In this document: positions 1-64,000 of the stretch, piece after piece | Position numbering within the stretch: the first letter of the stretch is position 1 | Layout of the letters: each line of letters starts with the position of its first letter | Source of the DNA: Candidatus Caldarchaeum sp. | Lineage (GTDB): Archaea; Thermoproteota; Nitrososphaeria_A; Caldarchaeales; Caldarchaeaceae | Direction: 5' to 3' | NCBI GenBank assembly: GCA_038831915.1 | Contig: JAWBKB010000001.1 | Coordinates: 96,001-160,000, forward strand | Length of the DNA stretch: 64,000 nucleotides | The notes under the pieces: generated by a model | Seen by the model: only the letters and a program-made list of their open reading frames with translations | What the model was told of the DNA's origin: nothing | Database searches by the model: none | Translations under genes and position numbers: made by a program

Positions 1-56
1 CAAATGAGAGCAAACTTTTATTTTTGTCCATAACCGACGTACACGGATTGTGACTC

Positions 57-1337
57 ATGGCAGCTTGGTGGAAAGACAAACGACTTTGGTTTGTAGTTTT
101 TCTCACGTTGTTGGCTTTCGGTATAAGGATTTACAAAATTCATATTCCGGACCGATTAATCGGTGACGAAGTTTACTACGTGCCGGCTGCCCGTAGTATC
201 TTGGGGCAGAACGAAGCAGGTGTTCCACGGGATGTTGGATACGCTCATCCACCTTTAGCTAAGATGATTATCGCTGTCGGAATCGCATTATTCGGAGACA
301 ACCCTTTTGGATGGAGAATAATGTCAGTAATCGCCGGCACCATAATCATCCCAGCGTTCTATGTTCTTGTCAAAAAACTGACGCAAGACTCGAAAGAGTT
401 GGAGAACGCGCCAACGTTGGCTGCTTTTCTAATGTCTTTCGAAACATTAACCTTCTATTTTTCACATGTGGCTAGAATCGACATTTTCATGATGCTGTTT
501 TTCATAGTCGGCGCGGTCTTTTTGATGGAGAAAAAAACTTGGAGAAAGCTTCTTGCCGCACCTCTGTTTGCCTTGTCTTTTCTTTCGAAGGAAGCCGCAT
601 TACTCATGATTCTACCACTTCTACTCTGGGCCGGGATAAGAACGGAGGCGAAAAACACGAGGAAAACAGCAAAAAAAGCCCCCCTCAAACATAGATTTGA
701 CTGGAAAACTGTCGGTGTTCTTTTGGCCGCTACAGGCATATGCATAGCAGGTATGTGGTATGTGCTCGAGTGGGTTGTTCTCACTCCTCGGGTTCCAAGC
801 TTGGTCGAACGGATTTCGCTGATGTTGCGAAGGCTTGATATAGACAATCCAGCGGCACGTGGTCGTAGCGAAATTTGGATGTGGTTCTTCAACCAACCCG
901 TTACAAGAGCTGCGGCTGTTCAGCCAGGGGTCAGAATAGACCCAGCAACCATAAACGTTGGTCCAATCCTCAATCCTGTTCTCCAGTACGCATACATCGT
1001 TCAACCAAGCTGGACCATCATCCTGCCCATGATTCCGACGATGGTCTACATGCTGTATCTTTCGCGGTCCAGCAGCGTCGCAAGGTTTGTGGCGATGTCC
1101 TGGTTTGGTGTACTGATAGGATGGATAATAGTCAACGTTGCTTTCAGAGGTTTGATGTACTTGTTTTACGTCTTGACCTTAGTTCCAGCGGTGATAATCG
1201 GAATCTCGATATATTTGAGTCGAGGCCTTTACTATGAATCAAAAAACAAATCCGTCAAAATATCGCTGATTAGTTTTGTGTATTTGTTGTTACATGTAGT
1301 CAATTTCGTCGCGTTATATCCCGTACCAGTCTCATAA
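57..1337 (+). CDS. GT-C fold glycosyltransferase (PMT/GT39-like, polyprenyl-phosphate-sugar dependent)
   Basis: Multi-TM protein with GDEVYY acidic loop after TM1, HPPLAK and FGWR motifs typical of the PMT family. Confidence 0.8.
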   Translation: MAAWWKDKRLWFVVFLTLLAFGIRIYKIHIPDRLIGDEVYYVPAARSILGQNEAGVPRDVGYAHPPLAKMIIAVGIALFGDNPFGWRIMSVIAGTIIIPAFYVLVKKLTQDSKELENAPTLAAFLMSFETLTFYFSHVARIDIFMMLFFIVGAVFLMEKKTWRKLLAAPLFALSFLSKEAALLMILPLLLWAGIRTEAKNTRKTAKKAPLKHRFDWKTVGVLLAATGICIAGMWYVLEWVVLTPRVPSLVERISLMLRRLDIDNPAARGRSEIWMWFFNQPVTRAAAVQPGVRIDPATINVGPILNPVLQYAYIVQPSWTIILPMIPTMVYMLYLSRSSSVARFVAMSWFGVLIGWIIVNVAFRGLMYLFYVLTLVPAVIIGISIYLSRGLYYESKNKSVKISLISFVYLLLHVVNFVALYPVPVS

Positions 1338-1363
1338 AAACACCAGCGCGCGATTGATTCCGA

Positions 1364-1448
1364 TGCGGGGGGTGGGATTTGAACCCACGAACCCCTTCGG
1401 GACAGGGGCCTGAACCCTGCGCCGTTGACCAGGCTTGGCGACCCCCGC
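1364..1448 (-). tRNA. tRNA-Leu(CAG)
   Basis: Reverse complement GCGGGGG...CAGGG-TT-CAG-GC-CCCTG...long variable arm...GGTTCAAATCC...CCCCCGCA; 85 nt, no intron, CCA not encoded. Confidence 0.95.
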
Positions 1449-1567
1449 AGCGGTTCTAATTTTCGTATCGGAATTGATAAGGGTTGCGAATTCGTTTGAC
1501 GACTTTTTCGTGAGTTTTATTTCTTTATGTTTTTATGTTCGGGGTTATGTGATGTGGCCGGAGAAAA

Positions 1568-2725
1568 TTGACCGAAGTTGTGACAGGTTTAGGCTACATG
1601 AACAAGGTTTACAAAAACGTTAGCAGCATTGACATGAACAGTTTGGAAAGACTTTTGCATGACATTCAGTCCGCAGGCGTGATTATTCCGCTTGGTGAAG
1701 GCCGTTCAAAAGGTGCTTTAAGCATCGCCATGAGTGAGTTGGCGAAGATGCGTGACGGCAAAATCGTGATAGACCGCGGGGACATCGGGTTTCCGGGCCG
1801 AGAAATGGCTGAAGCAGCTCCCATACTCAAGCAAAGGTTTGGCCGGGTTTGTCTCCTCATCAACTCCGGGTCGGGAAGAAGCATGACACCTTTGGTGGAC
1901 GCGCAAAACCTCGCCTCATACATCGGGAAAACCGGCGCACACCGCGATTACATAATTGATTTAGTCACTTCGGACGTCGAATCACCTCTCGCAAAAATCG
2001 CTTCCAAATACGGCAGCGTTGTCGAGCTTGCGGGAAGAGAGGAAGTCGTCGAAGCTGAAGAAGCCAAAGTTTTCCGCGACGTAGGAATCATGGAAGACAC
2101 GTTTATTCTCGGAAGCGGAGTCGTTTTTCATGCCATCGCGGAAACTCTTTATGATAAAGCGTTGCCGCACAAAGCTCACGAATACGCTCGCGAAATCTGC
2201 GCTGAGGCGGCGAGGGTGGTGGAAAAAAGCCTTTCATCGGAATTCTATGAATTCGTCACAAGAAAGCTTGAGACACGGAGCCTCGCATTCTTCGCCGGGT
2301 TGGGGAGTAGCTATGAAGTAGCTCGAATGACCGCTGTCAGAGTTGGGCATATCAAGCGCGCGATAGGCGACCAAGTTTATGTCGCGAGAGAATCCAGCAC
2401 CCCGGCCCCCAGGAACGGAGACCTTCTCATAGTTGTCTCAAGCAGCGGTGAAACGGAAATTGTAGCGACATGGTGTAAAAGCTTTAAACGGATGGGTGGG
2501 CAAATCGCCGCCGTCGTGGGAAATGCTGACAGCACCATCGCAGCCATGGCCGATGGTGTTTTAGAAATTCCCGCGAAAACCGAACCAGGGCGGCCAAACC
2601 GGTTCTACGTATATGCGGAATTCGTCCTCAGCCCACTACCTATCTTACTCGTCGAAAGCCTTGAAGCAAAAGGATTCAGGCTACCGGAATATATCCTCCG
2701 CTGGCACCAAAGCGTGACTGCATAG
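1568..2725 (+). CDS. Tandem SIS-domain protein (6-phospho-3-hexuloisomerase/HxlB-like)
   Basis: GEGRS and NSGSGRS in the N-terminal half; GLGSS and VSSSGET in the C-terminal half: two SIS domains. Confidence 0.7.
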   Translation: MTEVVTGLGYMNKVYKNVSSIDMNSLERLLHDIQSAGVIIPLGEGRSKGALSIAMSELAKMRDGKIVIDRGDIGFPGREMAEAAPILKQRFGRVCLLINSGSGRSMTPLVDAQNLASYIGKTGAHRDYIIDLVTSDVESPLAKIASKYGSVVELAGREEVVEAEEAKVFRDVGIMEDTFILGSGVVFHAIAETLYDKALPHKAHEYAREICAEAARVVEKSLSSEFYEFVTRKLETRSLAFFAGLGSSYEVARMTAVRVGHIKRAIGDQVYVARESSTPAPRNGDLLIVVSSSGETEIVATWCKSFKRMGGQIAAVVGNADSTIAAMADGVLEIPAKTEPGRPNRFYVYAEFVLSPLPILLVESLEAKGFRLPEYILRWHQSVTA

Positions 2726-3778
2726 CTATTCCAGCACAGGCCTTATCGGTCTACCCAACTGTTCATAAAACTCTCTCATCCAAGGCAATATATCACGGCC
2801 CAGTAAGTTGAGAAACCTTTCCTCGTTCGGGCTCGCGCTGTGGATGTAAACGCGGTCAAACCCAAGCCTGAGGAAATTGGCCAAAGCCTTGAAAATATCG
2901 TCGACGTCCGTAGTTATGAGCCACGTTTCTTTGATTTTTTGTCTTTCGACTTCTCCGACCATAGCCTCTAACACACGCGGGTCTGAAATCTGTTCGCGTT
3001 TGTCCCGAGGAATCGCTGTCGGGGCCCAGAACAAAGCAGCACGATACGCTCTTTCGTAATCGTGGTCGTAGGATACTTTGAATTCGAGACATTTGCTCAA
3101 TTTCGAAGGGTCTTTACCCGCTTTTTTCGCCCCTCTCTCCAACGCATTCACAATCGACATGTAATTCTCCATACCACGTGGATTCGTGATTATTCCGTCG
3201 CAATATTCTCCAGCTATTTCAGCAACAGTCGCGTTAGACGTCGCAACGTAGATCGGAATCTTCGTCTTCGGCTTGGTGTACAGCTTGGCACTCTTAATCT
3301 TGTAATACATCCCGTCGTAGTCGACGAAATCGCCGCGCCAAAGCAATTGAATTATCTCAATCGCTTCTTTAAGCCGTTGAACTTTTTCCTTAAATCCGGG
3401 CCATTTGAAGCCGAGAGGTGTTTCATTCATCGCATGCCCCGTTCCGACCGTTATGAAAATCCTGCCGGGATATAGATAGTTGAGTGTGGCAAACGCTTGA
3501 GCAACTATAGCGGGATGATACCTGAAAAGAGGAGTGGTAACAGCTGTCCCTACTTCGACTTTCTTCGTCTTCTCCGCGATTGCCCCTACAACAACCCACG
3601 GAAAACCGGCCTGCCCGCCGGTGTCTACCCATGGATGAAAATGATCACTTACTGCTATGATGTCAAACCCAACAGCTTCAGCGTGAATCGCATGAGCTAC
3701 AATTCTGTCCGGGTCATACTGTTCCATCCCAGCCCAATAACCCAGCCGAAGAACACCTTCAGCAGCCACATCAGTCAA
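2726..3778 (-). CDS. F420-dependent LLM-class oxidoreductase (G6PDH/FGD-like)
   Basis: SDHFHPW, GTAVTTP.FRYHPAIVAQAFATL and GTGHAMNE motifs of the FGD family. Confidence 0.85.
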   Translation of the reverse strand: MTDVAAEGVLRLGYWAGMEQYDPDRIVAHAIHAEAVGFDIIAVSDHFHPWVDTGGQAGFPWVVVGAIAEKTKKVEVGTAVTTPLFRYHPAIVAQAFATLNYLYPGRIFITVGTGHAMNETPLGFKWPGFKEKVQRLKEAIEIIQLLWRGDFVDYDGMYYKIKSAKLYTKPKTKIPIYVATSNATVAEIAGEYCDGIITNPRGMENYMSIVNALERGAKKAGKDPSKLSKCLEFKVSYDHDYERAYRAALFWAPTAIPRDKREQISDPRVLEAMVGEVERQKIKETWLITTDVDDIFKALANFLRLGFDRVYIHSASPNEERFLNLLGRDILPWMREFYEQLGRPIRPVLE

Positions 3779-3870
3779 GAGCCCGCCCTACTATTAAAAA
3801 TTGCACAGCTCATACATGGTCACAATTTTCTTCACAAATTGATAAAAGCGACGTTTGAAATTCTTTCGCT

Positions 3871-4755
3871 TCAAATCACTACCTGATTTTGTATGTTTCT
3901 TGAGCCTAAGATGGTTGTTTCACGTGCTGAAGCTCTTACGCCTTTAACAATTATCATTTCGGCGAAGTTTCTGAAGAAAGGAGATCTTAACTCCAAAAGG
4001 GCGAAGAATTTTAGGAGCAGTCTAAAGGATTTGCTGTTTCGAAGTCTATCAACCCCTCTGTTCGAGGTCCAAAGGTCAAGCCACCTTAATTGCTTGGGAA
4101 ACAGATGATAACCTGACAGTTCAATGTTAGAAAGGATTGCTGCCTTCGCAAGCGAATAAAGCTGAGTTCTGTGGAAATGTTTCTCTGGGTTTGTGAAGTT
4201 TGCCATGAAGCCCAACACATGCAGAATTTTTGATGAAAGAAGACGCATGGAATAGTTCGCGATGTTTGGAACGGCGACTAAAACCTCTCCACCGTATTTG
4301 ACAACTCGTGTCTGTTGGTAAAACGCTTGAGCATACTCTTCCACATGTTCTATGCTGCCGAAGCTGCAGGAGATGTCCACCGCCTGCGACCTGATCGGCA
4401 ACCTTCGAAAGTCCGAAACTATGAAATGCGACCTGTTATACAGATTTCTCTCTTTGGCTCTCTCCGCCGCTCTTTTAATTATTCCGGCTGAAATATCGAC
4501 GGAAATCAAGTCTGCATCTTCGCCCATCATGTAAAAGCCGTATTGTGTGTTTGTCGCTTCATTATACGCGTCAAGCTTGAGAATCCGACTGCGTTTCACT
4601 GAGGTGAGGGACGACACCAAGGAAATCACTAGTCGTCGGTAGAAAATGTCCGTAACGGTGGGTCTCTTTTGTCTGAGATGATAAGACGTTTTTGCCACGT
4701 GGTCCCAGTATTCGGTCAATGATTCAATCTGTGTTGGCGTCTGTTTTTTACGCAA
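3871..4755 (-). CDS. Class I SAM-dependent methyltransferase
   Basis: VDIS, SDFRRLP, GSIEHV and RVVKYGG motifs; motif I atypical (LKLDAYNE). Confidence 0.7.
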   Translation of the reverse strand: MRKKQTPTQIESLTEYWDHVAKTSYHLRQKRPTVTDIFYRRLVISLVSSLTSVKRSRILKLDAYNEATNTQYGFYMMGEDADLISVDISAGIIKRAAERAKERNLYNRSHFIVSDFRRLPIRSQAVDISCSFGSIEHVEEYAQAFYQQTRVVKYGGEVLVAVPNIANYSMRLLSSKILHVLGFMANFTNPEKHFHRTQLYSLAKAAILSNIELSGYHLFPKQLRWLDLWTSNRGVDRLRNSKSFRLLLKFFALLELRSPFFRNFAEMIIVKGVRASARETTILGSRNIQNQVVI

Positions 4756-4838
4756 TTCGATGTATGGATTTATGAAGTTGGTAAAATATGTTTTGTGGCT
4801 TTCGAAGGGTTGATAAATAGTGTTGTCGCTGTGTTGTT

Positions 4839-5492
4839 ATGTGGATTTTTCTTTCACACAAATTATCAACTTCGACACCGAGCTATGATGACGGTCCACG
4901 ACTTGAGACAACGCCCGTCAAGCAGATTGCCAGGGGAGACAGCAGCAACACATACTTCATCAAAATGCTTAACCATTTGGGAACCCATGTGGATGCCCCT
5001 AACCATTTTGACCGTGAGGGCCGACCGATAGCGTCCTACACCGCGGAAGAGCTGGTCTTTGAAAAGCCGTTGTTCATCGAAATCACGAAAAGCGTAGGTG
5101 AGGTTATCAAAGCTGAGGATATTCAGTCCCACGAAGCTGAAATCGCGGATTCCGACCTCCTTTTGATAAGAACGGGAATTCAGAGGTTTCGAGAATCCAA
5201 CCCAGAGGCATTCATGAAGAGAGGAGTCTGCCTTTCGGTTGAGGCCGCTGAATTTCTGCGTAAATTCAAAAGGTTGCGAGCTCTAGGAGTTGACGCCATA
5301 TCCATTTCCTCACCTTTGATGCGTGAAGTTGGACGTGAGGCTCACAGGAGGCTTCTCATGGGCCGAAGCTTTCTCATCATCGAAGACATGGACCTTCTCG
5401 GCAAACCCACGAGGTTGAAAAAAGTCATCGTTGCGCCTTTGATGGTGGAAGGGGTTGACAGTTCTCCGTGCACTGTTTTGGCCGAAGTTTAG
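4839..5492 (+). CDS. Cyclase family protein (kynurenine formamidase-like)
   Basis: HLGTHVDAP.H metal motif, LLIRTG, GVDAIS, IIED. Confidence 0.88.
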   Translation: MWIFLSHKLSTSTPSYDDGPRLETTPVKQIARGDSSNTYFIKMLNHLGTHVDAPNHFDREGRPIASYTAEELVFEKPLFIEITKSVGEVIKAEDIQSHEAEIADSDLLLIRTGIQRFRESNPEAFMKRGVCLSVEAAEFLRKFKRLRALGVDAISISSPLMREVGREAHRRLLMGRSFLIIEDMDLLGKPTRLKKVIVAPLMVEGVDSSPCTVLAEV

Positions 5493-6331
5493 AAGATTCC
5501 GCCCACTGCAAAGGAAATCAAGGCGAGCAGCATCCAGACGAGGGTGAGGTTTTTCTGTTTTCTCGCTGTGCCTGATGTTGGGCTTTGCAACACTTTGACG
5601 CTCGAGTAGATGAATCCGGCGTCGGCAACTGCGACAACGGGCATGTAGAGGGGTCCTACTACGTTGAGCAGGTAGGGCAGCGGGCTGAGAGCTACCGCTG
5701 TCAAGTAAAATGCCGCACCTAGCATGGCTGCTGCCGGTAGCCCATGTTTACGCGCTATCGTGGATACTTTTCTTACGGAGTCGCCCTCCACGTCTGTCAT
5801 GCCTTTGATGACTTCCCGACCCGTGTTAGCTAAAAAGGCGAGCAGAGCTAGGATTAGAACTCTCGAAGTAACCGTGCCGTCTGAAAGCAGCGACCCGTAG
5901 ATAAACGGGGCGACGACCGTGAAGCTTACGACCAAGTTGCCGAGAAAACCGGTTTTCTTGAGAAACCAATTATACAAGGTGGCTACGACATAGGTGAACG
6001 ACGCCATCAACCCACATGGCATCGAAGTCAAAAACGCCGCCGAAAGGCCAACAAAAGCGGTAAAGCCTGCGAAAACAACTGCCTTGCTTTCTGAAATTTG
6101 ACCGGAAGGAATAGGTCGGGAGGGGTTGTTAACTAAATCAACTTCCTTATCGAAGTAGTCGTTTAGAGCCATCGAAGAGCTGGTCAACCCAAACGAAGTG
6201 ACAAAAGCGTACACGGCTGTTTCGATGTTAATATTGCGGTTTTCTGAGAAAAGAACACCAATGAGGACTGCGAAAAACATCATCAACCCATTAGGCGGCC
6301 TAGAAAGCTTCAGCAACGCTGATGCCGACAA
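5489..6331 (-). CDS. Digeranylgeranylglyceryl phosphate synthase (UbiA family)
   Basis: NDYFDKEVDLVNNPSRPIPSG and REVIKGMTDVEGD motifs; start refined to TTG after a GAGGTGA SD. Confidence 0.85.
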   Translation of the reverse strand: MSASALLKLSRPPNGLMMFFAVLIGVLFSENRNINIETAVYAFVTSFGLTSSSMALNDYFDKEVDLVNNPSRPIPSGQISESKAVVFAGFTAFVGLSAAFLTSMPCGLMASFTYVVATLYNWFLKKTGFLGNLVVSFTVVAPFIYGSLLSDGTVTSRVLILALLAFLANTGREVIKGMTDVEGDSVRKVSTIARKHGLPAAAMLGAAFYLTAVALSPLPYLLNVVGPLYMPVVAVADAGFIYSSVKVLQSPTSGTARKQKNLTLVWMLLALISFAVGGIF

Positions 6332-6341
6332 CTGCTTCACC

Positions 6342-6890
6342 TCATTTGTTCCAAAGCTCGACAACCGATGCCTGATAGTACACGACTTCGTTTCTTCTGT
6401 CAAGAACGGCTACAACGCCCGTTTTGTCCATGGCTCGACATGTTCTCAACAAACTCAATAATTCATCCATCTGCAAGCTTTCACCTTCGTAAACTGGAAT
6501 GATCAAGTATTTGGCTGGTTTTTCCAAGTATTCCCCTCTTTCGAAGACGCGGAACCGCAGTTTTGGGCCGAAGCCTTCTTTAACGACGTATCGACGTTTA
6601 CGAAGGTCCATGTAGATTACGTAGTCCCTCCAAATGTTTCTGTCAACCGAGCTGAAACGAGTTAAAAGGTCGTTAAATTCGAGTTTTCGACCCGCTTGGT
6701 AGACCACGGCTTTGCCATTTCTGACCAAGTAGAGTGTTTCGACGGGGCTGAACGTGTATTTGTCATTCGTTTGCCGATCTCCGTATCCTCTTTCCTTGAA
6801 CCATGCCAGGTCACCGCTGATAAACAACGCTTTGCCGTCTTCGGTTAACTCAAGCTTCGCCGGCTCAGCCAAAGGCTTTTCCTCGGTCAA
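6342..6890 (-). CDS. endA: tRNA-splicing endonuclease subunit, probably non-catalytic beta type
   Basis: FSPVETLYL, Y.DLRKR.Y.VK.GFG, FRVF and VVYY motifs; catalytic Tyr/His not evident. Confidence 0.8.
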   Translation of the reverse strand: MTEEKPLAEPAKLELTEDGKALFISGDLAWFKERGYGDRQTNDKYTFSPVETLYLVRNGKAVVYQAGRKLEFNDLLTRFSSVDRNIWRDYVIYMDLRKRRYVVKEGFGPKLRFRVFERGEYLEKPAKYLIIPVYEGESLQMDELLSLLRTCRAMDKTGVVAVLDRRNEVVYYQASVVELWNK

Positions 6891-6898
6891 AGCCCTTT

Positions 6899-7720
6899 AT
6901 GAAGAGGGTAAGTCGATATATATTCCTGAAACATTGTTTAAGTAGCGTAAAGAATAAGAAAAGGTCGGTCCACGTGGTCGTGGTGAAACATTCAAGAACA
7001 CTGCTACTCTTAGTTATTCTGTCGTTTCTCATAGCGTTCAATGTTTTCGAGATAATTCCCCCAATTTCATCAAGTTCTGTCACCATTGATATTCAGTTAG
7101 GCGAATCGCCTGTAAGGCCTTACATTCTCAGGGTGAAGGTCGAAAAAATGGTTGAACCGGATGGATTGGTTCGGCCAGTTGCACGTGCTGCCGTCAGCTT
7201 TAATGAGTTGGTTAGCTTGACGAACACGAACGGTTATGCATATTTCACGGCTTTACCGGGCAAACACGTTGTTACGATTTCCTCTCCACAATCATTTTTC
7301 CCCACCTACTCTACAGAGGTAGAAATAAACACGCGTGTGACAGAGGTCGTTGTCCGCTTCACTGAATATAGGCTCAGACCCGAACAAATCAACATACTGG
7401 TCGATACACCGGCTCAAGTAACAATCGTGACCTTCACACAATCCCTTGTCAGCAACAAAACATTATACGTTGGCCTCCCGTACATCACTTTTATCAACTT
7501 CGAAAACTACTTGAAGCGATTTATCGGTGAGACAACGATACCCTACCTTGCGGAAGCTCCAGCCCAGTACAGTGGTCCGTTCACCTTGGTTGAAGCATCA
7601 GATAATTTTACGAATTATCAGACCAGCGCCGCTGTTCAAGACCTGATTCAATTAATCGTGGTCGACGAAAGCTTTGTTCCAGCTTATCATGTGGAAGCGG
7701 TTATTTTTAAGATGGGGTGA
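6899..7720 (+). CDS. Secreted/membrane-anchored beta-sandwich protein
   Basis: N-terminal hydrophobic segment; TNTNGYAYF..LPG.H motif (carboxypeptidase-regulatory-like); true start probably a GTG near 6974-6983. Confidence 0.6.
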   Translation: MKRVSRYIFLKHCLSSVKNKKRSVHVVVVKHSRTLLLLVILSFLIAFNVFEIIPPISSSSVTIDIQLGESPVRPYILRVKVEKMVEPDGLVRPVARAAVSFNELVSLTNTNGYAYFTALPGKHVVTISSPQSFFPTYSTEVEINTRVTEVVVRFTEYRLRPEQINILVDTPAQVTIVTFTQSLVSNKTLYVGLPYITFINFENYLKRFIGETTIPYLAEAPAQYSGPFTLVEASDNFTNYQTSAAVQDLIQLIVVDESFVPAYHVEAVIFKMG

Positions 7721-7726
7721 AGGAAG

Positions 7727-8164
7727 ATGGAATCTATTATCTACGATGTTTCTTTCTGGCTCGTCGTCAACTTCCTATTAATTGTGGCGGTTTTAGGACT
7801 TGTGCTGATACGGCAGCAACTGACAAAACCGGTAGCCCATGCTGCGGCTGTAATCCAACAAAAAAAGCTCGACGAAGAGTTGGCATTGTACAAATCGATG
7901 ATAGATGAAGGGAACGGAAAAGAAGCCGTCAAAACTGTTTTTCGATCGGTTTGGAAAAAAATTTGCCGGCTATATGCGGTCGATGAAAGGGGCTTGACAG
8001 TGGTCGAAGTTATGAGCTCTGGGAAGCTGCCAGAAAAAATCCGAGAAAAAATTCTTCTACTTTATCGGATTTATGAGCCTGTGAAATTCGGTGATGTCGA
8101 GCCTTCGCGTGAACAGTTGATGGTTTTCGGTAAAACTTTAGAACAGTTGTCGGAGGATTTTTAG
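7727..8164 (+). CDS. Membrane protein, DUF4129-like
   Basis: One N-terminal TM; LTVVE and YEPVKFG resemble DUF4129; GGGGTGA SD; upstream of MoxR. Confidence 0.6.
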   Translation: MESIIYDVSFWLVVNFLLIVAVLGLVLIRQQLTKPVAHAAAVIQQKKLDEELALYKSMIDEGNGKEAVKTVFRSVWKKICRLYAVDERGLTVVEVMSSGKLPEKIREKILLLYRIYEPVKFGDVEPSREQLMVFGKTLEQLSEDF

Positions 8165-8168
8165 GGCC

Positions 8169-8441
8169 TTGATAGAGCCTGCGCTGCTTGTCTTAATCTT
8201 TCTCGTGGCTGCGGGGTTCTTACTTCTCTACCTGACGCCGAGGGAGAAAACAAAGAAATCGACCCCGCGTGGTAAGGAGTTTGAATGGCTTGACGATTTC
8301 GCACTCCTGCTTGTTTTGGTGAAATCCCGCAAATACGTGGAAGCTTTGAAGAGGGTGAAAAAGATTCTTCGGAAAGAACGGAACGCAGAAAGACGGCTTA
8401 TACTCGAAAAATTCAGAGCGGAGGTGAAAAAAGCTGTCTAA
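8169..8441 (+). CDS. Small membrane protein of the MoxR operon
   Basis: N-terminal TM, GGAGGA SD, tight operon spacing. Confidence 0.6.
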   Translation: MIEPALLVLIFLVAAGFLLLYLTPREKTKKSTPRGKEFEWLDDFALLLVLVKSRKYVEALKRVKKILRKERNAERRLILEKFRAEVKKAV

Positions 8442-9393
8442 TCCCACAAGTGCTGCTGAAATCGCTGCCAAAGTCAAAGCCGAAGTCGGCAAAGCCATCG
8501 TCGGCATGAACGAAGCTATCGAATCTCTAATCATCGCGCTTCTCACTGGGGGGCACGTCATAATGGAGGGCGTGCCAGGGCTCGCGAAGACTCTTCTCGC
8601 AAAATCTTTCGCGCTGTCTCTCGGTCTCAGCTTCAAACGTCTTCAGTTTACCGTGGATATCTTACCGTCGGACATCATCGGGGGCCTTGTGTTCAACAGA
8701 AAGACGGGCGAATTAGAATTTCGTCCTGGGCCGATTTTCGCTAACGTGGTTTTGATCGATGAAATTAACAGGGCGCCGCCCCGTAGTCAGTCGGCTCTGC
8801 TCGAAGCCATGCAAGAAAGACAAGTTACCGTGGAAGGTGTGACCTACAAACTGCCCAATCCTTTTTTGGTTATCGCGACGCAGAACCCGGTGGAGCTTGA
8901 GGGAACGTTTCCTCTGCCGGAGGCAGAAATTGACCGCTTCATGATGCGAGTTCTCGTGTCGTATCCAAGCCGTGAAGATGAGGAGAAAATTCTTCAGATG
9001 AGGAACGTTATGGGTGAAGAAGTAAATATCGACGCCGTGACTGACCAGCAAGCTTTAGCCGTCGCGGCTGAAGAAGTTCACGCGGTAAAAGTCGTCCCTG
9101 AAATAATCCAGTTCATCGTGGATATCGTTGGGAGAACCCGCTCGGATGAAAAGCTTGTTATCGGTGCAAGCCCAAGGGCTGAAATCGCACTCCTATACGC
9201 GTCGAAAGCATTAGCTGCTCTCAACAACCGTAGCTATGTCATTCCCGACGACGTCAAAAAAGCATGCTTCCGCGTTCTCAACCACCGGCTTGTTCCCAAA
9301 CCCGAATACATCGAAATATCCAAGAGAATCGACTACGGATTTGTGTCAAAAGCTATCAGCGAATATCTTGCATCAGTTGAGGTTCCCGTGTAA
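8434..9393 (+). CDS. moxR: MoxR family AAA+ ATPase (probable CTG start at 8434)
   Basis: GVPGLAKT, RLQFT.D, DEINRA.P..QSALLEAMQE, ATQNP.E.EGT; conserved N-terminus KAIVG lies upstream of the ORF-track ATG at 8506. Confidence 0.92.
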   Translation: MSNPTSAAEIAAKVKAEVGKAIVGMNEAIESLIIALLTGGHVIMEGVPGLAKTLLAKSFALSLGLSFKRLQFTVDILPSDIIGGLVFNRKTGELEFRPGPIFANVVLIDEINRAPPRSQSALLEAMQERQVTVEGVTYKLPNPFLVIATQNPVELEGTFPLPEAEIDRFMMRVLVSYPSREDEEKILQMRNVMGEEVNIDAVTDQQALAVAAEEVHAVKVVPEIIQFIVDIVGRTRSDEKLVIGASPRAEIALLYASKALAALNNRSYVIPDDVKKACFRVLNHRLVPKPEYIEISKRIDYGFVSKAISEYLASVEVPV

Positions 9394-10649
9394 TGCTAAC
9401 AAACCAGGGCTTTAAACTGGTCGCGACTTTGCTCATTCTTTCTGTTGCGTCAACCACAATCGCGGTCTACCGACCCCTCACCCTCTCGGTTTACGTGATA
9501 ACACTTTTCGTGTTGATTTACGCTCTTTTTGCTCAACAGGGCCTTAAAGCGTTTAAGCCAAATGATTTCGCTTTTGTAAGGAAGTTAAGCAAAGTTTTGC
9601 CGACCGCTGGTGAAAAGTTTGATGTCTCGGTCTCCGTGGTAAACCGGTCTGGTCGCAGGGTTCGTGTGATGGTTATCGACAGCGCTGATGGACTTCGCCT
9701 CGTTGGAGGAACTTTGACAGCCGAAAAAACCCTAGACCCGGACGATTTTCTGGAAATCCAATATAGTTTGGCAGCTAACGCAAGAGGAATCTATCGAATA
9801 GGTCCGTTGAAAGTCCGGGTTTCGGATGACCAAGGCTTGGTCTGCAAATATTTCATTCTTGAGGACGAAATGAAAGTAACTGTGGTGAGTGCTGGCGTGG
9901 AAAGACCACGGCTGTCTGAAGCCGTGAAAAAAGTCAAGCCGACGCTTTTCAGCGGGTCTGGCTCTTCCTATGAGCAGGGTGTTGATGATGTTTTCCGAGA
10001 GCTGACGGTCTACGAGGAAGGCCAGCCGCTCAAGGCGATTGATTGGAGAAGAAGCGCGAGAGAAGACGGTGAAATCTATGTCCGCAAATACGACAAGCTA
10101 AATCTGCTTCGCGTTTTGTTTTTAATCGACTGCTCGCTTCCGAACAGCGTCGGTTCTCCGAGTCTGCTTGATTCATGCATTACGGCGGTGTCAGGGGCCG
10201 CGATGGCGATGTGCGAAAAAGGTGATTTGGTTACAGTAGCGACAATCGGTGCTTCGACGCCTGGGGTTTACCGAATATCGCGTATCCGAGAATTCGAAGG
10301 GTTGGTGAAGTTTCTCGCATCAATTGTGCCGGGTAAAAGCTCTGACATTCTCGAAGAGGTTAAACAGTTTAGGGGATACGACGTCGTTTTCATGTTGGGT
10401 AGATACGTTTGGGTCAGAGGAGAGTTACTCCGAGCAGTGTTTGAACATTTCAGAAGAAACGGTGCAATCGTCTTCCTTCTAGTGCCGCTTGCAGACGCAC
10501 AAAACAAAGTTGAAACAATCCTTAATCAGTTGGAGAAACACCGAATCGAATCACTCAAACAATACACTGGCTACGTTTTCGGTATCCAGCAGACAGAGTT
10601 GACTTCGCATTTAACATATCTTCACAAAACTCTGAGGATGACGGCATGA
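9393..10649 (+). CDS. DUF58 domain membrane protein (vWA-like)
   Basis: Two N-terminal TMs, RGIY.IGP, RE...Y..G..LK.IDWRRSAR, VRKYD, LIDCS; adjacent to MoxR. Confidence 0.85.
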   Translation: MLTNQGFKLVATLLILSVASTTIAVYRPLTLSVYVITLFVLIYALFAQQGLKAFKPNDFAFVRKLSKVLPTAGEKFDVSVSVVNRSGRRVRVMVIDSADGLRLVGGTLTAEKTLDPDDFLEIQYSLAANARGIYRIGPLKVRVSDDQGLVCKYFILEDEMKVTVVSAGVERPRLSEAVKKVKPTLFSGSGSSYEQGVDDVFRELTVYEEGQPLKAIDWRRSAREDGEIYVRKYDKLNLLRVLFLIDCSLPNSVGSPSLLDSCITAVSGAAMAMCEKGDLVTVATIGASTPGVYRISRIREFEGLVKFLASIVPGKSSDILEEVKQFRGYDVVFMLGRYVWVRGELLRAVFEHFRRNGAIVFLLVPLADAQNKVETILNQLEKHRIESLKQYTGYVFGIQQTELTSHLTYLHKTLRMTA

Positions 10650-11359
10650 TTGAGAAACTTCTTAAAATCAACGTTCTTTTTGCTCCCGCCTTTTTGTCAC
10701 TGATGACGCTGAGTCGCATAGAGCTCTCTAACCCGTTCGTTTTGGTCGGCCTGCTTTCGCTCATCATAATCTCTTCAACCGAAGGTTTCAAATGGGCTGG
10801 AATTGTCTTCGTTTACGTGCCCGCCGGCTACTGTGTTTATCTTCTATTAACCGGCGTTGTTTCTCCTTTCCTCGGACTTGCCGCGGGATACATCATTTCC
10901 ACACCTTTCGTGTTGCTGATTTCGGCCTATCGGAGCATCAACATGATAGGCTTGGTTTCAGGATATTATGCCTCTTACATGTTCGCCCTGCTGCTTAACA
11001 ACGCGGTGGGTGCAGGCGGAGTTCAACCTGAACGACTATTCATAACTGTCATCCGAAATTTGTTAGGCCTGTTTACCGCCGAAAGAATAAACGTGACACC
11101 GTCTGTTCCAGAGCCAGCAATACTCTATAACTCTCTGGCGGCTTTGGCCACTTTCTCTCTGATAATATTCTTCGTTCTACAAAACAATCCTCGAAAGCCG
11201 GAGTTCAACACCTATTTTGTCAAGTCGTTGGCCGCTGTGGCCGGAGCAACACTTCTGGTCGTCGGGTTATCCGATTTATGGCCGCCACTCAGCACATACA
11301 TTCTTTTAGCAGTTGTCGTAGGGCTTCTCGCCTTCACAGCATGGAAGATGCGTGAATAA
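10646..11359 (+). CDS. Hypothetical multi-pass membrane protein
   Basis: About 7 hydrophobic segments; ATGA overlap with the DUF58 gene. Confidence 0.65.
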   Translation: MIEKLLKINVLFAPAFLSLMTLSRIELSNPFVLVGLLSLIIISSTEGFKWAGIVFVYVPAGYCVYLLLTGVVSPFLGLAAGYIISTPFVLLISAYRSINMIGLVSGYYASYMFALLLNNAVGAGGVQPERLFITVIRNLLGLFTAERINVTPSVPEPAILYNSLAALATFSLIIFFVLQNNPRKPEFNTYFVKSLAAVAGATLLVVGLSDLWPPLSTYILLAVVVGLLAFTAWKMRE

Positions 11360-12875
11360 AATGAGCAGAACTTTCTGGACCTTGTTTTTCGCCGGCCTAG
11401 CTCTGATGCCTGTAGGAGTGAGTGGTCTAAATGATTACTGGCTGATAGGTTTTGGAGGAAACGTTTTTCTTCCTTTTCTCGACGGCGGAGTACTCGAATA
11501 TGATGTAGGAGAAAGTCTCGCTGTCAAAATTGTGGGGAGAGACGGGTTTGTGTGGGTTGTTTCCCCGGCGGGCGTCGTGGAAGAAGTATCGGTGGCAGAC
11601 GGCGAAGGAAAGGTGTTGAAGGAGTTTGGTTTTGGGGATATCGGCGAATGGATTGTGATAACAGACAGAAACGAAACTATGAAAGTCGTGGTCAGGCCGC
11701 CAGTTACGAGACCGTCCGTTCAGCTTTCGTTCAGTTTAGAAGGCAACGAAGTGAAAGCGACAGCTCTAACTTCTCGGCAGTCTTTCGCATTGTTCGCGGA
11801 AGGAAAAAGCGACACCGTGAAAGCCGCGGGCAGCGTGGTCGAAATAAGGCTTCCGGGAATCAACGAAACAAGAGTGAAAGCAGAAATCTATCGGGTCGAC
11901 CAGCCCATACGTTACAACGGAACGCTTAGCGGAATACAGTATAATGTGGAGGTTGAACAGCTTGTTTCGTCAACCATTTTGACTGGGCAGCGAATTAACG
12001 GAACCACGACTTTCACGGTCAAGATTCCTGATGAAGAGGAAACAACATCCGGAATCAAGCCCGTTGGGATAGGGCTTCACAGACTCAGGCTTTTATCCGC
12101 CTCCGACAGGAGACTTTTGTACGAAACGGAATTGATTGTAGTTCCCTCTTCCAAAAAGAATTTGGAAGGTTTGAGCAGGACTTTGTCTGTAGATTTTTGG
12201 GAGGCTTTTCGTAGAAACTACACTCTGATAGTTGGAGACGGCGTTGGAACCATATGGAGGATAACAATTAGACTTCCTGTAGTTGTTTTCCGCATTTTAG
12301 ACGACGAGCACCGACGATACCACGTAGGAGCCATGATCCAGATACCTGACGCATACACGAGAACAATCGGCTCAGAAATCATCGCGGTATTCACCACAAC
12401 GCTTGAAATCACTGACTACACCAACATGTCAGACTTCATCCCAACTCGGGAAACAGCCGCATCGATATCCTTCGACGCATCCTCGATAGAAACGTCCTCG
12501 TTGACCATTACAGCGGGAGATGTTATCGAGCTAGGGGTGTCTCTTTATGAAACAACCGTTGAACTTGTTTTCCCCAACGGAACAAAATACGAGGGCCCGC
12601 AAATCATCGAAATAAACGGAATAACTTATTCGAACACCAGAGCTCGCTACTTGCCCAGAGGAACATACACTGTCCGAGCCCTCAGTCCAGAAAGCTTCAC
12701 ATACGAAACTTTCTATTTAGCCAGAGATACGACTTGGACCATAATAGTGGTCGACAACTTGGCTGGGCTCGCTGGTCTCAGAGCCTCCGCCGTTCTTTTA
12801 GGCTTCTTGCTGATATATATCGCTTATAAAACGCTGAAGCTACGCAACACCTTTTACCGACCAAGTCGAAAGTAA
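11352..12875 (+). CDS. Cell-surface protein (signal peptide, beta-rich body, C-terminal TM anchor)
   Basis: N-terminal signal, Thr/Val-rich body with several N-x-S/T sequons, C-terminal TM plus basic tail. Confidence 0.65.
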   Translation: MNKMSRTFWTLFFAGLALMPVGVSGLNDYWLIGFGGNVFLPFLDGGVLEYDVGESLAVKIVGRDGFVWVVSPAGVVEEVSVADGEGKVLKEFGFGDIGEWIVITDRNETMKVVVRPPVTRPSVQLSFSLEGNEVKATALTSRQSFALFAEGKSDTVKAAGSVVEIRLPGINETRVKAEIYRVDQPIRYNGTLSGIQYNVEVEQLVSSTILTGQRINGTTTFTVKIPDEEETTSGIKPVGIGLHRLRLLSASDRRLLYETELIVVPSSKKNLEGLSRTLSVDFWEAFRRNYTLIVGDGVGTIWRITIRLPVVVFRILDDEHRRYHVGAMIQIPDAYTRTIGSEIIAVFTTTLEITDYTNMSDFIPTRETAASISFDASSIETSSLTITAGDVIELGVSLYETTVELVFPNGTKYEGPQIIEINGITYSNTRARYLPRGTYTVRALSPESFTYETFYLARDTTWTIIVVDNLAGLAGLRASAVLLGFLLIYIAYKTLKLRNTFYRPSRK

Positions 12876-12886
12876 AATGAGTATTC

Positions 12887-14026
12887 ATGAAAACAACTGT
12901 TTCAGTGATAAAAGCGGATGTTGGTAGTGTTGCTGGTCATAGTAAACCGCATCCGAAGATGATTGAACATGCTTCGAAAAAGCTTGAGAACGCGGAGCAG
13001 ACAGGCCTGATTAACAGCGGCTACGCAACACACTGCGGTGACGACATCATTTTGGTCATGACTCACAATCGAGGCGAAGACAATCCTGAAGTTCACGGCT
13101 TGGCTTGGGAAATATTCAAAGAAGTTACTGACAAAGTCGCGAAGCCCATGAAGCTTTACGGTGCGGGTCAAGACCTTTTGTCAGACGCGTTTAGCGGAAA
13201 CGTTAAAGGGCTGGGCCCGGGTGTGGCTGAGATCGAGTTTGAAGAAAGGAAATCAGACCCAATAATTGTTTTCGCAGCGGACAAAACAGAACCAGGTGCA
13301 TGGAACCTTCCGCTTTACCGCATCTTCGCTTCGCCCGACAACACAGCTGGCCTAGTGATTGACCCCACTCTTCACGACGGTTTCAAATTCGAAGTGCTCG
13401 ACCTCATCGAATCATGGTCAGTGATGATGAAAACTCCCGAAGAGCTTTATGACTTGGTTGCCCTTATCGGCACGGTGGGGAGATACGCTATATCCAAGGT
13501 TTACCGAGCTCGTGATGGTGAGCCAGCAGCCGCGGCGAGCACCACTCGTCTCAGCCTAATCGCGGGCCGTTATGTGGGAAAAGACGACCCCGTGATGGTT
13601 GTACGAGCCCAAGCAGGTTTTCCAGCTGTCGGCGAAATTCTCGCTGCTTTCGCGAACCCGCCAATTGTCTCTGGATGGATGAGAGGCTCGCATCGAGGGC
13701 CTTTGATGCCGGTTTCTTTCAAGAAGGGACATAATCTTGTTTCGTTCTTTGACGGGCCTCCGCGAGTTGTCGCCATGGGATGGCAGGTTGCTGACGGAAA
13801 GCTCATCGGAATTGAAGGAACAGAGCCTGTCGACCTCTTCGAAGACCCGTTCTGGGACATCGTCAGGGCGAAAGCAGCCGAAACCGCGTTAATGTTGAGA
13901 ACGATGGGGGAATTCGAACCCGCCAGACTCGGTCACGAAGAAATGGAATACACAACCCTTCCACAGATAATAGAAAGACTGAAGCCACGGTTCAAGCCGA
14001 TTGAAGCAAGAGCCGCGAAAAAATAG
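12887..14026 (+). CDS. fbp: Fructose-1,6-bisphosphate aldolase/phosphatase
   Basis: IKADVG, GDD, YGAGQDLL.D.FSGN, DKTEPGA, YVGKDDP, GWMRGSH.GPLMP. Confidence 0.96.
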   Translation: MKTTVSVIKADVGSVAGHSKPHPKMIEHASKKLENAEQTGLINSGYATHCGDDIILVMTHNRGEDNPEVHGLAWEIFKEVTDKVAKPMKLYGAGQDLLSDAFSGNVKGLGPGVAEIEFEERKSDPIIVFAADKTEPGAWNLPLYRIFASPDNTAGLVIDPTLHDGFKFEVLDLIESWSVMMKTPEELYDLVALIGTVGRYAISKVYRARDGEPAAAASTTRLSLIAGRYVGKDDPVMVVRAQAGFPAVGEILAAFANPPIVSGWMRGSHRGPLMPVSFKKGHNLVSFFDGPPRVVAMGWQVADGKLIGIEGTEPVDLFEDPFWDIVRAKAAETALMLRTMGEFEPARLGHEEMEYTTLPQIIERLKPRFKPIEARAAKK

Positions 14027-14050
14027 AGGCCTTCGGGGAATCGGCGGAAT

Positions 14051-14227
14051 TCAGAAATCTTCTTTCATCAACGTTTTTCTTCCGTTTGCTTGACATCTTT
14101 TCACAGCTTTCGCAATCAGTTCTTTGACGGCTTCGTTGAGTCCTTCGAGAGCGTCTCCTCCAAGCCTTATCCCCTCAGGCAGCAATTCCCTGACACGTGA
14201 TTCAACTACGATGGTTTCTTTCGCCAT
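14051..14227 (-). CDS. Histone-fold protein, 58 aa (face-to-face/alpha3-type archaeal histone); absent from ORF track
   Basis: MAKETIVVESRVRELLPEGIRLGGDALEGLNEAVKELIAKAVKRCQANGRKTLMKEDF; RKT motif, truncated third helix; upstream TTTAAA box. Confidence 0.88.
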   Translation of the reverse strand: MAKETIVVESRVRELLPEGIRLGGDALEGLNEAVKELIAKAVKRCQANGRKTLMKEDF

Positions 14228-14326
14228 TTCCAGTCGTCTATACGGGAAAAATAGGCTTTAAATCCTTTTCCGACGCCCTTCTAACAGGCAATATATAGGT
14301 ATTCTCACGTGAATACGCCATGCTTC

Positions 14327-14653
14327 TCAGAGTCTTCCCACCAACGTGTAGTGGCTTACCTTAGGTTTTTCAGCCAACAGCGGTTTTTCCGACGGATGAA
14401 TGAACGGCTCTCGCCAATCTCCGCCGGTGAAAGCCTTGATAGAATCTATGTCTCGCCAAAGAGACACCACTACTGCTGTCGCCGGCGAAGTGGAATAATC
14501 GATGCCGAAAAAGGCATCTATGCAGCCTTCGGTTTTACGCATTATTGGAGCGGCTTCTTCAACGGCGAAGCGTTCAAACTGCTTTTCCGCGTCCTTCTTC
14601 AAAGGACATGTCCAAACTCTGATAATCATGTGAGCCGAATCGATGATGTTCAT
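14327..14653 (-). CDS. Antibiotic-biosynthesis-monooxygenase (ABM)-like protein
   Basis: MIIRVW...EG...VSLW.D.DSIKAF.G.DW pattern. Confidence 0.7.
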   Translation of the reverse strand: MNIIDSAHMIIRVWTCPLKKDAEKQFERFAVEEAAPIMRKTEGCIDAFFGIDYSTSPATAVVVSLWRDIDSIKAFTGGDWREPFIHPSEKPLLAEKPKVSHYTLVGRL

Positions 14654-14690
14654 ACTTAAGGTTTATTGTTTCGCAGCCACAACATTTTGT

Positions 14691-15011
14691 ATGCAGTATT
14701 TTGAAGCTGTTCGGCGGGGCGAATTGGTGGCTCAGAGGGCGCAGCATTTTCTTTCAACTTACACCGGATACGCGGTTGCGGCGATGATGGTGAAAGAATC
14801 AAAGCATGGATGGGTTCCGGTAGGAGAGGAGAATCTTTACGCTATTGTTGAGAAAGAAGGTGAGATGGCAGTGGTTGTGGTTTGTGACAGCGACGGCTAT
14901 GTGAAAGCCATGTCAAACCCCCTTCCACGAAGAGTAGCTCAAAGCATCGCGTCGAAAATGGAGAAAGACGGGCTGAAGAAGTACACCGGGCCTCTCGTTC
15001 TACCTATTTAG
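14691..15011 (+). CDS. Conserved hypothetical protein
   Basis: Clean ORF; ATG at 14691 follows a TTTATT box. Confidence 0.6.
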   Translation: MQYFEAVRRGELVAQRAQHFLSTYTGYAVAAMMVKESKHGWVPVGEENLYAIVEKEGEMAVVVVCDSDGYVKAMSNPLPRRVAQSIASKMEKDGLKKYTGPLVLPI

Positions 15012-15746
15012 CAAATTCATGAACCGTTGTGCGTCATCGGCCATAGAAACGTTGTTAAACATAACATAAGCCTCCGACACGTTGAGTTGTTCGATTTTGG
15101 ACATAAGCCTCAACAAATCATTGTCGGTGTAGCGGTAAGAGTAGTTGACTTCGCGTTTTCCAAGCCCGTGGAGCCGGGTGTAGAGGATTTGTTGTATCTC
15201 TATAGGCTCGGTTCTTAACAAGTCAACCACGTGAATCAGCGATTTTTCGCAGATTTTCCTAATTGCCTCTCGGTTGGCTGCGAGTTTTCCACGCGGCTCC
15301 CAAGCTAGAGTGATGCCAAACGTTGACGCGTATTCGAAGAACTTGACCGCGTCTGATACGGTTGTTTCATCGTCAGGCATGGTGGGTGGAGTTTGGATAA
15401 CCACGATCTTCGCGTTCAGAACTCGTGCTATTTCAGCGGTTTTTTCCCATGCTTTGAAATTCTCTTTCATGGGTCTGAGAAATCCGTATCGCATGTTCTT
15501 TATACGATGCACGGGAATGCCAGACCTCCGCCATGTCGGGCTTGAAACAGGATGACTTATTGCCTGCCAAGCTTTCATGCAGAAAATAAACTCATGAGGA
15601 GCGTCGGCTCGCCATTTCGCGGCAGTTTCAACACGTGGAAGCCGGTAAAAAGTTTCCTGCAACTCAATCACCGGAAATTTGCGGAAATAAGCTTGTTTTC
15701 CCCCCTTAACAGCCCATCCGCAACAGCCCGTTAAGACCCTTTTCAT
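15000..15746 (-). CDS. DUF72 (YecE-like) protein
   Basis: GCCGW, ELQETFY.LP, MKAWQ.ISH, QTPP, WEPRG, RLHG, MFNN. Confidence 0.9.
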   Translation of the reverse strand: MKRVLTGCCGWAVKGGKQAYFRKFPVIELQETFYRLPRVETAAKWRADAPHEFIFCMKAWQAISHPVSSPTWRRSGIPVHRIKNMRYGFLRPMKENFKAWEKTAEIARVLNAKIVVIQTPPTMPDDETTVSDAVKFFEYASTFGITLAWEPRGKLAANREAIRKICEKSLIHVVDLLRTEPIEIQQILYTRLHGLGKREVNYSYRYTDNDLLRLMSKIEQLNVSEAYVMFNNVSMADDAQRFMNLLNR

Positions 15747-15806
15747 CAAAGAACGTTCTCCGTAGCTATGTAAATCTTTAAACCATCTCTTGACAAACAT
15801 TGTGGT

Positions 15807-16132
15807 GGTGGCGGCGGGAAAGGCCGGGGAGCCAGCCCTTCCCTGAACCCGAAACGGGCTTCATGCGGGGGCCGGATAACCCGCAGGGGCGCGTGAGGTC
15901 TTCCGGTTCATCGGCCGCGTGGAGACGATGAGGACACGCCGGATGGGGGCGCCGTAGACGGGTAAAGCCTTCGTAGGAAGGCTCCAACCGTCGAATGCGT
16001 CGAACCGTGTCAGGCCCGGGAGGGAGCAGCACTAAGACGCAGCGACGCAGCCCATCCATAAGCGTGTCCGAGTTTTCCACACGGTTCGAAAACCGGGCTA
16101 GGCCCTCGCCACCCTGGGGAGCCGCCGCCACC
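15807..16132 (+). ncRNA. ffs: Archaeal SRP (7S) RNA
   Basis: GC-rich 326 nt; terminal helix GGTGGCGGCGG/CCGCCGCCACC; helix-8 motif TCAGGCCC-GGGA-GGGAGCAGC; TTTAAA box upstream. Confidence 0.93.
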
Positions 16133-16172
16133 GATAAAACCCACTACACTAATATACGGCACGGAAAGAATT

Positions 16173-16727
16173 TTGTTGGTGGACGCGACGAGGATTCGGC
16201 AGTTTATCATGATCCGTCTGCCTGCTGCGGTCATAGCCATGGTTGTTTTGGTTGCTCTGCTCGCGGTGGGAGCGTTAATGCCGATTTCATATTTAGACGC
16301 ACGAGCCTTGGTTGATCAGTTTGACGAGCTATTGCCCACACTCATCGCAACGCCTGCAGGCATATTCTTCAACAACCTCTTCGCGTCGCTTTTAATGATG
16401 ATACCGGCCGTTGGAATCGTTTTAGCCGGCTTCATCGTCTATAACACAGGCGTTGTAATAGGAGCCTATTCTGTTGTCTCGAACACTCCAGTCGTTCTCG
16501 CGTTGTTGATCCCGTTTCTGACGGTTTACGGCTTCATCGAAATGTTGGCTTATGGATTCGCTGTTTCCCAAAGCTATTTCTTGGCATCTTCGGTCATCAA
16601 GAAAAATTTTCGAACAGAGCTGAAAATAGTTCCTTACACCCTGTTGGCCGTTGTCGCGTTGCTGTTCATAGGAGCCGTTCTCGAATGGGTTCTGATAGTT
16701 TTTTTCAGCGGAATGCTACCGGCTTAG
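16173..16727 (+). CDS. Stage II sporulation protein M (DUF95) family membrane protein
   Basis: IFFNN, NTG..IG, YG.IE and A.LE motifs. Confidence 0.8.
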   Translation: MLVDATRIRQFIMIRLPAAVIAMVVLVALLAVGALMPISYLDARALVDQFDELLPTLIATPAGIFFNNLFASLLMMIPAVGIVLAGFIVYNTGVVIGAYSVVSNTPVVLALLIPFLTVYGFIEMLAYGFAVSQSYFLASSVIKKNFRTELKIVPYTLLAVVALLFIGAVLEWVLIVFFSGMLPA

Positions 16728-17420
16728 CAGACGGAAAAAATGAGCCATGATGTCTCCTGCCAACAAGTTTAGGAAATAGCCAGCGGTGAAAAAAACAAGC
16801 AACGGTATCCCAGGAGTTATCCATACATCGTCTCTGTCAACACGGTCAAGCTCCTCAATAGCAATATTGAAACGAAACTTCCTCACACCGTCTTTTTCGT
16901 GTTCAATCACTCCCCAGAAAATTTTCCCAGCGGCTTTCTTCATCCTTGTTCCGAGAAACAACGCGAAGAGACGTCGGTAAAGTTTCTCATTTTCGAAGCC
17001 GGCGAAAATTTTTTCACCCCACAAAAGCCGGTAACAATTCAACGAAAAGAAGAAAATCGGAAGACTGATTGAAAGAATCATGCCGTTAGTGAGGACGGAC
17101 AGGGCGTTTACGCCGTGTAGCTGAGGCGCTGTAACTGAAAATGGCTGAACAAGAGCAACCATCGTTAATGCTTTGGCGTCAGCTCCTCCATACAATCCAC
17201 TGAAGTAGAAGGCGAACGCCACGCCGGCCGATATTAAAACAGCTAAACCGTATCGAATAAACGATTCTATACCGGTTGGCAAGAGAAAATACATGTTTAA
17301 CGCGATGCCGACGATGGAAGGAACCATCCAGACGACATCGTCAACTTCACGCTTTACCAGGTCTTGGTAGGATGAAAAAAGAAGAGTGACGCTAACGATT
17401 AAAGTACTCCAGTACTCCAT
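16716..17420 (-). CDS. Prepilin/preflagellin peptidase (A24; FlaK/PibD-like)
   Basis: YQDL..REV, GGADAKAL and VWITPGIP motifs. Confidence 0.88.
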   Translation of the reverse strand: MEYWSTLIVSVTLLFSSYQDLVKREVDDVVWMVPSIVGIALNMYFLLPTGIESFIRYGLAVLISAGVAFAFYFSGLYGGADAKALTMVALVQPFSVTAPQLHGVNALSVLTNGMILSISLPIFFFSLNCYRLLWGEKIFAGFENEKLYRRLFALFLGTRMKKAAGKIFWGVIEHEKDGVRKFRFNIAIEELDRVDRDDVWITPGIPLLVFFTAGYFLNLLAGDIMAHFFRLLSR

Positions 17421-17425
17421 CAGGT

Positions 17426-18679
17426 TTACGGCCAGACACCGAGGTAATTTATGGCTTCCGCTACCTTTTCAACGGCCAGTATCATCGCTCCCTGCCGCAT
17501 GGGCACCTCGTATTTCCGCGCTCTTTCATTCACTTCTTTGAATCCTTTCACGATTTTGGCTTCGAGCTTCGAATGCACTTCTTCGATGGTCCATGTCTCA
17601 CGTTTAAGGTTCTGAACCCATTCGAGATAGCTGACGGTAACACCGCCCGCGTTTGACAAAATATCCGGTATCACGGGAATCTTCCTTTCCTTCAAAACTC
17701 TGTCACCGTCCGGCGTCGTAGGCCCGTTAGCTCCTTCCGCGATGACTTTTGCATCAATTTTTTCAGCCACTTTAGCGTCGATTGCGTTTTCAAGTGCCGC
17801 TGGAATGAGTAGGTCACAGGACACGTGCAGCATTTCGTCCGATGAAAGTGGCTCGGCTCCGGGGAAGCCTACAACCGAGCCTGTCTTGTTTTTATGCTCA
17901 AGGACTTCGTGTGGGTCTAAGCCGTTGCGATTGTAGATTCCTCCTTTCGAGTCGCTCACCGCCACTATCTTCGCACCATATTCGTCGTGAAGGATTTTCG
18001 CGGCGTGATAGCCTACGTTTCCGTATCCTTGAATAGCTACTTTCGCGTCCTTCAACGGCTTCGACATGCTTTTGAAGAATTCACGAGCAGTGATTACGAC
18101 GCTTCGAGACGTGGCGTCAAGCCTGCCCAAACTTCCGTAGAGGCTGACCGGTTTTCCGGTCGCGACTTCAGGTGTGAAAACTCCTTTGAGCATGCTGTAT
18201 GTGTCAACCATCCACGCCATCGTTTGAGCGTCGGTGTAAACATCGGGCCCGGGAATGTCAAGGTATGGGCCGATTACATCGTATATCATGGACGTATACC
18301 TGCGTGTTATTCGTTCAAGCTCTGTTTTGCTCAAGTTTTTCGGGTTGCAGGCCACTCCTCCTTTCGCACCTCCATATGGAAGGTCTACCACTGCACATTT
18401 CCAAGTCATCAACATCGCCAAAGCGGTCACTTCATCGACGTCAACCGTTGGATAATATCTGACACCGCCTTTATACGGGCCTCTGGCGTTGCTGTGCTGA
18501 ACACGGATACCCGTGAAAACCTTGGTTTCACCGCTGTCAGTTTTTATCGGCACTGAAACTATCACTATTCTTTTAGGCCGTTTTAGAATCTCGTGAAGAC
18601 CTGGGTCAAGATTAAGATACTCAGCGGCTTCCTTTAAAGAGGATAAAACGCTGTTCAAAAAAAGGGTTCCAGTACTCAC
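17426..18679 (-). CDS. gdhA: Glutamate dehydrogenase
   Basis: RGPYKGG.RY, LPYGGAKGG, QGYGNVG, EGANGPTT, NAGGV.VSY.EW.QN. Confidence 0.95.
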   Translation of the reverse strand: MSTGTLFLNSVLSSLKEAAEYLNLDPGLHEILKRPKRIVIVSVPIKTDSGETKVFTGIRVQHSNARGPYKGGVRYYPTVDVDEVTALAMLMTWKCAVVDLPYGGAKGGVACNPKNLSKTELERITRRYTSMIYDVIGPYLDIPGPDVYTDAQTMAWMVDTYSMLKGVFTPEVATGKPVSLYGSLGRLDATSRSVVITAREFFKSMSKPLKDAKVAIQGYGNVGYHAAKILHDEYGAKIVAVSDSKGGIYNRNGLDPHEVLEHKNKTGSVVGFPGAEPLSSDEMLHVSCDLLIPAALENAIDAKVAEKIDAKVIAEGANGPTTPDGDRVLKERKIPVIPDILSNAGGVTVSYLEWVQNLKRETWTIEEVHSKLEAKIVKGFKEVNERARKYEVPMRQGAMILAVEKVAEAINYLGVWP

Positions 18680-18778
18680 AACTTTAAGAATTGTCTCTCA
18701 AAATAAAAGGATTATTTGAAATCATAGTGGTTGAAGTTTCGCCTGTGTCGGCGCAGACTAATATATCCGGCATAGTAT

Positions 18779-19396
18779 ATGTGCAACATGGAGGAAAAAT
18801 CCGTCGGCGACCGGAAGTTTCTTCTGCTGAGCTGGCTTGACGTAGAAAAGCAAATCGACGAATTAGCTGATGAAATAGTCGCTGATGGATATCCAGTGGA
18901 CACGATTGTAGGAATTCTCCGCGGAGGCGTTATCGTTGCCAATCTTCTTTCAGACGTTCTCGACATTCGTGAAATCTATGTCATCGGCTGTCAATCATAC
19001 AAGGGAACCAAACACGGTGAGTTGAAAATTTATCATGATTTGACCTTGCGAGATTTACGAGGTCGACATGTTCTGTTAGTCGATGACGTGGCTGACACAG
19101 GCTCGACTTTGGAAGCGGCTGTGGCGCAAATAATCAAACCACGTGAGCCCCGTGATGTTCGGACGGCGACTTTGCTGAAAAAGCCTTGGAGCAGCCACGT
19201 TCCCGACTACTGTACATCATCGACAGATGCATGGATTATTTTCCCGTGGGAAAGATTCGAAACAATTCGCTCTGTGGGAAAAATTTTAGTCGAAAGCCTC
19301 GGTCCCGAAAAGGCGGTTGAACAGCTCACGGGTTTTTCGCGTTTGAGCAGGAAGAAAGTCGCGTCTGTGCTCGAGTTTCCGCAGCGGACTTATTAG
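18779..19396 (+). CDS. Type I phosphoribosyltransferase (purine PRT-like)
   Basis: GILRGG, VLLVDDVADTGST, WIIFPWE. Confidence 0.9.
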   Translation: MCNMEEKSVGDRKFLLLSWLDVEKQIDELADEIVADGYPVDTIVGILRGGVIVANLLSDVLDIREIYVIGCQSYKGTKHGELKIYHDLTLRDLRGRHVLLVDDVADTGSTLEAAVAQIIKPREPRDVRTATLLKKPWSSHVPDYCTSSTDAWIIFPWERFETIRSVGKILVESLGPEKAVEQLTGFSRLSRKKVASVLEFPQRTY

Positions 19397-19410
19397 ATGG
19401 ATGGAGAAGG

Positions 19411-20685
19411 TTGTTGCAGGATATGGCTCATAGGGTTTACGCTGAAATCTACGGATGTTCGGCGAACCAAGCCGACGGTGAAATAGCGTTAGGCCTTTTG
19501 AAAAGCAAAGGATACGAGTTGGTCGACGACGAGTCGAAAGCCGATTACGTGGTGCTGGTTACCTGCGCTGTCAAGAAACCAACTTCCGACCGAATGATTC
19601 ACCGCATAAAGAAATTCGCGAAGCTCGGGCCTCGGCTCGTGGTCGCGGGCTGCATGGCTACAGGCGAAACCGAACGCGTCAAAAAAACTGCTCCACAAGC
19701 TATACTCCTTCCACCCAAGGAAATCACTGGGATCACTGCTACAATTGAGGGAAAACCGTTTGAAGCTAAAAGCATCAAGCTTGGGTTGCCGAGAATTCGG
19801 AAAAATCCAGTGATTTCAATCGTGCCGGTGTCTGAGGGATGCCGGTGGAGCCGCTGTAGCTTCTGCATAGTTCCGTTTTCGCGTCCCGGCTACGAAAGCT
19901 TCCCAGTCAGACTCGTCGTAGAAGAGGTTTCCAACGCCTTGGCCGAAGGATGCAAAGAGGTGTGGCTCACAAGTCAAGACATGGGGAGCTACGGACTTGA
20001 ATCAGGAAGAAACCTTCTCCCCGAACTCATCGAATCAATCAACCAGCTACCCGGAAAATTCTTCGTGCGAATTGGTATGATGAACCCAATCTACCTCAAG
20101 CCACTAATCTACCGTCTCGTCGAATCATTCAGAGGCGAGAAAATTTTCAAGTTCATCCATCTCCCCGTGCAATCAGGCTCCGACAAAGTATTAGCCGACA
20201 TGAGACGCGGCCACGATGTAAAAATTTTCCGACATATTTTGTCGCGGTTCCGCGAAACGTTTCCCGAAATTACTCTATCAACCGACATCATAGTCGGCTA
20301 TCCGACGGAAACGGATGATGATTTCGAACAGACCTTGAAGCTGATAGAAGAAATCAAACCCAGCGTAGTGAACGTTTCGAAATATTTCCCGCGACCCAAC
20401 ACACCGGCCGAGCGACTCAAACCACTGCCGTCAACCATAGTTGCGAAAAGAATAGCGGAAATCAACGCGGTCTTGGCGGAAATTCAGCTGGAAAACAATA
20501 TGAGATGGGTTGGATGGACCGGTGAATTAATAGTGGACGAACTTGGCAAAAACGGGAAAATGGTCGGACGGAATTACACCTATAGACCTGTAGTATTCGA
20601 AGGCAAAGAAAACCTTCTTGGCCAGTTTGTCCAAGTGGAAGTGGTCGAAGCCCGTCGAACCTACTTGATGGGAAGACTACTGTGA
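19411..20685 (+). CDS. tRNA methylthiotransferase (MiaB/MtaB-like radical SAM with TRAM domain)
   Basis: YGCSANQAD, TCAVK, AGCM, C..C..C cluster motif, RIGMMNP, HLPVQSG; C-terminal TRAM domain. Confidence 0.9.
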   Translation: MLQDMAHRVYAEIYGCSANQADGEIALGLLKSKGYELVDDESKADYVVLVTCAVKKPTSDRMIHRIKKFAKLGPRLVVAGCMATGETERVKKTAPQAILLPPKEITGITATIEGKPFEAKSIKLGLPRIRKNPVISIVPVSEGCRWSRCSFCIVPFSRPGYESFPVRLVVEEVSNALAEGCKEVWLTSQDMGSYGLESGRNLLPELIESINQLPGKFFVRIGMMNPIYLKPLIYRLVESFRGEKIFKFIHLPVQSGSDKVLADMRRGHDVKIFRHILSRFRETFPEITLSTDIIVGYPTETDDDFEQTLKLIEEIKPSVVNVSKYFPRPNTPAERLKPLPSTIVAKRIAEINAVLAEIQLENNMRWVGWTGELIVDELGKNGKMVGRNYTYRPVVFEGKENLLGQFVQVEVVEARRTYLMGRLL

Positions 20686-21303
20686 AGTCATTTCTGGCAT
20701 GGGTCCTTCGACGACCGTGACCGTGCCGACCATCCATGGATGCGGCGTGCAGTGATACGGGTAAATGCCGGCCCTGCCGAAAACGAATATCCATCTTTCA
20801 CCCGGCCCAAAAAGCCCGGAATCAAACAAGCCTTGGTCCGATGTAACTGTGTGAGCGACGTTTACTTTCTCCTCGTTAACCCAGATGACAGTGCTGTTGT
20901 ATCCCGCCAAGACTTTAACGCTGGCCGGAACATAGGTTTCGGTGGCCGCGGGGTCGAAAGAGCCGGGTAAGATGACGATTGTTACGTTGAAGGGCGTCGG
21001 CCCAGTCAAAGCTATTTGTTCAACTTTCGCAAACGGGCCTATCTGAAGAGCAGCCGATACAAGCACGAAAGAAATCAAACCAATTCCGATGAAGCTCAAT
21101 GCGTAAACTTTTCCACCTGAAATGACTGGAAGCCCTCCTTTAAACAAACCTATCGGAAGCATCACGATTCCCAAACCAAGCAGAAACGCCGAAAACTCGG
21201 CTAGTGGCCGCATCGTGTCAGAAATCCCGATGTAAGGGATGAAAACCCCTGCTATTCCCATGATTATGAAGAGAATCGCAACGACCAAAATCGTCTCGTC
21301 CAT
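20677..21303 (-). CDS. Membrane-anchored type I blue copper protein (cupredoxin)
   Basis: Three N-terminal TMs; AHTVT and YHCTPHPWM copper ligands. Confidence 0.85.
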   Translation of the reverse strand: MDETILVVAILFIIMGIAGVFIPYIGISDTMRPLAEFSAFLLGLGIVMLPIGLFKGGLPVISGGKVYALSFIGIGLISFVLVSAALQIGPFAKVEQIALTGPTPFNVTIVILPGSFDPAATETYVPASVKVLAGYNSTVIWVNEEKVNVAHTVTSDQGLFDSGLFGPGERWIFVFGRAGIYPYHCTPHPWMVGTVTVVEGPMPEMTSQ

Positions 21304-21403
21304 GGCTAAAACTTTTCAGAACCACTTTTTATACTGTAACAAATTTCAACCAAAATTTCACAGCCACAAGCAGGAATGGAGTTAAATAACCAGTGTTTGT
21401 TTT

Positions 21404-22072
21404 TTGGCCGGATTGAAAATCGCCGTCATCGGTGGAACCGGGGATATGGGATTTGGGCTGGCGGCCAGACTTGTTCAAGCCGGATATCATGTCGTGATTG
21501 GTTCGAGGAAAACCGAGAAAGCGCTAGAGGCCGTCGAAAAGATAAGAATCATCACGGGAAAAACCAACGTTGAGGGAAAAATAAACAACGAATCTGTCGC
21601 AGGGTGCAGGTTTGTTTTCTTTAGCGTTCCCTACGAGGGAATGAAAGAAATCGCCCAAACAGTTGCTGCATCTCTCGAAAAAGATTCTATCGTTGTCTCA
21701 TGCATAGTGCCTTTCGTCGACGTTGAGAAATCGGCCGCGGAAGAACTTGCAAGCAGTCTTCCCAACGGAACAAAAGTGGTTTCAGCTTTACACACCATCA
21801 GTGCATCGCTTTTATCGGAGCTGAATGTCCCGATTGATTCGGACACCTTCGTGTTCGGAGACGACAAGGAAGCGAAAAAACAGCTCGTCAAGCTCCTCGT
21901 TTGCATCGAGGGCCTCAGACCTGTGGATGGTGGGCCTTTGAAAAACTCAAGGTATGGCGAGGCTTTTACTCGTTTTCTCGTAGGAATCAACAAAAGATAC
22001 GGGATCTCATCAGCCGGCCTAAGAATTACACAGCTAGACGATTCAACTGTCCAAGCCTGGTGGCAGAGATGA
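21404..22072 (+). CDS. npdG: F420H2:NADP+ oxidoreductase
   Basis: IGGTGDMG.GLA, IGSR, ALHTISA, DGGPL.N. Confidence 0.88.
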   Translation: MAGLKIAVIGGTGDMGFGLAARLVQAGYHVVIGSRKTEKALEAVEKIRIITGKTNVEGKINNESVAGCRFVFFSVPYEGMKEIAQTVAASLEKDSIVVSCIVPFVDVEKSAAEELASSLPNGTKVVSALHTISASLLSELNVPIDSDTFVFGDDKEAKKQLVKLLVCIEGLRPVDGGPLKNSRYGEAFTRFLVGINKRYGISSAGLRITQLDDSTVQAWWQR

Positions 22073-23418
22073 AGCCATCTCCAACAATTTTCCGAGCCTA
22101 TGACATCAGAGGAGTTTACGGTAGGGACGTTGACGAAGAGGTCGCGTACATGGTTGGAAGAGCTTTTGGAACCATGGTTCAGGGTAGAGTCATCGTGGGA
22201 CGCGACGTTCGGCTAAGCGGGGAAACACTTGTGAAAGCTCTGGCCGACGGTTTGAACGAATCGGGAGTAACTGTGTTGATAGCAGGCGTCTGCACCACGC
22301 CTGCGTGCTACTTCGGTGGACAATACTTCAAAACTGACGGTGGAGTTATGGTAACAGCCAGTCACAACCCAGCTGAATGGAACGGTTTCAAAATGTTCCT
22401 TGCCGACGGCGAAACAGTTTCACAGGGAGCAGGAATGGAACAGCTCCGCGACATGGTTATGAAGAACGAATACGGACCGCTTGCGAAAACAAAAGGAACA
22501 ATAGAACACGTCGACCTCAACAAAATTTACGTAAACTACCTGGCTGAAAGATTTCAACCATTTGAAGGAATCAAATTGGCTGTCGACATGAGCGACGGCT
22601 CCGCGTCACTTGTCTTCCCCAAGATAGCTGAAAAACTGAAGCTCAAAATCATCGCTCTCAACGACAACCCTGACGGATTCTTCCGTGGTCATTCGCCGGA
22701 GCCGACAGAGGAAAACATCGGACCCTTGAAACAAATAGTGGTCGAACATAACCTCGATTTCGGAGTTGCTTTCGACGGCGACGCAGATAGAGCGGTCTTC
22801 GTAGACGACAAAGGCAGAACACTTGAGGGAGACATCGCGTTAGCGGTTCTACTCAAAACAGTACAGAGAAAAGGGTTGGTCATTTACGACGTTAATTCTT
22901 CTTCTGCTTTGAAAGAAACAGCTGAAAAGCTTGGGTTTCAGACTCTTGAATGGAAAGTAGGCCGGGCGTTCATACATAGAAAAGTTCGCGAGCTTAGAGC
23001 TGTCATCGGCGGAGAAAAAAGCAACCACCTCTATTTCGGTGAACTTGATGGAAACGACGACGCCATTTACGCCGCGTTAAAAGTCGCCGAGCTCATCCAC
23101 AAAACCAAGACCAGACTTTCACAACACGTTGAAGAAATTCCAAAATATCCTACAACACCGATACTTGTTTTTGAATGCCCTGACGACAAAAAATTCAAAG
23201 CCGTAGAAACTATCGCGGAAAAGTTGGAGTCTCTCGGCTACAAAGTCAGCCGCCTTGACGGAGTGAAAGCCTACACCGAAAACGGATGGATTTTAATCAG
23301 AGCATCAAACACAATGCCGCAAGTGAAAATGTCGGTTGAGGCGAAGGATCATGAAACACTTCGAAAACTAAAGGCGCTTGGGGAAAGCCTGATTAGGGAA
23401 GCGTTTGCCTCGGTGTAG
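22069..23418 (+). CDS. Phosphomannomutase/phosphoglucomutase
   Basis: FRAYDIRG, TASHNP, FDGDADR, GEKSNH; ATGA overlap with npdG sets the start. Confidence 0.93.
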   Translation: MKPSPTIFRAYDIRGVYGRDVDEEVAYMVGRAFGTMVQGRVIVGRDVRLSGETLVKALADGLNESGVTVLIAGVCTTPACYFGGQYFKTDGGVMVTASHNPAEWNGFKMFLADGETVSQGAGMEQLRDMVMKNEYGPLAKTKGTIEHVDLNKIYVNYLAERFQPFEGIKLAVDMSDGSASLVFPKIAEKLKLKIIALNDNPDGFFRGHSPEPTEENIGPLKQIVVEHNLDFGVAFDGDADRAVFVDDKGRTLEGDIALAVLLKTVQRKGLVIYDVNSSSALKETAEKLGFQTLEWKVGRAFIHRKVRELRAVIGGEKSNHLYFGELDGNDDAIYAALKVAELIHKTKTRLSQHVEEIPKYPTTPILVFECPDDKKFKAVETIAEKLESLGYKVSRLDGVKAYTENGWILIRASNTMPQVKMSVEAKDHETLRKLKALGESLIREAFASV

Positions 23419-23421
23419 ACC

Positions 23422-24054
23422 TTGACTGACTGGCTTCAGTCGTTAGCGCTTACCTACGGGCCGGCGGGAGTGTTTGTTGTCTCGCTTCTCGGAAGCGTGC
23501 TCCCATTCGTCCCGATTCCCTACCTTTTCGTCGTCGTTCTTTTGAGCGACACGGTTGACCCGCTTTTGTTAGGCATAGTCTCTGGGCTCGGTGGTTCTTT
23601 GGGAAAAATTACTTCATATGCGTTGGGCCGGATGGGTTACAGGTTTCTGGGTGAAACACGTCAAAGAAGAATGGATGCTCTAAGGGAAATAATCGGCAAA
23701 TACGGCGTGATAGGTGTCTTTGTTTTCGCTTTAACCCCGTTACCCGATGATGTCTACATTATTCCAGCGGGTATGGTGAGGCTGAATTTCTGGCGTTTTC
23801 TACTCGCGAACACTCTGGGGAAAATCATCTTGGCGACTTTGGTCGCTGTCCTCGGCCGAACCTACTTCGAATATGCGCGAATATTACTTGGAGAATCGAC
23901 ATGGATAACAACGGGGTTAGCGGTTTTGGCCATGGTAATTATCACCGTAATACTTTTGCGAACCGATTGGGAAACTATGCTTCAAACCCTAAAAAAAACG
24001 GGCTGGAAAGGCGTTCTACAAAATCTCGGCGTATGGAGAAGAAATACGAAATGA
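23422..24054 (+). CDS. DedA/VTT (SNARE-associated) membrane protein
   Basis: PFVPIPY, G.SLG...SY.LG, LTPLPDD motifs. Confidence 0.85.
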   Translation: MTDWLQSLALTYGPAGVFVVSLLGSVLPFVPIPYLFVVVLLSDTVDPLLLGIVSGLGGSLGKITSYALGRMGYRFLGETRQRRMDALREIIGKYGVIGVFVFALTPLPDDVYIIPAGMVRLNFWRFLLANTLGKIILATLVAVLGRTYFEYARILLGESTWITTGLAVLAMVIITVILLRTDWETMLQTLKKTGWKGVLQNLGVWRRNTK

Positions 24055-24094
24055 CGTTCGCCGGCGCGTAGGAGTTGGAGACGAAAAGAAATTT

Positions 24095-24877
24095 ATGCAT
24101 GCGAGTACATACAAAAGCGTTGTGAAAGCCGCAGGCTACATACTTGCGTTCATGTCCATGACAGGGCTAGTTTTTTCCATGTGGTTCGCGGCGGCATCAT
24201 TCCTGGTGCCCGTGCTTTTGAGGTTTTTCATCCCTGATTCTCTCATCTCACTGTTGATAACAGCGTTAATTTTGTCGGCGATTTACACATTCATACATTA
24301 CAAGCTTCAGCGAACCATTTTCTGGCCTCTCCTTACACTAGGAGCTTTGTAGGGCGGAATCCTAGCATATGTCCTGCTCTACTTAGTAGGTTCATCTTGG
24401 CCCCTGGTGCCGTGGTTCTTGGGGTTAGCTACATTTGTTGTTCCTTCTGTCGTAATCAGCGTCGTGTTTGTCGTCCTCAGTCGTGGCAAGAAAGCTACCG
24501 CGGTCGAAGTGGAGGCCGTTGAACCTGTTGTCACTGAGAAACCTGCTGAACAACAGCCCGGTGGGGAGGAGAAGAAGCTTGAAATACAACCATCGCCACC
24601 GTCACAGCCGCAGCCACAGCAGCAGTTTTCCACATCGCCACAGCCGATCGCTGCAGCCGTAGAACAACCTACGGCTTATCCCCAGGTGCTGGTTTATCAG
24701 ACACCCCAAATACCAATCGTGCCGGAAAAAATTGACAGTGAGGACATAGAAGATTACATTCTCGACTTCATCGACCAGAAAAAGATAACAGAACTTGTGC
24801 CGGTTCAAGCTCCTTCCGCTGATGGGGGAATTTATCCAGCCATTCAAAATGACGTAGATATCGACACTGCTCGCCTA
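24095..24877 (+). pseudogene. Membrane protein pseudogene with Pro/Gln linker and truncated TackOD1-like domain
   Basis: ORFs at 24095 and 24407 are in the same frame, separated by one TAG (24350-24352) inside a TM helix; coding pattern breaks near 24875. Confidence 0.6.
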
Positions 24878-25057
24878 GTTGGCTCCTATGTTCGACCTAA
24901 GCAAAAGAGCATGCCCGCCAACTTCAAACAACTCACTCGACTGAACGATGGGTATATGGCTCAACAAATAATACCAAAGACCAATTCCCATGACCACAAC
25001 AACCGCTGTAACGATGGCCAGTCCAACGATCTCGCTAAGCCCCTTCTTTGATTTCAG
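24875..25057 (-). pseudogene. Truncated type IV pilin-like gene (class III signal peptide)
   Basis: (L/M)KSKKG|LSEIVGLAIVTAVVVVMGIGLWYY; CTG start overlapping the upstream TGA; GAGGTG SD; stops after 60 aa. Confidence 0.7.
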
Positions 25058-26196
25058 GGCTCCCGCACCTCTACGATGATTTCAGAAACAGCGGTCATCC
25101 TGACTGCCGGACTTATGTCGAAGAAAACGGAGTCGTTGTATATTCCACGCGGAACCGTTATTGTGTTGCTCGCCGCGTAGACGATTGCTCCGATGCAGTT
25201 GCGCAACGTGACTGAAATTACGTATCTGCCGCCGATGAGGTCGTTTATTCCCAGTTCCACCACTACCGTTGAGAGCATCCGTTCATTCGTCGAGGTATCA
25301 ACGGTCCACCAAAGCTGAACACCTGATGCATGAGCCTTGAACGGTATCCCGCCGAGACTCCAAAATCTCTGCACAACTTCGTAACCTGAGGACTGACCGT
25401 AATGTTCATCGGCACCACGAACCCAGATATTGTGCCTGTCAACTCAGATATCGAATTGCTTATGGATGGAATTGTGCCAGACACGCCCGAAACAGCTCCG
25501 GACGCGTTTACAATCATGACGTTAACCATCACGTTTTCTGAATGAGAGACGAACGGAGCACGATGAAAAGCTTGTTACTTGGAACACCTGGAACACGTCC
25601 CGAATCCGTGAAAGTAATGGGGTCTATCAAGTCAACCGCCATCCATTTAACACCTTCAGGTATTTCGCAGACCGTCGGAAGCCTTCCTCCGGGAAAGAGG
25701 AAAACAGTTTCCACGTACTTCATTTCATCCGCTGAATGCACAGGGTTGGCTTCGTCGAAAAGTGCGGACGCCACGTACCATATTCGCATTTTCAACCTTT
25801 CACCGGCCACGCAGATATAGCAAGCGGGTATCTCATCATCAGTCAAAGTCGCATTCTCTCCGGGAAGAATTTTTGTCAAGTTTGCGAAAATTGTAGGTGG
25901 ATAGTGGGCTCGAAGATAACCTTCCGGGGTGACCAGCCCCACTCTCGTCACCGTAACAGGGACTGAAGCGACGTTTCTCACGATGGCACTTCTGGCTGTC
26001 GTCGTGTAATTCACAAGTTCAAATGAAAGCTGCGCCGTCGTCTTGACTTGGAGAATTGACCTGTTTAGGTTGGTTGATAGGTTGTTGAAAGAAATGTTTA
26101 GCCAGCTAAGAGCAAACCCCCAGACAAAAAAACCCAATTGCGAGCGTGAGTGCCAAAAGAATAATTGCACCTACAGAAATATCTCCCGACGACCTC
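25054..26196 (-). pseudogene. Large pilin-like/secreted protein pseudogene with three frameshifts
   Basis: VGAIILLALTLAIGFF/VWGFA split at a T7 run (26126-26132); IVRNV..VPVTV motif; ORFs 25529-26170, 25263-25532 and 25054-25374 join by single-base shifts. Confidence 0.65.
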
Positions 26197-26341
26197 GCCT
26201 CTGAAAATATTTTTGACGATGGCGACGTTCGGGGATTAGTTACTCAAACTGTCCATGCAACGGCTTACACTGATTTAGGCTTTTCAAACCTCTAAACTTG
26301 CGTCACGACCAACAGAACTACCTTTAACAATTTTGGCCATT

Positions 26342-27637
26342 TCATGTCCTCGAACATTCGAGTTGTCGTGCAGCCCTGAGAAGAAGCGATTCTTCGAAAG
26401 GCTTGCCTACTAAAGTGAGGCCTATGCCTCGGTCATGGGTTAAAGGCATCGTAACTGCAGGGTAGCCGAGCAGCGCCGCGGGCATGCCGAAAGACGTGTC
26501 CACACTTTCCTCATCGCCTCCGACCTGAAACACCGTGGCCAAAAGATGAAACTGTTCAAACAGCTTCTCGACGCGGATATTAATTTCGTTTCTCTTTTTG
26601 AGTGCTTTGAGGCAATCGACGGCGGATGTTGTACGGCCTGCCAATAGTAGTTGGCGTGCGTTTGGCCCGTATTTGTCCCTCCATTCCTGAAAGAAATCGT
26701 CGTGGAAGGCCGCGGCTTCGGCCAAGCCGATTCGTGTCCATAAATCCGCCAAGCCGTTGATCGAAAAACGAGCTTCAACCGCAGAAAATTCACAACGATC
26801 GCACAAATTCATCAACCTCTCAACGCCGACATATTTCTCCTGGGGTGCGATGATGCCGATTTTCAGTCCTTCAGGCTTGCGGAATATCTGTGACATGTAG
26901 CGGGGCACTTCGGCGTAAACACTGCTTTCATCCATTAGGTCGAACCCGGCTGTGGCCTTCAACACGGCTGCCAAATCTTCGCCACTTTTTCCAAAAAAGC
27001 AAACCGCGTCAAGCGAGTAACTTACCGGAAGAACTCCATGCCTGCTTACCCTTCCAAAAGAGGGTCTGAGTGAAACCACGCCGGCCATGGTTGCGGTAGT
27101 CGGCAAAAAGCCGTCACTATCAGTTCCGACAGCTATCGAGGACAAGCCTAGAGAAACTGCTGCAGCTGAGCCGTTGTTCGAGTCGTGCAAGGGGTTTCCG
27201 TTCATCAGCTTTACCTGTCCATAGTAGGGGTCATCGTCCTTGTTTGCGAGAGAGAACTCGGTCAGGTTGGTTTTTCCGACGACAACGGCGCCTGCTTGCT
27301 CGAGTTTGGCTAAGACCGTCGCGGTTGTTTCGGAAATTTTATCCGCAAACAGCTTTGAACCATAAGTTATTCTGACGTCTTTGAAATGTATGTTGTCTTT
27401 GACTCCGATAGGTATCCCTTGAAGAAATCCACGGACTATTCCACGGTTAATTTCGTCCTCGATTTTTCGAGCCTGTTCCAAAGCCTTAGACCTACATAAA
27501 GTGATGAACACATTATGCGATGAATTCATCTTTTCAGCTCTATTGATTAGCTGTTCGATCAGTGTAACGGGTGAAATAGTCCTGCTCCGAAGCTTTTCGC
27601 CCAACGCTGTCACCGTGATGTTATCCATTTTGACCAC
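26342..27637 (-). CDS. Amidase-signature family protein (GatA-like) with degenerate catalytic motifs
   Basis: GIPIGVKDNI, GKTNL.EF, GRVSR.G present; GGSSGG replaced by HDSNNG and DTGGS by DSDGF. Confidence 0.8.
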   Translation of the reverse strand: MVKMDNITVTALGEKLRSRTISPVTLIEQLINRAEKMNSSHNVFITLCRSKALEQARKIEDEINRGIVRGFLQGIPIGVKDNIHFKDVRITYGSKLFADKISETTATVLAKLEQAGAVVVGKTNLTEFSLANKDDDPYYGQVKLMNGNPLHDSNNGSAAAVSLGLSSIAVGTDSDGFLPTTATMAGVVSLRPSFGRVSRHGVLPVSYSLDAVCFFGKSGEDLAAVLKATAGFDLMDESSVYAEVPRYMSQIFRKPEGLKIGIIAPQEKYVGVERLMNLCDRCEFSAVEARFSINGLADLWTRIGLAEAAAFHDDFFQEWRDKYGPNARQLLLAGRTTSAVDCLKALKKRNEINIRVEKLFEQFHLLATVFQVGGDEESVDTSFGMPAALLGYPAVTMPLTHDRGIGLTLVGKPFEESLLLRAARQLECSRT

Positions 27638-27713
27638 CTATGAAGACACGTACTTTCACAAATATGCTCAATAAAGTCATGTATAATTAACGGTGTTTAT
27701 CTGAAGGCTTGGT

Positions 27714-27962
27714 TTGGAGCCGAAATACTTCGTCGAAGTCAAAACAGCGGATAAAGCCTACAAGGTTGAGGCTGAAGCTTTGGAAGCGGTGAAAAATGTG
27801 ATAAAGGGCAAAATGCTCGCCCGCATGAAAAAAGAATACGTCGACTGTCCTGTCGCGGGAGCGCCGGTGGCTTTTCTCAGCTGCTTCGTCTGCGTCAGCT
27901 ACATTCGACGAGTCCGTGGAGTGGTTCACTGCGCCGGCAGCGAAAGGAGGACCAGAACTTGA
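27714..27962 (+). CDS. Small Cys-containing (putative Zn-binding) protein
   Basis: DCPV...CFVC...HC; own TATA-like box upstream. Confidence 0.65.
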   Translation: MEPKYFVEVKTADKAYKVEAEALEAVKNVIKGKMLARMKKEYVDCPVAGAPVAFLSCFVCVSYIRRVRGVVHCAGSERRTRT

Positions 27963-28204
27963 GCAGATACACGCTCTTTTTTTCAGGCGTGGTTGTTCTT
28001 GTTTTCGGACTTTTCATGGCTTTCGCAGGCCTGCCTTTCTCCTACATTTTCCTTTTCTCCGGAATTATAATGACCGTCGCCGGGTTCTTCATAAAATCGA
28101 CCGTAACCGTCGAGCCGGAGCAAGGGAAAAAATTCTGCTGGTACTGCTATGAACAAATTCCAGCCGACGCCGGTATCTGTCCCCATTGTAAACTCAAGCA
28201 GTAA
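27959..28204 (+). CDS. Two-TM protein with C-terminal zinc ribbon
   Basis: CWYC...CPHC; TTGA overlap with the preceding gene. Confidence 0.7.
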   Translation: MSRYTLFFSGVVVLVFGLFMAFAGLPFSYIFLFSGIIMTVAGFFIKSTVTVEPEQGKKFCWYCYEQIPADAGICPHCKLKQ

Positions 28205-28207
28205 TCT

Positions 28208-30679
28208 CTAATCTGTCAAGAGAACTTTCAACGGAATGTTGGCGTACAACGCTTTGACAATTTCTTTGCCGTGGCTGGAGTTTTTCCTTACAGCTATCAT
28301 TCCTTTTCTTCCAACAGTTGCTGAAAAAAGAAATTGGTTTCCAGCGTAGATTCCGACGCTTTTGCCAGCCATGGAGGGGCCTAATTCGATGCGCAGGCTA
28401 TTGCCTGATTCCGATATCTTGAATTCCACCTCTTTCCCGAAGGAGGGTATTCTGGGCTCAACATCGATTGATACTTCGAGCTCTTTTTCGATTTTGCTTA
28501 TGTTTTCGCCTTTACGGCCTATGACGCGAGGTATGGCGTCGGGGTCGACTCTTACCACATATCGGTTTCTCGAAACCTCTTCCACTTCAACGTCCTCGTC
28601 GAAATTTTGGAGAGCTTGTTTGATCTTTTCCTTTATTTCGCGTTGTTCCACGACGAGTTGTTCAGATATTTTTCGCACGGGGATTATCACGTTTTCCTCC
28701 CCAAAGGTGTAGATTTCATATTCGAGCTGGTTCGTGAGGAAATCCCTTACCTCGACCAAAGGTCTTGCCAAGTCCTCCTCGGTCATTCCAGTTGGAACTC
28801 TCACTGTCATGTTCAGTGTGTAGACTTTTGTTATGTTGCCGGCTTCGAGAAAAACTACTGTGTCGATAATGTGTGGGATCATGCCGAGCTCGACGCGGCC
28901 TATGAATCGTTGAATAGCGCTGACAGCGTCGCTGGAATGAACGACGCCGATCATCCCGACGCCTGCAAGCCTCATGTCGCTGAAAATCTGAAAATCCCTG
29001 TCCTTGCGGATTTCGTCGAAAACCGTGTAGTCAGGCCGCACAAGCAGCAGAATTTCCGCTGTTTTCTCAAAATCTCCCTCAAGAGGCCCGTATTGTGTGA
29101 TTTCTGGCCCGACTTGAAGGTCTCGCGGTGACTCGAGCGTTTTGACGATTTTTCCTTTACGGCTGTAGAATTCGGCTAGGCTTGCTGCGAAAGTTGATTT
29201 TCCACTTCCAGGGGGGCCGGCGATAAGAATTCCCTCGGCTTTCTTCTCGAACCTTTCGAGGAGACGTGGAGGTAGATTATAATCTTCGATACGTAGCTTG
29301 ACTATAGGCCTGACAACGGTAATTTCGAGGCCGTCGCTGAACGGAGGTCTCGCAACAGCTATTCGGTAGTTGCCTATCTGTGCTACGAAAGCACCTGCGC
29401 GGACTATTTCGATGCTCCCCTCAGGCTTGACCCGTGCGTATTCGGTGATTTCTTTGATTAGGTTGTTGAGTTCCGATTGTTCAAGAGGCCTCTCGTCGAG
29501 TTTGATGAGTTGAAAGTTGCCGGGTTTCCCGCGTTTTGCCATTAATGGCGCGCCTTCCTTGAAATGAAGGCTTAACGTGTCCTCGGTAAAGTACTGTTCG
29601 AAAGACATTTTCGCCGGAAGCTCGGTCGGAGGAAAATATTTGACTGCAACGCCTTCGGTTTCTGCGACGAGTGATTGGACGTAATCAGAGGTGTATAGGA
29701 CAGCGTTTTCACGTTTCGCGACTTCTCTAATGAGCGCGTCTATTCGGCCTTTCCTCGCGAGTTTGATATCTTCTAGACTCGGCCTTTCTCCAACTATCCT
29801 AATTGTCAACCGGTGTTGAGAAGCGAGAGACCTTATTTTTTTCAGCTCATTTAGTCCAACAAATCCCGGCTCTCGCTTCTGTGATGCTTGGGCTTGCAGC
29901 TCGTCTATAGCCGCTGCAGGAATGATTAGTTCAGCGCCGTCAATCTGACTGGTTTCGACTAGCATCGCAACAGTGCCGTTGATGATGGCTGAAGTGTCAG
30001 GAACTATTTTCAACTGCTGATGTTGACCAGAAATTCCGAGATGGTTTAACAATTCACGTGGACTGTGAACAATTTGTGTCACTCCAGCTTGCGTCATTTC
30101 TTCGGCTGAATGATAGCCCCAGGAAACTCCTATGAAACGGGCTCCCGCCGCTGATGCTGCTCGGAAATCGTTTATGCTGTCTCCGACATATATCAAATTC
30201 GAAGGATAAATTTTCAATTCAGATAAGATTTTTAGCAGAATGTCGGGCCGTGGCTTCATTTTTCCCACGTCATCTCTTGTGTAGAGTTTTTCGAAATATG
30301 ATTCAAGCCCGGTTTTTCGAAGAGCTTGGACGGCCGCTTCTCGATGACTGTTGGTTGCGACGAATAGCCTGTAACCGTTTTTCCTCAGCTGTTCGAGGAC
30401 TTCGATGATTTCTGGATATGGCTCCGCGTCGGCGGCGGCCTTCAGCTCATCTTCCCGAAGAATCCGTAAAACCTCCTCGCGCATTTTTTCAAAAACTACA
30501 GATGGCATTGCTGAGGCGGCCCTGTCGAAAAAATCTTGGAACGATTCTTTTTCGGACATTTGGATGCCGTACTTCAAAACTAGTTCGGCCGCTTTTCTTT
30601 TGGCTTGAGAGAGGTCGATTTTCATCTTGATTAGCGTACCGTCGAGGTCCATTACCAAAATTGTCGAACCGTCATTCAC
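28208..30679 (-). CDS. HAD hydrolase fused to PIN-ATPase-KH protein (PINA family)
   Basis: DLDGT/ATN/KP.P/GDS..D HAD motifs, then VPDTS PIN, GPPGSGKST, ESPRDL, RPDY..FDE, KH motif IGRKG; start GTG after GGTGA SD. Confidence 0.88.
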   Translation of the reverse strand: MNDGSTILVMDLDGTLIKMKIDLSQAKRKAAELVLKYGIQMSEKESFQDFFDRAASAMPSVVFEKMREEVLRILREDELKAAADAEPYPEIIEVLEQLRKNGYRLFVATNSHREAAVQALRKTGLESYFEKLYTRDDVGKMKPRPDILLKILSELKIYPSNLIYVGDSINDFRAASAAGARFIGVSWGYHSAEEMTQAGVTQIVHSPRELLNHLGISGQHQQLKIVPDTSAIINGTVAMLVETSQIDGAELIIPAAAIDELQAQASQKREPGFVGLNELKKIRSLASQHRLTIRIVGERPSLEDIKLARKGRIDALIREVAKRENAVLYTSDYVQSLVAETEGVAVKYFPPTELPAKMSFEQYFTEDTLSLHFKEGAPLMAKRGKPGNFQLIKLDERPLEQSELNNLIKEITEYARVKPEGSIEIVRAGAFVAQIGNYRIAVARPPFSDGLEITVVRPIVKLRIEDYNLPPRLLERFEKKAEGILIAGPPGSGKSTFAASLAEFYSRKGKIVKTLESPRDLQVGPEITQYGPLEGDFEKTAEILLLVRPDYTVFDEIRKDRDFQIFSDMRLAGVGMIGVVHSSDAVSAIQRFIGRVELGMIPHIIDTVVFLEAGNITKVYTLNMTVRVPTGMTEEDLARPLVEVRDFLTNQLEYEIYTFGEENVIIPVRKISEQLVVEQREIKEKIKQALQNFDEDVEVEEVSRNRYVVRVDPDAIPRVIGRKGENISKIEKELEVSIDVEPRIPSFGKEVEFKISESGNSLRIELGPSMAGKSVGIYAGNQFLFSATVGRKGMIAVRKNSSHGKEIVKALYANIPLKVLLTD

Positions 30680-30732
30680 AGAAAATTCACCAATCATGTA
30701 TCCATAAATGGGACATCATAAACTTCTATCAT

Positions 30733-31917
30733 GTGAAAAAAGTCGCAATTGTGGGTGTTGGTCAGTCGCCTTTCGGAAGAATATCTAACAGAAACATAAA
30801 CGAATTGGCGTGGACGGCTATAAAGCAAGCTCTAGAAGACGCTGGAATAACTCAGAAAGACGTGAAAATGGTTTCTCTTTCGAACGTGGGCGGCTGGAGC
30901 GCCGAACCTCTTCCAGCTATTTCAGTTAATGAATATTCTGGGTTGACGGGTGTGGGTACTTACAGGGTGGAAGCGGCGTGTGCTTCTGGCTCAGCGGCGC
31001 TTTCCACGGCTTATGGATTTGTTTCATCTGGCTCAGTTGACATCGCGCTCGTGGTTGGTGTTGAGCGGATGAACGAATCACCGACGCCCACTGCTGTTGA
31101 GTTGATAGGACGGGCTGGAAACTATTTCTGGGAATTCAGCATGTTTGGATTAACTTTTCCCGGATACTACGCTCTTTACGCAACAGCCTACATGAACAAA
31201 TTTGGAGCGACCGAAGAGGACCTCGCTAAAATCGCTGTGAAAAACCATTTCTACGCTTCCTTTAACGAGAAAGCATCGTTCAGAAAAAGAATAACAGTCG
31301 AAGACGTTTTGAAAAGTAGGCCGGTTGCGTGGCCTTTGAAGTTGCTTGATTGCAGCCCTATAACGGATGGAGCTGCCGCGGTTGTGCTAGCATCTGAAGA
31401 CGTTGCGAAAAAGCTGACGGATACACCGGTCTGGATAGCCGGCATAGGTTTCGGCTCAGACACATCAAATTTGAGCAAACGACCTGATTTCGTCGGTCTG
31501 CGAGCTACAAAAGAAGCCGCAGAACAGGCTTACAAACAAGCCGGCGTCGACCCGGGCAGGGCTGCGAAAAGCTTCGACGTTGCTGAAGTACATGATTGCT
31601 TCACTATCGCCGAGATATTGGCCTATGAAGACCTTGGCTTCGCCGCGCCCGGTCAAGGATATATGTTGGCTCGAGAAGGTGAAACCTACAAAGGTGGTTT
31701 GATCCCCGTCAACCTCGATGGTGGGTTGAAAGCGAAAGGTCATCCAATCGGTGCGACGGGTGTTAGTATGGCTGCTGAAATAACATCACAGCTGCGTCAA
31801 GAACTTCCACTGGATAGGCAGGCTGACATAGTCAAGGGCATGGGACTTATTCACAACGTCGGCGGCACAGGCCATTACGCGTACATTACTGTTATCTCTC
31901 TCACGAAGCCGGTGTAA
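30733..31917 (+). CDS. Thiolase-domain protein (acetyl-CoA acetyltransferase, SCP2-type)
   Basis: VEAACASG, DCSPITDGAAA, EVHDCF, GGLKAKGHPIGATG. Confidence 0.93.
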   Translation: MKKVAIVGVGQSPFGRISNRNINELAWTAIKQALEDAGITQKDVKMVSLSNVGGWSAEPLPAISVNEYSGLTGVGTYRVEAACASGSAALSTAYGFVSSGSVDIALVVGVERMNESPTPTAVELIGRAGNYFWEFSMFGLTFPGYYALYATAYMNKFGATEEDLAKIAVKNHFYASFNEKASFRKRITVEDVLKSRPVAWPLKLLDCSPITDGAAAVVLASEDVAKKLTDTPVWIAGIGFGSDTSNLSKRPDFVGLRATKEAAEQAYKQAGVDPGRAAKSFDVAEVHDCFTIAEILAYEDLGFAAPGQGYMLAREGETYKGGLIPVNLDGGLKAKGHPIGATGVSMAAEITSQLRQELPLDRQADIVKGMGLIHNVGGTGHYAYITVISLTKPV

Positions 31918-31921
31918 AACC

Positions 31922-32461
31922 ATGACGTCGATTCCACGCGAGGAACTTGAAAGAATGGTTAGGACATGGCTTGAAATGGTTGAGCAGATTACGCGTAACG
32001 AAGGCCTTCCGATAATTCCGGATGAAAAGTCCGCTGACCCTTTATGGGTTGACGTCCGGGAGCTGCGTTTAAAATACCTCATTCCAGTCAGCAGGGTTAA
32101 GAAATTTTTCGACGGGCTGAAAGATGGTAAGGTTTTCGCGACCAAATGTCCAGTGAAGAATGTTTTCTATTTTCCGCCGCAGGTCGATTGTCCGTTATGT
32201 ATGGATGAAAACGTTGAATGGGTTGAAATCAAGGGAAACGGGACTTTGCTCACCTACACGATCATCAGCGTAAAACCTGCGAGCTATCTGCATTATCCAG
32301 ATTACGTAGTAGCGATAGCGAAAATGGATGAAGGATTCAACGTGCTTAGCTGGATGACTGTTGATGACCCGTCAAAAATCAAAGTTGGGATGCCGGTGAA
32401 ACTCGTCGTCAAAAGAAGAGAACCCGAAGGATTTTTCACTTACTATCTCGAACCAGTTTAA
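31922..32461 (+). CDS. Zn-ribbon/OB-fold (DUF35) thiolase partner
   Basis: ATKC...FPPQ.DCP.C, GTLLTYT; directly after the thiolase. Confidence 0.88.
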   Translation: MTSIPREELERMVRTWLEMVEQITRNEGLPIIPDEKSADPLWVDVRELRLKYLIPVSRVKKFFDGLKDGKVFATKCPVKNVFYFPPQVDCPLCMDENVEWVEIKGNGTLLTYTIISVKPASYLHYPDYVVAIAKMDEGFNVLSWMTVDDPSKIKVGMPVKLVVKRREPEGFFTYYLEPV

Positions 32462-33675
32462 ACTGCTCTCCGAGTAGTCGAAACAATCGACAGAACATCG
32501 CGGTCTTTGACCCGGTAGTCTCCCGGTAGCCTCAATCCCGACCTAACGTCGATAGCGTACAGCAGCCCCTTCTCAAGCTCGGAATGAATAGTTCTCGCGA
32601 GGTCTCGAACTGTTGAGTTTGGCGGCATCAAATAAGCGTCGGGCAAAATCTTCCCAGAGCGGTCTGCAAGTTTCGCAGGGTCCGAAACCGGGTAAACCAC
32701 GCTCATTCCCAACAGCTTGAAAACCGCGACGTTTATCGCAAACTGGACACCTGTCCGCATGTATTCTCCGAAAACCCGGGACTGAATAAACTCAAGCGCT
32801 TTTTTCTGTTCTGGTGTTAATTGTTCTTCGTGAAGTATTTTGAAGCTTTCCTCGCCTGGAATATATTTGACGAGTCCTTTCTGAACAGCTCTTCGCAAAG
32901 CGAGCTCCGCCTCAGCACTTGCGGGGATAACCATGTAGTTTGTCAAACTTTCTCGGAGAATTTCAAAGTTTTGATTCGCGGTTTCAAGGTCCATTTTATT
33001 AGCCAACACAATCATGGGTTTCGAGGCCTCGAGTAGTTTTTCAGCGAATTTCTTATCCTCGAGCATAGTCCATTTTTCGAATTCTTCGCCTTTCAGCCCC
33101 GTTTGTTTGAGGGCTGTTTCGATGTGGACTGCGTTTATCTTCACACCTTGAAGAACTTCTGCAAGAGTCTCGACGAAATCTTTGCCCGATTTGAGGTTGC
33201 GGACGATTTTGTCCTCCTGTCTGTCGATGAGCCGCATGAGCCACATCACGAGTTCTTCGTGAATATCGTAGAAATCTGCCAACGGGTTGCCTACCCCCAT
33301 CTCTGTGATTCTTCCTTCCTCGTCCACGCTGCCGGACGCGTCAACCACGTGAATCAAAGCATCAGCCTGTGAAGCTACTGATAAAAACTGGTTGCCCAAC
33401 CCTTTTCCAGCCCAAGCACCCTTAATCAGACCCGGTAAGTCAATCAACTCTATGGGGATATGTCTGTACCCGTCGATGCAAAGCGAGTTTCTTGGGTTGT
33501 CTTTGACGTTGAATTCTTTGCAGACGCACGGTGTTATGGCGTAGGTTGTGCCATAATTAGGTTGTTTGGTGGTGAAAGGATACGAAGATACTTCCGCGTA
33601 TTGAAGGGTTGCCGCGTTGAAAAAAGTTGTCTTTCCCGTGTTTGTTTTTCCGATGAGCCCTATCCTTATCGGCAT
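32458..33675 (-). CDS. ychF: YchF/Obg-family GTPase with TGS domain
   Basis: GKTNTGKTT, YPFTT, DLPGL..GA..G.GLGN.FL, NKMD. Confidence 0.9.
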   Translation of the reverse strand: MPIRIGLIGKTNTGKTTFFNAATLQYAEVSSYPFTTKQPNYGTTYAITPCVCKEFNVKDNPRNSLCIDGYRHIPIELIDLPGLIKGAWAGKGLGNQFLSVASQADALIHVVDASGSVDEEGRITEMGVGNPLADFYDIHEELVMWLMRLIDRQEDKIVRNLKSGKDFVETLAEVLQGVKINAVHIETALKQTGLKGEEFEKWTMLEDKKFAEKLLEASKPMIVLANKMDLETANQNFEILRESLTNYMVIPASAEAELALRRAVQKGLVKYIPGEESFKILHEEQLTPEQKKALEFIQSRVFGEYMRTGVQFAINVAVFKLLGMSVVYPVSDPAKLADRSGKILPDAYLMPPNSTVRDLARTIHSELEKGLLYAIDVRSGLRLPGDYRVKDRDVLSIVSTTRRAV

Positions 33676-33717
33676 GCCTTACCTATGTATTAATTCACAA
33701 GTCTGTGAAAAACTTTA

Positions 33718-34602
33718 TCAAACGACCGCGTCATACTTTTTCAAAACGAATGGAATTTCCGCGATAACGTCCTCCGGCGTAATATGCAGGCCTTTTTTCT
33801 GAGCTGCAGCCATTCCTGCATAGCCGTTAGCCACTGCCGCCGCGACGGCGGCGTTGAAAGGTGACACGGCCTTAGCCAAGAAACCCGCAACAACACCTGT
33901 CAAAACATCGCCTGTCCCGCCGACAGTCATCGCCGCCGTCAAAGGATCTTTCCTATTGACCACGACTTCCCTTCCGTCAGAAATAACGTCGACATGACCC
34001 TTCACAAGAACGACAACTCTGTGAGTTGAAGCTGATTTCAGCGCGTTCTCGGCCCTTTCTTCCAAAGTGTCTCCAGCATCGAAGCCGAACAATCTTTTGA
34101 ATTCGCCCGCGTGAGGTGTCAAAACTACACGACTTCCAGCGACGTGAAGCAAGATATCGCCAAAGAGAGCGGTTGCGTCAAGGACCATGGGAACATTGTT
34201 TTCGGCGAGAAGTTTGACCAATTTAATCACCCCTTTTTCACATCCCTTAGCTAGGCCTGGGCCTATTGCCACAGCAGTCACGTTGTCTAGAACTTTCGTG
34301 ATTTTGTCAACTGATTTGGATGTTAGCTTGTAATCACGGAGCGGTATGACAATGAGTGAGGGGGAAAGGGCTCTGATCGGTGTGGCAATTTTTTCAGGCA
34401 CGGCTGTGTAAACGAGGTCTACTCCCGTTCTCATAGCGGCCATAGAAACTAAGAAAGGAGCTCCGTGGTAAAGCCAGCTACCTCCCACAACTAAAACAAC
34501 ACCATTCTCTCCTTTCCGTGACCAAGCCTTTCGCGGTAGACATGTTTTCGCAAGCATTTCCTCGGATGCGTCCAGCCACGCACCGCTCATAATTCTACCC
34601 AT
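33718..34602 (-). CDS. nnrD: ADP-dependent NAD(P)H-hydrate dehydratase
   Basis: KG.NG.VLVVGGS..Y.GAP, IGPGL, TPHAGEF, GGTGDVL.G. Confidence 0.92.
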   Translation of the reverse strand: MGRIMSGAWLDASEEMLAKTCLPRKAWSRKGENGVVLVVGGSWLYHGAPFLVSMAAMRTGVDLVYTAVPEKIATPIRALSPSLIVIPLRDYKLTSKSVDKITKVLDNVTAVAIGPGLAKGCEKGVIKLVKLLAENNVPMVLDATALFGDILLHVAGSRVVLTPHAGEFKRLFGFDAGDTLEERAENALKSASTHRVVVLVKGHVDVISDGREVVVNRKDPLTAAMTVGGTGDVLTGVVAGFLAKAVSPFNAAVAAAVANGYAGMAAAQKKGLHITPEDVIAEIPFVLKKYDAVV

Positions 34603-34657
34603 GTTCTCTATGTTAAAACCACAGCGTTTTTAGGTTCGTGGTATTTATTCCAACGGG

Positions 34658-35371
34658 TTGATAGTGCTGGGAAGTTCGACATACGCGGTGATGACCGCGT
34701 GCAGATTCGCATCGTTGGGATACGATGTCACGCTGGTGAATCCCAGCCGAAGGCTCGGACTCTTCCCTTTCATGGTGATGCCGGAAAGTTTCTTACAGGA
34801 CACCAAACTCGAAAAATACGAGGCCAAAATAACCAAAACCTCGTTGAATGGCCGGATAACTAATCTGGTTCAGCCTCTGTACGTGTTGATGTCAACTTTG
34901 TCACTCGAAAAAATTCTAAGCGAACACGATGTCAAATACACCACTAAAATGACTAAGGAAAACGATAGAATCGTGGACTGCTCGGGGAAAGCCTTGCATG
35001 GGTTGAATGTTTACCAAACACTGGAGCTAAATGATACCGCCGAAGAAAATGTTTTGCATGCATGGCTCACTCCGGGGTCAAGCCTCGTGGTTGACGTGTT
35101 TTTTCGGGGACTGTGTTTCCGCACGGTTTACACCTTGACCAAAGCGACCTACCACCGGAACCAATTAGCCTTCGTCAGAAGACCGTCAGCTTATATTGAC
35201 CATGAAACTCAAACAATTTTCAACCCCATATCATACATTGGGCCTGATTTCGCTGAATTCTACTTAAACAACCGTAGGGTGGCTTCAGACGCCGGCAAAA
35301 TTCTGCAAGCCATCATGACACAAAATGAGGAGCCTAAAATGGGCGAGTTAACATTTTTATCATTCCCGTGA
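34658..35371 (+). CDS. Hypothetical protein with degenerate Rossmann-like N-terminus
   Basis: IVLGSSTYAVMTA...A..GYDVTLV and IVDCSG resemble FAD-dependent reductases, but the protein is short. Confidence 0.5.
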   Translation: MIVLGSSTYAVMTACRFASLGYDVTLVNPSRRLGLFPFMVMPESFLQDTKLEKYEAKITKTSLNGRITNLVQPLYVLMSTLSLEKILSEHDVKYTTKMTKENDRIVDCSGKALHGLNVYQTLELNDTAEENVLHAWLTPGSSLVVDVFFRGLCFRTVYTLTKATYHRNQLAFVRRPSAYIDHETQTIFNPISYIGPDFAEFYLNNRRVASDAGKILQAIMTQNEEPKMGELTFLSFP

Positions 35372-35381
35372 AGGGGTAAAC

Positions 35382-35693
35382 ATGCACAAGGAGGCGAAAG
35401 ACTTGGTCGAAGACTCTGTTGTCTTGGTTGGAAGGAAACCGACGATGAACTACGTGCTGGCCACAACTTTGCCGTTGACAGAAGGCAAGAAAGTTGTGCT
35501 GAAGGCCCGTGGAAAAGCAATAGCCAAAGCAGTGGACGTAGTCGAAGTTGTTCGGAGGAGGTTTGTTCAAAACGCCGTCATCGAAAAGATAAACATCGGC
35601 ACCGAAGAAGGCAGGGTCGGTAACGACGGCCGCCAACGAAACGTCAGCACCATCGAAATCATATTGTCCCAACCGAAGCCAGCGAAGAAATAG
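35382..35693 (+). CDS. albA: DNA/RNA-binding protein Alba
   Basis: VGRKP.MNYVLA, LKARG.AI.KAVDV.E, VSTIEI. Confidence 0.95.
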   Translation: MHKEAKDLVEDSVVLVGRKPTMNYVLATTLPLTEGKKVVLKARGKAIAKAVDVVEVVRRRFVQNAVIEKINIGTEEGRVGNDGRQRNVSTIEIILSQPKPAKK

Positions 35694-35698
35694 GGCAA

Positions 35699-35719
35699 AA
35701 CCCGGCTAACATCCGGGTT
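35699..35719 (+). terminator. Short hairpin after albA
   Basis: AACCCGG-ctaacat-CCGGGTT, 7-bp stem, 5 nt after the stop codon. Confidence 0.3.
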
Positions 35720-35752
35720 CCCACATATTTTTATCGCTGCTAAAAGACATTC

Positions 35753-36418
35753 GTGACGACTTTGGACGAGATACCGAAGACATGGGAATGGGTCGTTTGT
35801 CGAAAATGCGGGACAAAAACACTAAAAGCAAAATTCTGCATGAGATGCGGCGCCGAGCTAGTTTACCGTCCTAAAGTTTCGCGGTCTTATGTTTTCGATG
35901 CTTTGGTTGTAGGTGAAGACACGGTTGGAAAATCGACGTTCATAGAAAAAATTACGTCAACTGGCGAAGTTGTGTCCCGGCAGCCTCCGTCCGATGGATT
36001 ATCAGCGATATGGGTGTTGAGGGATGTTGAAGTAATTATCACATTCGTAGAGAAATCCGCTGTCGATTTTAGACCAAATGACCAGATGAACGCGCTTCTT
36101 CTCCTTTTCGATTTAACAAATACTTTGACGTTTGTTAAATGTTTCAGAGTGCTTAAGATGGTTAAGGCGATGGAGGATAAGTTCAACACTTATTTGGTTG
36201 GAAACAAAGCCGATTTGATTGTTGACCGAGCTGTGCGACGTGAAGAAGCAGTTAAAGCCGCGAATGAATTCGGCGTAAGCTATTTCGAGGTTTCCAGCAT
36301 TTCGGCTGAGGGGATCAACTCATTACGGCAAACATTAATTAAAGACCTTCTGCAGTTTCGTCTAGAAACAGTAAAAAGAGTGTTGAAACGTGATGGACGA
36401 TTCGCTTCTCAGACGTAA
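35753..36418 (+). CDS. Zn-ribbon plus Ras/Rab-like small GTPase domain
   Basis: CRKC...CMRC; G1 GEDTVGKST, LLFDLT, G4 GNKAD, G5 YFEVSS; G3 DxxG absent. Confidence 0.8.
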   Translation: MTTLDEIPKTWEWVVCRKCGTKTLKAKFCMRCGAELVYRPKVSRSYVFDALVVGEDTVGKSTFIEKITSTGEVVSRQPPSDGLSAIWVLRDVEVIITFVEKSAVDFRPNDQMNALLLLFDLTNTLTFVKCFRVLKMVKAMEDKFNTYLVGNKADLIVDRAVRREEAVKAANEFGVSYFEVSSISAEGINSLRQTLIKDLLQFRLETVKRVLKRDGRFASQT

Positions 36419-37412
36419 AGATGTATGGTCGTTGCTTAACTATTTGGACAAAACTCAAACCGAGATGCTTGACCCCGTTCTGGAGAGAGGCATATACAGA
36501 TACCCGGTGGTCGAGGAATTCGTCAAAGACGATGTTGACTCGGTTTTGGAAGGTTTGGCTGACCTCGGTTTTCTGCAGAGGCAGCTCTTAGACTCCGTTA
36601 TGAGCTGCCCCGCGTGCGAAGGTTTTTCACATCTTTTGAAGCCAGTTTGTCCCACATGCAGCTCAGGACGGTTGATGAAGGGAAACGTCATCGAACATCT
36701 CCTATGTGGATACGTCGACTTTGAACATGAATTCCTGTCGCATGGATTCAAATGCATAAAGTGCGGAAAAGAACTGAAGACTTTGGGAGTAGACTATCGA
36801 AAAACAGGAGTGTTCTTCAAATGCATTTCATGTGGAAGAATAACGGCGGTCCCTATCAGACGTTACATCTGCACCAATTGCGGCAGGGCAAACATGGAGG
36901 AAGAACTGAACCTGAAACCTGTCTACCGATACATTGTTGTAAAAGAAAAGTTTCCACTTCTCAAGGGAATCTTCTACGACTTATCCCCACTGATAGATTA
37001 CATAGCTGCTAAGGGATACATGGTGCAGTCACCAGCGAAAATAGTCGGCACTTCGGGAGTCACTCACGAGTTCACATTGTACATTAACGTGTGGGGGCAG
37101 GTTATTTCCTCAGGACTCGTCGTAGACATCGTAAGCGAGGTCAGCGAAGAAAAAATCTACGAATTCTTCACGAAATGCTTAGACGTAAAAGCAGGGGCGT
37201 CACTGCTTCTTGTCGTCGGCCAAGCGAGCGAAAAAGCGCGAAAACTCGCCTCAACCTTCAACATTAGGCTCGCCGAATTCGTAACAGTCGACGAACTGAT
37301 TGAAAAATCAAAGACGATAATCGAGGAGTTGCTGGAACGTCTGCGTGAAAAAGAACTTATGTCTGAAGCCGGTTTTCTGGAAGACCTACTGCGTGAACTC
37401 GAAAAGAAATAA
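36390..37412 (+). CDS. TackOD1-like multi-Zn-finger protein with C-terminal restriction-endonuclease-like fold
   Basis: RYP...L..LA..G.L, CP.C, CP.C, IEH..CG, C.KCG..L...GVDY, C..CG, C..CG; then G.SGV.HEF. Confidence 0.75.
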   Translation: MMDDSLLRRKDVWSLLNYLDKTQTEMLDPVLERGIYRYPVVEEFVKDDVDSVLEGLADLGFLQRQLLDSVMSCPACEGFSHLLKPVCPTCSSGRLMKGNVIEHLLCGYVDFEHEFLSHGFKCIKCGKELKTLGVDYRKTGVFFKCISCGRITAVPIRRYICTNCGRANMEEELNLKPVYRYIVVKEKFPLLKGIFYDLSPLIDYIAAKGYMVQSPAKIVGTSGVTHEFTLYINVWGQVISSGLVVDIVSEVSEEKIYEFFTKCLDVKAGASLLLVVGQASEKARKLASTFNIRLAEFVTVDELIEKSKTIIEELLERLREKELMSEAGFLEDLLRELEKK

Positions 37413-37773
37413 GCATAGCGGCCAACTCGTAGGTTCTTACAAAAACTGACTTCTCCCATGGTATGGTTTGCTGCACTGGTTCAACGATGGGTTTTGTTCG
37501 TCTGATTTCACCATCCATAGTAATCTGCCATCGAGTCTTTCATGATGATTGGATTAGTCCCGAAACAATAGCTCTTGAACCAAATTTAACGCTATAGAAT
37601 CTTGACCCAAAGGGTTTTGGCGTTCAACCCCTTTGTGATGGTTCGCATAGCTGTTAAGATCTAACACGGCTGCTGTAGTTTTTCTGCACCCCTATTTAGT
37701 GCCTGTGTTCATGGTCAACCATGTCTTTGACACAGGTCAGGCGAAAAATGTTTTAGAATCAGGTTAAAACGCT

Positions 37774-38580
37774 GTGTCCATGGTTGATAGAAGAGAAGCA
37801 GCTGCATCTGGATTAGCGGTCTTCTCTATCGCCTTGATACTGATGGAGTATTTCTTTGAGCTTGGCGTCGATCAATTTTTTGTGATTCTGGTTGTTGATG
37901 GAATCGTTGTCACAGCTTTGTTCGCGGAATTGTTGATGAGAGCCCGTGAATCAGGTCGGCTTGGCGTTTACATGTTACGACATTGGTACGAGGTTTTGGC
38001 GCTGGTTCCGCTGGCATTTTTCTACTTCATCGAAACATACACAGTGCTCGGTGCTTCAATCAGAGCGTTGAGGCTTTCGAGGGCTTTGCGGCTGCTTTTA
38101 GTATTGGCTCGGACGAGGAAAACTCTGAACTATGTGGTCGAAATCGTGAAAATTAGCAGGCTCGGATACTTGTTCGCCGTCTCTGCCGCCATGGTTTTTG
38201 CTGGGACGATTTCCGCTTTCCTCCTCGAAGTAGGTGTAGCGGACTCGAAAATTAGAGACCTAGGGGACGCGTTTTGGTGGGCCTTAGCAACGGTTACGAC
38301 CGTCGGCTACGGCGATGTTGTCCCTGTCACGCCTTTAGGACGCGTGATCGGCTCAATACTCATGATTACGGGAATCGCTATACTCGGCGTCTTCATCTCC
38401 TCGCTCGGCTCCACTTTATTGTCGATTTCAAAACCACCGACGTCGCCGCTTCAAGAAATGAAAGATTTTGTGAAAAACAAGGTCGACATCATCGAGAACT
38501 TATCAGAGAAGGATGTAAACGAGCTGGTGGAATTAATAAGAATGCTTCACGCTATCAATTCAAGTAGGTCCGGCAGATAG
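37774..38580 (+). CDS. Voltage-gated potassium channel (6TM)
   Basis: S4 RALRLSRALR; selectivity filter TVTTVGYGD. Confidence 0.93.
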   Translation: MSMVDRREAAASGLAVFSIALILMEYFFELGVDQFFVILVVDGIVVTALFAELLMRARESGRLGVYMLRHWYEVLALVPLAFFYFIETYTVLGASIRALRLSRALRLLLVLARTRKTLNYVVEIVKISRLGYLFAVSAAMVFAGTISAFLLEVGVADSKIRDLGDAFWWALATVTTVGYGDVVPVTPLGRVIGSILMITGIAILGVFISSLGSTLLSISKPPTSPLQEMKDFVKNKVDIIENLSEKDVNELVELIRMLHAINSSRSGR

Positions 38581-38584
38581 CGAA

Positions 38585-39715
38585 ATGTCGACTGGTCTCA
38601 GAATTGTGTTGATAATCGGGCTTCTGTCGCTTTTTGGCGACTTTGTCTACGAAGGCGGACGCTCAGTATTGCCGGACTACATGCGTCAACTCGGAATGAA
38701 CGCCTTCCTCATCGGATTGGTCCTCGGCTTCGCCGAATTCGCGGGATGGGCTGTGAGGCCTTTGGGCGGATACATCGCCGACCGAACTAGGAAATACGCT
38801 TTGATGGTGCGGCTTGGATACGCAGGTCTGATCATCATACCCTTGATGGGAGTTTTTCCAGTGTGGTGGGCCATCGCCATATTCGCGGTATTGGAGAGAA
38901 TATTCAGAGGGTTGCGAACCCCTCCGAGGGACGCGATGCTGGCGAAGTTGAGAGGAAACGTGGGTTTGGGAACAACGTTTGGCATACACGAGCTTCTTGA
39001 CCAAGTTGGTGCGGCTGCAGGACCGTTACTGGCCATCGCCGTTCTCGCAGCCTTCCAGTCCACGCAGTACGTATTCTTCTTTATGGCGATCCCATACATC
39101 GCATTGCTTATTACATTGACCCGTGTTCCAAACTACAAAGAACCATTTAATATCAAACCGGAAATCAAGCCTTCCAGAGCCGTGGCGCTTTATTCCGCTG
39201 CCGCAGGCTTTAACGCGGCTGGACTTTTGCCGCTTCCGTTAGTCCTTTTCATGGTGTCAGTGGTAGAAGGAGAAGGTTCATGGCTAGTTCCCGCTGCCTA
39301 CACACTGGCTATGGTCATAGACGCTGTCGCGGGTCTAGTGTTTGGAAGAGCATTCGACAGATGGGGTGCTTCGGTTGTTCTAACGGCGGTCGCCGTGTCG
39401 ATTTTCCCACCTCTTCTTATCTATTCATCCACAAACCTGTTGATGTTGGCGGCGTTGTTGATAGGCATGGTCATCGGAGCTCAAGAATCGATTTTCAGGG
39501 CTGCGGTCGCTCATCTTTCAAACAAAAGCGGTTTGAGCTATGCTTACGCGTTATATGGTCTGGGGTTGGGAACGGGGGGAGCAGTCGCGGGAATCATCTA
39601 CGGCTACATGATACAGATAAACGCACCGATAGCTTTCATGTTTCTTTATGCAGTCGTTGCACAAACAGCTGCGGCAACACTACTGGTAAAAATATTCAGA
39701 ATGAGCAAGAGTTAA
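38585..39715 (+). CDS. MFS transporter
   Basis: D.VYEG.RS, G.IADRT, R.PPRDA; about 12 TMs. Confidence 0.88.
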   Translation: MSTGLRIVLIIGLLSLFGDFVYEGGRSVLPDYMRQLGMNAFLIGLVLGFAEFAGWAVRPLGGYIADRTRKYALMVRLGYAGLIIIPLMGVFPVWWAIAIFAVLERIFRGLRTPPRDAMLAKLRGNVGLGTTFGIHELLDQVGAAAGPLLAIAVLAAFQSTQYVFFFMAIPYIALLITLTRVPNYKEPFNIKPEIKPSRAVALYSAAAGFNAAGLLPLPLVLFMVSVVEGEGSWLVPAAYTLAMVIDAVAGLVFGRAFDRWGASVVLTAVAVSIFPPLLIYSSTNLLMLAALLIGMVIGAQESIFRAAVAHLSNKSGLSYAYALYGLGLGTGGAVAGIIYGYMIQINAPIAFMFLYAVVAQTAAATLLVKIFRMSKS

Positions 39716-39743
39716 TTGCCGCTAAATTACTTCCATACCACAA

Positions 39744-40694
39744 ATGCTGAATTTGCACACTGTATACTACGCGAAGAAAATCATCGGCAAATACTTGAAA
39801 CCAACGCCGTTGATGTACTCCAAAGGACTTTCTCGCAAACTCGGTGCTGAAATCTACTTTAAGCTGGAAAACCACAACCCCACTCATTCATTCAAGATAA
39901 GGGGAGGAATCTATTTAATGAATCAGCTACGTGACAAGGTTCGCGGTGTTGTAACCGCCTCGATGGGTAACCACGCTCAGTCAATTGCGTATGCGGGTTT
40001 GGTTTTCGGGGTCTACACGGTCGTGGTGATGCCGGACTGGGTTTCTGAAATAAAGAAACAAGCCGTGGAAGAGCTTGGAGCGAAAATCATTACGTATGGT
40101 TCTTACTATGACGAATCAGCTGCATACGCCGAAAAATACGCAAAGGAACATGGGCTCTATTTTGTCGACGGAATAAACGAAGAAAACCTATACCCAGGCG
40201 TGGCCACTATGCATCTAGAAGTAGTTGAAGAGCTGCCGGACCTGGATGTTTTCATCAACCCATTAGGCGGAGGTTCAGGCGCGATTGGAGCTGTGACGGT
40301 GTATAAATCGATAAACCCATCCATCAAGCTTTATGCAGTCCAGTCCGAAGGAGCCCCCGCGTTCTACCTATCCTGGAAAAGTGGGAAATTGGTGTCGACG
40401 GATGGAGTGAAAACCAGGGCTGAAGGCCTTGCCGTGGCAAAAGCATACGCTCGGCCTTTCGAGCTTCTAAGAAACAAGCTGGATGATGTTTTGCTCGTTT
40501 CGGACGATGAAATGGAGAGAGCGGTGGTGGAAATTTATCAGTCAGTCCGGGAAGTAGCCGAACTTGCCGGAGCCGCTTCAACCGCCGCCGCATTCAAATA
40601 CGCGGAGCTGCTTAGAGGCAAAACCGTTGTTCTCAACCTGACCGGCGCAAACATCGATCACAGAAAGTTTGCAGAAATCTTGTCTAAACATTAG
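39744..40694 (+). CDS. PLP-dependent threonine/serine dehydratase family protein
   Basis: KLEN.NPT.SFKIRG, ASMGNHAQ, GGGSG, TGAN. Confidence 0.88.
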   Translation: MLNLHTVYYAKKIIGKYLKPTPLMYSKGLSRKLGAEIYFKLENHNPTHSFKIRGGIYLMNQLRDKVRGVVTASMGNHAQSIAYAGLVFGVYTVVVMPDWVSEIKKQAVEELGAKIITYGSYYDESAAYAEKYAKEHGLYFVDGINEENLYPGVATMHLEVVEELPDLDVFINPLGGGSGAIGAVTVYKSINPSIKLYAVQSEGAPAFYLSWKSGKLVSTDGVKTRAEGLAVAKAYARPFELLRNKLDDVLLVSDDEMERAVVEIYQSVREVAELAGAASTAAAFKYAELLRGKTVVLNLTGANIDHRKFAEILSKH

Positions 40695-40736
40695 CCTAAA
40701 TACTGGAGTTGAAATTCTATCGTCGGTGTCGACATC

Positions 40737-41072
40737 ATGGGTAAGCGGAAGATAGTGTCGGAGCCTGACGAGCTCGACCAGTTGGTTGAGCCAGGGCCAG
40801 GCGACGTCTACGGTGTGGTGAGCAAGATGTATGGCTATGACCGGTTGTTGGTCGACTGTGCAGACGGCAAGCAAAGGATTTGCCGAATCCGTGGCCAGCT
40901 CAAACGTAGAATATGGATTAAGGAAGGTGATTTGGTTCTTGTTTCGCCTTGGGATTTTCAGAGTGAAAGCCGAGGCGATGTTTGGTGGCGGTTCACTCAC
41001 AACCAAGCACTCGAACTCGCAAAAAAAGGCGTAATCCCTGATTTTTTGAAGGCGAAGCTCGGCGCGTCTTAG
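40737..41072 (+). CDS. eif1a: Translation initiation factor aIF-1A
   Basis: C.DGK.R.CRI.G..KRRIWI.EGD.VLV.PWDFQ. Confidence 0.95.
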   Translation: MGKRKIVSEPDELDQLVEPGPGDVYGVVSKMYGYDRLLVDCADGKQRICRIRGQLKRRIWIKEGDLVLVSPWDFQSESRGDVWWRFTHNQALELAKKGVIPDFLKAKLGAS

Positions 41073-42658
41073 TTAACGTCGATGAGTTTAGTTACGACTC
41101 CTATTCCTTTTGTTTTGCCTTCTCGGAAAACAAATTTGTCTCCGACCCTAATGAAAAACGGCCGGTATTTGAAGCGCATTTCCACTTTGCCTGATTCGCC
41201 TGCTTTTAGATATTGTTTGTCGAGCATTTTTAGGCGTGCTGTGGATGCTATTGTGTGGATGTGGACGATTGGTTCGTAGCCGTCCCCTATTCTCGTGGGA
41301 TGCGAAAGGACTGTGATGTCGGCCTCGAAGGACCACACACTTCTGGGGCTGAGTGCGGGGTCGCAGAGAATCATGCCTCTTTCAAGCAATTCCTCTTTGA
41401 TGCCTTTTATGGCTATTCCGACGATGTATCCTGGCTCGGCCTCCGTCAGCCGTGTATAGTGCATCTCAATGCTTCTCGCCTTCACTGGGATAAACTGACC
41501 GGCACGGGTTGGGCCCACGAGCAAATCAGCTCCCGCAGACAAGCTTCCCTGCTTAACGGAGCCCGAAACAACGCTTCCAACTCCTTCTACGTTGTAGACA
41601 CGGTCAATGTATAGCAGAAACGGCATGTCTTTTCGTTTCGTTCTCGGCGGCAGCCTGCGGAGAAGTGTGTAGACAAGGTCGTATCCCGTCCTTGTAACTG
41701 ACGATGTTTTAATTACAGGGACTATGACTGAAATCTTATCGACTACGAGGTCGATGTCTTGCTCGGTTTTGACGGCGTAAGGCACTCGGCCTACTCTTTT
41801 CAGCAGACTGAATATTTCTTCCTCCGCTTCATCTGTTCTGGCGGGGTCGACTTTGTCGGTTTTTGTGATAACTACTATAACTGGTAGACCCATCGCTAAC
41901 ATGATGCCGAGATGCTCTCTGGAAATGTGTGTTGGGCCGTCGTCGGCAGCCACGATTAGAATTCCGTAATCGATTTCCTGTCCGAGAATTCCTCTTATCG
42001 TGGTTCTCAGCCACGGCTCGTGTCCAACGGTGTCGACGAAACTAACGAGTTTGTCTGATTCGCTTGTCACTCGGATTCTCTCAGATTTGTCGAGAGGATT
42101 TTTCATGAGGTTCGGTGTGGAGCCTTTGAACCCGAGAACTATGAAATGCAAATCCGCTGACAAATTTCTCTCCACTTCATGAGGTAGCGTGTCCAAATAG
42201 AGCCATTTGTTACCATCATCTTTTTCGCCTGTAATTAGGCATGCGAGGAATGTCGATTTGCCGTGGTTAACGTGCCCCGCGACAGAAACCACGATATGGT
42301 TAGCGCTTGGCCTCGACCGCATCGAGATGATGACGCGTGAAATCACGCCGCCGTTTGACTCGAACTTCTCCACTCTGTCTATTGTCGCGCCGCATTCAGA
42401 AGCCACCTGCCTCAGAACGCTCAGGCTTTCTTCGAGCTCGTATTCGGAAATGCCGGCCGCTGAACCATCGTCCTTAACCCCCACTACGTAGACAGCGGTT
42501 CCATCGCCGCTTTCCAAACGATACTTCATCTGGCTAGCGAGCTTCTGCTTCTTTTCAGTCCGGAGATGTATTTCGGGAATAAGCTTCTCCTTAAACTCGA
42601 TATGCTGTTTTTCAGCTTTGGGAAGTGAAAACCGCCGGCCCTCGGTCAATCCAAACAA
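41069..42658 (-). CDS. Archaeal GTPBP (GTPBP1/2-like translational GTPase)
   Basis: N-terminal IEFK/RL..G.G.A.Y..GV.DDG domain; GHVNHGKST, DTVGHE, TKTD; EF-Tu domains II/III; FREG.TKG.G. Confidence 0.9.
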   Translation of the reverse strand: MFGLTEGRRFSLPKAEKQHIEFKEKLIPEIHLRTEKKQKLASQMKYRLESGDGTAVYVVGVKDDGSAAGISEYELEESLSVLRQVASECGATIDRVEKFESNGGVISRVIISMRSRPSANHIVVSVAGHVNHGKSTFLACLITGEKDDGNKWLYLDTLPHEVERNLSADLHFIVLGFKGSTPNLMKNPLDKSERIRVTSESDKLVSFVDTVGHEPWLRTTIRGILGQEIDYGILIVAADDGPTHISREHLGIMLAMGLPVIVVITKTDKVDPARTDEAEEEIFSLLKRVGRVPYAVKTEQDIDLVVDKISVIVPVIKTSSVTRTGYDLVYTLLRRLPPRTKRKDMPFLLYIDRVYNVEGVGSVVSGSVKQGSLSAGADLLVGPTRAGQFIPVKARSIEMHYTRLTEAEPGYIVGIAIKGIKEELLERGMILCDPALSPRSVWSFEADITVLSHPTRIGDGYEPIVHIHTIASTARLKMLDKQYLKAGESGKVEMRFKYRPFFIRVGDKFVFREGKTKGIGVVTKLIDVN

Positions 42659-42661
42659 CCG

Positions 42662-42892
42662 TCAATGCATCACAATCAACGAAACCACTGATGTAATGTT
42701 TTCAATCTTCTTAACCCGGTTGTTAACTACCTGTTTCAACCCCTCCATCGATTCAGCTTCAACCTTAACCACGGTGTCGTAAACGCCGTAAACTCTCTGA
42801 GCTTCCTTAACCTCTTTGATTGAACGCAGAAGGCTCAGAACCTCATCCTCTTTACCCGGCCTTACGTTGAGAAGGAGAAAAGCAATAGGCAT
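42662..42892 (-). CDS. Stand-alone Lrp/AsnC ligand-binding (RAM) domain protein
   Basis: AFLLLNV.PG.E..V, VYGVYD.VVKVE; no HTH. Confidence 0.88.
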   Translation of the reverse strand: MPIAFLLLNVRPGKEDEVLSLLRSIKEVKEAQRVYGVYDTVVKVEAESMEGLKQVVNNRVKKIENITSVVSLIVMH

Positions 42893-42945
42893 ACACTCGC
42901 CCGTCTATACAATGCTCCAGCTTGTATAAATATTTGTAAAAAAAG

Positions 42946-43311
42946 CTACTTGAATTTGTACCCGCAAAAGTAACACACTGCTGCGTCGACTTCGTTGAGA
43001 GCTCGACAGCTGGGACAGTGGAAAGACGTTACAAGCTTGATCTCCTCTTTCTTCTTTCTTTCGCGTTCTTCAACGGGTGTCGGAAGGCAAACAAGTGTTT
43101 CGACTTGGACAACATTCGGCTGCTTAGAGACAATCTCATAAACCCTTTGTGATAGTTCGTCTAAACTCGATGCTGAAACAAAGAGAACTGCGTCAAACCT
43201 TCCGAAAACGCTGTGGGCCTGAATTACTCCCGGCATGGTTCTCATCGACACTATTTGATGGGAGGTGCCTGGCTCGGTTCTGACCAGAACGTAGGCAAAA
43301 ACCTTCGTCAT
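42946..43311 (-). CDS. RAM-domain protein with C-terminal zinc ribbon
   Basis: AYVLV...PG, VFGRFD; C-terminal CPSC...CYFCG. Confidence 0.85.
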   Translation of the reverse strand: MTKVFAYVLVRTEPGTSHQIVSMRTMPGVIQAHSVFGRFDAVLFVSASSLDELSQRVYEIVSKQPNVVQVETLVCLPTPVEERERKKKEEIKLVTSFHCPSCRALNEVDAAVCYFCGYKFK

Positions 43312-43571
43312 CGCTTATTCCCGCTAAACATCACAATACACGTTTCTGTTTTCAGCACGTTAGGGATTTTCTCGATAACTTTGTACAAAACCTGCGAAAG
43401 CGTCTCCAAATTTTCGACTTCGAGAGTTATTATGGCATCGTAGCGTCCAAAAACAGAGTCCGCTGCTACGACTCCTTTAACCTCGGATGCTTTTTTGAGG
43501 AAGTTGACGATGTCTTCGGACGTGCCGGGCTTAGCCGAAACCAGAACATATGCCTTTACCATCTGTTTCAC
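43308..43571 (-). CDS. Stand-alone RAM-domain protein
   Basis: AYVLV...PG, VFGRYDAI, KTET; GTGA overlap with glnA. Confidence 0.88.
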   Translation of the reverse strand: MKQMVKAYVLVSAKPGTSEDIVNFLKKASEVKGVVAADSVFGRYDAIITLEVENLETLSQVLYKVIEKIPNVLKTETCIVMFSGNKR

Positions 43572-45016
43572 ACATCGAAGTAGAGGTAGAACTCATAGGG
43601 ATGTGGCTTCGTAGTGACGTCGATAAACGATTTCAGCTGAAGCTCCGTCATGGTATCGATCAAGTCATTGGTGAAAACCGGTTTGAGGAATTCGCTATCG
43701 CTTAAAAGCTCTTCGACTGCTTCGCGGAGAGACCCAGGCAGCTCACGTATGCCAAGCTGTTTACGTCTTTCCGGGTCTAACTTGTAAATATCCTCGTTCA
43801 CCGGGTCGCCTGGGTCGATTTTCTTTTTTATTCCGTCGGCGCCGGCGGCAGCCATGGCTGCAAAGCAGAAGTACGGGTTGCATGACGGGTCGGGTGTCCT
43901 AAATTCGATGCGCTTGCTTTTACTGTTCTGCTTACCCCTATAATAGACCGGTACTCGGACGTTCGCCGACCTGTTAGCTCGGCTCCATGCTATGAAGACG
44001 GGTGCTTCGTATCCGGGCACGAGTCTACGGTATGAGTTTGTTGTCGGGTTTGTGATTGCGGTTAACGCTCTGCTGTGTTCGAGAAGTCCGCCGATGAAGT
44101 ATCTGCCTGTTTGGCTGAGCTCGGCGTAGGAATCGTTTTCGTCGTAGAATGTGTTTACGCCATCTTTCCAAAGGCTGACGTGAACATGCATGCCTGAAGC
44201 GTTATCTCCAAAAATCGGCTTCGGCATAAAAGTCGCGACCATTCCCATGGAGCTGGCAACTACCCTCGAAACGTATTTGTACGTCTGAGCTTTGTCAGCC
44301 ATTCGTCTCAATGTGTCGAACCGCATGTCGATTTCGCACTGACCCGCAGTCGCGACCTCGTGGTGATGACCTTCAATTTCGACGCCGAAGAAATCAGTCA
44401 GTATTCTGCTGACTTCATTGCGGTAGTCCATCAACGTGTCCTGAGGCGGCGCAGGGTAATAGCCTTCTTTGAACCGTATCGGGTAGCTGTTGCCTCCGCT
44501 ATTCCACGCAGCTTCTCGTGATTCAATTTTGTAGCTGACGCCTTCGAAAGGAGATTTGACGTCCCAGTGAACTTTGTCGAAGACGAAGAATTCGATTTCA
44601 GGGCCCCAGTAAGACGCGTCGAAACCAAGAGCTTTCAAAGCTTCCTCTGCTTTTTGCGCGACGAACCTAGGGTCTCTGCTAAACCTTCCACCACCAAACC
44701 CTCTGTAAACATCGCAAATCATACGCGCCGTCTTCTTGTCGTCGGAAGTCCATGGAAGAATCGCGAACGTCGACGGGTCTGGCTTCAAAACCATGTCGGA
44801 TTCATAGATTTCGCTGAAACCCCGGAGCGATGAGCCGTCAAGCTTTGCGACTCCGTTTTCGAAAACATCTTCCTTCAACGAACTGGCGCTGATGGTGATG
44901 TGATGTAGCTTTCCCGGGACGTCGGTGAGCTGGAGGTCGATGTACCTAATGCCATGTCGCTGGACGAAGTCGATCACTTCTATCGACGATGCCGGAAACT
45001 TTTTACCACCTTCCAT
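43568..45016 (-). CDS. glnA: Glutamine synthetase type I
   Basis: DGSS..GF, GPE.EFF, HHEVATAGQ.E, FMPKP..GDN.SGMH.H, RLVPGYEAP, RIE.R.PD. Confidence 0.97.
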   Translation of the reverse strand: MEGGKKFPASSIEVIDFVQRHGIRYIDLQLTDVPGKLHHITISASSLKEDVFENGVAKLDGSSLRGFSEIYESDMVLKPDPSTFAILPWTSDDKKTARMICDVYRGFGGGRFSRDPRFVAQKAEEALKALGFDASYWGPEIEFFVFDKVHWDVKSPFEGVSYKIESREAAWNSGGNSYPIRFKEGYYPAPPQDTLMDYRNEVSRILTDFFGVEIEGHHHEVATAGQCEIDMRFDTLRRMADKAQTYKYVSRVVASSMGMVATFMPKPIFGDNASGMHVHVSLWKDGVNTFYDENDSYAELSQTGRYFIGGLLEHSRALTAITNPTTNSYRRLVPGYEAPVFIAWSRANRSANVRVPVYYRGKQNSKSKRIEFRTPDPSCNPYFCFAAMAAAGADGIKKKIDPGDPVNEDIYKLDPERRKQLGIRELPGSLREAVEELLSDSEFLKPVFTNDLIDTMTELQLKSFIDVTTKPHPYEFYLYFDV

Positions 45017-45168
45017 ATAATTTCACCATCATCACGAATGCATTTTACGCAAAAAGCCAATATTTAATCTTAAAGTTTGGCGGAACGACAACAAAAAAAC
45101 CGAATATTGGCAAAAAGACGCTTCGAAACTTTTTTAGGGTTTTTAAATTGGCGTAGAACACGGGAAAT

Positions 45169-45522
45169 ATGTCCACTATCGCCATCGGAGTAATTTTCTT
45201 GCTATCCGTTGGCTCGCTCGCGGGTGGACTTGCTATGAATTTCGGTTTGGTAGGACGTTCAGAATTGGTTGTTTTAGGTCATTCGGGGCTCGGAGCTATG
45301 ATAATTTTGCTTAATATCGCAGTAATTAGTGCTCTGCGAAAACAACGGCCTAAAGTTGTTTCGGATTTGTCCTTTCTCCTGTTTCTTACAATTCTCCAGA
45401 CGTTTGCCGGAATTCTCATGTTTGCTGAAATTGAGTTAGCGTCTCTTGTTCATTTAGTTCTTTCATTTTTCGTCGCGGCATCAGCAGCAAGCTGTTTGAT
45501 TATTGCTGCCTCTGGTTCTTAG
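45169..45522 (+). CDS. Four-TM hypothetical membrane protein
   Basis: Hydrophobic ORF with His residues in TM2 and TM4. Confidence 0.55.
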   Translation: MSTIAIGVIFLLSVGSLAGGLAMNFGLVGRSELVVLGHSGLGAMIILLNIAVISALRKQRPKVVSDLSFLLFLTILQTFAGILMFAEIELASLVHLVLSFFVAASAASCLIIAASGS

Positions 45523-45929
45523 CGATTTTTGACGGCGTAGAAAACAAGACCCGACACGGCCACAACTAGAACATGGGCGCCAGTGCACAGCAAACAGAGA
45601 GCGTCGATCAACACAATCTCAACATAAACGAGAACGGCTACGGCCGCCAACCCAACGAAAGACCAAAAGGTCATGAATTTTGCGGCTTTTTTCCTTTCAC
45701 CAGCGAGAAAAAGCGCGGATGACGCAAGCGCGAACCACACGACTCCATAAAACGCCGTGGGCACTCCGAGAAAGTAAGCGTAAGGACTTGAAAGCACCTT
45801 ATCACATGAAATGAAGCTAGATATTTCGCAAAACTGCGGCGCGGGCAGAAGAGTCAGATACATGGAGAGAACGAGGCCCACAATAGAAAGTGCCGACGCA
45901 ATGTAGAAAATCTTCATACGCTCGCTCAC
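45519..45929 (-). CDS. Vitamin K epoxide reductase (VKOR) family protein
   Basis: CEISSFISC loop cysteines, S.YA..LGVP, CLLC active site. Confidence 0.92.
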   Translation of the reverse strand: MSERMKIFYIASALSIVGLVLSMYLTLLPAPQFCEISSFISCDKVLSSPYAYFLGVPTAFYGVVWFALASSALFLAGERKKAAKFMTFWSFVGLAAVAVLVYVEIVLIDALCLLCTGAHVLVVAVSGLVFYAVKNR

Positions 45930-46528
45930 TGTCTCAATGCTTTTTCGATTTCGTTTGCGAGTATCTCGTAGCTTTGCTCGCCTTCAAGTTTCGTGATTAT
46001 TTTTCCGTCGGGACTTATGACGAAATATGTCGGCGTGCCTCTAACACCGTATAATCGGAAAACGTCCAAATTTTGGTCATACACAACCTGCCAATCCACA
46101 CCGTGTTCTCGAAGGTATGCAGCGGTTTTCTCTGTGTTTGTGTTGTATCCACCGGCCACGGTGAGGAACATAACTCCTCTGTCCCTGTAATTTTCATGAA
46201 GCCGGTCTATGACCGGCGCCATCCTTCTACAGAAACCGCACCATTCATGCAGAAAATCAATAAACACGACTTTCCCTGTTGAAGGTTCGAAGTTTAGTTT
46301 CTCGTTTCTTAAACCTGTTGAATCTATCAGGTTGAGCGAGAAGGGCTTCGCGGTCTCTCCCGGCCGTACAGTAGTTTGACCAGATGTCGGCGTCGGTGAA
46401 ACGATGTTGGCAGCAGGTGGAGTCACAACTAAATAAATAATAAACGCCACCAGCAGCGCCGCTGGAATCAAAGCAAGATAAATGCCGTAAGACTTTCGGG
46501 GTTTCGGCTTCTGTTTCTTTTGAGGCAT
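45926..46528 (-). CDS. Membrane-anchored TlpA-like thioredoxin
   Basis: N-terminal TM, WCGFC, GTPT. Confidence 0.9.
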   Translation of the reverse strand: MPQKKQKPKPRKSYGIYLALIPAALLVAFIIYLVVTPPAANIVSPTPTSGQTTVRPGETAKPFSLNLIDSTGLRNEKLNFEPSTGKVVFIDFLHEWCGFCRRMAPVIDRLHENYRDRGVMFLTVAGGYNTNTEKTAAYLREHGVDWQVVYDQNLDVFRLYGVRGTPTYFVISPDGKIITKLEGEQSYEILANEIEKALRQ

Positions 46529-46611
46529 CTAGCCATATCACACCCCACTCAGATATAAACCATTTCAAGTATATCGGTGACAGTTATAATACAGACGGAA
46601 ACGCACCTGTC

Positions 46612-48024
46612 ATGGACTTGCAGGGAAGGAGGTTTTTGATTCTCGGGCTGCTGATCGGAATTTTCCTAGCAGCCATCGATTCAACGGTTGTGGCTATCGC
46701 GATGCCGACAATAGCCTCCTCTCTGCGAGGCCTCGAAATCTACAGCTGGACATTCACAGCCTACATTCTCACCTCTACAGTGACAGGGCCTCTATGGGGC
46801 CGTGTAAGCGACATTTACGGCAGAAAGCCGGTATATATCCTGGGGCTTGTTGTTTTTCTCGGCGGCAGCCTCCTCTGCGGAATTGCGACCGACATGGTGC
46901 AGCTCGTGTTATTTCGGGGAATCCAAGGACTTGGAGGAGGCGCGCTACTAATATTGACATTCACAATCATCGGAGAGATTTTCAGCCTGAAAGAAAGAGC
47001 GAAAGCCACGGGTTTAACGTCTAGTGTTTGGGCTTTAGCAAGCATCGTTGGGCCTCCGCTTGGCGGAATAATCGTTGACAGCGTGGGATGGCGATGGATA
47101 TTTCTCATTAACATTCCACTGGGTATGTTCTGCATTTTGATAGCTTTGAAAAACATCGGCACAACCACCAGAACAGATTCGAAAATCGACGTTGTCGGGT
47201 CTTTGTTCTTCCTCGGCGGAGCCTCTTCCCTGCTTCTCTTTTTGACAGAGTTTGAAATCTTGGGTGCGTCTTCATCGCTTCTCCTTCTGTTTTCAGGTGC
47301 TTTCCTCGGCATGTTCGTTGTAAACGAAAGAAGAAGTGATTTTCCACTCATTCCTTTCAAGTTGTTTAGAGAAAAAGCACTCAGAGTAGGATTTATCGGC
47401 AATCTCTTAGCCGGCTTCATTTTCTTTGGAATAATCGCTTACATGCCGCTTTACCTGCAAGTCGTTCTATCTTATTCTGCGACTGCTTCGGGAATCCTTT
47501 TGCTGCCACTTGTAGTGGGATGGGTTGCCGGGGCCAATGTTGCTTCACGAATCGTGATAAAGAGTTCGATAAAATGGCCTGCGCTCGGCAGCGGTCTTTC
47601 ATTGCTCACGGGCACGCTTCTTTTATCGCTTCTCTCATACAATGAATTGCTATTACTTGTTGGATTTGTTTTCGTCGGCCTCGGCATGGGATTCACCGTG
47701 TCAACCTTCCTAATAGCGACACAGACTCTTCTACCGAGGACGATGCTTGGCGTCGGCACGTCATTGCTCAGCTTCCTACGACTACTTGGAGGAGCCGTTT
47801 CAGCCGCCGTCCTCTGGATACCTATCGGAAGCCTCGTCAGACTGTATAACATCGAATCAGCGGCGGAAATAGTTCTCTCAGAGACCGACAAAGCGGCTTT
47901 TACTTTTGGCATAACTCTTTCAATTTATTTAACTGCTGTGGCCGCCGCCTTGGCTATGCTGATTTATCTGTTTACCCCTGACGTCAAGCTATCGCAGTCG
48001 TCTGGAAAATCCGAAAACCGTTAA
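46612..48024 (+). CDS. MFS drug:H+ antiporter (DHA2, 14-TM)
   Basis: D.TVV..AMPTI, GRVSD.YGRK, RGIQG.GGG, WRWIF.INIP. Confidence 0.9.
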   Translation: MDLQGRRFLILGLLIGIFLAAIDSTVVAIAMPTIASSLRGLEIYSWTFTAYILTSTVTGPLWGRVSDIYGRKPVYILGLVVFLGGSLLCGIATDMVQLVLFRGIQGLGGGALLILTFTIIGEIFSLKERAKATGLTSSVWALASIVGPPLGGIIVDSVGWRWIFLINIPLGMFCILIALKNIGTTTRTDSKIDVVGSLFFLGGASSLLLFLTEFEILGASSSLLLLFSGAFLGMFVVNERRSDFPLIPFKLFREKALRVGFIGNLLAGFIFFGIIAYMPLYLQVVLSYSATASGILLLPLVVGWVAGANVASRIVIKSSIKWPALGSGLSLLTGTLLLSLLSYNELLLLVGFVFVGLGMGFTVSTFLIATQTLLPRTMLGVGTSLLSFLRLLGGAVSAAVLWIPIGSLVRLYNIESAAEIVLSETDKAAFTFGITLSIYLTAVAAALAMLIYLFTPDVKLSQSSGKSENR

Positions 48025-48058
48025 AAAGGTCTTTATCATCCCGCTTTCTCATTCATTC

Positions 48059-49684
48059 ATGCCGAAATACATCTTCGTAACCGGCGGCGTCGTCAGCAGC
48101 GTAGGGAAGGGAACTGTCGCCGCCGCAATCGGACGCATCCTCTCCGTCCGCGGGTTCAAAGTCGGTTTCGTCAAAATCGACCCATACGTGAACGTTGACG
48201 CGGGAACCCTGAACCCTTTTTCACACGGAGAAGTATACGTCACCGACGACGGCGGTGAAACAGACCTCGACCTAGGCTGGTATGAAAGATTTCTTGACAT
48301 AAAAACATCGAGGATGAACAACATAACCACTGGTCAGATTTACGCCGAAGTGATCGCGAGGGAAAGACGCGGTGACTATCTCGGGCAATGCGTCCAGATT
48401 GTTCCGCACGTTACGGATGAAATCAAAAGACGGATACGCCTTGCATCGAAGGATGTTGACGTTTTAGTCGTTGAAATAGGGGGGACCGTCGGGGACATAG
48501 AAGGCCAGCCCTTCCTCGAAGCAGTGCGGCAGATGCGGCTGGAAGAAGGAATTGAAAACACGTTATTCGCTCACGTGGCGTTGGTGCTGACCCTTAAAGC
48601 AACGGGAGAGTTTAAAACCAAGTCGCTTCAGCACAGCATCAATGCGTTAAGAGGTCTCGGCATACAGCCGGACATAATAGTGGCGCGAAGCGACCAACCC
48701 ATCGACGCCGAAGCACGCCGGAAAATCGCGTTATTCGGCACGATCACCGATAAAGCCGTTTTCTGTTCATACGACGTTGATTATGTCTACAAAGTTCCTG
48801 TCATTCTTGAGGAACAGGGTATGGGAGATTTTATCGTGTCGAGGCTTGGTCTTCCGGCTAATAGGCCTGATTGGAGTGAATGGAACAACGTGGTTGAAAT
48901 GTATGAAAAGGCCCGCTTCCCTGTAAGAATAGCTGTATGCGGCAAATACACGAAGCTAGCTGACTCCTACGTTAGTGTAAAAGAGGCGCTGCAGCACGCT
49001 GGGGTTCGTCTCGGTTCTCAAGTCGAAATAGAATGGATTAACACTGAAGATTTTGAGCAAAACGTGAGAACCGTGGAAGAGTTAAGAAAATTCGACGGCA
49101 TTCTAGTTCCCGGAGGCTTTGGAAAGAGAGGAACAGAGGGAATGATTAAATGTATTCAGTTCGCCCGTGAAAACGACATACCTTTCCTCGGTATCTGTTT
49201 CGGTCTTCAGCTTTCGGTTGTTGAGTTCGCGCGGAATGTCTGCGGTTTGGCCAACGCAAATTCCACCGAGTTAAACCCGTCGACTCCCCATCCCGTTATC
49301 GACCTCATGCCTGAACAGAGACGCGTGAAAGAACTTGGAGGAACAATGAGGCTTGGGCTTCAGCCGGTGAAAATATTAGAAAATACTATGGCCTATCGTC
49401 TCTATGGGACGACGGAGATCAGCCAGCGGCATAGACACCGGTATGAAGTTAACAGCCAGTATTGGGAAACGCTGCAACTACATGGGCTTGTGTTTTCAGG
49501 GTTTTCACCTGATGGGGAGAGGGTCGAAATAATTGAACTTCCGCTGAACCGTTTCTTTTTCGCGACGCAGTTTCATCCTGAATATCTTTCGAGGCCCAAC
49601 AGGCCTGAGCCAGCTTACCTGGGCTTTGTGCAAGCAGCATTGGAAAGAGCCAAAACGATTCACCCCGCTCAAGCACTGGCCTGA
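48059..49684 (+). CDS. pyrG: CTP synthase
   Basis: TGGVVSSVGKG, HGEVYVT.DG.ETDLDLG, GICFG, RHRHRYE, QFHPE. Confidence 0.97.
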   Translation: MPKYIFVTGGVVSSVGKGTVAAAIGRILSVRGFKVGFVKIDPYVNVDAGTLNPFSHGEVYVTDDGGETDLDLGWYERFLDIKTSRMNNITTGQIYAEVIARERRGDYLGQCVQIVPHVTDEIKRRIRLASKDVDVLVVEIGGTVGDIEGQPFLEAVRQMRLEEGIENTLFAHVALVLTLKATGEFKTKSLQHSINALRGLGIQPDIIVARSDQPIDAEARRKIALFGTITDKAVFCSYDVDYVYKVPVILEEQGMGDFIVSRLGLPANRPDWSEWNNVVEMYEKARFPVRIAVCGKYTKLADSYVSVKEALQHAGVRLGSQVEIEWINTEDFEQNVRTVEELRKFDGILVPGGFGKRGTEGMIKCIQFARENDIPFLGICFGLQLSVVEFARNVCGLANANSTELNPSTPHPVIDLMPEQRRVKELGGTMRLGLQPVKILENTMAYRLYGTTEISQRHRHRYEVNSQYWETLQLHGLVFSGFSPDGERVEIIELPLNRFFFATQFHPEYLSRPNRPEPAYLGFVQAALERAKTIHPAQALA

Positions 49685-50943
49685 ATTCTTTTTGAAAGCT
49701 GGAGCCTCATAGTCAACAACCTTTCTCCTCTAAACAACGCGGAAGCCAGAAACAGCAACACCGCCATGAAGGCGGCGATGGCTAAGACATGTAGTAGGTA
49801 GTTGAGGTATTGTGCGGTGTAAAGTGCTTGCAAGGCGAGCATCATGTGGGTGAATGGGTTGAAGAGGAGAGCGGTTGAAAGCCATAGAGGAAGCGATGAA
49901 TAGTCTGTGAACATGAATATCACGACTGTCGGTAGGATGAGAGGCATTTGGATGAGTCCAGCGAGTTGGACGCCTCCGCGTACATCACCTGCCATCACGC
50001 CGGCGAAAATTCCCAACCCGAGCGTCACCAGCAAAACCACGAACAACAAGACGGCGAGCAAAAGCAGAGAAAATGGTGAAAGCTGAAGGGATGACCCAGC
50101 TGGAAGAATAGGTGATTGTGGAAGGCTCGATAAATAAAACGTTAGTCCAAAAATCATAGAGGCTGTTCCCATCAACGCAATCATCGTCGAGCCGAAAAGC
50201 TTTGCAGCCAAGATGGAGGAGCGGCTTACCGGCATGGTGAGAAGCATTTCAAGGGTTTTCGCCTCTTTTTCAAGCCCGATGCTGGTGGCGGCGACCGTTC
50301 CCGAAGTCGCTACGACGATGAGCAAAACAAGCGGAACAAAAAATCCCGTCGCGAAAAAGCTTTGGAAAAGTGCTGCGACGTCTTCTGTCGAAAGCAGTTG
50401 GTCTCGATACAGTATTCCGCCCGTGAATGTGACTGGGTTTTTGTAGAACGTTAGCTTAACCCGCCTTTCAGCCGCGAGCGTTTCGCCGATTAATGAACCG
50501 GCCGCGAAGACCCTACCAGTTATCTCTGAAATTCTGTCAAATACATTAATCGTCAGCGAGCTCAAATAAACATACATTTGTGCGGAACCTGGTTTTCCGT
50601 CAGACAGACTCTGTGTGAAGCCTTTTTCGAGAATGATGGCGACTTCTCCCCCCGTGCTTCTCATAAACTCACGTATGTCATCTACCTGTTCACGGATAAC
50701 ACGTGGAGTGAACCCAGATTTTTCCAAGGCTTGAACAAATAATTGTGCATACTTTCCTCCATCGTTGTCAACGACTACGAGCTGAATTTCCGAAACTTCT
50801 CTGCCAGCTGATTGGAATGAAAGCGAAATCGTCGCTCCGAGCAGAGGAAACAGGATTAAAGGCATCAGAACAACTCCTACGAGGATGGTTTTCTCGCTGA
50901 GGAGTTCTTTCAACTCTTTTCTGATTAGGAGAAGTGTTTTCAT
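49669..50943 (-). CDS. ABC-2 type exporter permease (NatB-like)
   Basis: KELKE, EKE.KTLEMLLT.PVSR..I..AK; 6 TMs with a large loop. Confidence 0.88.
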   Translation of the reverse strand: MKTLLLIRKELKELLSEKTILVGVVLMPLILFPLLGATISLSFQSAGREVSEIQLVVVDNDGGKYAQLFVQALEKSGFTPRVIREQVDDIREFMRSTGGEVAIILEKGFTQSLSDGKPGSAQMYVYLSSLTINVFDRISEITGRVFAAGSLIGETLAAERRVKLTFYKNPVTFTGGILYRDQLLSTEDVAALFQSFFATGFFVPLVLLIVVATSGTVAATSIGLEKEAKTLEMLLTMPVSRSSILAAKLFGSTMIALMGTASMIFGLTFYLSSLPQSPILPAGSSLQLSPFSLLLLAVLLFVVLLVTLGLGIFAGVMAGDVRGGVQLAGLIQMPLILPTVVIFMFTDYSSLPLWLSTALLFNPFTHMMLALQALYTAQYLNYLLHVLAIAAFMAVLLFLASALFRGERLLTMRLQLSKRIQASA

Positions 50944-51656
50944 CGGGTCGACACCACTTTTTTGACGAAGAGTTCTTCGAGGTTTTCCACCATGTATTGC
51001 TGAAGCAACTGGCTAGGCTTTCCCTGCTCCACGATTCGGCCTTTGTCAATCAGAGCGATTTCGTCGCAAAGATATTCCACTTCAAGCATGTTATGGCTTG
51101 AGACGAGGAACGTTGTTCCCTTAGCTGCAAATTCTTTGATTATTTTCCTTACATAGACCGAATGTTCGACGTCGAGTCCGGCGGTGGGTTCGTCGAGAAC
51201 CGCGAGCGGTGGATTAACCATGAGACATGACGCCAAAAGAATTCTTCTCCTCATTCCCTTACTATATTCTCCCATCTTTCTTTTGACAGAATCCTCGAGT
51301 CCGGAAATCTCAACTCCCTTCCTAACTGCTTCTTCGCCGACGCCGTGGAGACGCGCAACCATTCGCAGAAATTCAAGCCCGGTCAGATGTCTGTAAACTC
51401 CACCCTCTTCCGGCAGGTAGGAGATCATTTTTCGCACTTCACCGGGCTGCTTTACAACATCCTTACCGAAAACATGGACCTTTCCCCTGCTCGGTCGCAA
51501 CAAAGTCGCGACTATTCTGAAAAAAGTTGTCTTACCAGCGCCGTTTGCACCAATCAGACCAGACACTCCGCCCTCCTCAACGACCAAATCTAAATTCTGA
51601 AGAGCAGGTTTGTCGCCGAAATAACGCCAGACATCCGACGCCTCTACGGGGTTCAT
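50940..51656 (-). CDS. ABC exporter ATP-binding protein
   Basis: GANGAGKTT, YSKGM, LDEPT.GLD, SSH. Confidence 0.93.
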   Translation of the reverse strand: MNPVEASDVWRYFGDKPALQNLDLVVEEGGVSGLIGANGAGKTTFFRIVATLLRPSRGKVHVFGKDVVKQPGEVRKMISYLPEEGGVYRHLTGLEFLRMVARLHGVGEEAVRKGVEISGLEDSVKRKMGEYSKGMRRRILLASCLMVNPPLAVLDEPTAGLDVEHSVYVRKIIKEFAAKGTTFLVSSHNMLEVEYLCDEIALIDKGRIVEQGKPSQLLQQYMVENLEELFVKKVVSTR

Positions 51657-51717
51657 CGTCGCAATTGATTGTTGGCGGCATTTATTAGGTGTTCAAACTA
51701 CAGGTATTGGTCTTGAG

Positions 51718-52563
51718 ATGTCTGAGCTGACGGCCACGATGTACGGGCTTGCGTCCGCAGTGACTTGGGGTGCGGGAGATTTCTACGGCGGCTTCGCGTC
51801 GAGGAAAGCCGACGTGCTCCGGGTTGTTATTTTGTCACAGACCATAGGGCTTGCGTTGATGTTCGTCGCAGCGGTCATAGTAAACGAGCCGCTAATATCA
51901 TTGACTGATTTGTTCTGGTCTATGGCGGCTGGTGCGTCGAGCGGTTGGGGGCTTATCCTCTACTACGCGGCTTTGGCGAGGGGAAGCATGACCGCTGTAG
52001 CACCGATAACAGGAGTGTTAGCTGCCGTTGTTCCTGCAGTGACAGGTGCATTTATCGAAGGGCCCCCATCCCTTTTCCAAGCAATCGGATTTGTCTTTGC
52101 CTTCGTTAGCATTGGACTCGTGACGGGCCTCGAACCACGGAAACTTAGGGCTGATACACAGCTGCTATTCGCGATTCTCGGCGGAACCAGCTTTGGAATG
52201 TTTCTCGTACTGATTGGACAAGTGTCTGAAGGCTCATCACTTTATCCTCTCGCTTTTTCCAGAATAACCACGATAGCTCTTGCGTTCACAATAGCAACCG
52301 CGACAAAGCCATTGAAACCGCTTAGAAAAGGCTTGGGCTTCGCAACTGCCGCCGGTGTGTTCGACGCCCTCGGAAGCCTCTTCTACCTGCTGGCCCGCCA
52401 CGAAGGAAGGCTCGACGTCGCCGCAGTCCTTTCATCACTCTACCCAATATCAACCGTCGTCATTGCAAAGCTCTTGCTCAAAGAAACGCTCGGCCGAAAA
52501 AGAACAACCGGAATACTGTTCGCAGCGATTGCAACTGTGCTGATCAACACGTCAACTATATAA
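51718..52563 (+). CDS. DMT/EamA family transporter
   Basis: WG.GDF.GG.ASR, SSLYP, LKE; about 10 TMs. Confidence 0.88.
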   Translation: MSELTATMYGLASAVTWGAGDFYGGFASRKADVLRVVILSQTIGLALMFVAAVIVNEPLISLTDLFWSMAAGASSGWGLILYYAALARGSMTAVAPITGVLAAVVPAVTGAFIEGPPSLFQAIGFVFAFVSIGLVTGLEPRKLRADTQLLFAILGGTSFGMFLVLIGQVSEGSSLYPLAFSRITTIALAFTIATATKPLKPLRKGLGFATAAGVFDALGSLFYLLARHEGRLDVAAVLSSLYPISTVVIAKLLLKETLGRKRTTGILFAAIATVLINTSTI

Positions 52564-52587
52564 AAAGCAGCGATCACAAAACTTTTG

Positions 52588-52661
52588 GCCGGGGTAGCTC
52601 AGCCTGGTAGAGCGGCGGGCTGTTAACCCGTCGGTCAGCGGTTCAAATCCGCTCCCCGGCG
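52588..52661 (+). tRNA. tRNA-Asn(GTT)
   Basis: GCCGGGG-TAGCTCAGCCTGGTAGAGC-GGCGGG-CT-GTT-AA-CCCGT...GGTTCAAATCC...CCCCGGCG. Confidence 0.96.
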
Positions 52662-52790
52662 CGGCAAGTAACAACTAAAACTGTCATTAGAGCTGCAAGA
52701 ACGCGGATATTTGAACCGACGAACTAGCCCGTGAATGGAGCAATCGTGGATGTTGTACAAACATTAAATTTGGGTGTTGGGTGATTTGGG

Positions 52791-53204
52791 TTGAACAGTT
52801 TGAGCGAGGCTCAGTTCGACGTCATTCTTGACCATTACCGCAATCCTCGCAACTACGGAGAGCTAAAAGAATATTCGGTTAGGGTTAAGGATTCGAACCC
52901 TTTGTGCGGCGACGTGATAGAAGTATTTCTCAAAATCAACAGTGACGGTGTGATTGAGAAAGCGAGTTTCCGCGGCCACGGCTGCGCGATAAGCCAGGCA
53001 TCTGCTTCGATGCTTATTGAATCTATTCACGGAAAGAAGCTTGACGATGTCAAAGCTTTGGATAAGCAGAATATTTTCGACATGTTGGGAATCGACGTCG
53101 GGCCTGTCAGGGTCAAATGTGCTCTTCTTTCTTTGAAAGCTGTGAAGGCCGCGGTCTACACTTTCCTTGGAAAAGAAATGGACAGCAAAGAATTCGAGGA
53201 GTGA
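52791..53204 (+). CDS. Fe-S cluster scaffold, SufU/IscU (NifU N-terminal) family
   Basis: DHYRNPRN.G, NPLCGD, GCAISQASAS, RVKCA. Confidence 0.9.
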   Translation: MNSLSEAQFDVILDHYRNPRNYGELKEYSVRVKDSNPLCGDVIEVFLKINSDGVIEKASFRGHGCAISQASASMLIESIHGKKLDDVKALDKQNIFDMLGIDVGPVRVKCALLSLKAVKAAVYTFLGKEMDSKEFEE

Positions 53205-53205
53205 A

Positions 53206-53544
53206 TTGGACGGGCTAATCGTAAAACAGCCCTACGCGAACCATATAATCAACAGGCTGAAGAAATGGGAAATGTGGACAAAACCACCGCCCAAGGGGAA
53301 AATCGGCTGATGTATCTACCTGCTTTCAGCTGGCTATGTTCTGGGCATCATCATGATAACCGGTGTGAAAGGGCCTTTCAATCAGAGAGAGCTGAAGCAA
53401 TATCAGCGTTTTCACCTCGGAGCCAGCCCAAGATACAAGTATGCATGGGTCGTGAAAGTGGTGAAGAAGTTTCGAAGACCTCGCAAATATGTTCATCCAT
53501 GGGGTGCGCAAGTGTGGGTTATAGACGTGAAATATGCGCGGTAA
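53206..53544 (+). pseudogene. ASCH-domain gene with in-frame TGA
   Basis: MDGLIVKQPYA..I....K.WE...*...GPF..EL...H...YAW...P..Y.H..GAQVWV; TGA at 53308-53310. Confidence 0.75.
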
Positions 53545-53578
53545 GCTTATTGACAGGACCTTGTCTTTGTATGTCGGC

Positions 53579-54742
53579 GTGAAGCTCATCAAAGACCCGG
53601 TGCATGGCTACATCACTTTCACAGACGAGGAAATCAGGCTCGTGGACTCGAGACCCGTGCAGAGACTACGACGCATCAACCAGCTCCCGCTCGTTTACTT
53701 GGTTTACCCTGGTGCGCGTCACAGCAGGTTCGACCATTCGATTGGATGCATACATTTAGCCGGCGAATTCGCAGAACATCTAAACCTAAGCCCACATGAA
53801 AAAACACTGCTTAAAACCGCGGCCCTACTACATGACGTAGGACACACTCCATTTTCCCATCTTTTCGAAGAGCTACTGCTAAGCGAAGGCCTCAGTCATG
53901 AAGACATGAGCATCCGCGTCATCGAAAATGACGACGAAATATCGAATGGTTTGAACGGTTTAGGCGTCGAAGCCAACGAAGTCGTGTCTGTGTTGAAGGG
54001 TGAAACCAGGTTGAGCGGCTTGGTTTCGGGCCCGCTTGACGTCGACCGGCTTGATTTCCTCGTCAGAGACGCTTATTTCTCTGGCGCGACTTATGGAATA
54101 ATCGATGTTCATAGGATTGTGAGGTTGACGAAGCTTTTAGACGATGGGCCTGCGGTTGACAGCCGTGGCATAGGGGCGGTCGAAGAGCTTGCGCTCGCCC
54201 GCTATCATTCTTTCATCAACATCTATTTTCACCACGCGGTCAGGGCGGCGCAAATCATGCTTTTAAGAGCTGCACAGCTTGTCAGAAACAAGCTGGATTT
54301 TGCGAGAATGTCGCTTGAAGAATATCTTGACCATGACGATTTCACTGTTTGGTGTTTGCTTAGGGGAGACGAGAGAGCTCGCAAGCTTGTCGAAAGACTG
54401 GAAAGACGAATATTGCCGAAACGTATTTATGAGAAGCAGGTTTTAGGCGGCACCGGTCAATTTTTCAACCTTGAAACACGAGTTTCTGTGGAACGAAAAA
54501 TTGCTGAGGAGGCTGGTGTCGACAGCTCAAAAGTTTACCTCGACTTTTCTTATGGTCCGCCGCTGACAAAGTACGGGCCTCAGCAGATAAGGCTTGACCC
54601 GCAGCCGTCATCACAGTCATGGATAATCGACCAATTAACTAAACCTCTCAACATAGTCAGAGTTTACGTGGACCGCGATGTCAAGGAAGCTGACCGCGTC
54701 AAGCAGGTCGCCGGAGACGTTATTTCTTCAACTCTGGAATAA
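53579..54742 (+). CDS. HD-domain phosphohydrolase (dNTPase/SAMHD1-like)
   Basis: DPVHG, QRLRRI.QL, HSRF.HS.G, LLHDVGH.PFSH, DVDRLD...RD. Confidence 0.9.
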   Translation: MKLIKDPVHGYITFTDEEIRLVDSRPVQRLRRINQLPLVYLVYPGARHSRFDHSIGCIHLAGEFAEHLNLSPHEKTLLKTAALLHDVGHTPFSHLFEELLLSEGLSHEDMSIRVIENDDEISNGLNGLGVEANEVVSVLKGETRLSGLVSGPLDVDRLDFLVRDAYFSGATYGIIDVHRIVRLTKLLDDGPAVDSRGIGAVEELALARYHSFINIYFHHAVRAAQIMLLRAAQLVRNKLDFARMSLEEYLDHDDFTVWCLLRGDERARKLVERLERRILPKRIYEKQVLGGTGQFFNLETRVSVERKIAEEAGVDSSKVYLDFSYGPPLTKYGPQQIRLDPQPSSQSWIIDQLTKPLNIVRVYVDRDVKEADRVKQVAGDVISSTLE

Positions 54743-55322
54743 ACCGTTTCAGTTTCTCGACGATTTCCGCTTGAACTTGTTGAACAGGTTTGCTGCCGTC
54801 GACTTTCACAACTTTGGGATGACGTTTCAAGATGCGCAGATATTCTTTGCGAACCTTTTTAAGAAATTCAAGTTTTTCATATCTCTGCTTTAAATGTTTA
54901 AGTCGTTTCACGGCTTCCTCGGAAGAAATATCGATGAAAACAACTACGTCTGGCTCTGCGGCGAATTTGTTGATTTCTTCAACCCATTTTCTACGCTTTG
55001 TGCTCGCTGACTGGTATGCGAGTGACGAATAGACAGTCCGGTCTGAAATTAAGGAAATATTTCTCTTTAGGCTTGGTTCGATGATTTCACGGCGGAGAAC
55101 AAGTCTGTCTGCAGCGAAGAGCAAAGCCATCGCCTCCTCCGAGAAATCTACTTTCTTTTTCAACGCGTTTCTGATGATCTTGCCCACTTCGTTTTTTGAT
55201 GGCTCGTGAATCAAAACGGCCTGAATTCTCTTTTTCAGGAACATTTTGTGGAGAAGCTTGGCCTGTGTTGTTTTTCCGGCGCCGTCTATTCCTTCGATGC
55301 CGATGTAAACTGGCTTCTTCAA
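54720..55322 (-). CDS. tmk: Thymidylate kinase
   Basis: EGIDGAGKTT, EP, LF.ADR, DR...SSLAYQ; start refined to TTG at 55322. Confidence 0.93.
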   Translation of the reverse strand: MKKPVYIGIEGIDGAGKTTQAKLLHKMFLKKRIQAVLIHEPSKNEVGKIIRNALKKKVDFSEEAMALLFAADRLVLRREIIEPSLKRNISLISDRTVYSSLAYQSASTKRRKWVEEINKFAAEPDVVVFIDISSEEAVKRLKHLKQRYEKLEFLKKVRKEYLRILKRHPKVVKVDGSKPVQQVQAEIVEKLKRFIPELKK

Positions 55323-55376
55323 CCTGGATGATGTTGTTTTCGCAAGATTTATATGCGGACATGGGCATGCGGAGCC

Positions 55377-57044
55377 GTGATTCGGAAGATTTACAGCCGG
55401 GACGTTACTGAAGGCCCGGAAAGGGCTCCTCACCGCGCCATGCTACGAGCCGTGGGACTTAAGGACGCTGATTTTAGCAAACCTTTCATCGGTGTAGCCA
55501 GCACGGGAAACGAAGTAACTCCCTGCAACCTTCACCTCAACGCGCTCGCAGAGGAAGCGAAACGAGGTGTTTGGGAAAGTGAAGGAGTCGGAATCAAGTT
55601 CACAACTATCGCGGTCAGCGACGGCATCTCGATGAACACGGAAGGAATGAAAGGGTCTTTGGTCAGCCGCGAAGTTATAGCCGACTCGATAGAATTGATG
55701 TGTTTTGCGCAAAGGTTTGACGGGTTGGTCGGCATCGCTGGATGCGACAAAAGCCTGCCGGGCACTGTTATGGCGATGGCTCGGCTTAACATTCCGTCGG
55801 TTTTCCTGTACGGCGGAACGATTTTGCCAGGTAAATACATGGGACGCGACGTAACCATTCAAGACGTTTACGAAGCCGTCGGAGCATACAGCACGGGCCA
55901 AATCACTTTACAGCAGCTCATCGAGCTGGAAAAAGTCGCATGTCCCACGGAAGGTTCGTGCGCGGGTCTTTACACAGCGAATACCATGGCCACGGCCATC
56001 GAAACCCTCGGCATGTCTCTGCCCGGCACAGCATCAATACCTGCCGTCGACCAGCGAATCTACGACGCCGCATACAGGTCCGGCGCACAGGTAATGATGC
56101 TACTTGAAAATGGCATCAAGCCACGCGACATCATGACCTACGAAGCTTTTGAAAACGCGGTAACAGTGGTGTGCGCTATGGGTGGCTCGACTAACGCTGT
56201 TCTGCATCTTCCCGCTATAGCGCATGAGGCAGGCGTTAAGTTGGACATCGAAACATTTGACCGCATAAGCAGGAGGACTCCTCACATAGCTGACATGAGG
56301 CCAGGTGGACGGTTTGTGATGGTTGACCTTGATAGAGTTGGCGGCGTGCCGGTAGTTTTAAAGAAACTGCTGGACGCGGGCCTGTTGCACGGGGATTGTT
56401 TGACCGTTACTGGCAAGACCTTGGCTGAAAACATCCGCGAGCTAAAACCCGGCGACGGCGGCGAAGTTGTCCGTCCTCTATCAAACCCCATCCATCCAAC
56501 GGGAGGCATCGCCATATTGAAAGGCAATCTCGCGCCCGAAGGCGCCGTCGTAAAGTCGACTGCATCGGTTGTACAGCACTTCAAAGGCCCTGCACGAGTG
56601 TTCAACTCGGAAGAAGAGGCATACAGAGCCGCGTTGAAAAGAGAAATCCATCTCGGCGACGTCATCGTGATCAGATACGAAGGCCCACGGGGAGGGCCTG
56701 GTATGAGGGAAATGCTTGCGGTCACGGCGATTGTCGTTGGTCAAGGTTTGAAAGAAAAAGTGGCCTTAGTGACTGATGGGCGGTTTTCGGGAGCTACCCA
56801 CGGCCTCATGGTTGGGCATGTCTCTCCCGAAGCATATGTGGGTGGCCCGTTAGCAGCGCTACGCGACGGAGACCTCATCGAAATCGACGTCCCAAACCGC
56901 CGTCTTTCAGTAGAACTCAGCGATGAAGAAATTAGGAAACGACTTGAATCATGGACTCCTCCCAAGCCGAAATATACCTCGGGTGTTTTGGCCAAATACG
57001 CGAAGCTTGTGGGGTCAGCTAGCAAAGGAGCGGTCTGCGGATAA
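55377..57044 (+). CDS. ilvD: Dihydroxy-acid dehydratase
   Basis: PCN.HL, SDGISM, GCDKS.PG, GSCAG.YTANTM, GGSTN, TDGRFSG. Confidence 0.96.
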
Positions 57045-57088
57045 AGAGTTTTAAGCACGTCTCAAAAAGGCAAAAACAGGTTGACGAG

Positions 57089-57382
57089 GTGGATGGCCTT
57101 TTGGCACAACCAAGCATGGATTGGGAAGCGAAGCGGCAACAAGTCGTCCAAATACTGGAAACCATAGTCAACGACACAGAAACTCCCCGCAATATTCGAC
57201 GAATCGCGAAACAGGCGTCCACAGAGCTTTTCAACGAAAAACTAAAACCAGCCGTAAGAGCGGCTAACTCAATCGAAATGATAGAAGAAATAATCAACGA
57301 CCCAAACATGCCTTCTTTCACGCGTACTCAGCTTTGGTTGGCCATAAGCATTCTCGAAACCATCCGCTCGTCCCAAACATAA
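57089..57382 (+). CDS. UPF0147 family protein
   Basis: D..TPRNIRR.A, DPNMP...RT..W..IS.LE. Confidence 0.9.
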   Translation: MDGLLAQPSMDWEAKRQQVVQILETIVNDTETPRNIRRIAKQASTELFNEKLKPAVRAANSIEMIEEIINDPNMPSFTRTQLWLAISILETIRSSQT

Positions 57383-57427
57383 ACCTGACAAACACTTTAT
57401 TTCCCAAAAACACTTTTAATAAAATGG

Positions 57428-58813
57428 TTGGTTAACCGAGTCGCGCAATACGGTCTGATCCTCGTCTTTGTGGCATTGCTAGCATATGTTATTGGTCTAG
57501 ACATTCGACAAAGTTTGTCCATCATAGTTCTCGGAGGCATGGTCGGTGCCACTTTGATGTTCTGGAAATTCAGGCTTGTCTTCGCGTTCTTCGCACTATC
57601 GCTTATGCTGGCGACAAACCTTATCGAACCAAGCCTGCTTATAGAATACGCCAACCTCGACACTATAATGTTTCTCGCAGCCATGATGGTTGTAGTTGGG
57701 TATCTCGAAGAAGCGAGATTTTTCGAAGTCTTGATCGACAAAGTAATCAAAGTGTTGGGGGGAAGGCCCGGTCTGTTGGTAATCTTCTTCGCGGCTTTTT
57801 CAGGGCTCTTAGCCGCGTTAGTCGACGAAGTCACTTCGATCCTCATCATGACCGCGATTTTACTCGACTACACGTCAAGATATAATCTCGACCCGAAAAA
57901 ATTCGTCATGATGTCGATATTTGCAACAAACATCGGAAGTGCGGCGACGGTTGTCGGAAACCCTGTAGGAGTTTTGATAGCTTTCGAAGCCAACCTCGGT
58001 TTCGCCGATTTTCTTCGATGGGCCACTCCAGTCGCGATTGTTGCGTTACTGATGTGTATTGCAATCACTTATTACTGGTTGCGTAACGAGATAACTCTTC
58101 TTAAACAACTCATGACAAAAGAAGCTCTGCTAGTAAAGGTTGGTGAAAGCGGTGACGAGAAAAAGAACATAGACATACGGGTTCCGTCGATAATTTTTCT
58201 CGCAACCATAACAGGACTCGTCTTGCACACATACATCGAGAATTTGCTGGGTTTGGAAAAGAACGTTATGTTGCTAGGTGTGCCCATCTTCTTCGCTGGT
58301 GTTGTTCTGTTGCTTGAAAGGGAAATGGCCCGCGAGTTGGTTGAAAGAAGAATTGACTGGTGGACTTTACTATTCTTCCTAATCTTCTTCGCCAGTGTTG
58401 GCACATTAGCTCATACGGGCGCGACTCAGGTTTTCGCGGAAGTAATTCTCGCGAACGCGGGTTCTTCACTAGAAAATTTGGTGGTGGTCGTGATGTTGGG
58501 CAGTGGTTTAATGTCTGCTTTCATTGACAACGTGTTGAGCGTTGCTTCATGGATTCCGATCATACACACTTTAGGCGCCTACGGAGTCAACGCGTTTCCG
58601 CTTTGGTGGAGCATGCTGTTCGCCGGAACATTTTGGGGTAACCTCACCGTTATAGGTAGCACAGCTAACATCGTCGCCGTTGGAATTCTTGAAAGACGCG
58701 AAAGAATTCACATCACTTTCCGCGAATGGATAAAAATCGGAGCCGCTGTCACGCTGCCGACCATGATGTTCGCCGCGTTGGCGATAATTCTTCAGATTCC
58801 TTTGATGACTTAG
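57428..58813 (+). CDS. ArsB/NhaD/SLC13 (IT superfamily) permease
   Basis: DEVTS, NIGS.AT.VGNP, DNV, GNLT.IGSTAN. Confidence 0.88.
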   Translation: MVNRVAQYGLILVFVALLAYVIGLDIRQSLSIIVLGGMVGATLMFWKFRLVFAFFALSLMLATNLIEPSLLIEYANLDTIMFLAAMMVVVGYLEEARFFEVLIDKVIKVLGGRPGLLVIFFAAFSGLLAALVDEVTSILIMTAILLDYTSRYNLDPKKFVMMSIFATNIGSAATVVGNPVGVLIAFEANLGFADFLRWATPVAIVALLMCIAITYYWLRNEITLLKQLMTKEALLVKVGESGDEKKNIDIRVPSIIFLATITGLVLHTYIENLLGLEKNVMLLGVPIFFAGVVLLLEREMARELVERRIDWWTLLFFLIFFASVGTLAHTGATQVFAEVILANAGSSLENLVVVVMLGSGLMSAFIDNVLSVASWIPIIHTLGAYGVNAFPLWWSMLFAGTFWGNLTVIGSTANIVAVGILERRERIHITFREWIKIGAAVTLPTMMFAALAIILQIPLMT

Positions 58814-59073
58814 TCACTGGCCGGCTTAGCCACGATAACCAAAGAATCTTTTTTCTTAGTCACCCAAACTTCATATCCATATTTCAGGAGAGTAGCGAGA
58901 CAGTCATACCATGGAAAAAACGCCGGCTCCAGAACTTTGATTTCGAAACCCCCGTATTCGGTGTTCACTTCGCCGGTTTTTCCCACTTGCAGTTCAAGAC
59001 ATTTCCGAAAATCCATCTCGTGTTTTGAAACTGTTTTCGCCGACCGCTCGGTGGTGTTTGGCGAATTACTCAA
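58810..59073 (-). CDS. Small hypothetical protein
   Basis: Clean 87-aa ORF with TTTAAA box upstream. Confidence 0.55.
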   Translation of the reverse strand: MSNSPNTTERSAKTVSKHEMDFRKCLELQVGKTGEVNTEYGGFEIKVLEPAFFPWYDCLATLLKYGYEVWVTKKKDSLVIVAKPASD

Positions 59074-59154
59074 CCTGTTGAGGGGTGTTGGTAGAACCTA
59101 TTTAAACATGGCGAAAACCCCTTTAAATTACGAGCGGCAGAATGCGGATAGGAA

Positions 59155-59979
59155 TTGGTGAAAGTAGCGTTTCAGGGCGAAAAAGGAGCATATAGCGAGG
59201 AGGCCGTTTTTTCATACTTTGGCGAAAACGCTGAAACGGTTCCCTGCAAAACGATTCGCGAAGTTTTCAAAAACGTGGAGGCCAAAGTGGTTGACCACGG
59301 AGTCGTACCCGTCGAGAACAGCATCGAAGGAAGCGTCTTCGAAACATACGACATGTTTCTCAGCTCAAGCGTAAAAACAACAGGAGAAATTATTCTACGC
59401 ATAAAACACTGCTTGATCGCTCTGCCCGAAACATCTATCGATGACATCCAAATTGTTTATTCGCATCCGCAAGCCCTGGCCCAGTGCCGCGGTTATCTTA
59501 CTTCCTTAGGGGTCGCGGTTGATTTGACATACGACACCGCTGGCAGCGTCAAGATGATCAAAGAGAAAGGTTTGAAACATGCGGCTGCGGTGGCGAGTGA
59601 AAGGGCTGCGGCCATTTACGGAATGAAAGTTTTGGCGAAGGGCATCGAGGACTACGGACACAACTACACGCGTTTCCTCGTCATATCGTGGAAAGAAACA
59701 TCTCCTCATCCGAACAGTAAAACATCCATCATCTTCTCGACAGCTCACAAACCTGGTGCACTCTACAACGCCTTAGGCGCATTCGCCCGGAACGGAATAA
59801 ACCTCACAAAAATCGAGTCAAGACCCACACGACAAAGACCATGGGAATACTATTTCTTCGTAGACTTTGAAGGCCATCTCGAAGAAGATAAGGTGAAAAC
59901 AGCTTTGACCGAGCTTGCTTCTCAGACAACTTTCGTAAAGATTCTCGGCTCATATCCAAAGGCAGTTACAGAATTTTAG
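59155..59979 (+). CDS. pheA: Prephenate dehydratase
   Basis: QG..GAYSE, PVENS.EG, SHPQAL.QC, NYTRF, LTKIESRP (ACT domain). Confidence 0.95.
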   Translation: MVKVAFQGEKGAYSEEAVFSYFGENAETVPCKTIREVFKNVEAKVVDHGVVPVENSIEGSVFETYDMFLSSSVKTTGEIILRIKHCLIALPETSIDDIQIVYSHPQALAQCRGYLTSLGVAVDLTYDTAGSVKMIKEKGLKHAAAVASERAAAIYGMKVLAKGIEDYGHNYTRFLVISWKETSPHPNSKTSIIFSTAHKPGALYNALGAFARNGINLTKIESRPTRQRPWEYYFFVDFEGHLEEDKVKTALTELASQTTFVKILGSYPKAVTEF

Positions 59980-60863
59980 GGTGCAGTCATTCGATGGTTT
60001 GAAATGTTTTCCAAAACTTCTATCAAGGCCTGCGTTCCATCTTCCCCGTGATTCATTCCGTCCAAGGCCTTGACCAGTTCGGCTACGAGGCTCACACCCG
60101 GTAGAGAAACACCGAATTTCTCAGCGGTTTCTCGCACAATTCGCAGGTCTTTGCGAAGATGCTTAACCTTGAAGCCGGGCTTGTAGTCGCGTTCAATCAT
60201 CCGGGGCCCGAGGTTGCTTAGCTGCCACGACCCCCCAGCCCCTGTAGAAACAACCTGAATCAGCTTCCGCAAATCCAAGCCCGCCTTCGACCCGAGTATC
60301 AGCATTTCGCATACACCTAGAAGATTGAGCGAAACCGCGACTTGGTTGCAGAGCTTGGCAAAGCTTCCGGCACCCGATTCACCCATGTAGAAAATGTTGC
60401 TACCCATCGCCTCTAACACTGGTTTGGCCTTCATGAATGCTTCAAAACGGCCGCCCACCATGATCGTTAAAGTTCTCTGCTCGGCAGCCATCGTGCTACC
60501 AGACACTGGAGCGTCAAGGAAGTAGCCCCCCGCAGACTCGACGTATGAGGCCATCTCCCTTGAAAAGTGAGGAGAAACAGTCGACATGTCCACCACGATT
60601 GTTCCCTGTTTAAGCGACGACAGTACACCTTTTTCACCCGTGAGAACTTGCCTAACCTCCGGCTCGTCAGGCAGCATGGTGACCAAAATTTCAGACTCTT
60701 CAGCCACCTCAGCCGGCGAATTATACGGTCTAGCTCCTAGGCTCGTGAGCTGCTCCACAGGCCCTGGACTTCTACTGTGAACCGCGAGCGAAAATCCTTT
60801 TCGAAGCAGATTTGTCGCCATCGGCTTGCCCATCAACCCCAACCCGATAAAACCAACCTTCAC
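59976..60863 (-). CDS. NAD-dependent beta-hydroxyacid dehydrogenase (3-hydroxyisobutyrate/tartronate semialdehyde reductase family)
   Basis: GFIGLGLMG, DAPVSG, KLCNQ, KDL. Confidence 0.9.
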   Translation of the reverse strand: MKVGFIGLGLMGKPMATNLLRKGFSLAVHSRSPGPVEQLTSLGARPYNSPAEVAEESEILVTMLPDEPEVRQVLTGEKGVLSSLKQGTIVVDMSTVSPHFSREMASYVESAGGYFLDAPVSGSTMAAEQRTLTIMVGGRFEAFMKAKPVLEAMGSNIFYMGESGAGSFAKLCNQVAVSLNLLGVCEMLILGSKAGLDLRKLIQVVSTGAGGSWQLSNLGPRMIERDYKPGFKVKHLRKDLRIVRETAEKFGVSLPGVSLVAELVKALDGMNHGEDGTQALIEVLENISNHRMTAP

Positions 60864-60958
60864 AGAGGTTAACCAGCAGAGACAAGCTTTAAACAATTAA
60901 CAATGTTGTAGGTTTTTTACTTGGCATAGTTTGTCAAATTTAGGCGAAGAAGCAAATA

Positions 60959-61654
60959 ATGACGTCTAACCGTCGAGGCCAAATACCGATTGCCGTAAAG
61001 GTTGAGGATTTAGCGAGCCTGGTGCGACTAGTCGCATCCCGAGGAGACTACTTCCCCCCTCTGCTCTATTTCGAAAACAACTCGGTTCCAACAATTTCGC
61101 ACCTGTATTCGATTCCTTTGCAAAGAGGAAACCTTCCCATATTGTTCTACGCGGCTTTAACGGAGAAACCGAAAAAATTCGTCGTCTACACCCCATTAGA
61201 AAGAGAAGAAACGAAGTTTTCCGACATTCCTGAAACAGGTAGATATGTTTCCTACCCTGTGATTGAAGCTGAGCCGCCTCCCGAACTTTTTGTTCGTGCT
61301 TTGAATGAGCAGCCTCGGCGAAAACTGTCAGGGTTTGAGAAAGTCCATGTAAAAGACGTCGGCTCCTTGATGCGAATCGTATCGGCGATGTCGGATGATG
61401 CCTTCAGCCCGCCGGTCTGGTGTTACCAGGGGAAAACAGGCCGAAACCTAGCCGTGCTATACCCCATCTATGAATATTATGACTCAGCTGTCCTGCCACT
61501 CCTTTACTACACGACGGTTGAAAGGAAGCCGACAGCTCCGTTCATCGCATATTCTGCCAGCGAAAACAGCATCAAGTACGGCTATTCAATTTCCGACGCC
61601 CGCTACGTCTATGGCAGGATAATTTTCATCGAAAAATTTCCGCTCGACGTCTAA
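60959..61654 (+). CDS. Hypothetical protein built from two homologous domains
   Basis: Internal repeat: VEDLASLVRLV...PP..LYSI..LPILFY versus VKDVGSLMRIV...PP..LYPI..LPLLYY. Confidence 0.65.
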   Translation: MTSNRRGQIPIAVKVEDLASLVRLVASRGDYFPPLLYFENNSVPTISHLYSIPLQRGNLPILFYAALTEKPKKFVVYTPLEREETKFSDIPETGRYVSYPVIEAEPPPELFVRALNEQPRRKLSGFEKVHVKDVGSLMRIVSAMSDDAFSPPVWCYQGKTGRNLAVLYPIYEYYDSAVLPLLYYTTVERKPTAPFIAYSASENSIKYGYSISDARYVYGRIIFIEKFPLDV

Positions 61655-61794
61655 GTTCTCCAAAGCTCTTTCCGTAACAGGTCTCTTACCGCGGTTCGCA
61701 TCAACGCACTCCGGCTCGGATAGACACCTTTTTTGATAAGTTCATCCATTCCATCAATCAGAGCTTCAGGCATTTTAACAGATATCAGCTTCAT
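61651..61794 (-). CDS. Ribbon-helix-helix regulator (CdrS/CopG-like)
   Basis: MKLISVKMPE.LI..MDELI..G.YPSRS..MR.AVRDLL. Confidence 0.85.
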   Translation of the reverse strand: MKLISVKMPEALIDGMDELIKKGVYPSRSALMRTAVRDLLRKELWRT

Positions 61795-61904
61795 GCCGAT
61801 GGCCGTATTACCGAGGCTCGTATATAATTTTGACGTCGCCTTTATGCAACGAAGGAAAAATCTATAAAAAACCATTCATGGCAGTAAGCTAGGTGTGATG
61901 TAGT

Positions 61905-63563
61905 ATGGCAGCAACTGTAGGTACTGCTACTCAGCCTGTTATCATTCTGAAAGAAGGCGCGAAAAGGATGCGAGGCCGCGAGGTTCAGAGCGCCAACATC
62001 ATGGTGGCGAAGATTATCGCCGAAACCATGAAGTCCTCTCTGGGCCCGCGGGGCATGGACAAAATGCTCGTGGACAGCTTCGGAGACATCGTCATCACAA
62101 ACGACGGAGCCACCATTCTCAAGGAGATGGATGTTGAACATCCAGTTGCTAAGATGCTTGTAGAAGTCTCGAAGGCGCAGGATGAAGAGGTCGGTGACGG
62201 AACAACTTCCACAGTGGTCCTCGCCGGCGAACTACTGGCCAAAGCCGAAGAACTCATCGAAAAGGAGGTTCATCCAACCGTAATCATCGAAGGATATCGG
62301 AAAGCCGCTGTAAAAGCCCTCGAAATTCTCGACGAAATTGGGATAAAAGTAGACCCCACCGACAAAAAGATTCTCAAAATCGTGGCAAAGACGTCGATGG
62401 TAAGCAAACTCGTAGGCGAAGAAGCCGATTACCTGGCCGACCTCGTGGTAGACGCAGTAACGAGAATCGCTGAAAAAGTTGGAGACAAATGGGTGGTTGA
62501 CCTCGACGACATCAAGCTCGAGAAGAAGGAAGGTCAGTCAATTCGGGACACAAAATTGGTTGAAGGCGTGGTTTTGGACAAGGAAGTCGTTCATCCAGAC
62601 ATGCCGAAGCTCGTGAGGAACGCGAAAATAGCTCTTCTCGACGCTGCTCTCGAGATCGAGAAGACGGAGTTCGACGCCAAACTTAACATCGAAACACCTG
62701 AACAGATGCGAGCGTTCATGAAGCAGGAAGAGGACATGCTCCGCCAGATGGTCGAGAAAATCGCAACGACTGGAGCAAATGTCGTCCTTTGCCAGAAAGG
62801 CATCGACGACCTAGCACAGTACTTCTTAGCTAAGAAGGGAATCATGGCCGTTAGGCGAATCAAGAAGAGCGACATGGACAAACTCGCTAAAGCAACAAAA
62901 GGCCGCGTCATATCAAGAATCGACGACCTGACCCCGGAAGATCTGGGCAAGGCGGCTCTCGTCGAGGAAAGAAGAGTCGGTGAGGACAAAATGGTTTTCG
63001 TCGAAGGATGTGAAAATCCGAAATCTTTGACTATTCTGATTAGAGGCGGAACTCAGAGAATTGTGGATGAGGCGGAACGTTCGTTGAAGGACGCGATAAA
63101 CGTTGTCAAAGACGTGATTGTTGAAGGCAAGGTCATCGCCGGCGGCGGAGCTGGGGAAATTGAAGTAGCTCTCCGGCTGCGCGACTACGCGAAAACACTG
63201 CCCGGTAAGGAGCAGCTCGCAGTCAACAAGTTCGCCGAAGCGTTGGAGGTTATTCCTTCACAGCTCGCCGAAAGCTCAGGCATGGACCCGATAGAGGCCA
63301 TCGTCAACCTGACGTCTAAACACAAAGAAGGATTGCTGAACTATGGCATTAACGTCTTCAAATCCGAGCTCGCTGACATGAAGGAGCTGAACGTCCTCGA
63401 CCCGTTGCTCGTCAAGAAACAGACAATCAAGTCTGCTATCGAGGCGGCGGCCATGGTGTTGAAAATCGACGACATCATAGCTGCGTCAAGGCTCGAAACA
63501 CCGGGAGCCGGTAAGAAAGGAGAAACAAAGGAAGAAGGCGGAGTTGGCGAGTCAGAGGACTGA
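61905..63563 (+). CDS. ths: Thermosome (group II chaperonin) subunit
   Basis: [34 protein letters not shown]. Confidence 0.97.
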
Positions 63564-63804
63564 GGCCAAAACGGCCCCGCTCCGCCTCACAAAATATGAG
63601 AAAGCGAGAATAATAGGGGGCCGGGCTCTTCAGCTTTCTCTTGGCGCGTTTCCCCTAGTCGAAGTAAGGCCAAACGAGTCGAACATCGACATTGCCATAC
63701 GAGAGTTTGAAAGAGGAGTATTGCCAATTATCATTCGGAGGAAGAGGTCTGACGGAAGTTACGTGGACATTCCGTTGAAAGAGTTGCTGAAACATGGCGA
63801 TTGA
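63544..63804 (+). CDS. rpoK: DNA-directed RNA polymerase subunit K (Rpo6)
   Basis: [20 protein letters not shown]...G.LP..IRR. Confidence 0.95.
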
Positions 63805-63997
63805 AGAAAGCGAGGAAGTGAAAGGTTGGCGTAACGCGTTTCTGCTCCTTTTCTTGGTTGCGGCTACTTTTTTCCTGCTCGAACGAATTGTCGGATTTCA
63901 ACTAACTTTCACTTTTCTCTTTTTCTCCGTCTATTTGCCTCTCGTTTTCACCGGAGCGGTCTACTTGCTACATGTTTTGAGGAGGTTACGCCGGTAA
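63794..63997 (+). CDS. Small two-TM membrane protein
   Basis: Hydrophobic 67-aa ORF overlapping the rpoK stop. Confidence 0.5.
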   Translation: MAIEESEEVKGWRNAFLLLFLVAATFFLLERIVGFQLTFTFLFFSVYLPLVFTGAVYLLHVLRRLRR

Positions 63998-64000
63998 TAG

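What the first reader, a model, noticed from the sequence alone, without database searches (positions are those of the whole stretch)
35753..37412. Zn-ribbon Rab/Ras-like GTPase with degenerate switch motifs coupled to a TackOD1/nuclease-fold protein: candidate archaeal signalling module
Seen: two ORFs overlap by 29 nt directly behind albA. ORF1 has a 4-Cys zinc ribbon fused to a domain with Ras/Rab-type G1 (GEDTVGKST), LLFDLT, G4 (GNKAD) and RAV...EA...A..FG..YFEVSS. Its switch I reads PSDG instead of PTIG, and G3 DxxG is replaced by EKSA. ORF2 has a winged-helix-like start, about six CxxC/HxxC pairs, a C-terminal restriction-endonuclease-like segment (GTSGVTHEF) lacking obvious D...(D/E)xK residues, and an acidic coiled-coil tail. 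Established: TackOD1 is an output domain of TACK response regulators; the G2 Thr and G3 Asp/Gly are needed for Mg2+ binding and switching. Inference: a pseudo-GTPase or nucleotide sensor paired with a receiver-less output protein, i.e. a eukaryote-like small-GTPase input replacing phosphorelay input.
Basis: partly seen in the sequence, partly recalled or inferred. Interest (0 to 1): 0.72.

Follow-up and report, generated by a model that had tools for sequence, protein, structure and literature searches.

The report
Rab-like GTPase paired with nuclease-fold partner
Two overlapping archaeal genes encode a small Ras/Rab-type GTPase whose switch motifs have decayed and a zinc-rich protein ending in a restriction-enzyme-like domain; the pairing recurs in several distant archaeal lineages, so it looks like a real, undescribed signalling pair.

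Summary
ORF1 (35753-36418) is a Zn-ribbon + Ras-family protein. ORF2 (36390-37412) is TackOD1 plus a C-terminal domain that I link, transitively, to the Mrr_cat restriction-endonuclease fold without the canonical catalytic Lys.

The pair sits behind alba in 13 of 14 loci of two related genera. Every genus-mate (11 of 11) lacks the switch-I Thr and the DxxG motif but keeps P-loop, NKxD and G5. ORF1 dN/dS is 0.18-0.30, so it is a maintained, probably nucleotide-binding but switch-deficient GTPase.

The sister genus and more distant relatives have canonical motifs, so the decay is genus-level, not strain-level.

New here: the same GTPase subfamily sits directly upstream of an ORF2-like gene in a Nezhaarchaeales MAG, a Bathyarchaeota MAG and five metagenome contigs. 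In the Bathyarchaeota type the partner is only the nuclease-fold domain plus tail. So the constant partner is that domain, not TackOD1. All 19 linked GTPases fall on one side of a single tree branch, and 73 informative unlinked small-GTPase loci lack such a neighbour.

A GT2 polysaccharide-synthase-like gene often follows.

The parts
35382..35693 (+). alba (DNA/RNA-binding protein Alba), conserved upstream neighbour
   Evidence: Pfam Alba E 1.5e-14. NCBIfam AlbA E 6e-31. Upstream of the pair in 14 of 14 loci of genera g1+g3 and in the g3-type loci L071, L072, L086, L087.
35725..35737 (+). A/T-rich TATA-like element about 20-30 nt upstream of the ORF1 start (possible own promoter, leaderless mRNA)
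   Evidence: Read by eye. Not tested: the promoter tool covers sigma-70 only. Inference.
35753..36418 (+). ORF1: N-terminal Zn-ribbon + Ras/Rab-type G domain with degenerate switch I/II + basic C-terminal helix (221 aa)
35798..35848 (+). ORF1 Zn-ribbon CxxC-x9-CxxC (C16, C19, C29, C32)
   Evidence: Invariant in 13 of 13 orthologues. Weak Pfam Zn_Ribbon_1 hit, E 6e-4.
35912..35938 (+). ORF1 G1/P-loop (G54-x4-G59-K60-S61)
   Evidence: G54, G59, K60 invariant in 13 of 13.
36050..36061 (+). ORF1 former G3: E100-K-S-A in place of DxxG, followed by a 6-residue deletion in switch II
   Evidence: Alignments. All 11 genus-g1 sequences have Glu here and no Gly. The g3, Nezhaarchaeales and Bathyarchaeota types have WD[TV][AST]G.
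36203..36214 (+). ORF1 G4 N151-K-A-D154
   Evidence: N151 and D154 invariant, K152 in at least 90%.
36287..36298 (+). ORF1 G5 E179-V-S181-S
   Evidence: E179 and S181 invariant.
36323..36391 (+). ORF1 basic amphipathic C-terminal helix
   Evidence: Conserved '..RL...K..L' pattern in g1, g3, G153 and G338 GTPases. Net charge of the last 24 aa is +2 to +7 in 19 of 19 linked GTPases.
36390..37412 (+). ORF2: TackOD1 + Mrr_cat-like nuclease-fold domain + helical tail (340 aa; likely start ATG 36393)
36426..36935 (+). ORF2 TackOD1 domain (aa 13-182) with 5 CxxC + 1 HxxC
   Evidence: Pfam PF18551, 119 bits. Cys/His invariant in 25 sequences. The motif count matches the description in PMC5847659.
36975..37325 (+). 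ORF2 C-terminal Mrr_cat-like restriction-endonuclease-fold domain (aa ~196-312): GxSGxxHxF ... D246 ... K262xxD265
   Evidence: No direct Pfam hit. The A3 profile finds 833 representatives. Of 148 examined, 36 match Mrr_cat and 5 match NA-iREase1. Stand-alone hits match Mrr_cat end to end above cut-off. hhalign of A3 against those proteins gives 99.9%, E 3.5e-31.
37326..37409 (+). ORF2 C-terminal helical tail with '..LE..L..L' motif
   Evidence: Seen in all 19 GTPase-linked partners examined. Absent in 6 partner-less orthologues (L015-L020) and in G005, where the GTPase has decayed.

Best explanation
ORF1 and ORF2 are a two-gene small-GTPase module.

Shown:
- A dedicated subfamily of Rab-like GTPases is inherited together with a gene directly downstream, usually overlapping it. 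That gene's constant part is a divergent Mrr_cat-type (restriction-endonuclease-fold) domain followed by a short helical tail.
- In Caldarchaeales and Nezhaarchaeales this domain is fused behind a TackOD1 zinc-ribbon domain. In Bathyarchaeota-type loci it stands alone.
- In the window's genus the GTPase gained an N-terminal Zn-ribbon (shared with the sister genus). It then lost the switch-I Thr, the DxxG Gly and six switch-II residues. It kept P-loop, NKxD and G5 and stayed under purifying selection.

Inferred:
- The GTPase binds the nuclease-fold domain and tail of ORF2 as its effector or regulator.
- The ancestral form works as a GTP/GDP switch.
- In this genus ORF1 still binds guanine nucleotide but no longer switches or hydrolyses in the canonical way. 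It would then act as a constitutive, pseudoGTPase-like subunit.
- The nuclease-fold domain is probably a binding module rather than a nuclease, because the canonical catalytic Lys and first Asp are missing.

More weakly inferred:
- The module acts on cell-envelope biogenesis. A membrane GT2 polysaccharide-synthase-like gene follows ORF2 orthologues in most lineages outside this genus. Relatives of the nuclease-fold domain are fused to type IV pilus ATPase modules.
- The GTPase's basic C-terminal helix could be a membrane-binding element.
For: Linkage:
- alba-GTPase-ORF2 in 13 of 14 ORF2-orthologue loci of genera g1+g3.
- In the class (76 genomes), the Ras-family hits that lie next to a TackOD1 hit are those of these 13 genomes (coordinates compared by eye).
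- In 401 genomes of the phylum, further GTPase + ORF2-like pairs occur in G153 and G338.
- The four closest of 15 species-genome loci are pairs. So are the five closest of 80 metagenome loci.
- None of 73 informative unlinked GTPase loci has such a gene downstream.
- By longest-ORF calls the two genes range from a 2-nt gap to a 29-nt overlap in the 15 pairs with called ORFs.

One origin: the 19 linked GTPases are one side of a branch (SH-aLRT 89; 0 of 500 label shuffles as low). An inner clade of 16 with TackOD1-bearing partners has support 97.

Partner tail: present in 19 of 19 linked partners. Absent in 6 of 6 partner-less orthologues and in G005, where ORF1 is reduced to a remnant.

Motifs. 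The Ras model matches full length in g3, G153 and G338 (114-157 bits) against half length (56 bits) here.

Selection: ORF1 dN/dS is 0.18-0.30 in 5 unsaturated genus-g1 pairs.

Fold assignment.

GT2: within about 1.2 kb of ORF2 in 8 of 8 non-g1 loci L013-L020, and downstream in L070, L071, L072, L086, L087. Pfam shows GT2 with chitin/cellulose-synthase-like hits.

Fusions of the domain with MshEN (5), T2SSE (3) and REC (8) among 148 relatives. arCOG06883/TackOD1 is reported in thaumarchaeal type IV pilus loci (PMC4858521, passage read).
Against:
- In the window's own genus no GT2 lies within 1.5 kb (0 of 12 loci). The GT2 orthologue is on another contig. The window's neighbourhood is unrelated housekeeping with no pilus genes.
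- ORF2 orthologues do without the GTPase in other families. One genus-mate (G005, 90% complete) has let ORF1 decay, so the GTPase is dispensable in some settings.
- The linked clade's support is 89, not starred, in a 'quick' tree with long branches. The group was also defined by the feature being counted.
- Kin are not independent. The linkage amounts to perhaps three or four independent lineages.
- The Mrr_cat link is transitive. ORF2 itself has no Mrr_cat hit. Direct hhalign to one canonical Mrr_cat protein is not significant (E 0.07).
- H226, D246, K262 and D265 are invariant or nearly so and could form a non-canonical active site, so 'inactive' is not proven.
- Charge complementarity between the GTPase helix and the partner tail is not general: partner tail net charge runs from -6 to +4.
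Confidence: 0.55

Rival explanations
1. Same module, different output. ORF2 is a DNA-binding transcription regulator, with the N-terminal helical region, Zn-ribbons and an inactive nuclease fold reading DNA. The GTPase modulates its DNA binding. The GT2 and pilus genes would be regulon members, not physical targets.
For: TackOD1 occurs as REC-TackOD1 and REC-wHTH-TackOD1 response regulators (PMC5847659). Among 148 relatives of the C-terminal domain, 8 carry REC, 9 HTH_45 and 2 TrmB. The domain descends from a DNA-cutting fold. That most response-regulator outputs bind DNA is general knowledge, recalled.
Against: No HTH family hit in ORF2's own N-terminus. The Bathyarchaeota-type partner has neither Zn-ribbons nor an HTH yet keeps the GTPase. 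Fusions to MshEN/T2SSE ATPase modules point to protein machinery rather than DNA.
Confidence: 0.28
2. A GTPase-controlled nuclease or defence system. The C-terminal domain is an active, non-canonical restriction-type nuclease, switched on by the GTPase.
For: Mrr_cat ancestry. Invariant or near-invariant H226, D246, K262, D265 could make a variant active site. One stand-alone relative (P0190) hits a PADLOC candidate model, PDC-S02, at E 1.6e-7.
Against: ORF1 and ORF2 have no PADLOC hit better than E 0.0078, which is a P-loop-only match, and no meaningful PHROGs hit. ORF2-family genes are near-universal in the class, 74 of 76 genomes, with stable synteny next to alba or GT2. That is unlike defence islands. 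The Lys of (D/E)xK and the first Asp are missing in ORF2 orthologues.
Confidence: 0.06
3. The genes are neighbours by descent only. ORF1 in this genus is a decaying relic with no role in ORF2's function.
For: Loss of G2/G3 and a switch-II deletion. ORF1's dN is about twice ORF2's. ORF1 decayed in G005. ORF2 orthologues work without it elsewhere.
Against: dN/dS is 0.18-0.30. P-loop, NKxD, G5 and four Cys are invariant. An intact ORF is present in 11 of 12 genus-g1 genomes that hold ORF2. The same pairing recurs in three other lineages and the GTPases form one clade. The tail and the GTPase are present or absent together.
Confidence: 0.08

Closest known systems
Archaeal 'Rab-like' small GTPases (Ras family PF00071; Surkont & Pereira-Leal 2016, PMC4915359)
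   Same: G-domain homology. The best solved matches are Rab27, Rab11 and EhRabX3. The nearest named database relatives are labelled Rab family GTPase, from Nitrososphaerota and Asgard archaea. That paper lists one very divergent Rab-like protein in Caldiarchaeum subterraneum (passages read). It may be the orthologue; I did not verify this.
   Different: N-terminal Zn-ribbon. No switch-I Thr, no DxxG, shortened switch II. A fixed downstream partner. The passages I read mention neither the partner nor the motif loss.
PseudoGTPases / atypical small GTPases (RGK, Rnd, CENP-M classes; recalled, not from a call) and EhRabX3 (PDB 5c1t)
   Same: Ras fold with nucleotide-binding motifs kept and catalytic or switch motifs altered. 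EhRabX3 is the top solved-structure match, E 2.8e-12.
   Different: Archaeal, Zn-ribbon-fused and operon-coupled. Nucleotide binding is not measured here.
MglA-MglB type prokaryotic small-GTPase pairs (Wuichet & Sogaard-Andersen 2015, PMC4316618; abstract and one passage read; the MglB/Roadblock partner is recalled)
   Same: A small Ras-superfamily GTPase encoded beside a dedicated partner gene.
   Different: The partner here is a TackOD1 + Mrr_cat-like protein, not a Roadblock/LC7 GAP. The GTPase is Rab-like, not MglA-like.
TackOD1 output domain of TACK response regulators (PF18551; arCOG06883; Galperin et al. 2018, PMC5847659)
   Same: ORF2 residues 13-182 match at 119 bits, with the described 5 CxxC + HxxC pattern.
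   Different: No receiver domain. The paper calls the function obscure, and the passages I read do not describe the C-terminal nuclease-fold domain or a GTPase neighbour.
Mrr_cat (PF04471) and NA-iREase1 (PF22722) restriction-endonuclease-fold domains
   Same: Transitive profile homology of ORF2's C-terminal domain.
   Different: No direct Pfam hit. The canonical D...(D/E)xK is not kept: Thr at the first Asp position (by eye), and D246-I-V where ExK stands in a canonical Mrr_cat protein (register, itself not significant). The domain has its own motif, GxSGxxHxF...D...KxxD.
Rho1 GTPase as regulatory subunit of fungal glucan synthase (recalled analogy only)
   Same: A small GTPase associated with a processive membrane polysaccharide synthase. 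This would parallel the GTPase-ORF2-GT2 gene order.
   Different: No homology claimed. An adaptor protein sits between them. The GT2 is unlinked in the window's genus. Purely a functional analogy.

Membership tests
Ras/Rab small GTPase (PF00071) | Pfam model above gathering score | tested here: met
   56.2 bits against cut-off 21.6, but only model positions 71-161. Relatives in g3, G153 and G338 match positions 1-160 at 114-157 bits.
Ras/Rab small GTPase (PF00071) | G1 P-loop GxxxxGK[ST] | tested here: met
   G54, G59, K60 invariant, S/T61.
Ras/Rab small GTPase (PF00071) | G2 switch-I Thr | tested here: not met
   No conserved Thr in the 11 genus-g1 sequences. The window has 'PPSDG', with Ser or Pro at the aligned position depending on the alignment. 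Relatives have 'PT'.
Ras/Rab small GTPase (PF00071) | G3 DxxG (switch II) | tested here: not met
   E100-K-S-A followed by a 6-residue deletion. 11 of 11 genus-mates lack it. All 8 examined linked relatives outside the genus keep WDxxG.
Ras/Rab small GTPase (PF00071) | G4 NKxD and G5 SA(K) | tested here: met
   N151-K-A-D154. E179-V-S181-S, where Ser is invariant and Ala/Lys are not kept in the window.
Ras/Rab small GTPase (PF00071) | GTP binding and hydrolysis | not testable with these tools
   Needs a biochemical assay.
TackOD1 (PF18551) | Pfam model above gathering score, with 5 CxxC + HxxC | tested here: met
   119.2 bits against cut-off 32, model positions 11-187 of 188. C73/76, C87/90, H103/C106, C122/125, C145/148 and C161/164 are invariant. 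This matches PMC5847659.
TackOD1-type response regulator | Fused receiver (REC) domain | tested here: not met
   No Response_reg hit in ORF2. REC occurs in 8 of 148 relatives of the C-terminal domain.
Mrr_cat restriction endonuclease (PF04471) | Pfam model match | tested here: not met
   No hit at E up to 10 for residues 181-340. Only transitive: 36 of 148 profile hits match it. P0190 scores 34 bits and P0263 scores 30 bits, cut-off 21. hhalign of A3 against those proteins gives 99.9%.
Mrr_cat restriction endonuclease (PF04471) | Catalytic D...(D/E)xK | tested here: not met
   ORF2 orthologues have T/S/A/L after 'HxF', where wider relatives have Asp. D246 is followed by a non-Lys residue two positions on. 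The register against a canonical Mrr_cat protein comes from a non-significant hhalign, so the mapping is tentative.
Known anti-phage defence systems (PADLOC) | Match to a defence-system protein model | tested here: not met
   ORF1 has only a P-loop-level hit at E 0.0078. ORF2 has none.
GTPase + nuclease-fold-partner module (defined here) | GTPase of the linked clade directly upstream of a gene with the A3-type domain and '..LE..L..L' tail | tested here: met
   Window pair. 19 of 19 clade members are linked.

The most novel reading that the evidence does not exclude
An ancient archaeal switch, present in Bathyarchaeia, Nezhaarchaeales and Caldarchaeales. In it a Rab-like GTPase, anchored by a polybasic C-terminal helix, binds an inactivated restriction-endonuclease-fold adaptor to control a processive GT2 exopolysaccharide synthase and/or type IV pilus machinery. 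This would be a prokaryotic counterpart of Rho1-glucan-synthase control. In Caldarchaeum the GTPase has been converted into a Zn-ribbon pseudoGTPase, so the module would be regulated by something other than GTP hydrolysis.
Probability: 0.18. Interest if true: 0.8.

Novelty: new variant of a known kind. Interest (0 to 1): 0.62.

Why it matters
Functions and partners of archaeal Ras/Rab-like GTPases outside Asgard are essentially unknown. TackOD1 is a widespread domain whose function its describers called obscure.

A GTPase subfamily with one fixed partner domain across three archaeal orders gives both proteins a testable context: who binds whom, and which domain is the effector. The locus also offers a natural series to compare. 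It runs from a canonical GTPase, to a Zn-ribbon GTPase, to a switch-dead Zn-ribbon GTPase, to gene loss. That series is unusual material for studying how pseudoGTPases arise.

The recurrent GT2 neighbour suggests a route to finding how these thermophiles control surface polysaccharide or adhesion. None of this touches eukaryogenesis directly. The GTPase is Rab-like by similarity only.

Tried and rejected
- Structure and complex prediction: structure prediction and complex prediction were closed, so there is no fold, no fold search and no binding test.
- Word-index search with ORF1 alone found only a 98% twin and one insect Rab27. That low yield reflected ORF1's divergence, not absence of relatives.
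- Profile of full ORF2 against PDB sequences: only Zn-ribbon noise, E 0.066 or worse.
- ESM Atlas on the C-terminal part: scores of 0.86 to Mrr_cat/NERD clusters, below the 0.9 line. Used only as a lead.
- hhalign of A3 and of A5 against one canonical Mrr_cat protein: not significant, E 0.07 and 0.17. Only the register was used, and tentatively.
- Charge complementarity between the GTPase C-terminal helix and the partner tail: the GTPase helix is basic in 19 of 19, but partner tails range from -6 to +4. Rejected as general support.
- G371 (L054): a 104-aa nuclease-fold ORF lies 400 bp upstream of a GTPase, but that GTPase falls outside the linked clade. Not counted as a pair.
- Type IV pilus context in the window: the only T2SSE-like hit nearby is the P-loop of a HAD-PIN-ATPase-KH fusion. 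Rejected.
- Defence role: PADLOC and PHROGs gave nothing for ORF1/ORF2.
- RNA evidence: contigs of one metatranscriptome (X9) at 99% or more cover 35419-35901 (alba into ORF1), 35908-36061, and four stretches of ORF2 between 36423 and 37211. Nothing covers 36062-36422. By the tool's own caveat, contigs in an RNA library do not show transcription or a single transcript. X17 laid nothing.
- Literature: searches for 'TackOD1', 'arCOG06883', 'small GTPase'+'Aigarchaeota', 'iREase', and 'small GTPase'+'restriction endonuclease'+'archaea'+'gene neighborhood' found no description of this pairing. Subscription journals are not covered. Supplements were closed and not requested. Table S5 and Fig. S7 of PMC5847659, and the supplementary figures of PMC4858521, may bear on TackOD1 neighbourhoods.
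- Rows dropped: P0176 (3428 aa) was left out of the Pfam container A4 for the size limit (149 hits reduced to 148). L070-L073 were left out of the tree as duplicates of L052, L033, L051 and L053. L003/L050 ORF2 has an in-frame TAA and was left out of A2, A3 and the dN/dS calculation. Only GTPase frames with at least 120 model positions entered the tree.
Full report
**What is there.** The two ORFs are as described. ORF1 is 35753-36418 (+, 221 aa). ORF2 is 36390-37412 (+, 340 aa). They overlap by 29 nt, or by 26 nt if ORF2 starts at the ATG at 36393 as a 339-aa near-identical database protein and the Atlas record suggest. They lie 59 nt behind alba. Pfam gives Ras PF00071 for ORF1 (E 4e-15) but only for model positions 71-161, plus weak zinc-ribbon hits. 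It gives TackOD1 PF18551 for ORF2 residues 13-182 (E 2e-34) and Alba for the upstream gene. The best solved-structure matches of ORF1 are EhRabX3, Rab27 and Rab11. Named relatives of ORF2 are labelled Candidatus Caldarchaeum. The genome is 95.6% complete in 34 contigs.

**Linkage in close relatives.** ORF2 has a match in 40 of 41 related genomes. Full-length ORF1 homologues occur in 13 of them, including the window's genome. The other 9 hits at E 1e-3 or better are zinc-ribbon-only matches in other proteins. Local BLAST on the 20 ORF2 loci shows alba-GTPase-ORF2 in 13 of the 14 loci of genera g1 and g3. The exception, G005 (90% complete), keeps alba and ORF2. Between them is a shortened stretch in which only the G5 'ETSAK' and the C-terminal helix of ORF1 are recognisable. 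ORF2 orthologues of other genera (L015-L020) have no GTPase upstream. In the whole class, TackOD1 is found in 74 of 76 genomes, usually in several copies. The Ras-family hits that lie next to a TackOD1 hit are those of the same 13 genomes, by my comparison of the listed coordinates; 17 TackOD1 matches were not listed.

**The degenerate motifs.** In the 13-sequence alignment the four Cys of the zinc ribbon, the P-loop (G54, G59, K60), N151/D154 and E179/S181 are invariant. All 11 sequences of genus g1 lack a conserved switch-I Thr. They have Glu plus non-Gly residues where DxxG should be, followed by a six-residue deletion in switch II. Both g3 sequences, and four further database relatives, have 'PTF[DE]' and 'WDT[AS]GG'. 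They match the Ras model end to end at 114 bits. So the loss is fixed in the genus and is neither a strain accident nor the ancestral state. Nei-Gojobori dN/dS for ORF1 in five unsaturated g1 pairs is 0.18-0.30, against 0.05-0.31 for ORF2 and 0-0.24 for alba. ORF1 is a maintained gene that evolves about twice as fast as ORF2 at non-synonymous sites.

**ORF2's C-terminal domain.** Residues ~183-340 have no Pfam hit and no solved relative by sequence. A profile of this part from 18 orthologues (A3) finds 833 cluster representatives at E 1e-3 or better among 1.84 billion. They are stand-alone, tandem, or fused at either end of larger proteins. Of the best 150, I scanned 148. Of these, 87 carry TackOD1, 36 match Mrr_cat, 5 NA-iREase1, 9 HTH_45, 8 Response_reg, 5 MshEN, 3 T2SSE and 1 KaiC. 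Stand-alone members match Mrr_cat over essentially their whole length above the curated cut-off (P0190 34 bits, P0263 30 bits). hhalign of A3 against five such proteins gives 99.9% probability, E 3.5e-31. Its conserved pattern is GxSGxxHxF ... D246 ... K262xxD265. ORF2 orthologues have Thr/Ser/Ala/Leu where the wider family has Asp after 'HxF'. No Lys lies two residues after D246. The register against a canonical Mrr_cat protein comes from a non-significant alignment. I read this as a probable binding module, but a variant active site is not excluded.

**The pairing outside the class.** This is the main new result. Searching 401 genomes of the phylum with the ORF1 profile, the zinc-ribbon form is found only in g1 and g3 (12 genomes). 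Plain small GTPases occur in 30 others at E 1e-8 or better, some of them zinc-ribbon-only hits. Scanning the 30 fetched loci with local HMMs gave three new cases:
- G153: a canonical GTPase (YVPTV, WDTAGM; Ras 137 bits) lies 2 nt upstream of a full TackOD1 + nuclease-fold protein, with a GT2 gene next.
- G338: a canonical GTPase (WDVAGQ; 157 bits) overlaps a 159-aa protein that is only the nuclease-fold domain plus tail.
- G371: a 104-aa nuclease-fold ORF lies 400 bp upstream of a GTPase.

The 15 other GTPase loci had no such gene within 1.5 kb.

A scan of one genome per species across prokaryotes returned 15 loci. The four closest are pairs: a Nezhaarchaeales MAG, two Nitrososphaerota/'HR01' records and a Bathyarchaeota MAG, which are the same loci as G153, G014, G017 and G338. 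The other 11 (Asgard, Thermoplasmata, bacteria) are not pairs. A metagenome scan kept 80 of 135 confirmed loci. The five closest are again pairs: one Nezhaarchaeales-like, two g3-like and two Bathyarchaeota-like. The other 75 are not, and 48 of those 75 have at least 500 bp downstream to judge from.

**Tree and co-varying features.** A tree of 134 G domains puts the 19 linked GTPases on one side of a single branch (SH-aLRT 89; 0 of 500 label shuffles as low). It nests Bathyarchaeota type, then Nezhaarchaeales type, then g3 and g1. The g1 stem is 1.02 changes per column. G371's GTPase falls elsewhere, so I do not count it.

**Features that travel with the pairing.**
- Every linked GTPase outside g1 has canonical G2/G3.
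- A '..RL...K..L' basic helix ends the linked GTPases. Net charge is +2 to +7 over the last 24 aa in 19 of 19.
- A '..LE..L..L' helical tail ends all 19 linked partners. It is missing from the six GTPase-less orthologues L015-L020 and from G005.
- A GT2 gene with chitin/cellulose-synthase-like Pfam hits lies within about 1.2 kb of ORF2 in 8 of 8 non-g1 loci. It lies directly downstream in the g3 and Nezhaarchaeales loci, but in 0 of 12 g1 loci. The window genome's GT2 orthologue is on contig C21.

**How it most likely works.** Shown: a conserved, probably translationally coupled gene pair; a dedicated GTPase clade; retention of nucleotide-binding motifs with loss of switch motifs in this genus; Mrr_cat ancestry of the partner domain. 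Inferred: the GTPase binds the nuclease-fold domain and tail. In most lineages it acts as a GTP switch. In this genus it acts as a switch-deficient, nucleotide-binding subunit. The output probably concerns envelope polysaccharide or pilus machinery, based on the GT2 synteny, the MshEN/T2SSE fusions, and the report that arCOG06883 sits in thaumarchaeal pilus loci. A transcription-factor output is the main alternative. A defence role has no support. The window's neighbourhood is otherwise unrelated housekeeping.

**Expression.** One metatranscriptome holds 99%-identical contigs over alba into ORF1 and over parts of ORF1 and ORF2, but not over the junction. By the tool's caveats this shows presence in an RNA library only.

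**What is known.** TackOD1 was defined in 2018 with 'obscure' function. Its arCOG was noted in pilus loci in 2016. A single divergent Rab-like protein in Caldiarchaeum was listed in 2016. My five literature searches found no description of the GTPase-partner pairing or of the motif loss. Supplements were closed.

**Limits.**
- No structure, complex or earlier-findings tools.
- The linked lineages are few and related.
- The tree is a 'quick' one with long branches.
- The Mrr_cat link is transitive.
- Function is inferred from neighbourhoods that do not hold in the window's own genus.

Noticed in passing
L012 2472-2965 (G005): Between alba and the ORF2 orthologue, ORF1 is reduced to a remnant. 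Only 'ETSAK' and the C-terminal helix align, with no Zn-ribbon, P-loop or NKxD. In the same genome ORF2's tail motif is replaced. A database protein (P0014) shows the same altered tail.
   Followed up: partly
L013-L020, L070-L072, L086, L087: A membrane GT2 glycosyltransferase (Glycos_transf_2, with chitin- and cellulose-synthase-like hits) lies next to ORF2 orthologues in every non-g1 locus examined. It is co-directional downstream in the g3 and Nezhaarchaeales loci and convergent in L015, L016, L019 and L020. In L017 and L018 it lies further off with other sequence between (an annotated ORF in L017).
   Followed up: partly
proteins P0146, P0159 and others: The ORF2-type nuclease-fold domain occurs as tandem duplicates and is fused to MshEN/T2SSE (type IV pilus ATPase) modules, REC, HTH_45 and KaiC in other organisms.
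   Followed up: partly
window 28208-30697 (-): An 829-aa fusion protein: HAD phosphatase + PIN + P-loop ATPase (weak T2SSE hit) + KH domain.
   Followed up: no
window 37774-38580 (+): A two-family ion-channel hit (Ion_trans_2 / Ion_trans) with a 'TVGYGD' potassium-filter motif, directly downstream of ORF2. The same gene follows ORF2 in L003 and lies further downstream in L010, but not in other genus-mates.
   Followed up: no
L003 / L050 (G011) ORF2: The ORF2 orthologue carries one in-frame TAA that splits it after about 279 aa. The rest continues in frame. Either a sequencing error or a recent pseudogene.
   Followed up: no
window 35699 (alba-ORF1 spacer): A metatranscriptome contig (X9) lacks 26 nt here relative to the window. 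Two DNA runs do not show the deletion. Probably strain variation in the spacer just upstream of the TATA-like element.
   Followed up: no
L054 (G371) 601-3187: A 104-aa nuclease-fold ORF, a canonical Ras-family GTPase with a 55-aa N-terminal extension, and a Zn-ribbon + methyltransferase gene lie in a row. The GTPase is outside the linked clade, so this may be an independent association.
   Followed up: partly
window 32458-33675 (-): A 405-aa ORF with an N-terminal P-loop of the kind seen in Obg/YchF-type GTPases, by eye. Not scanned.
   Followed up: no
L016 1249-2487 (-) (G016): The ORF2-like protein of genus g2 is 412 aa and ends in an extra Cys-rich zinc-ribbon extension instead of the helical tail. 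That contig (C20) holds three TackOD1 genes within 21 kb.
   Followed up: no
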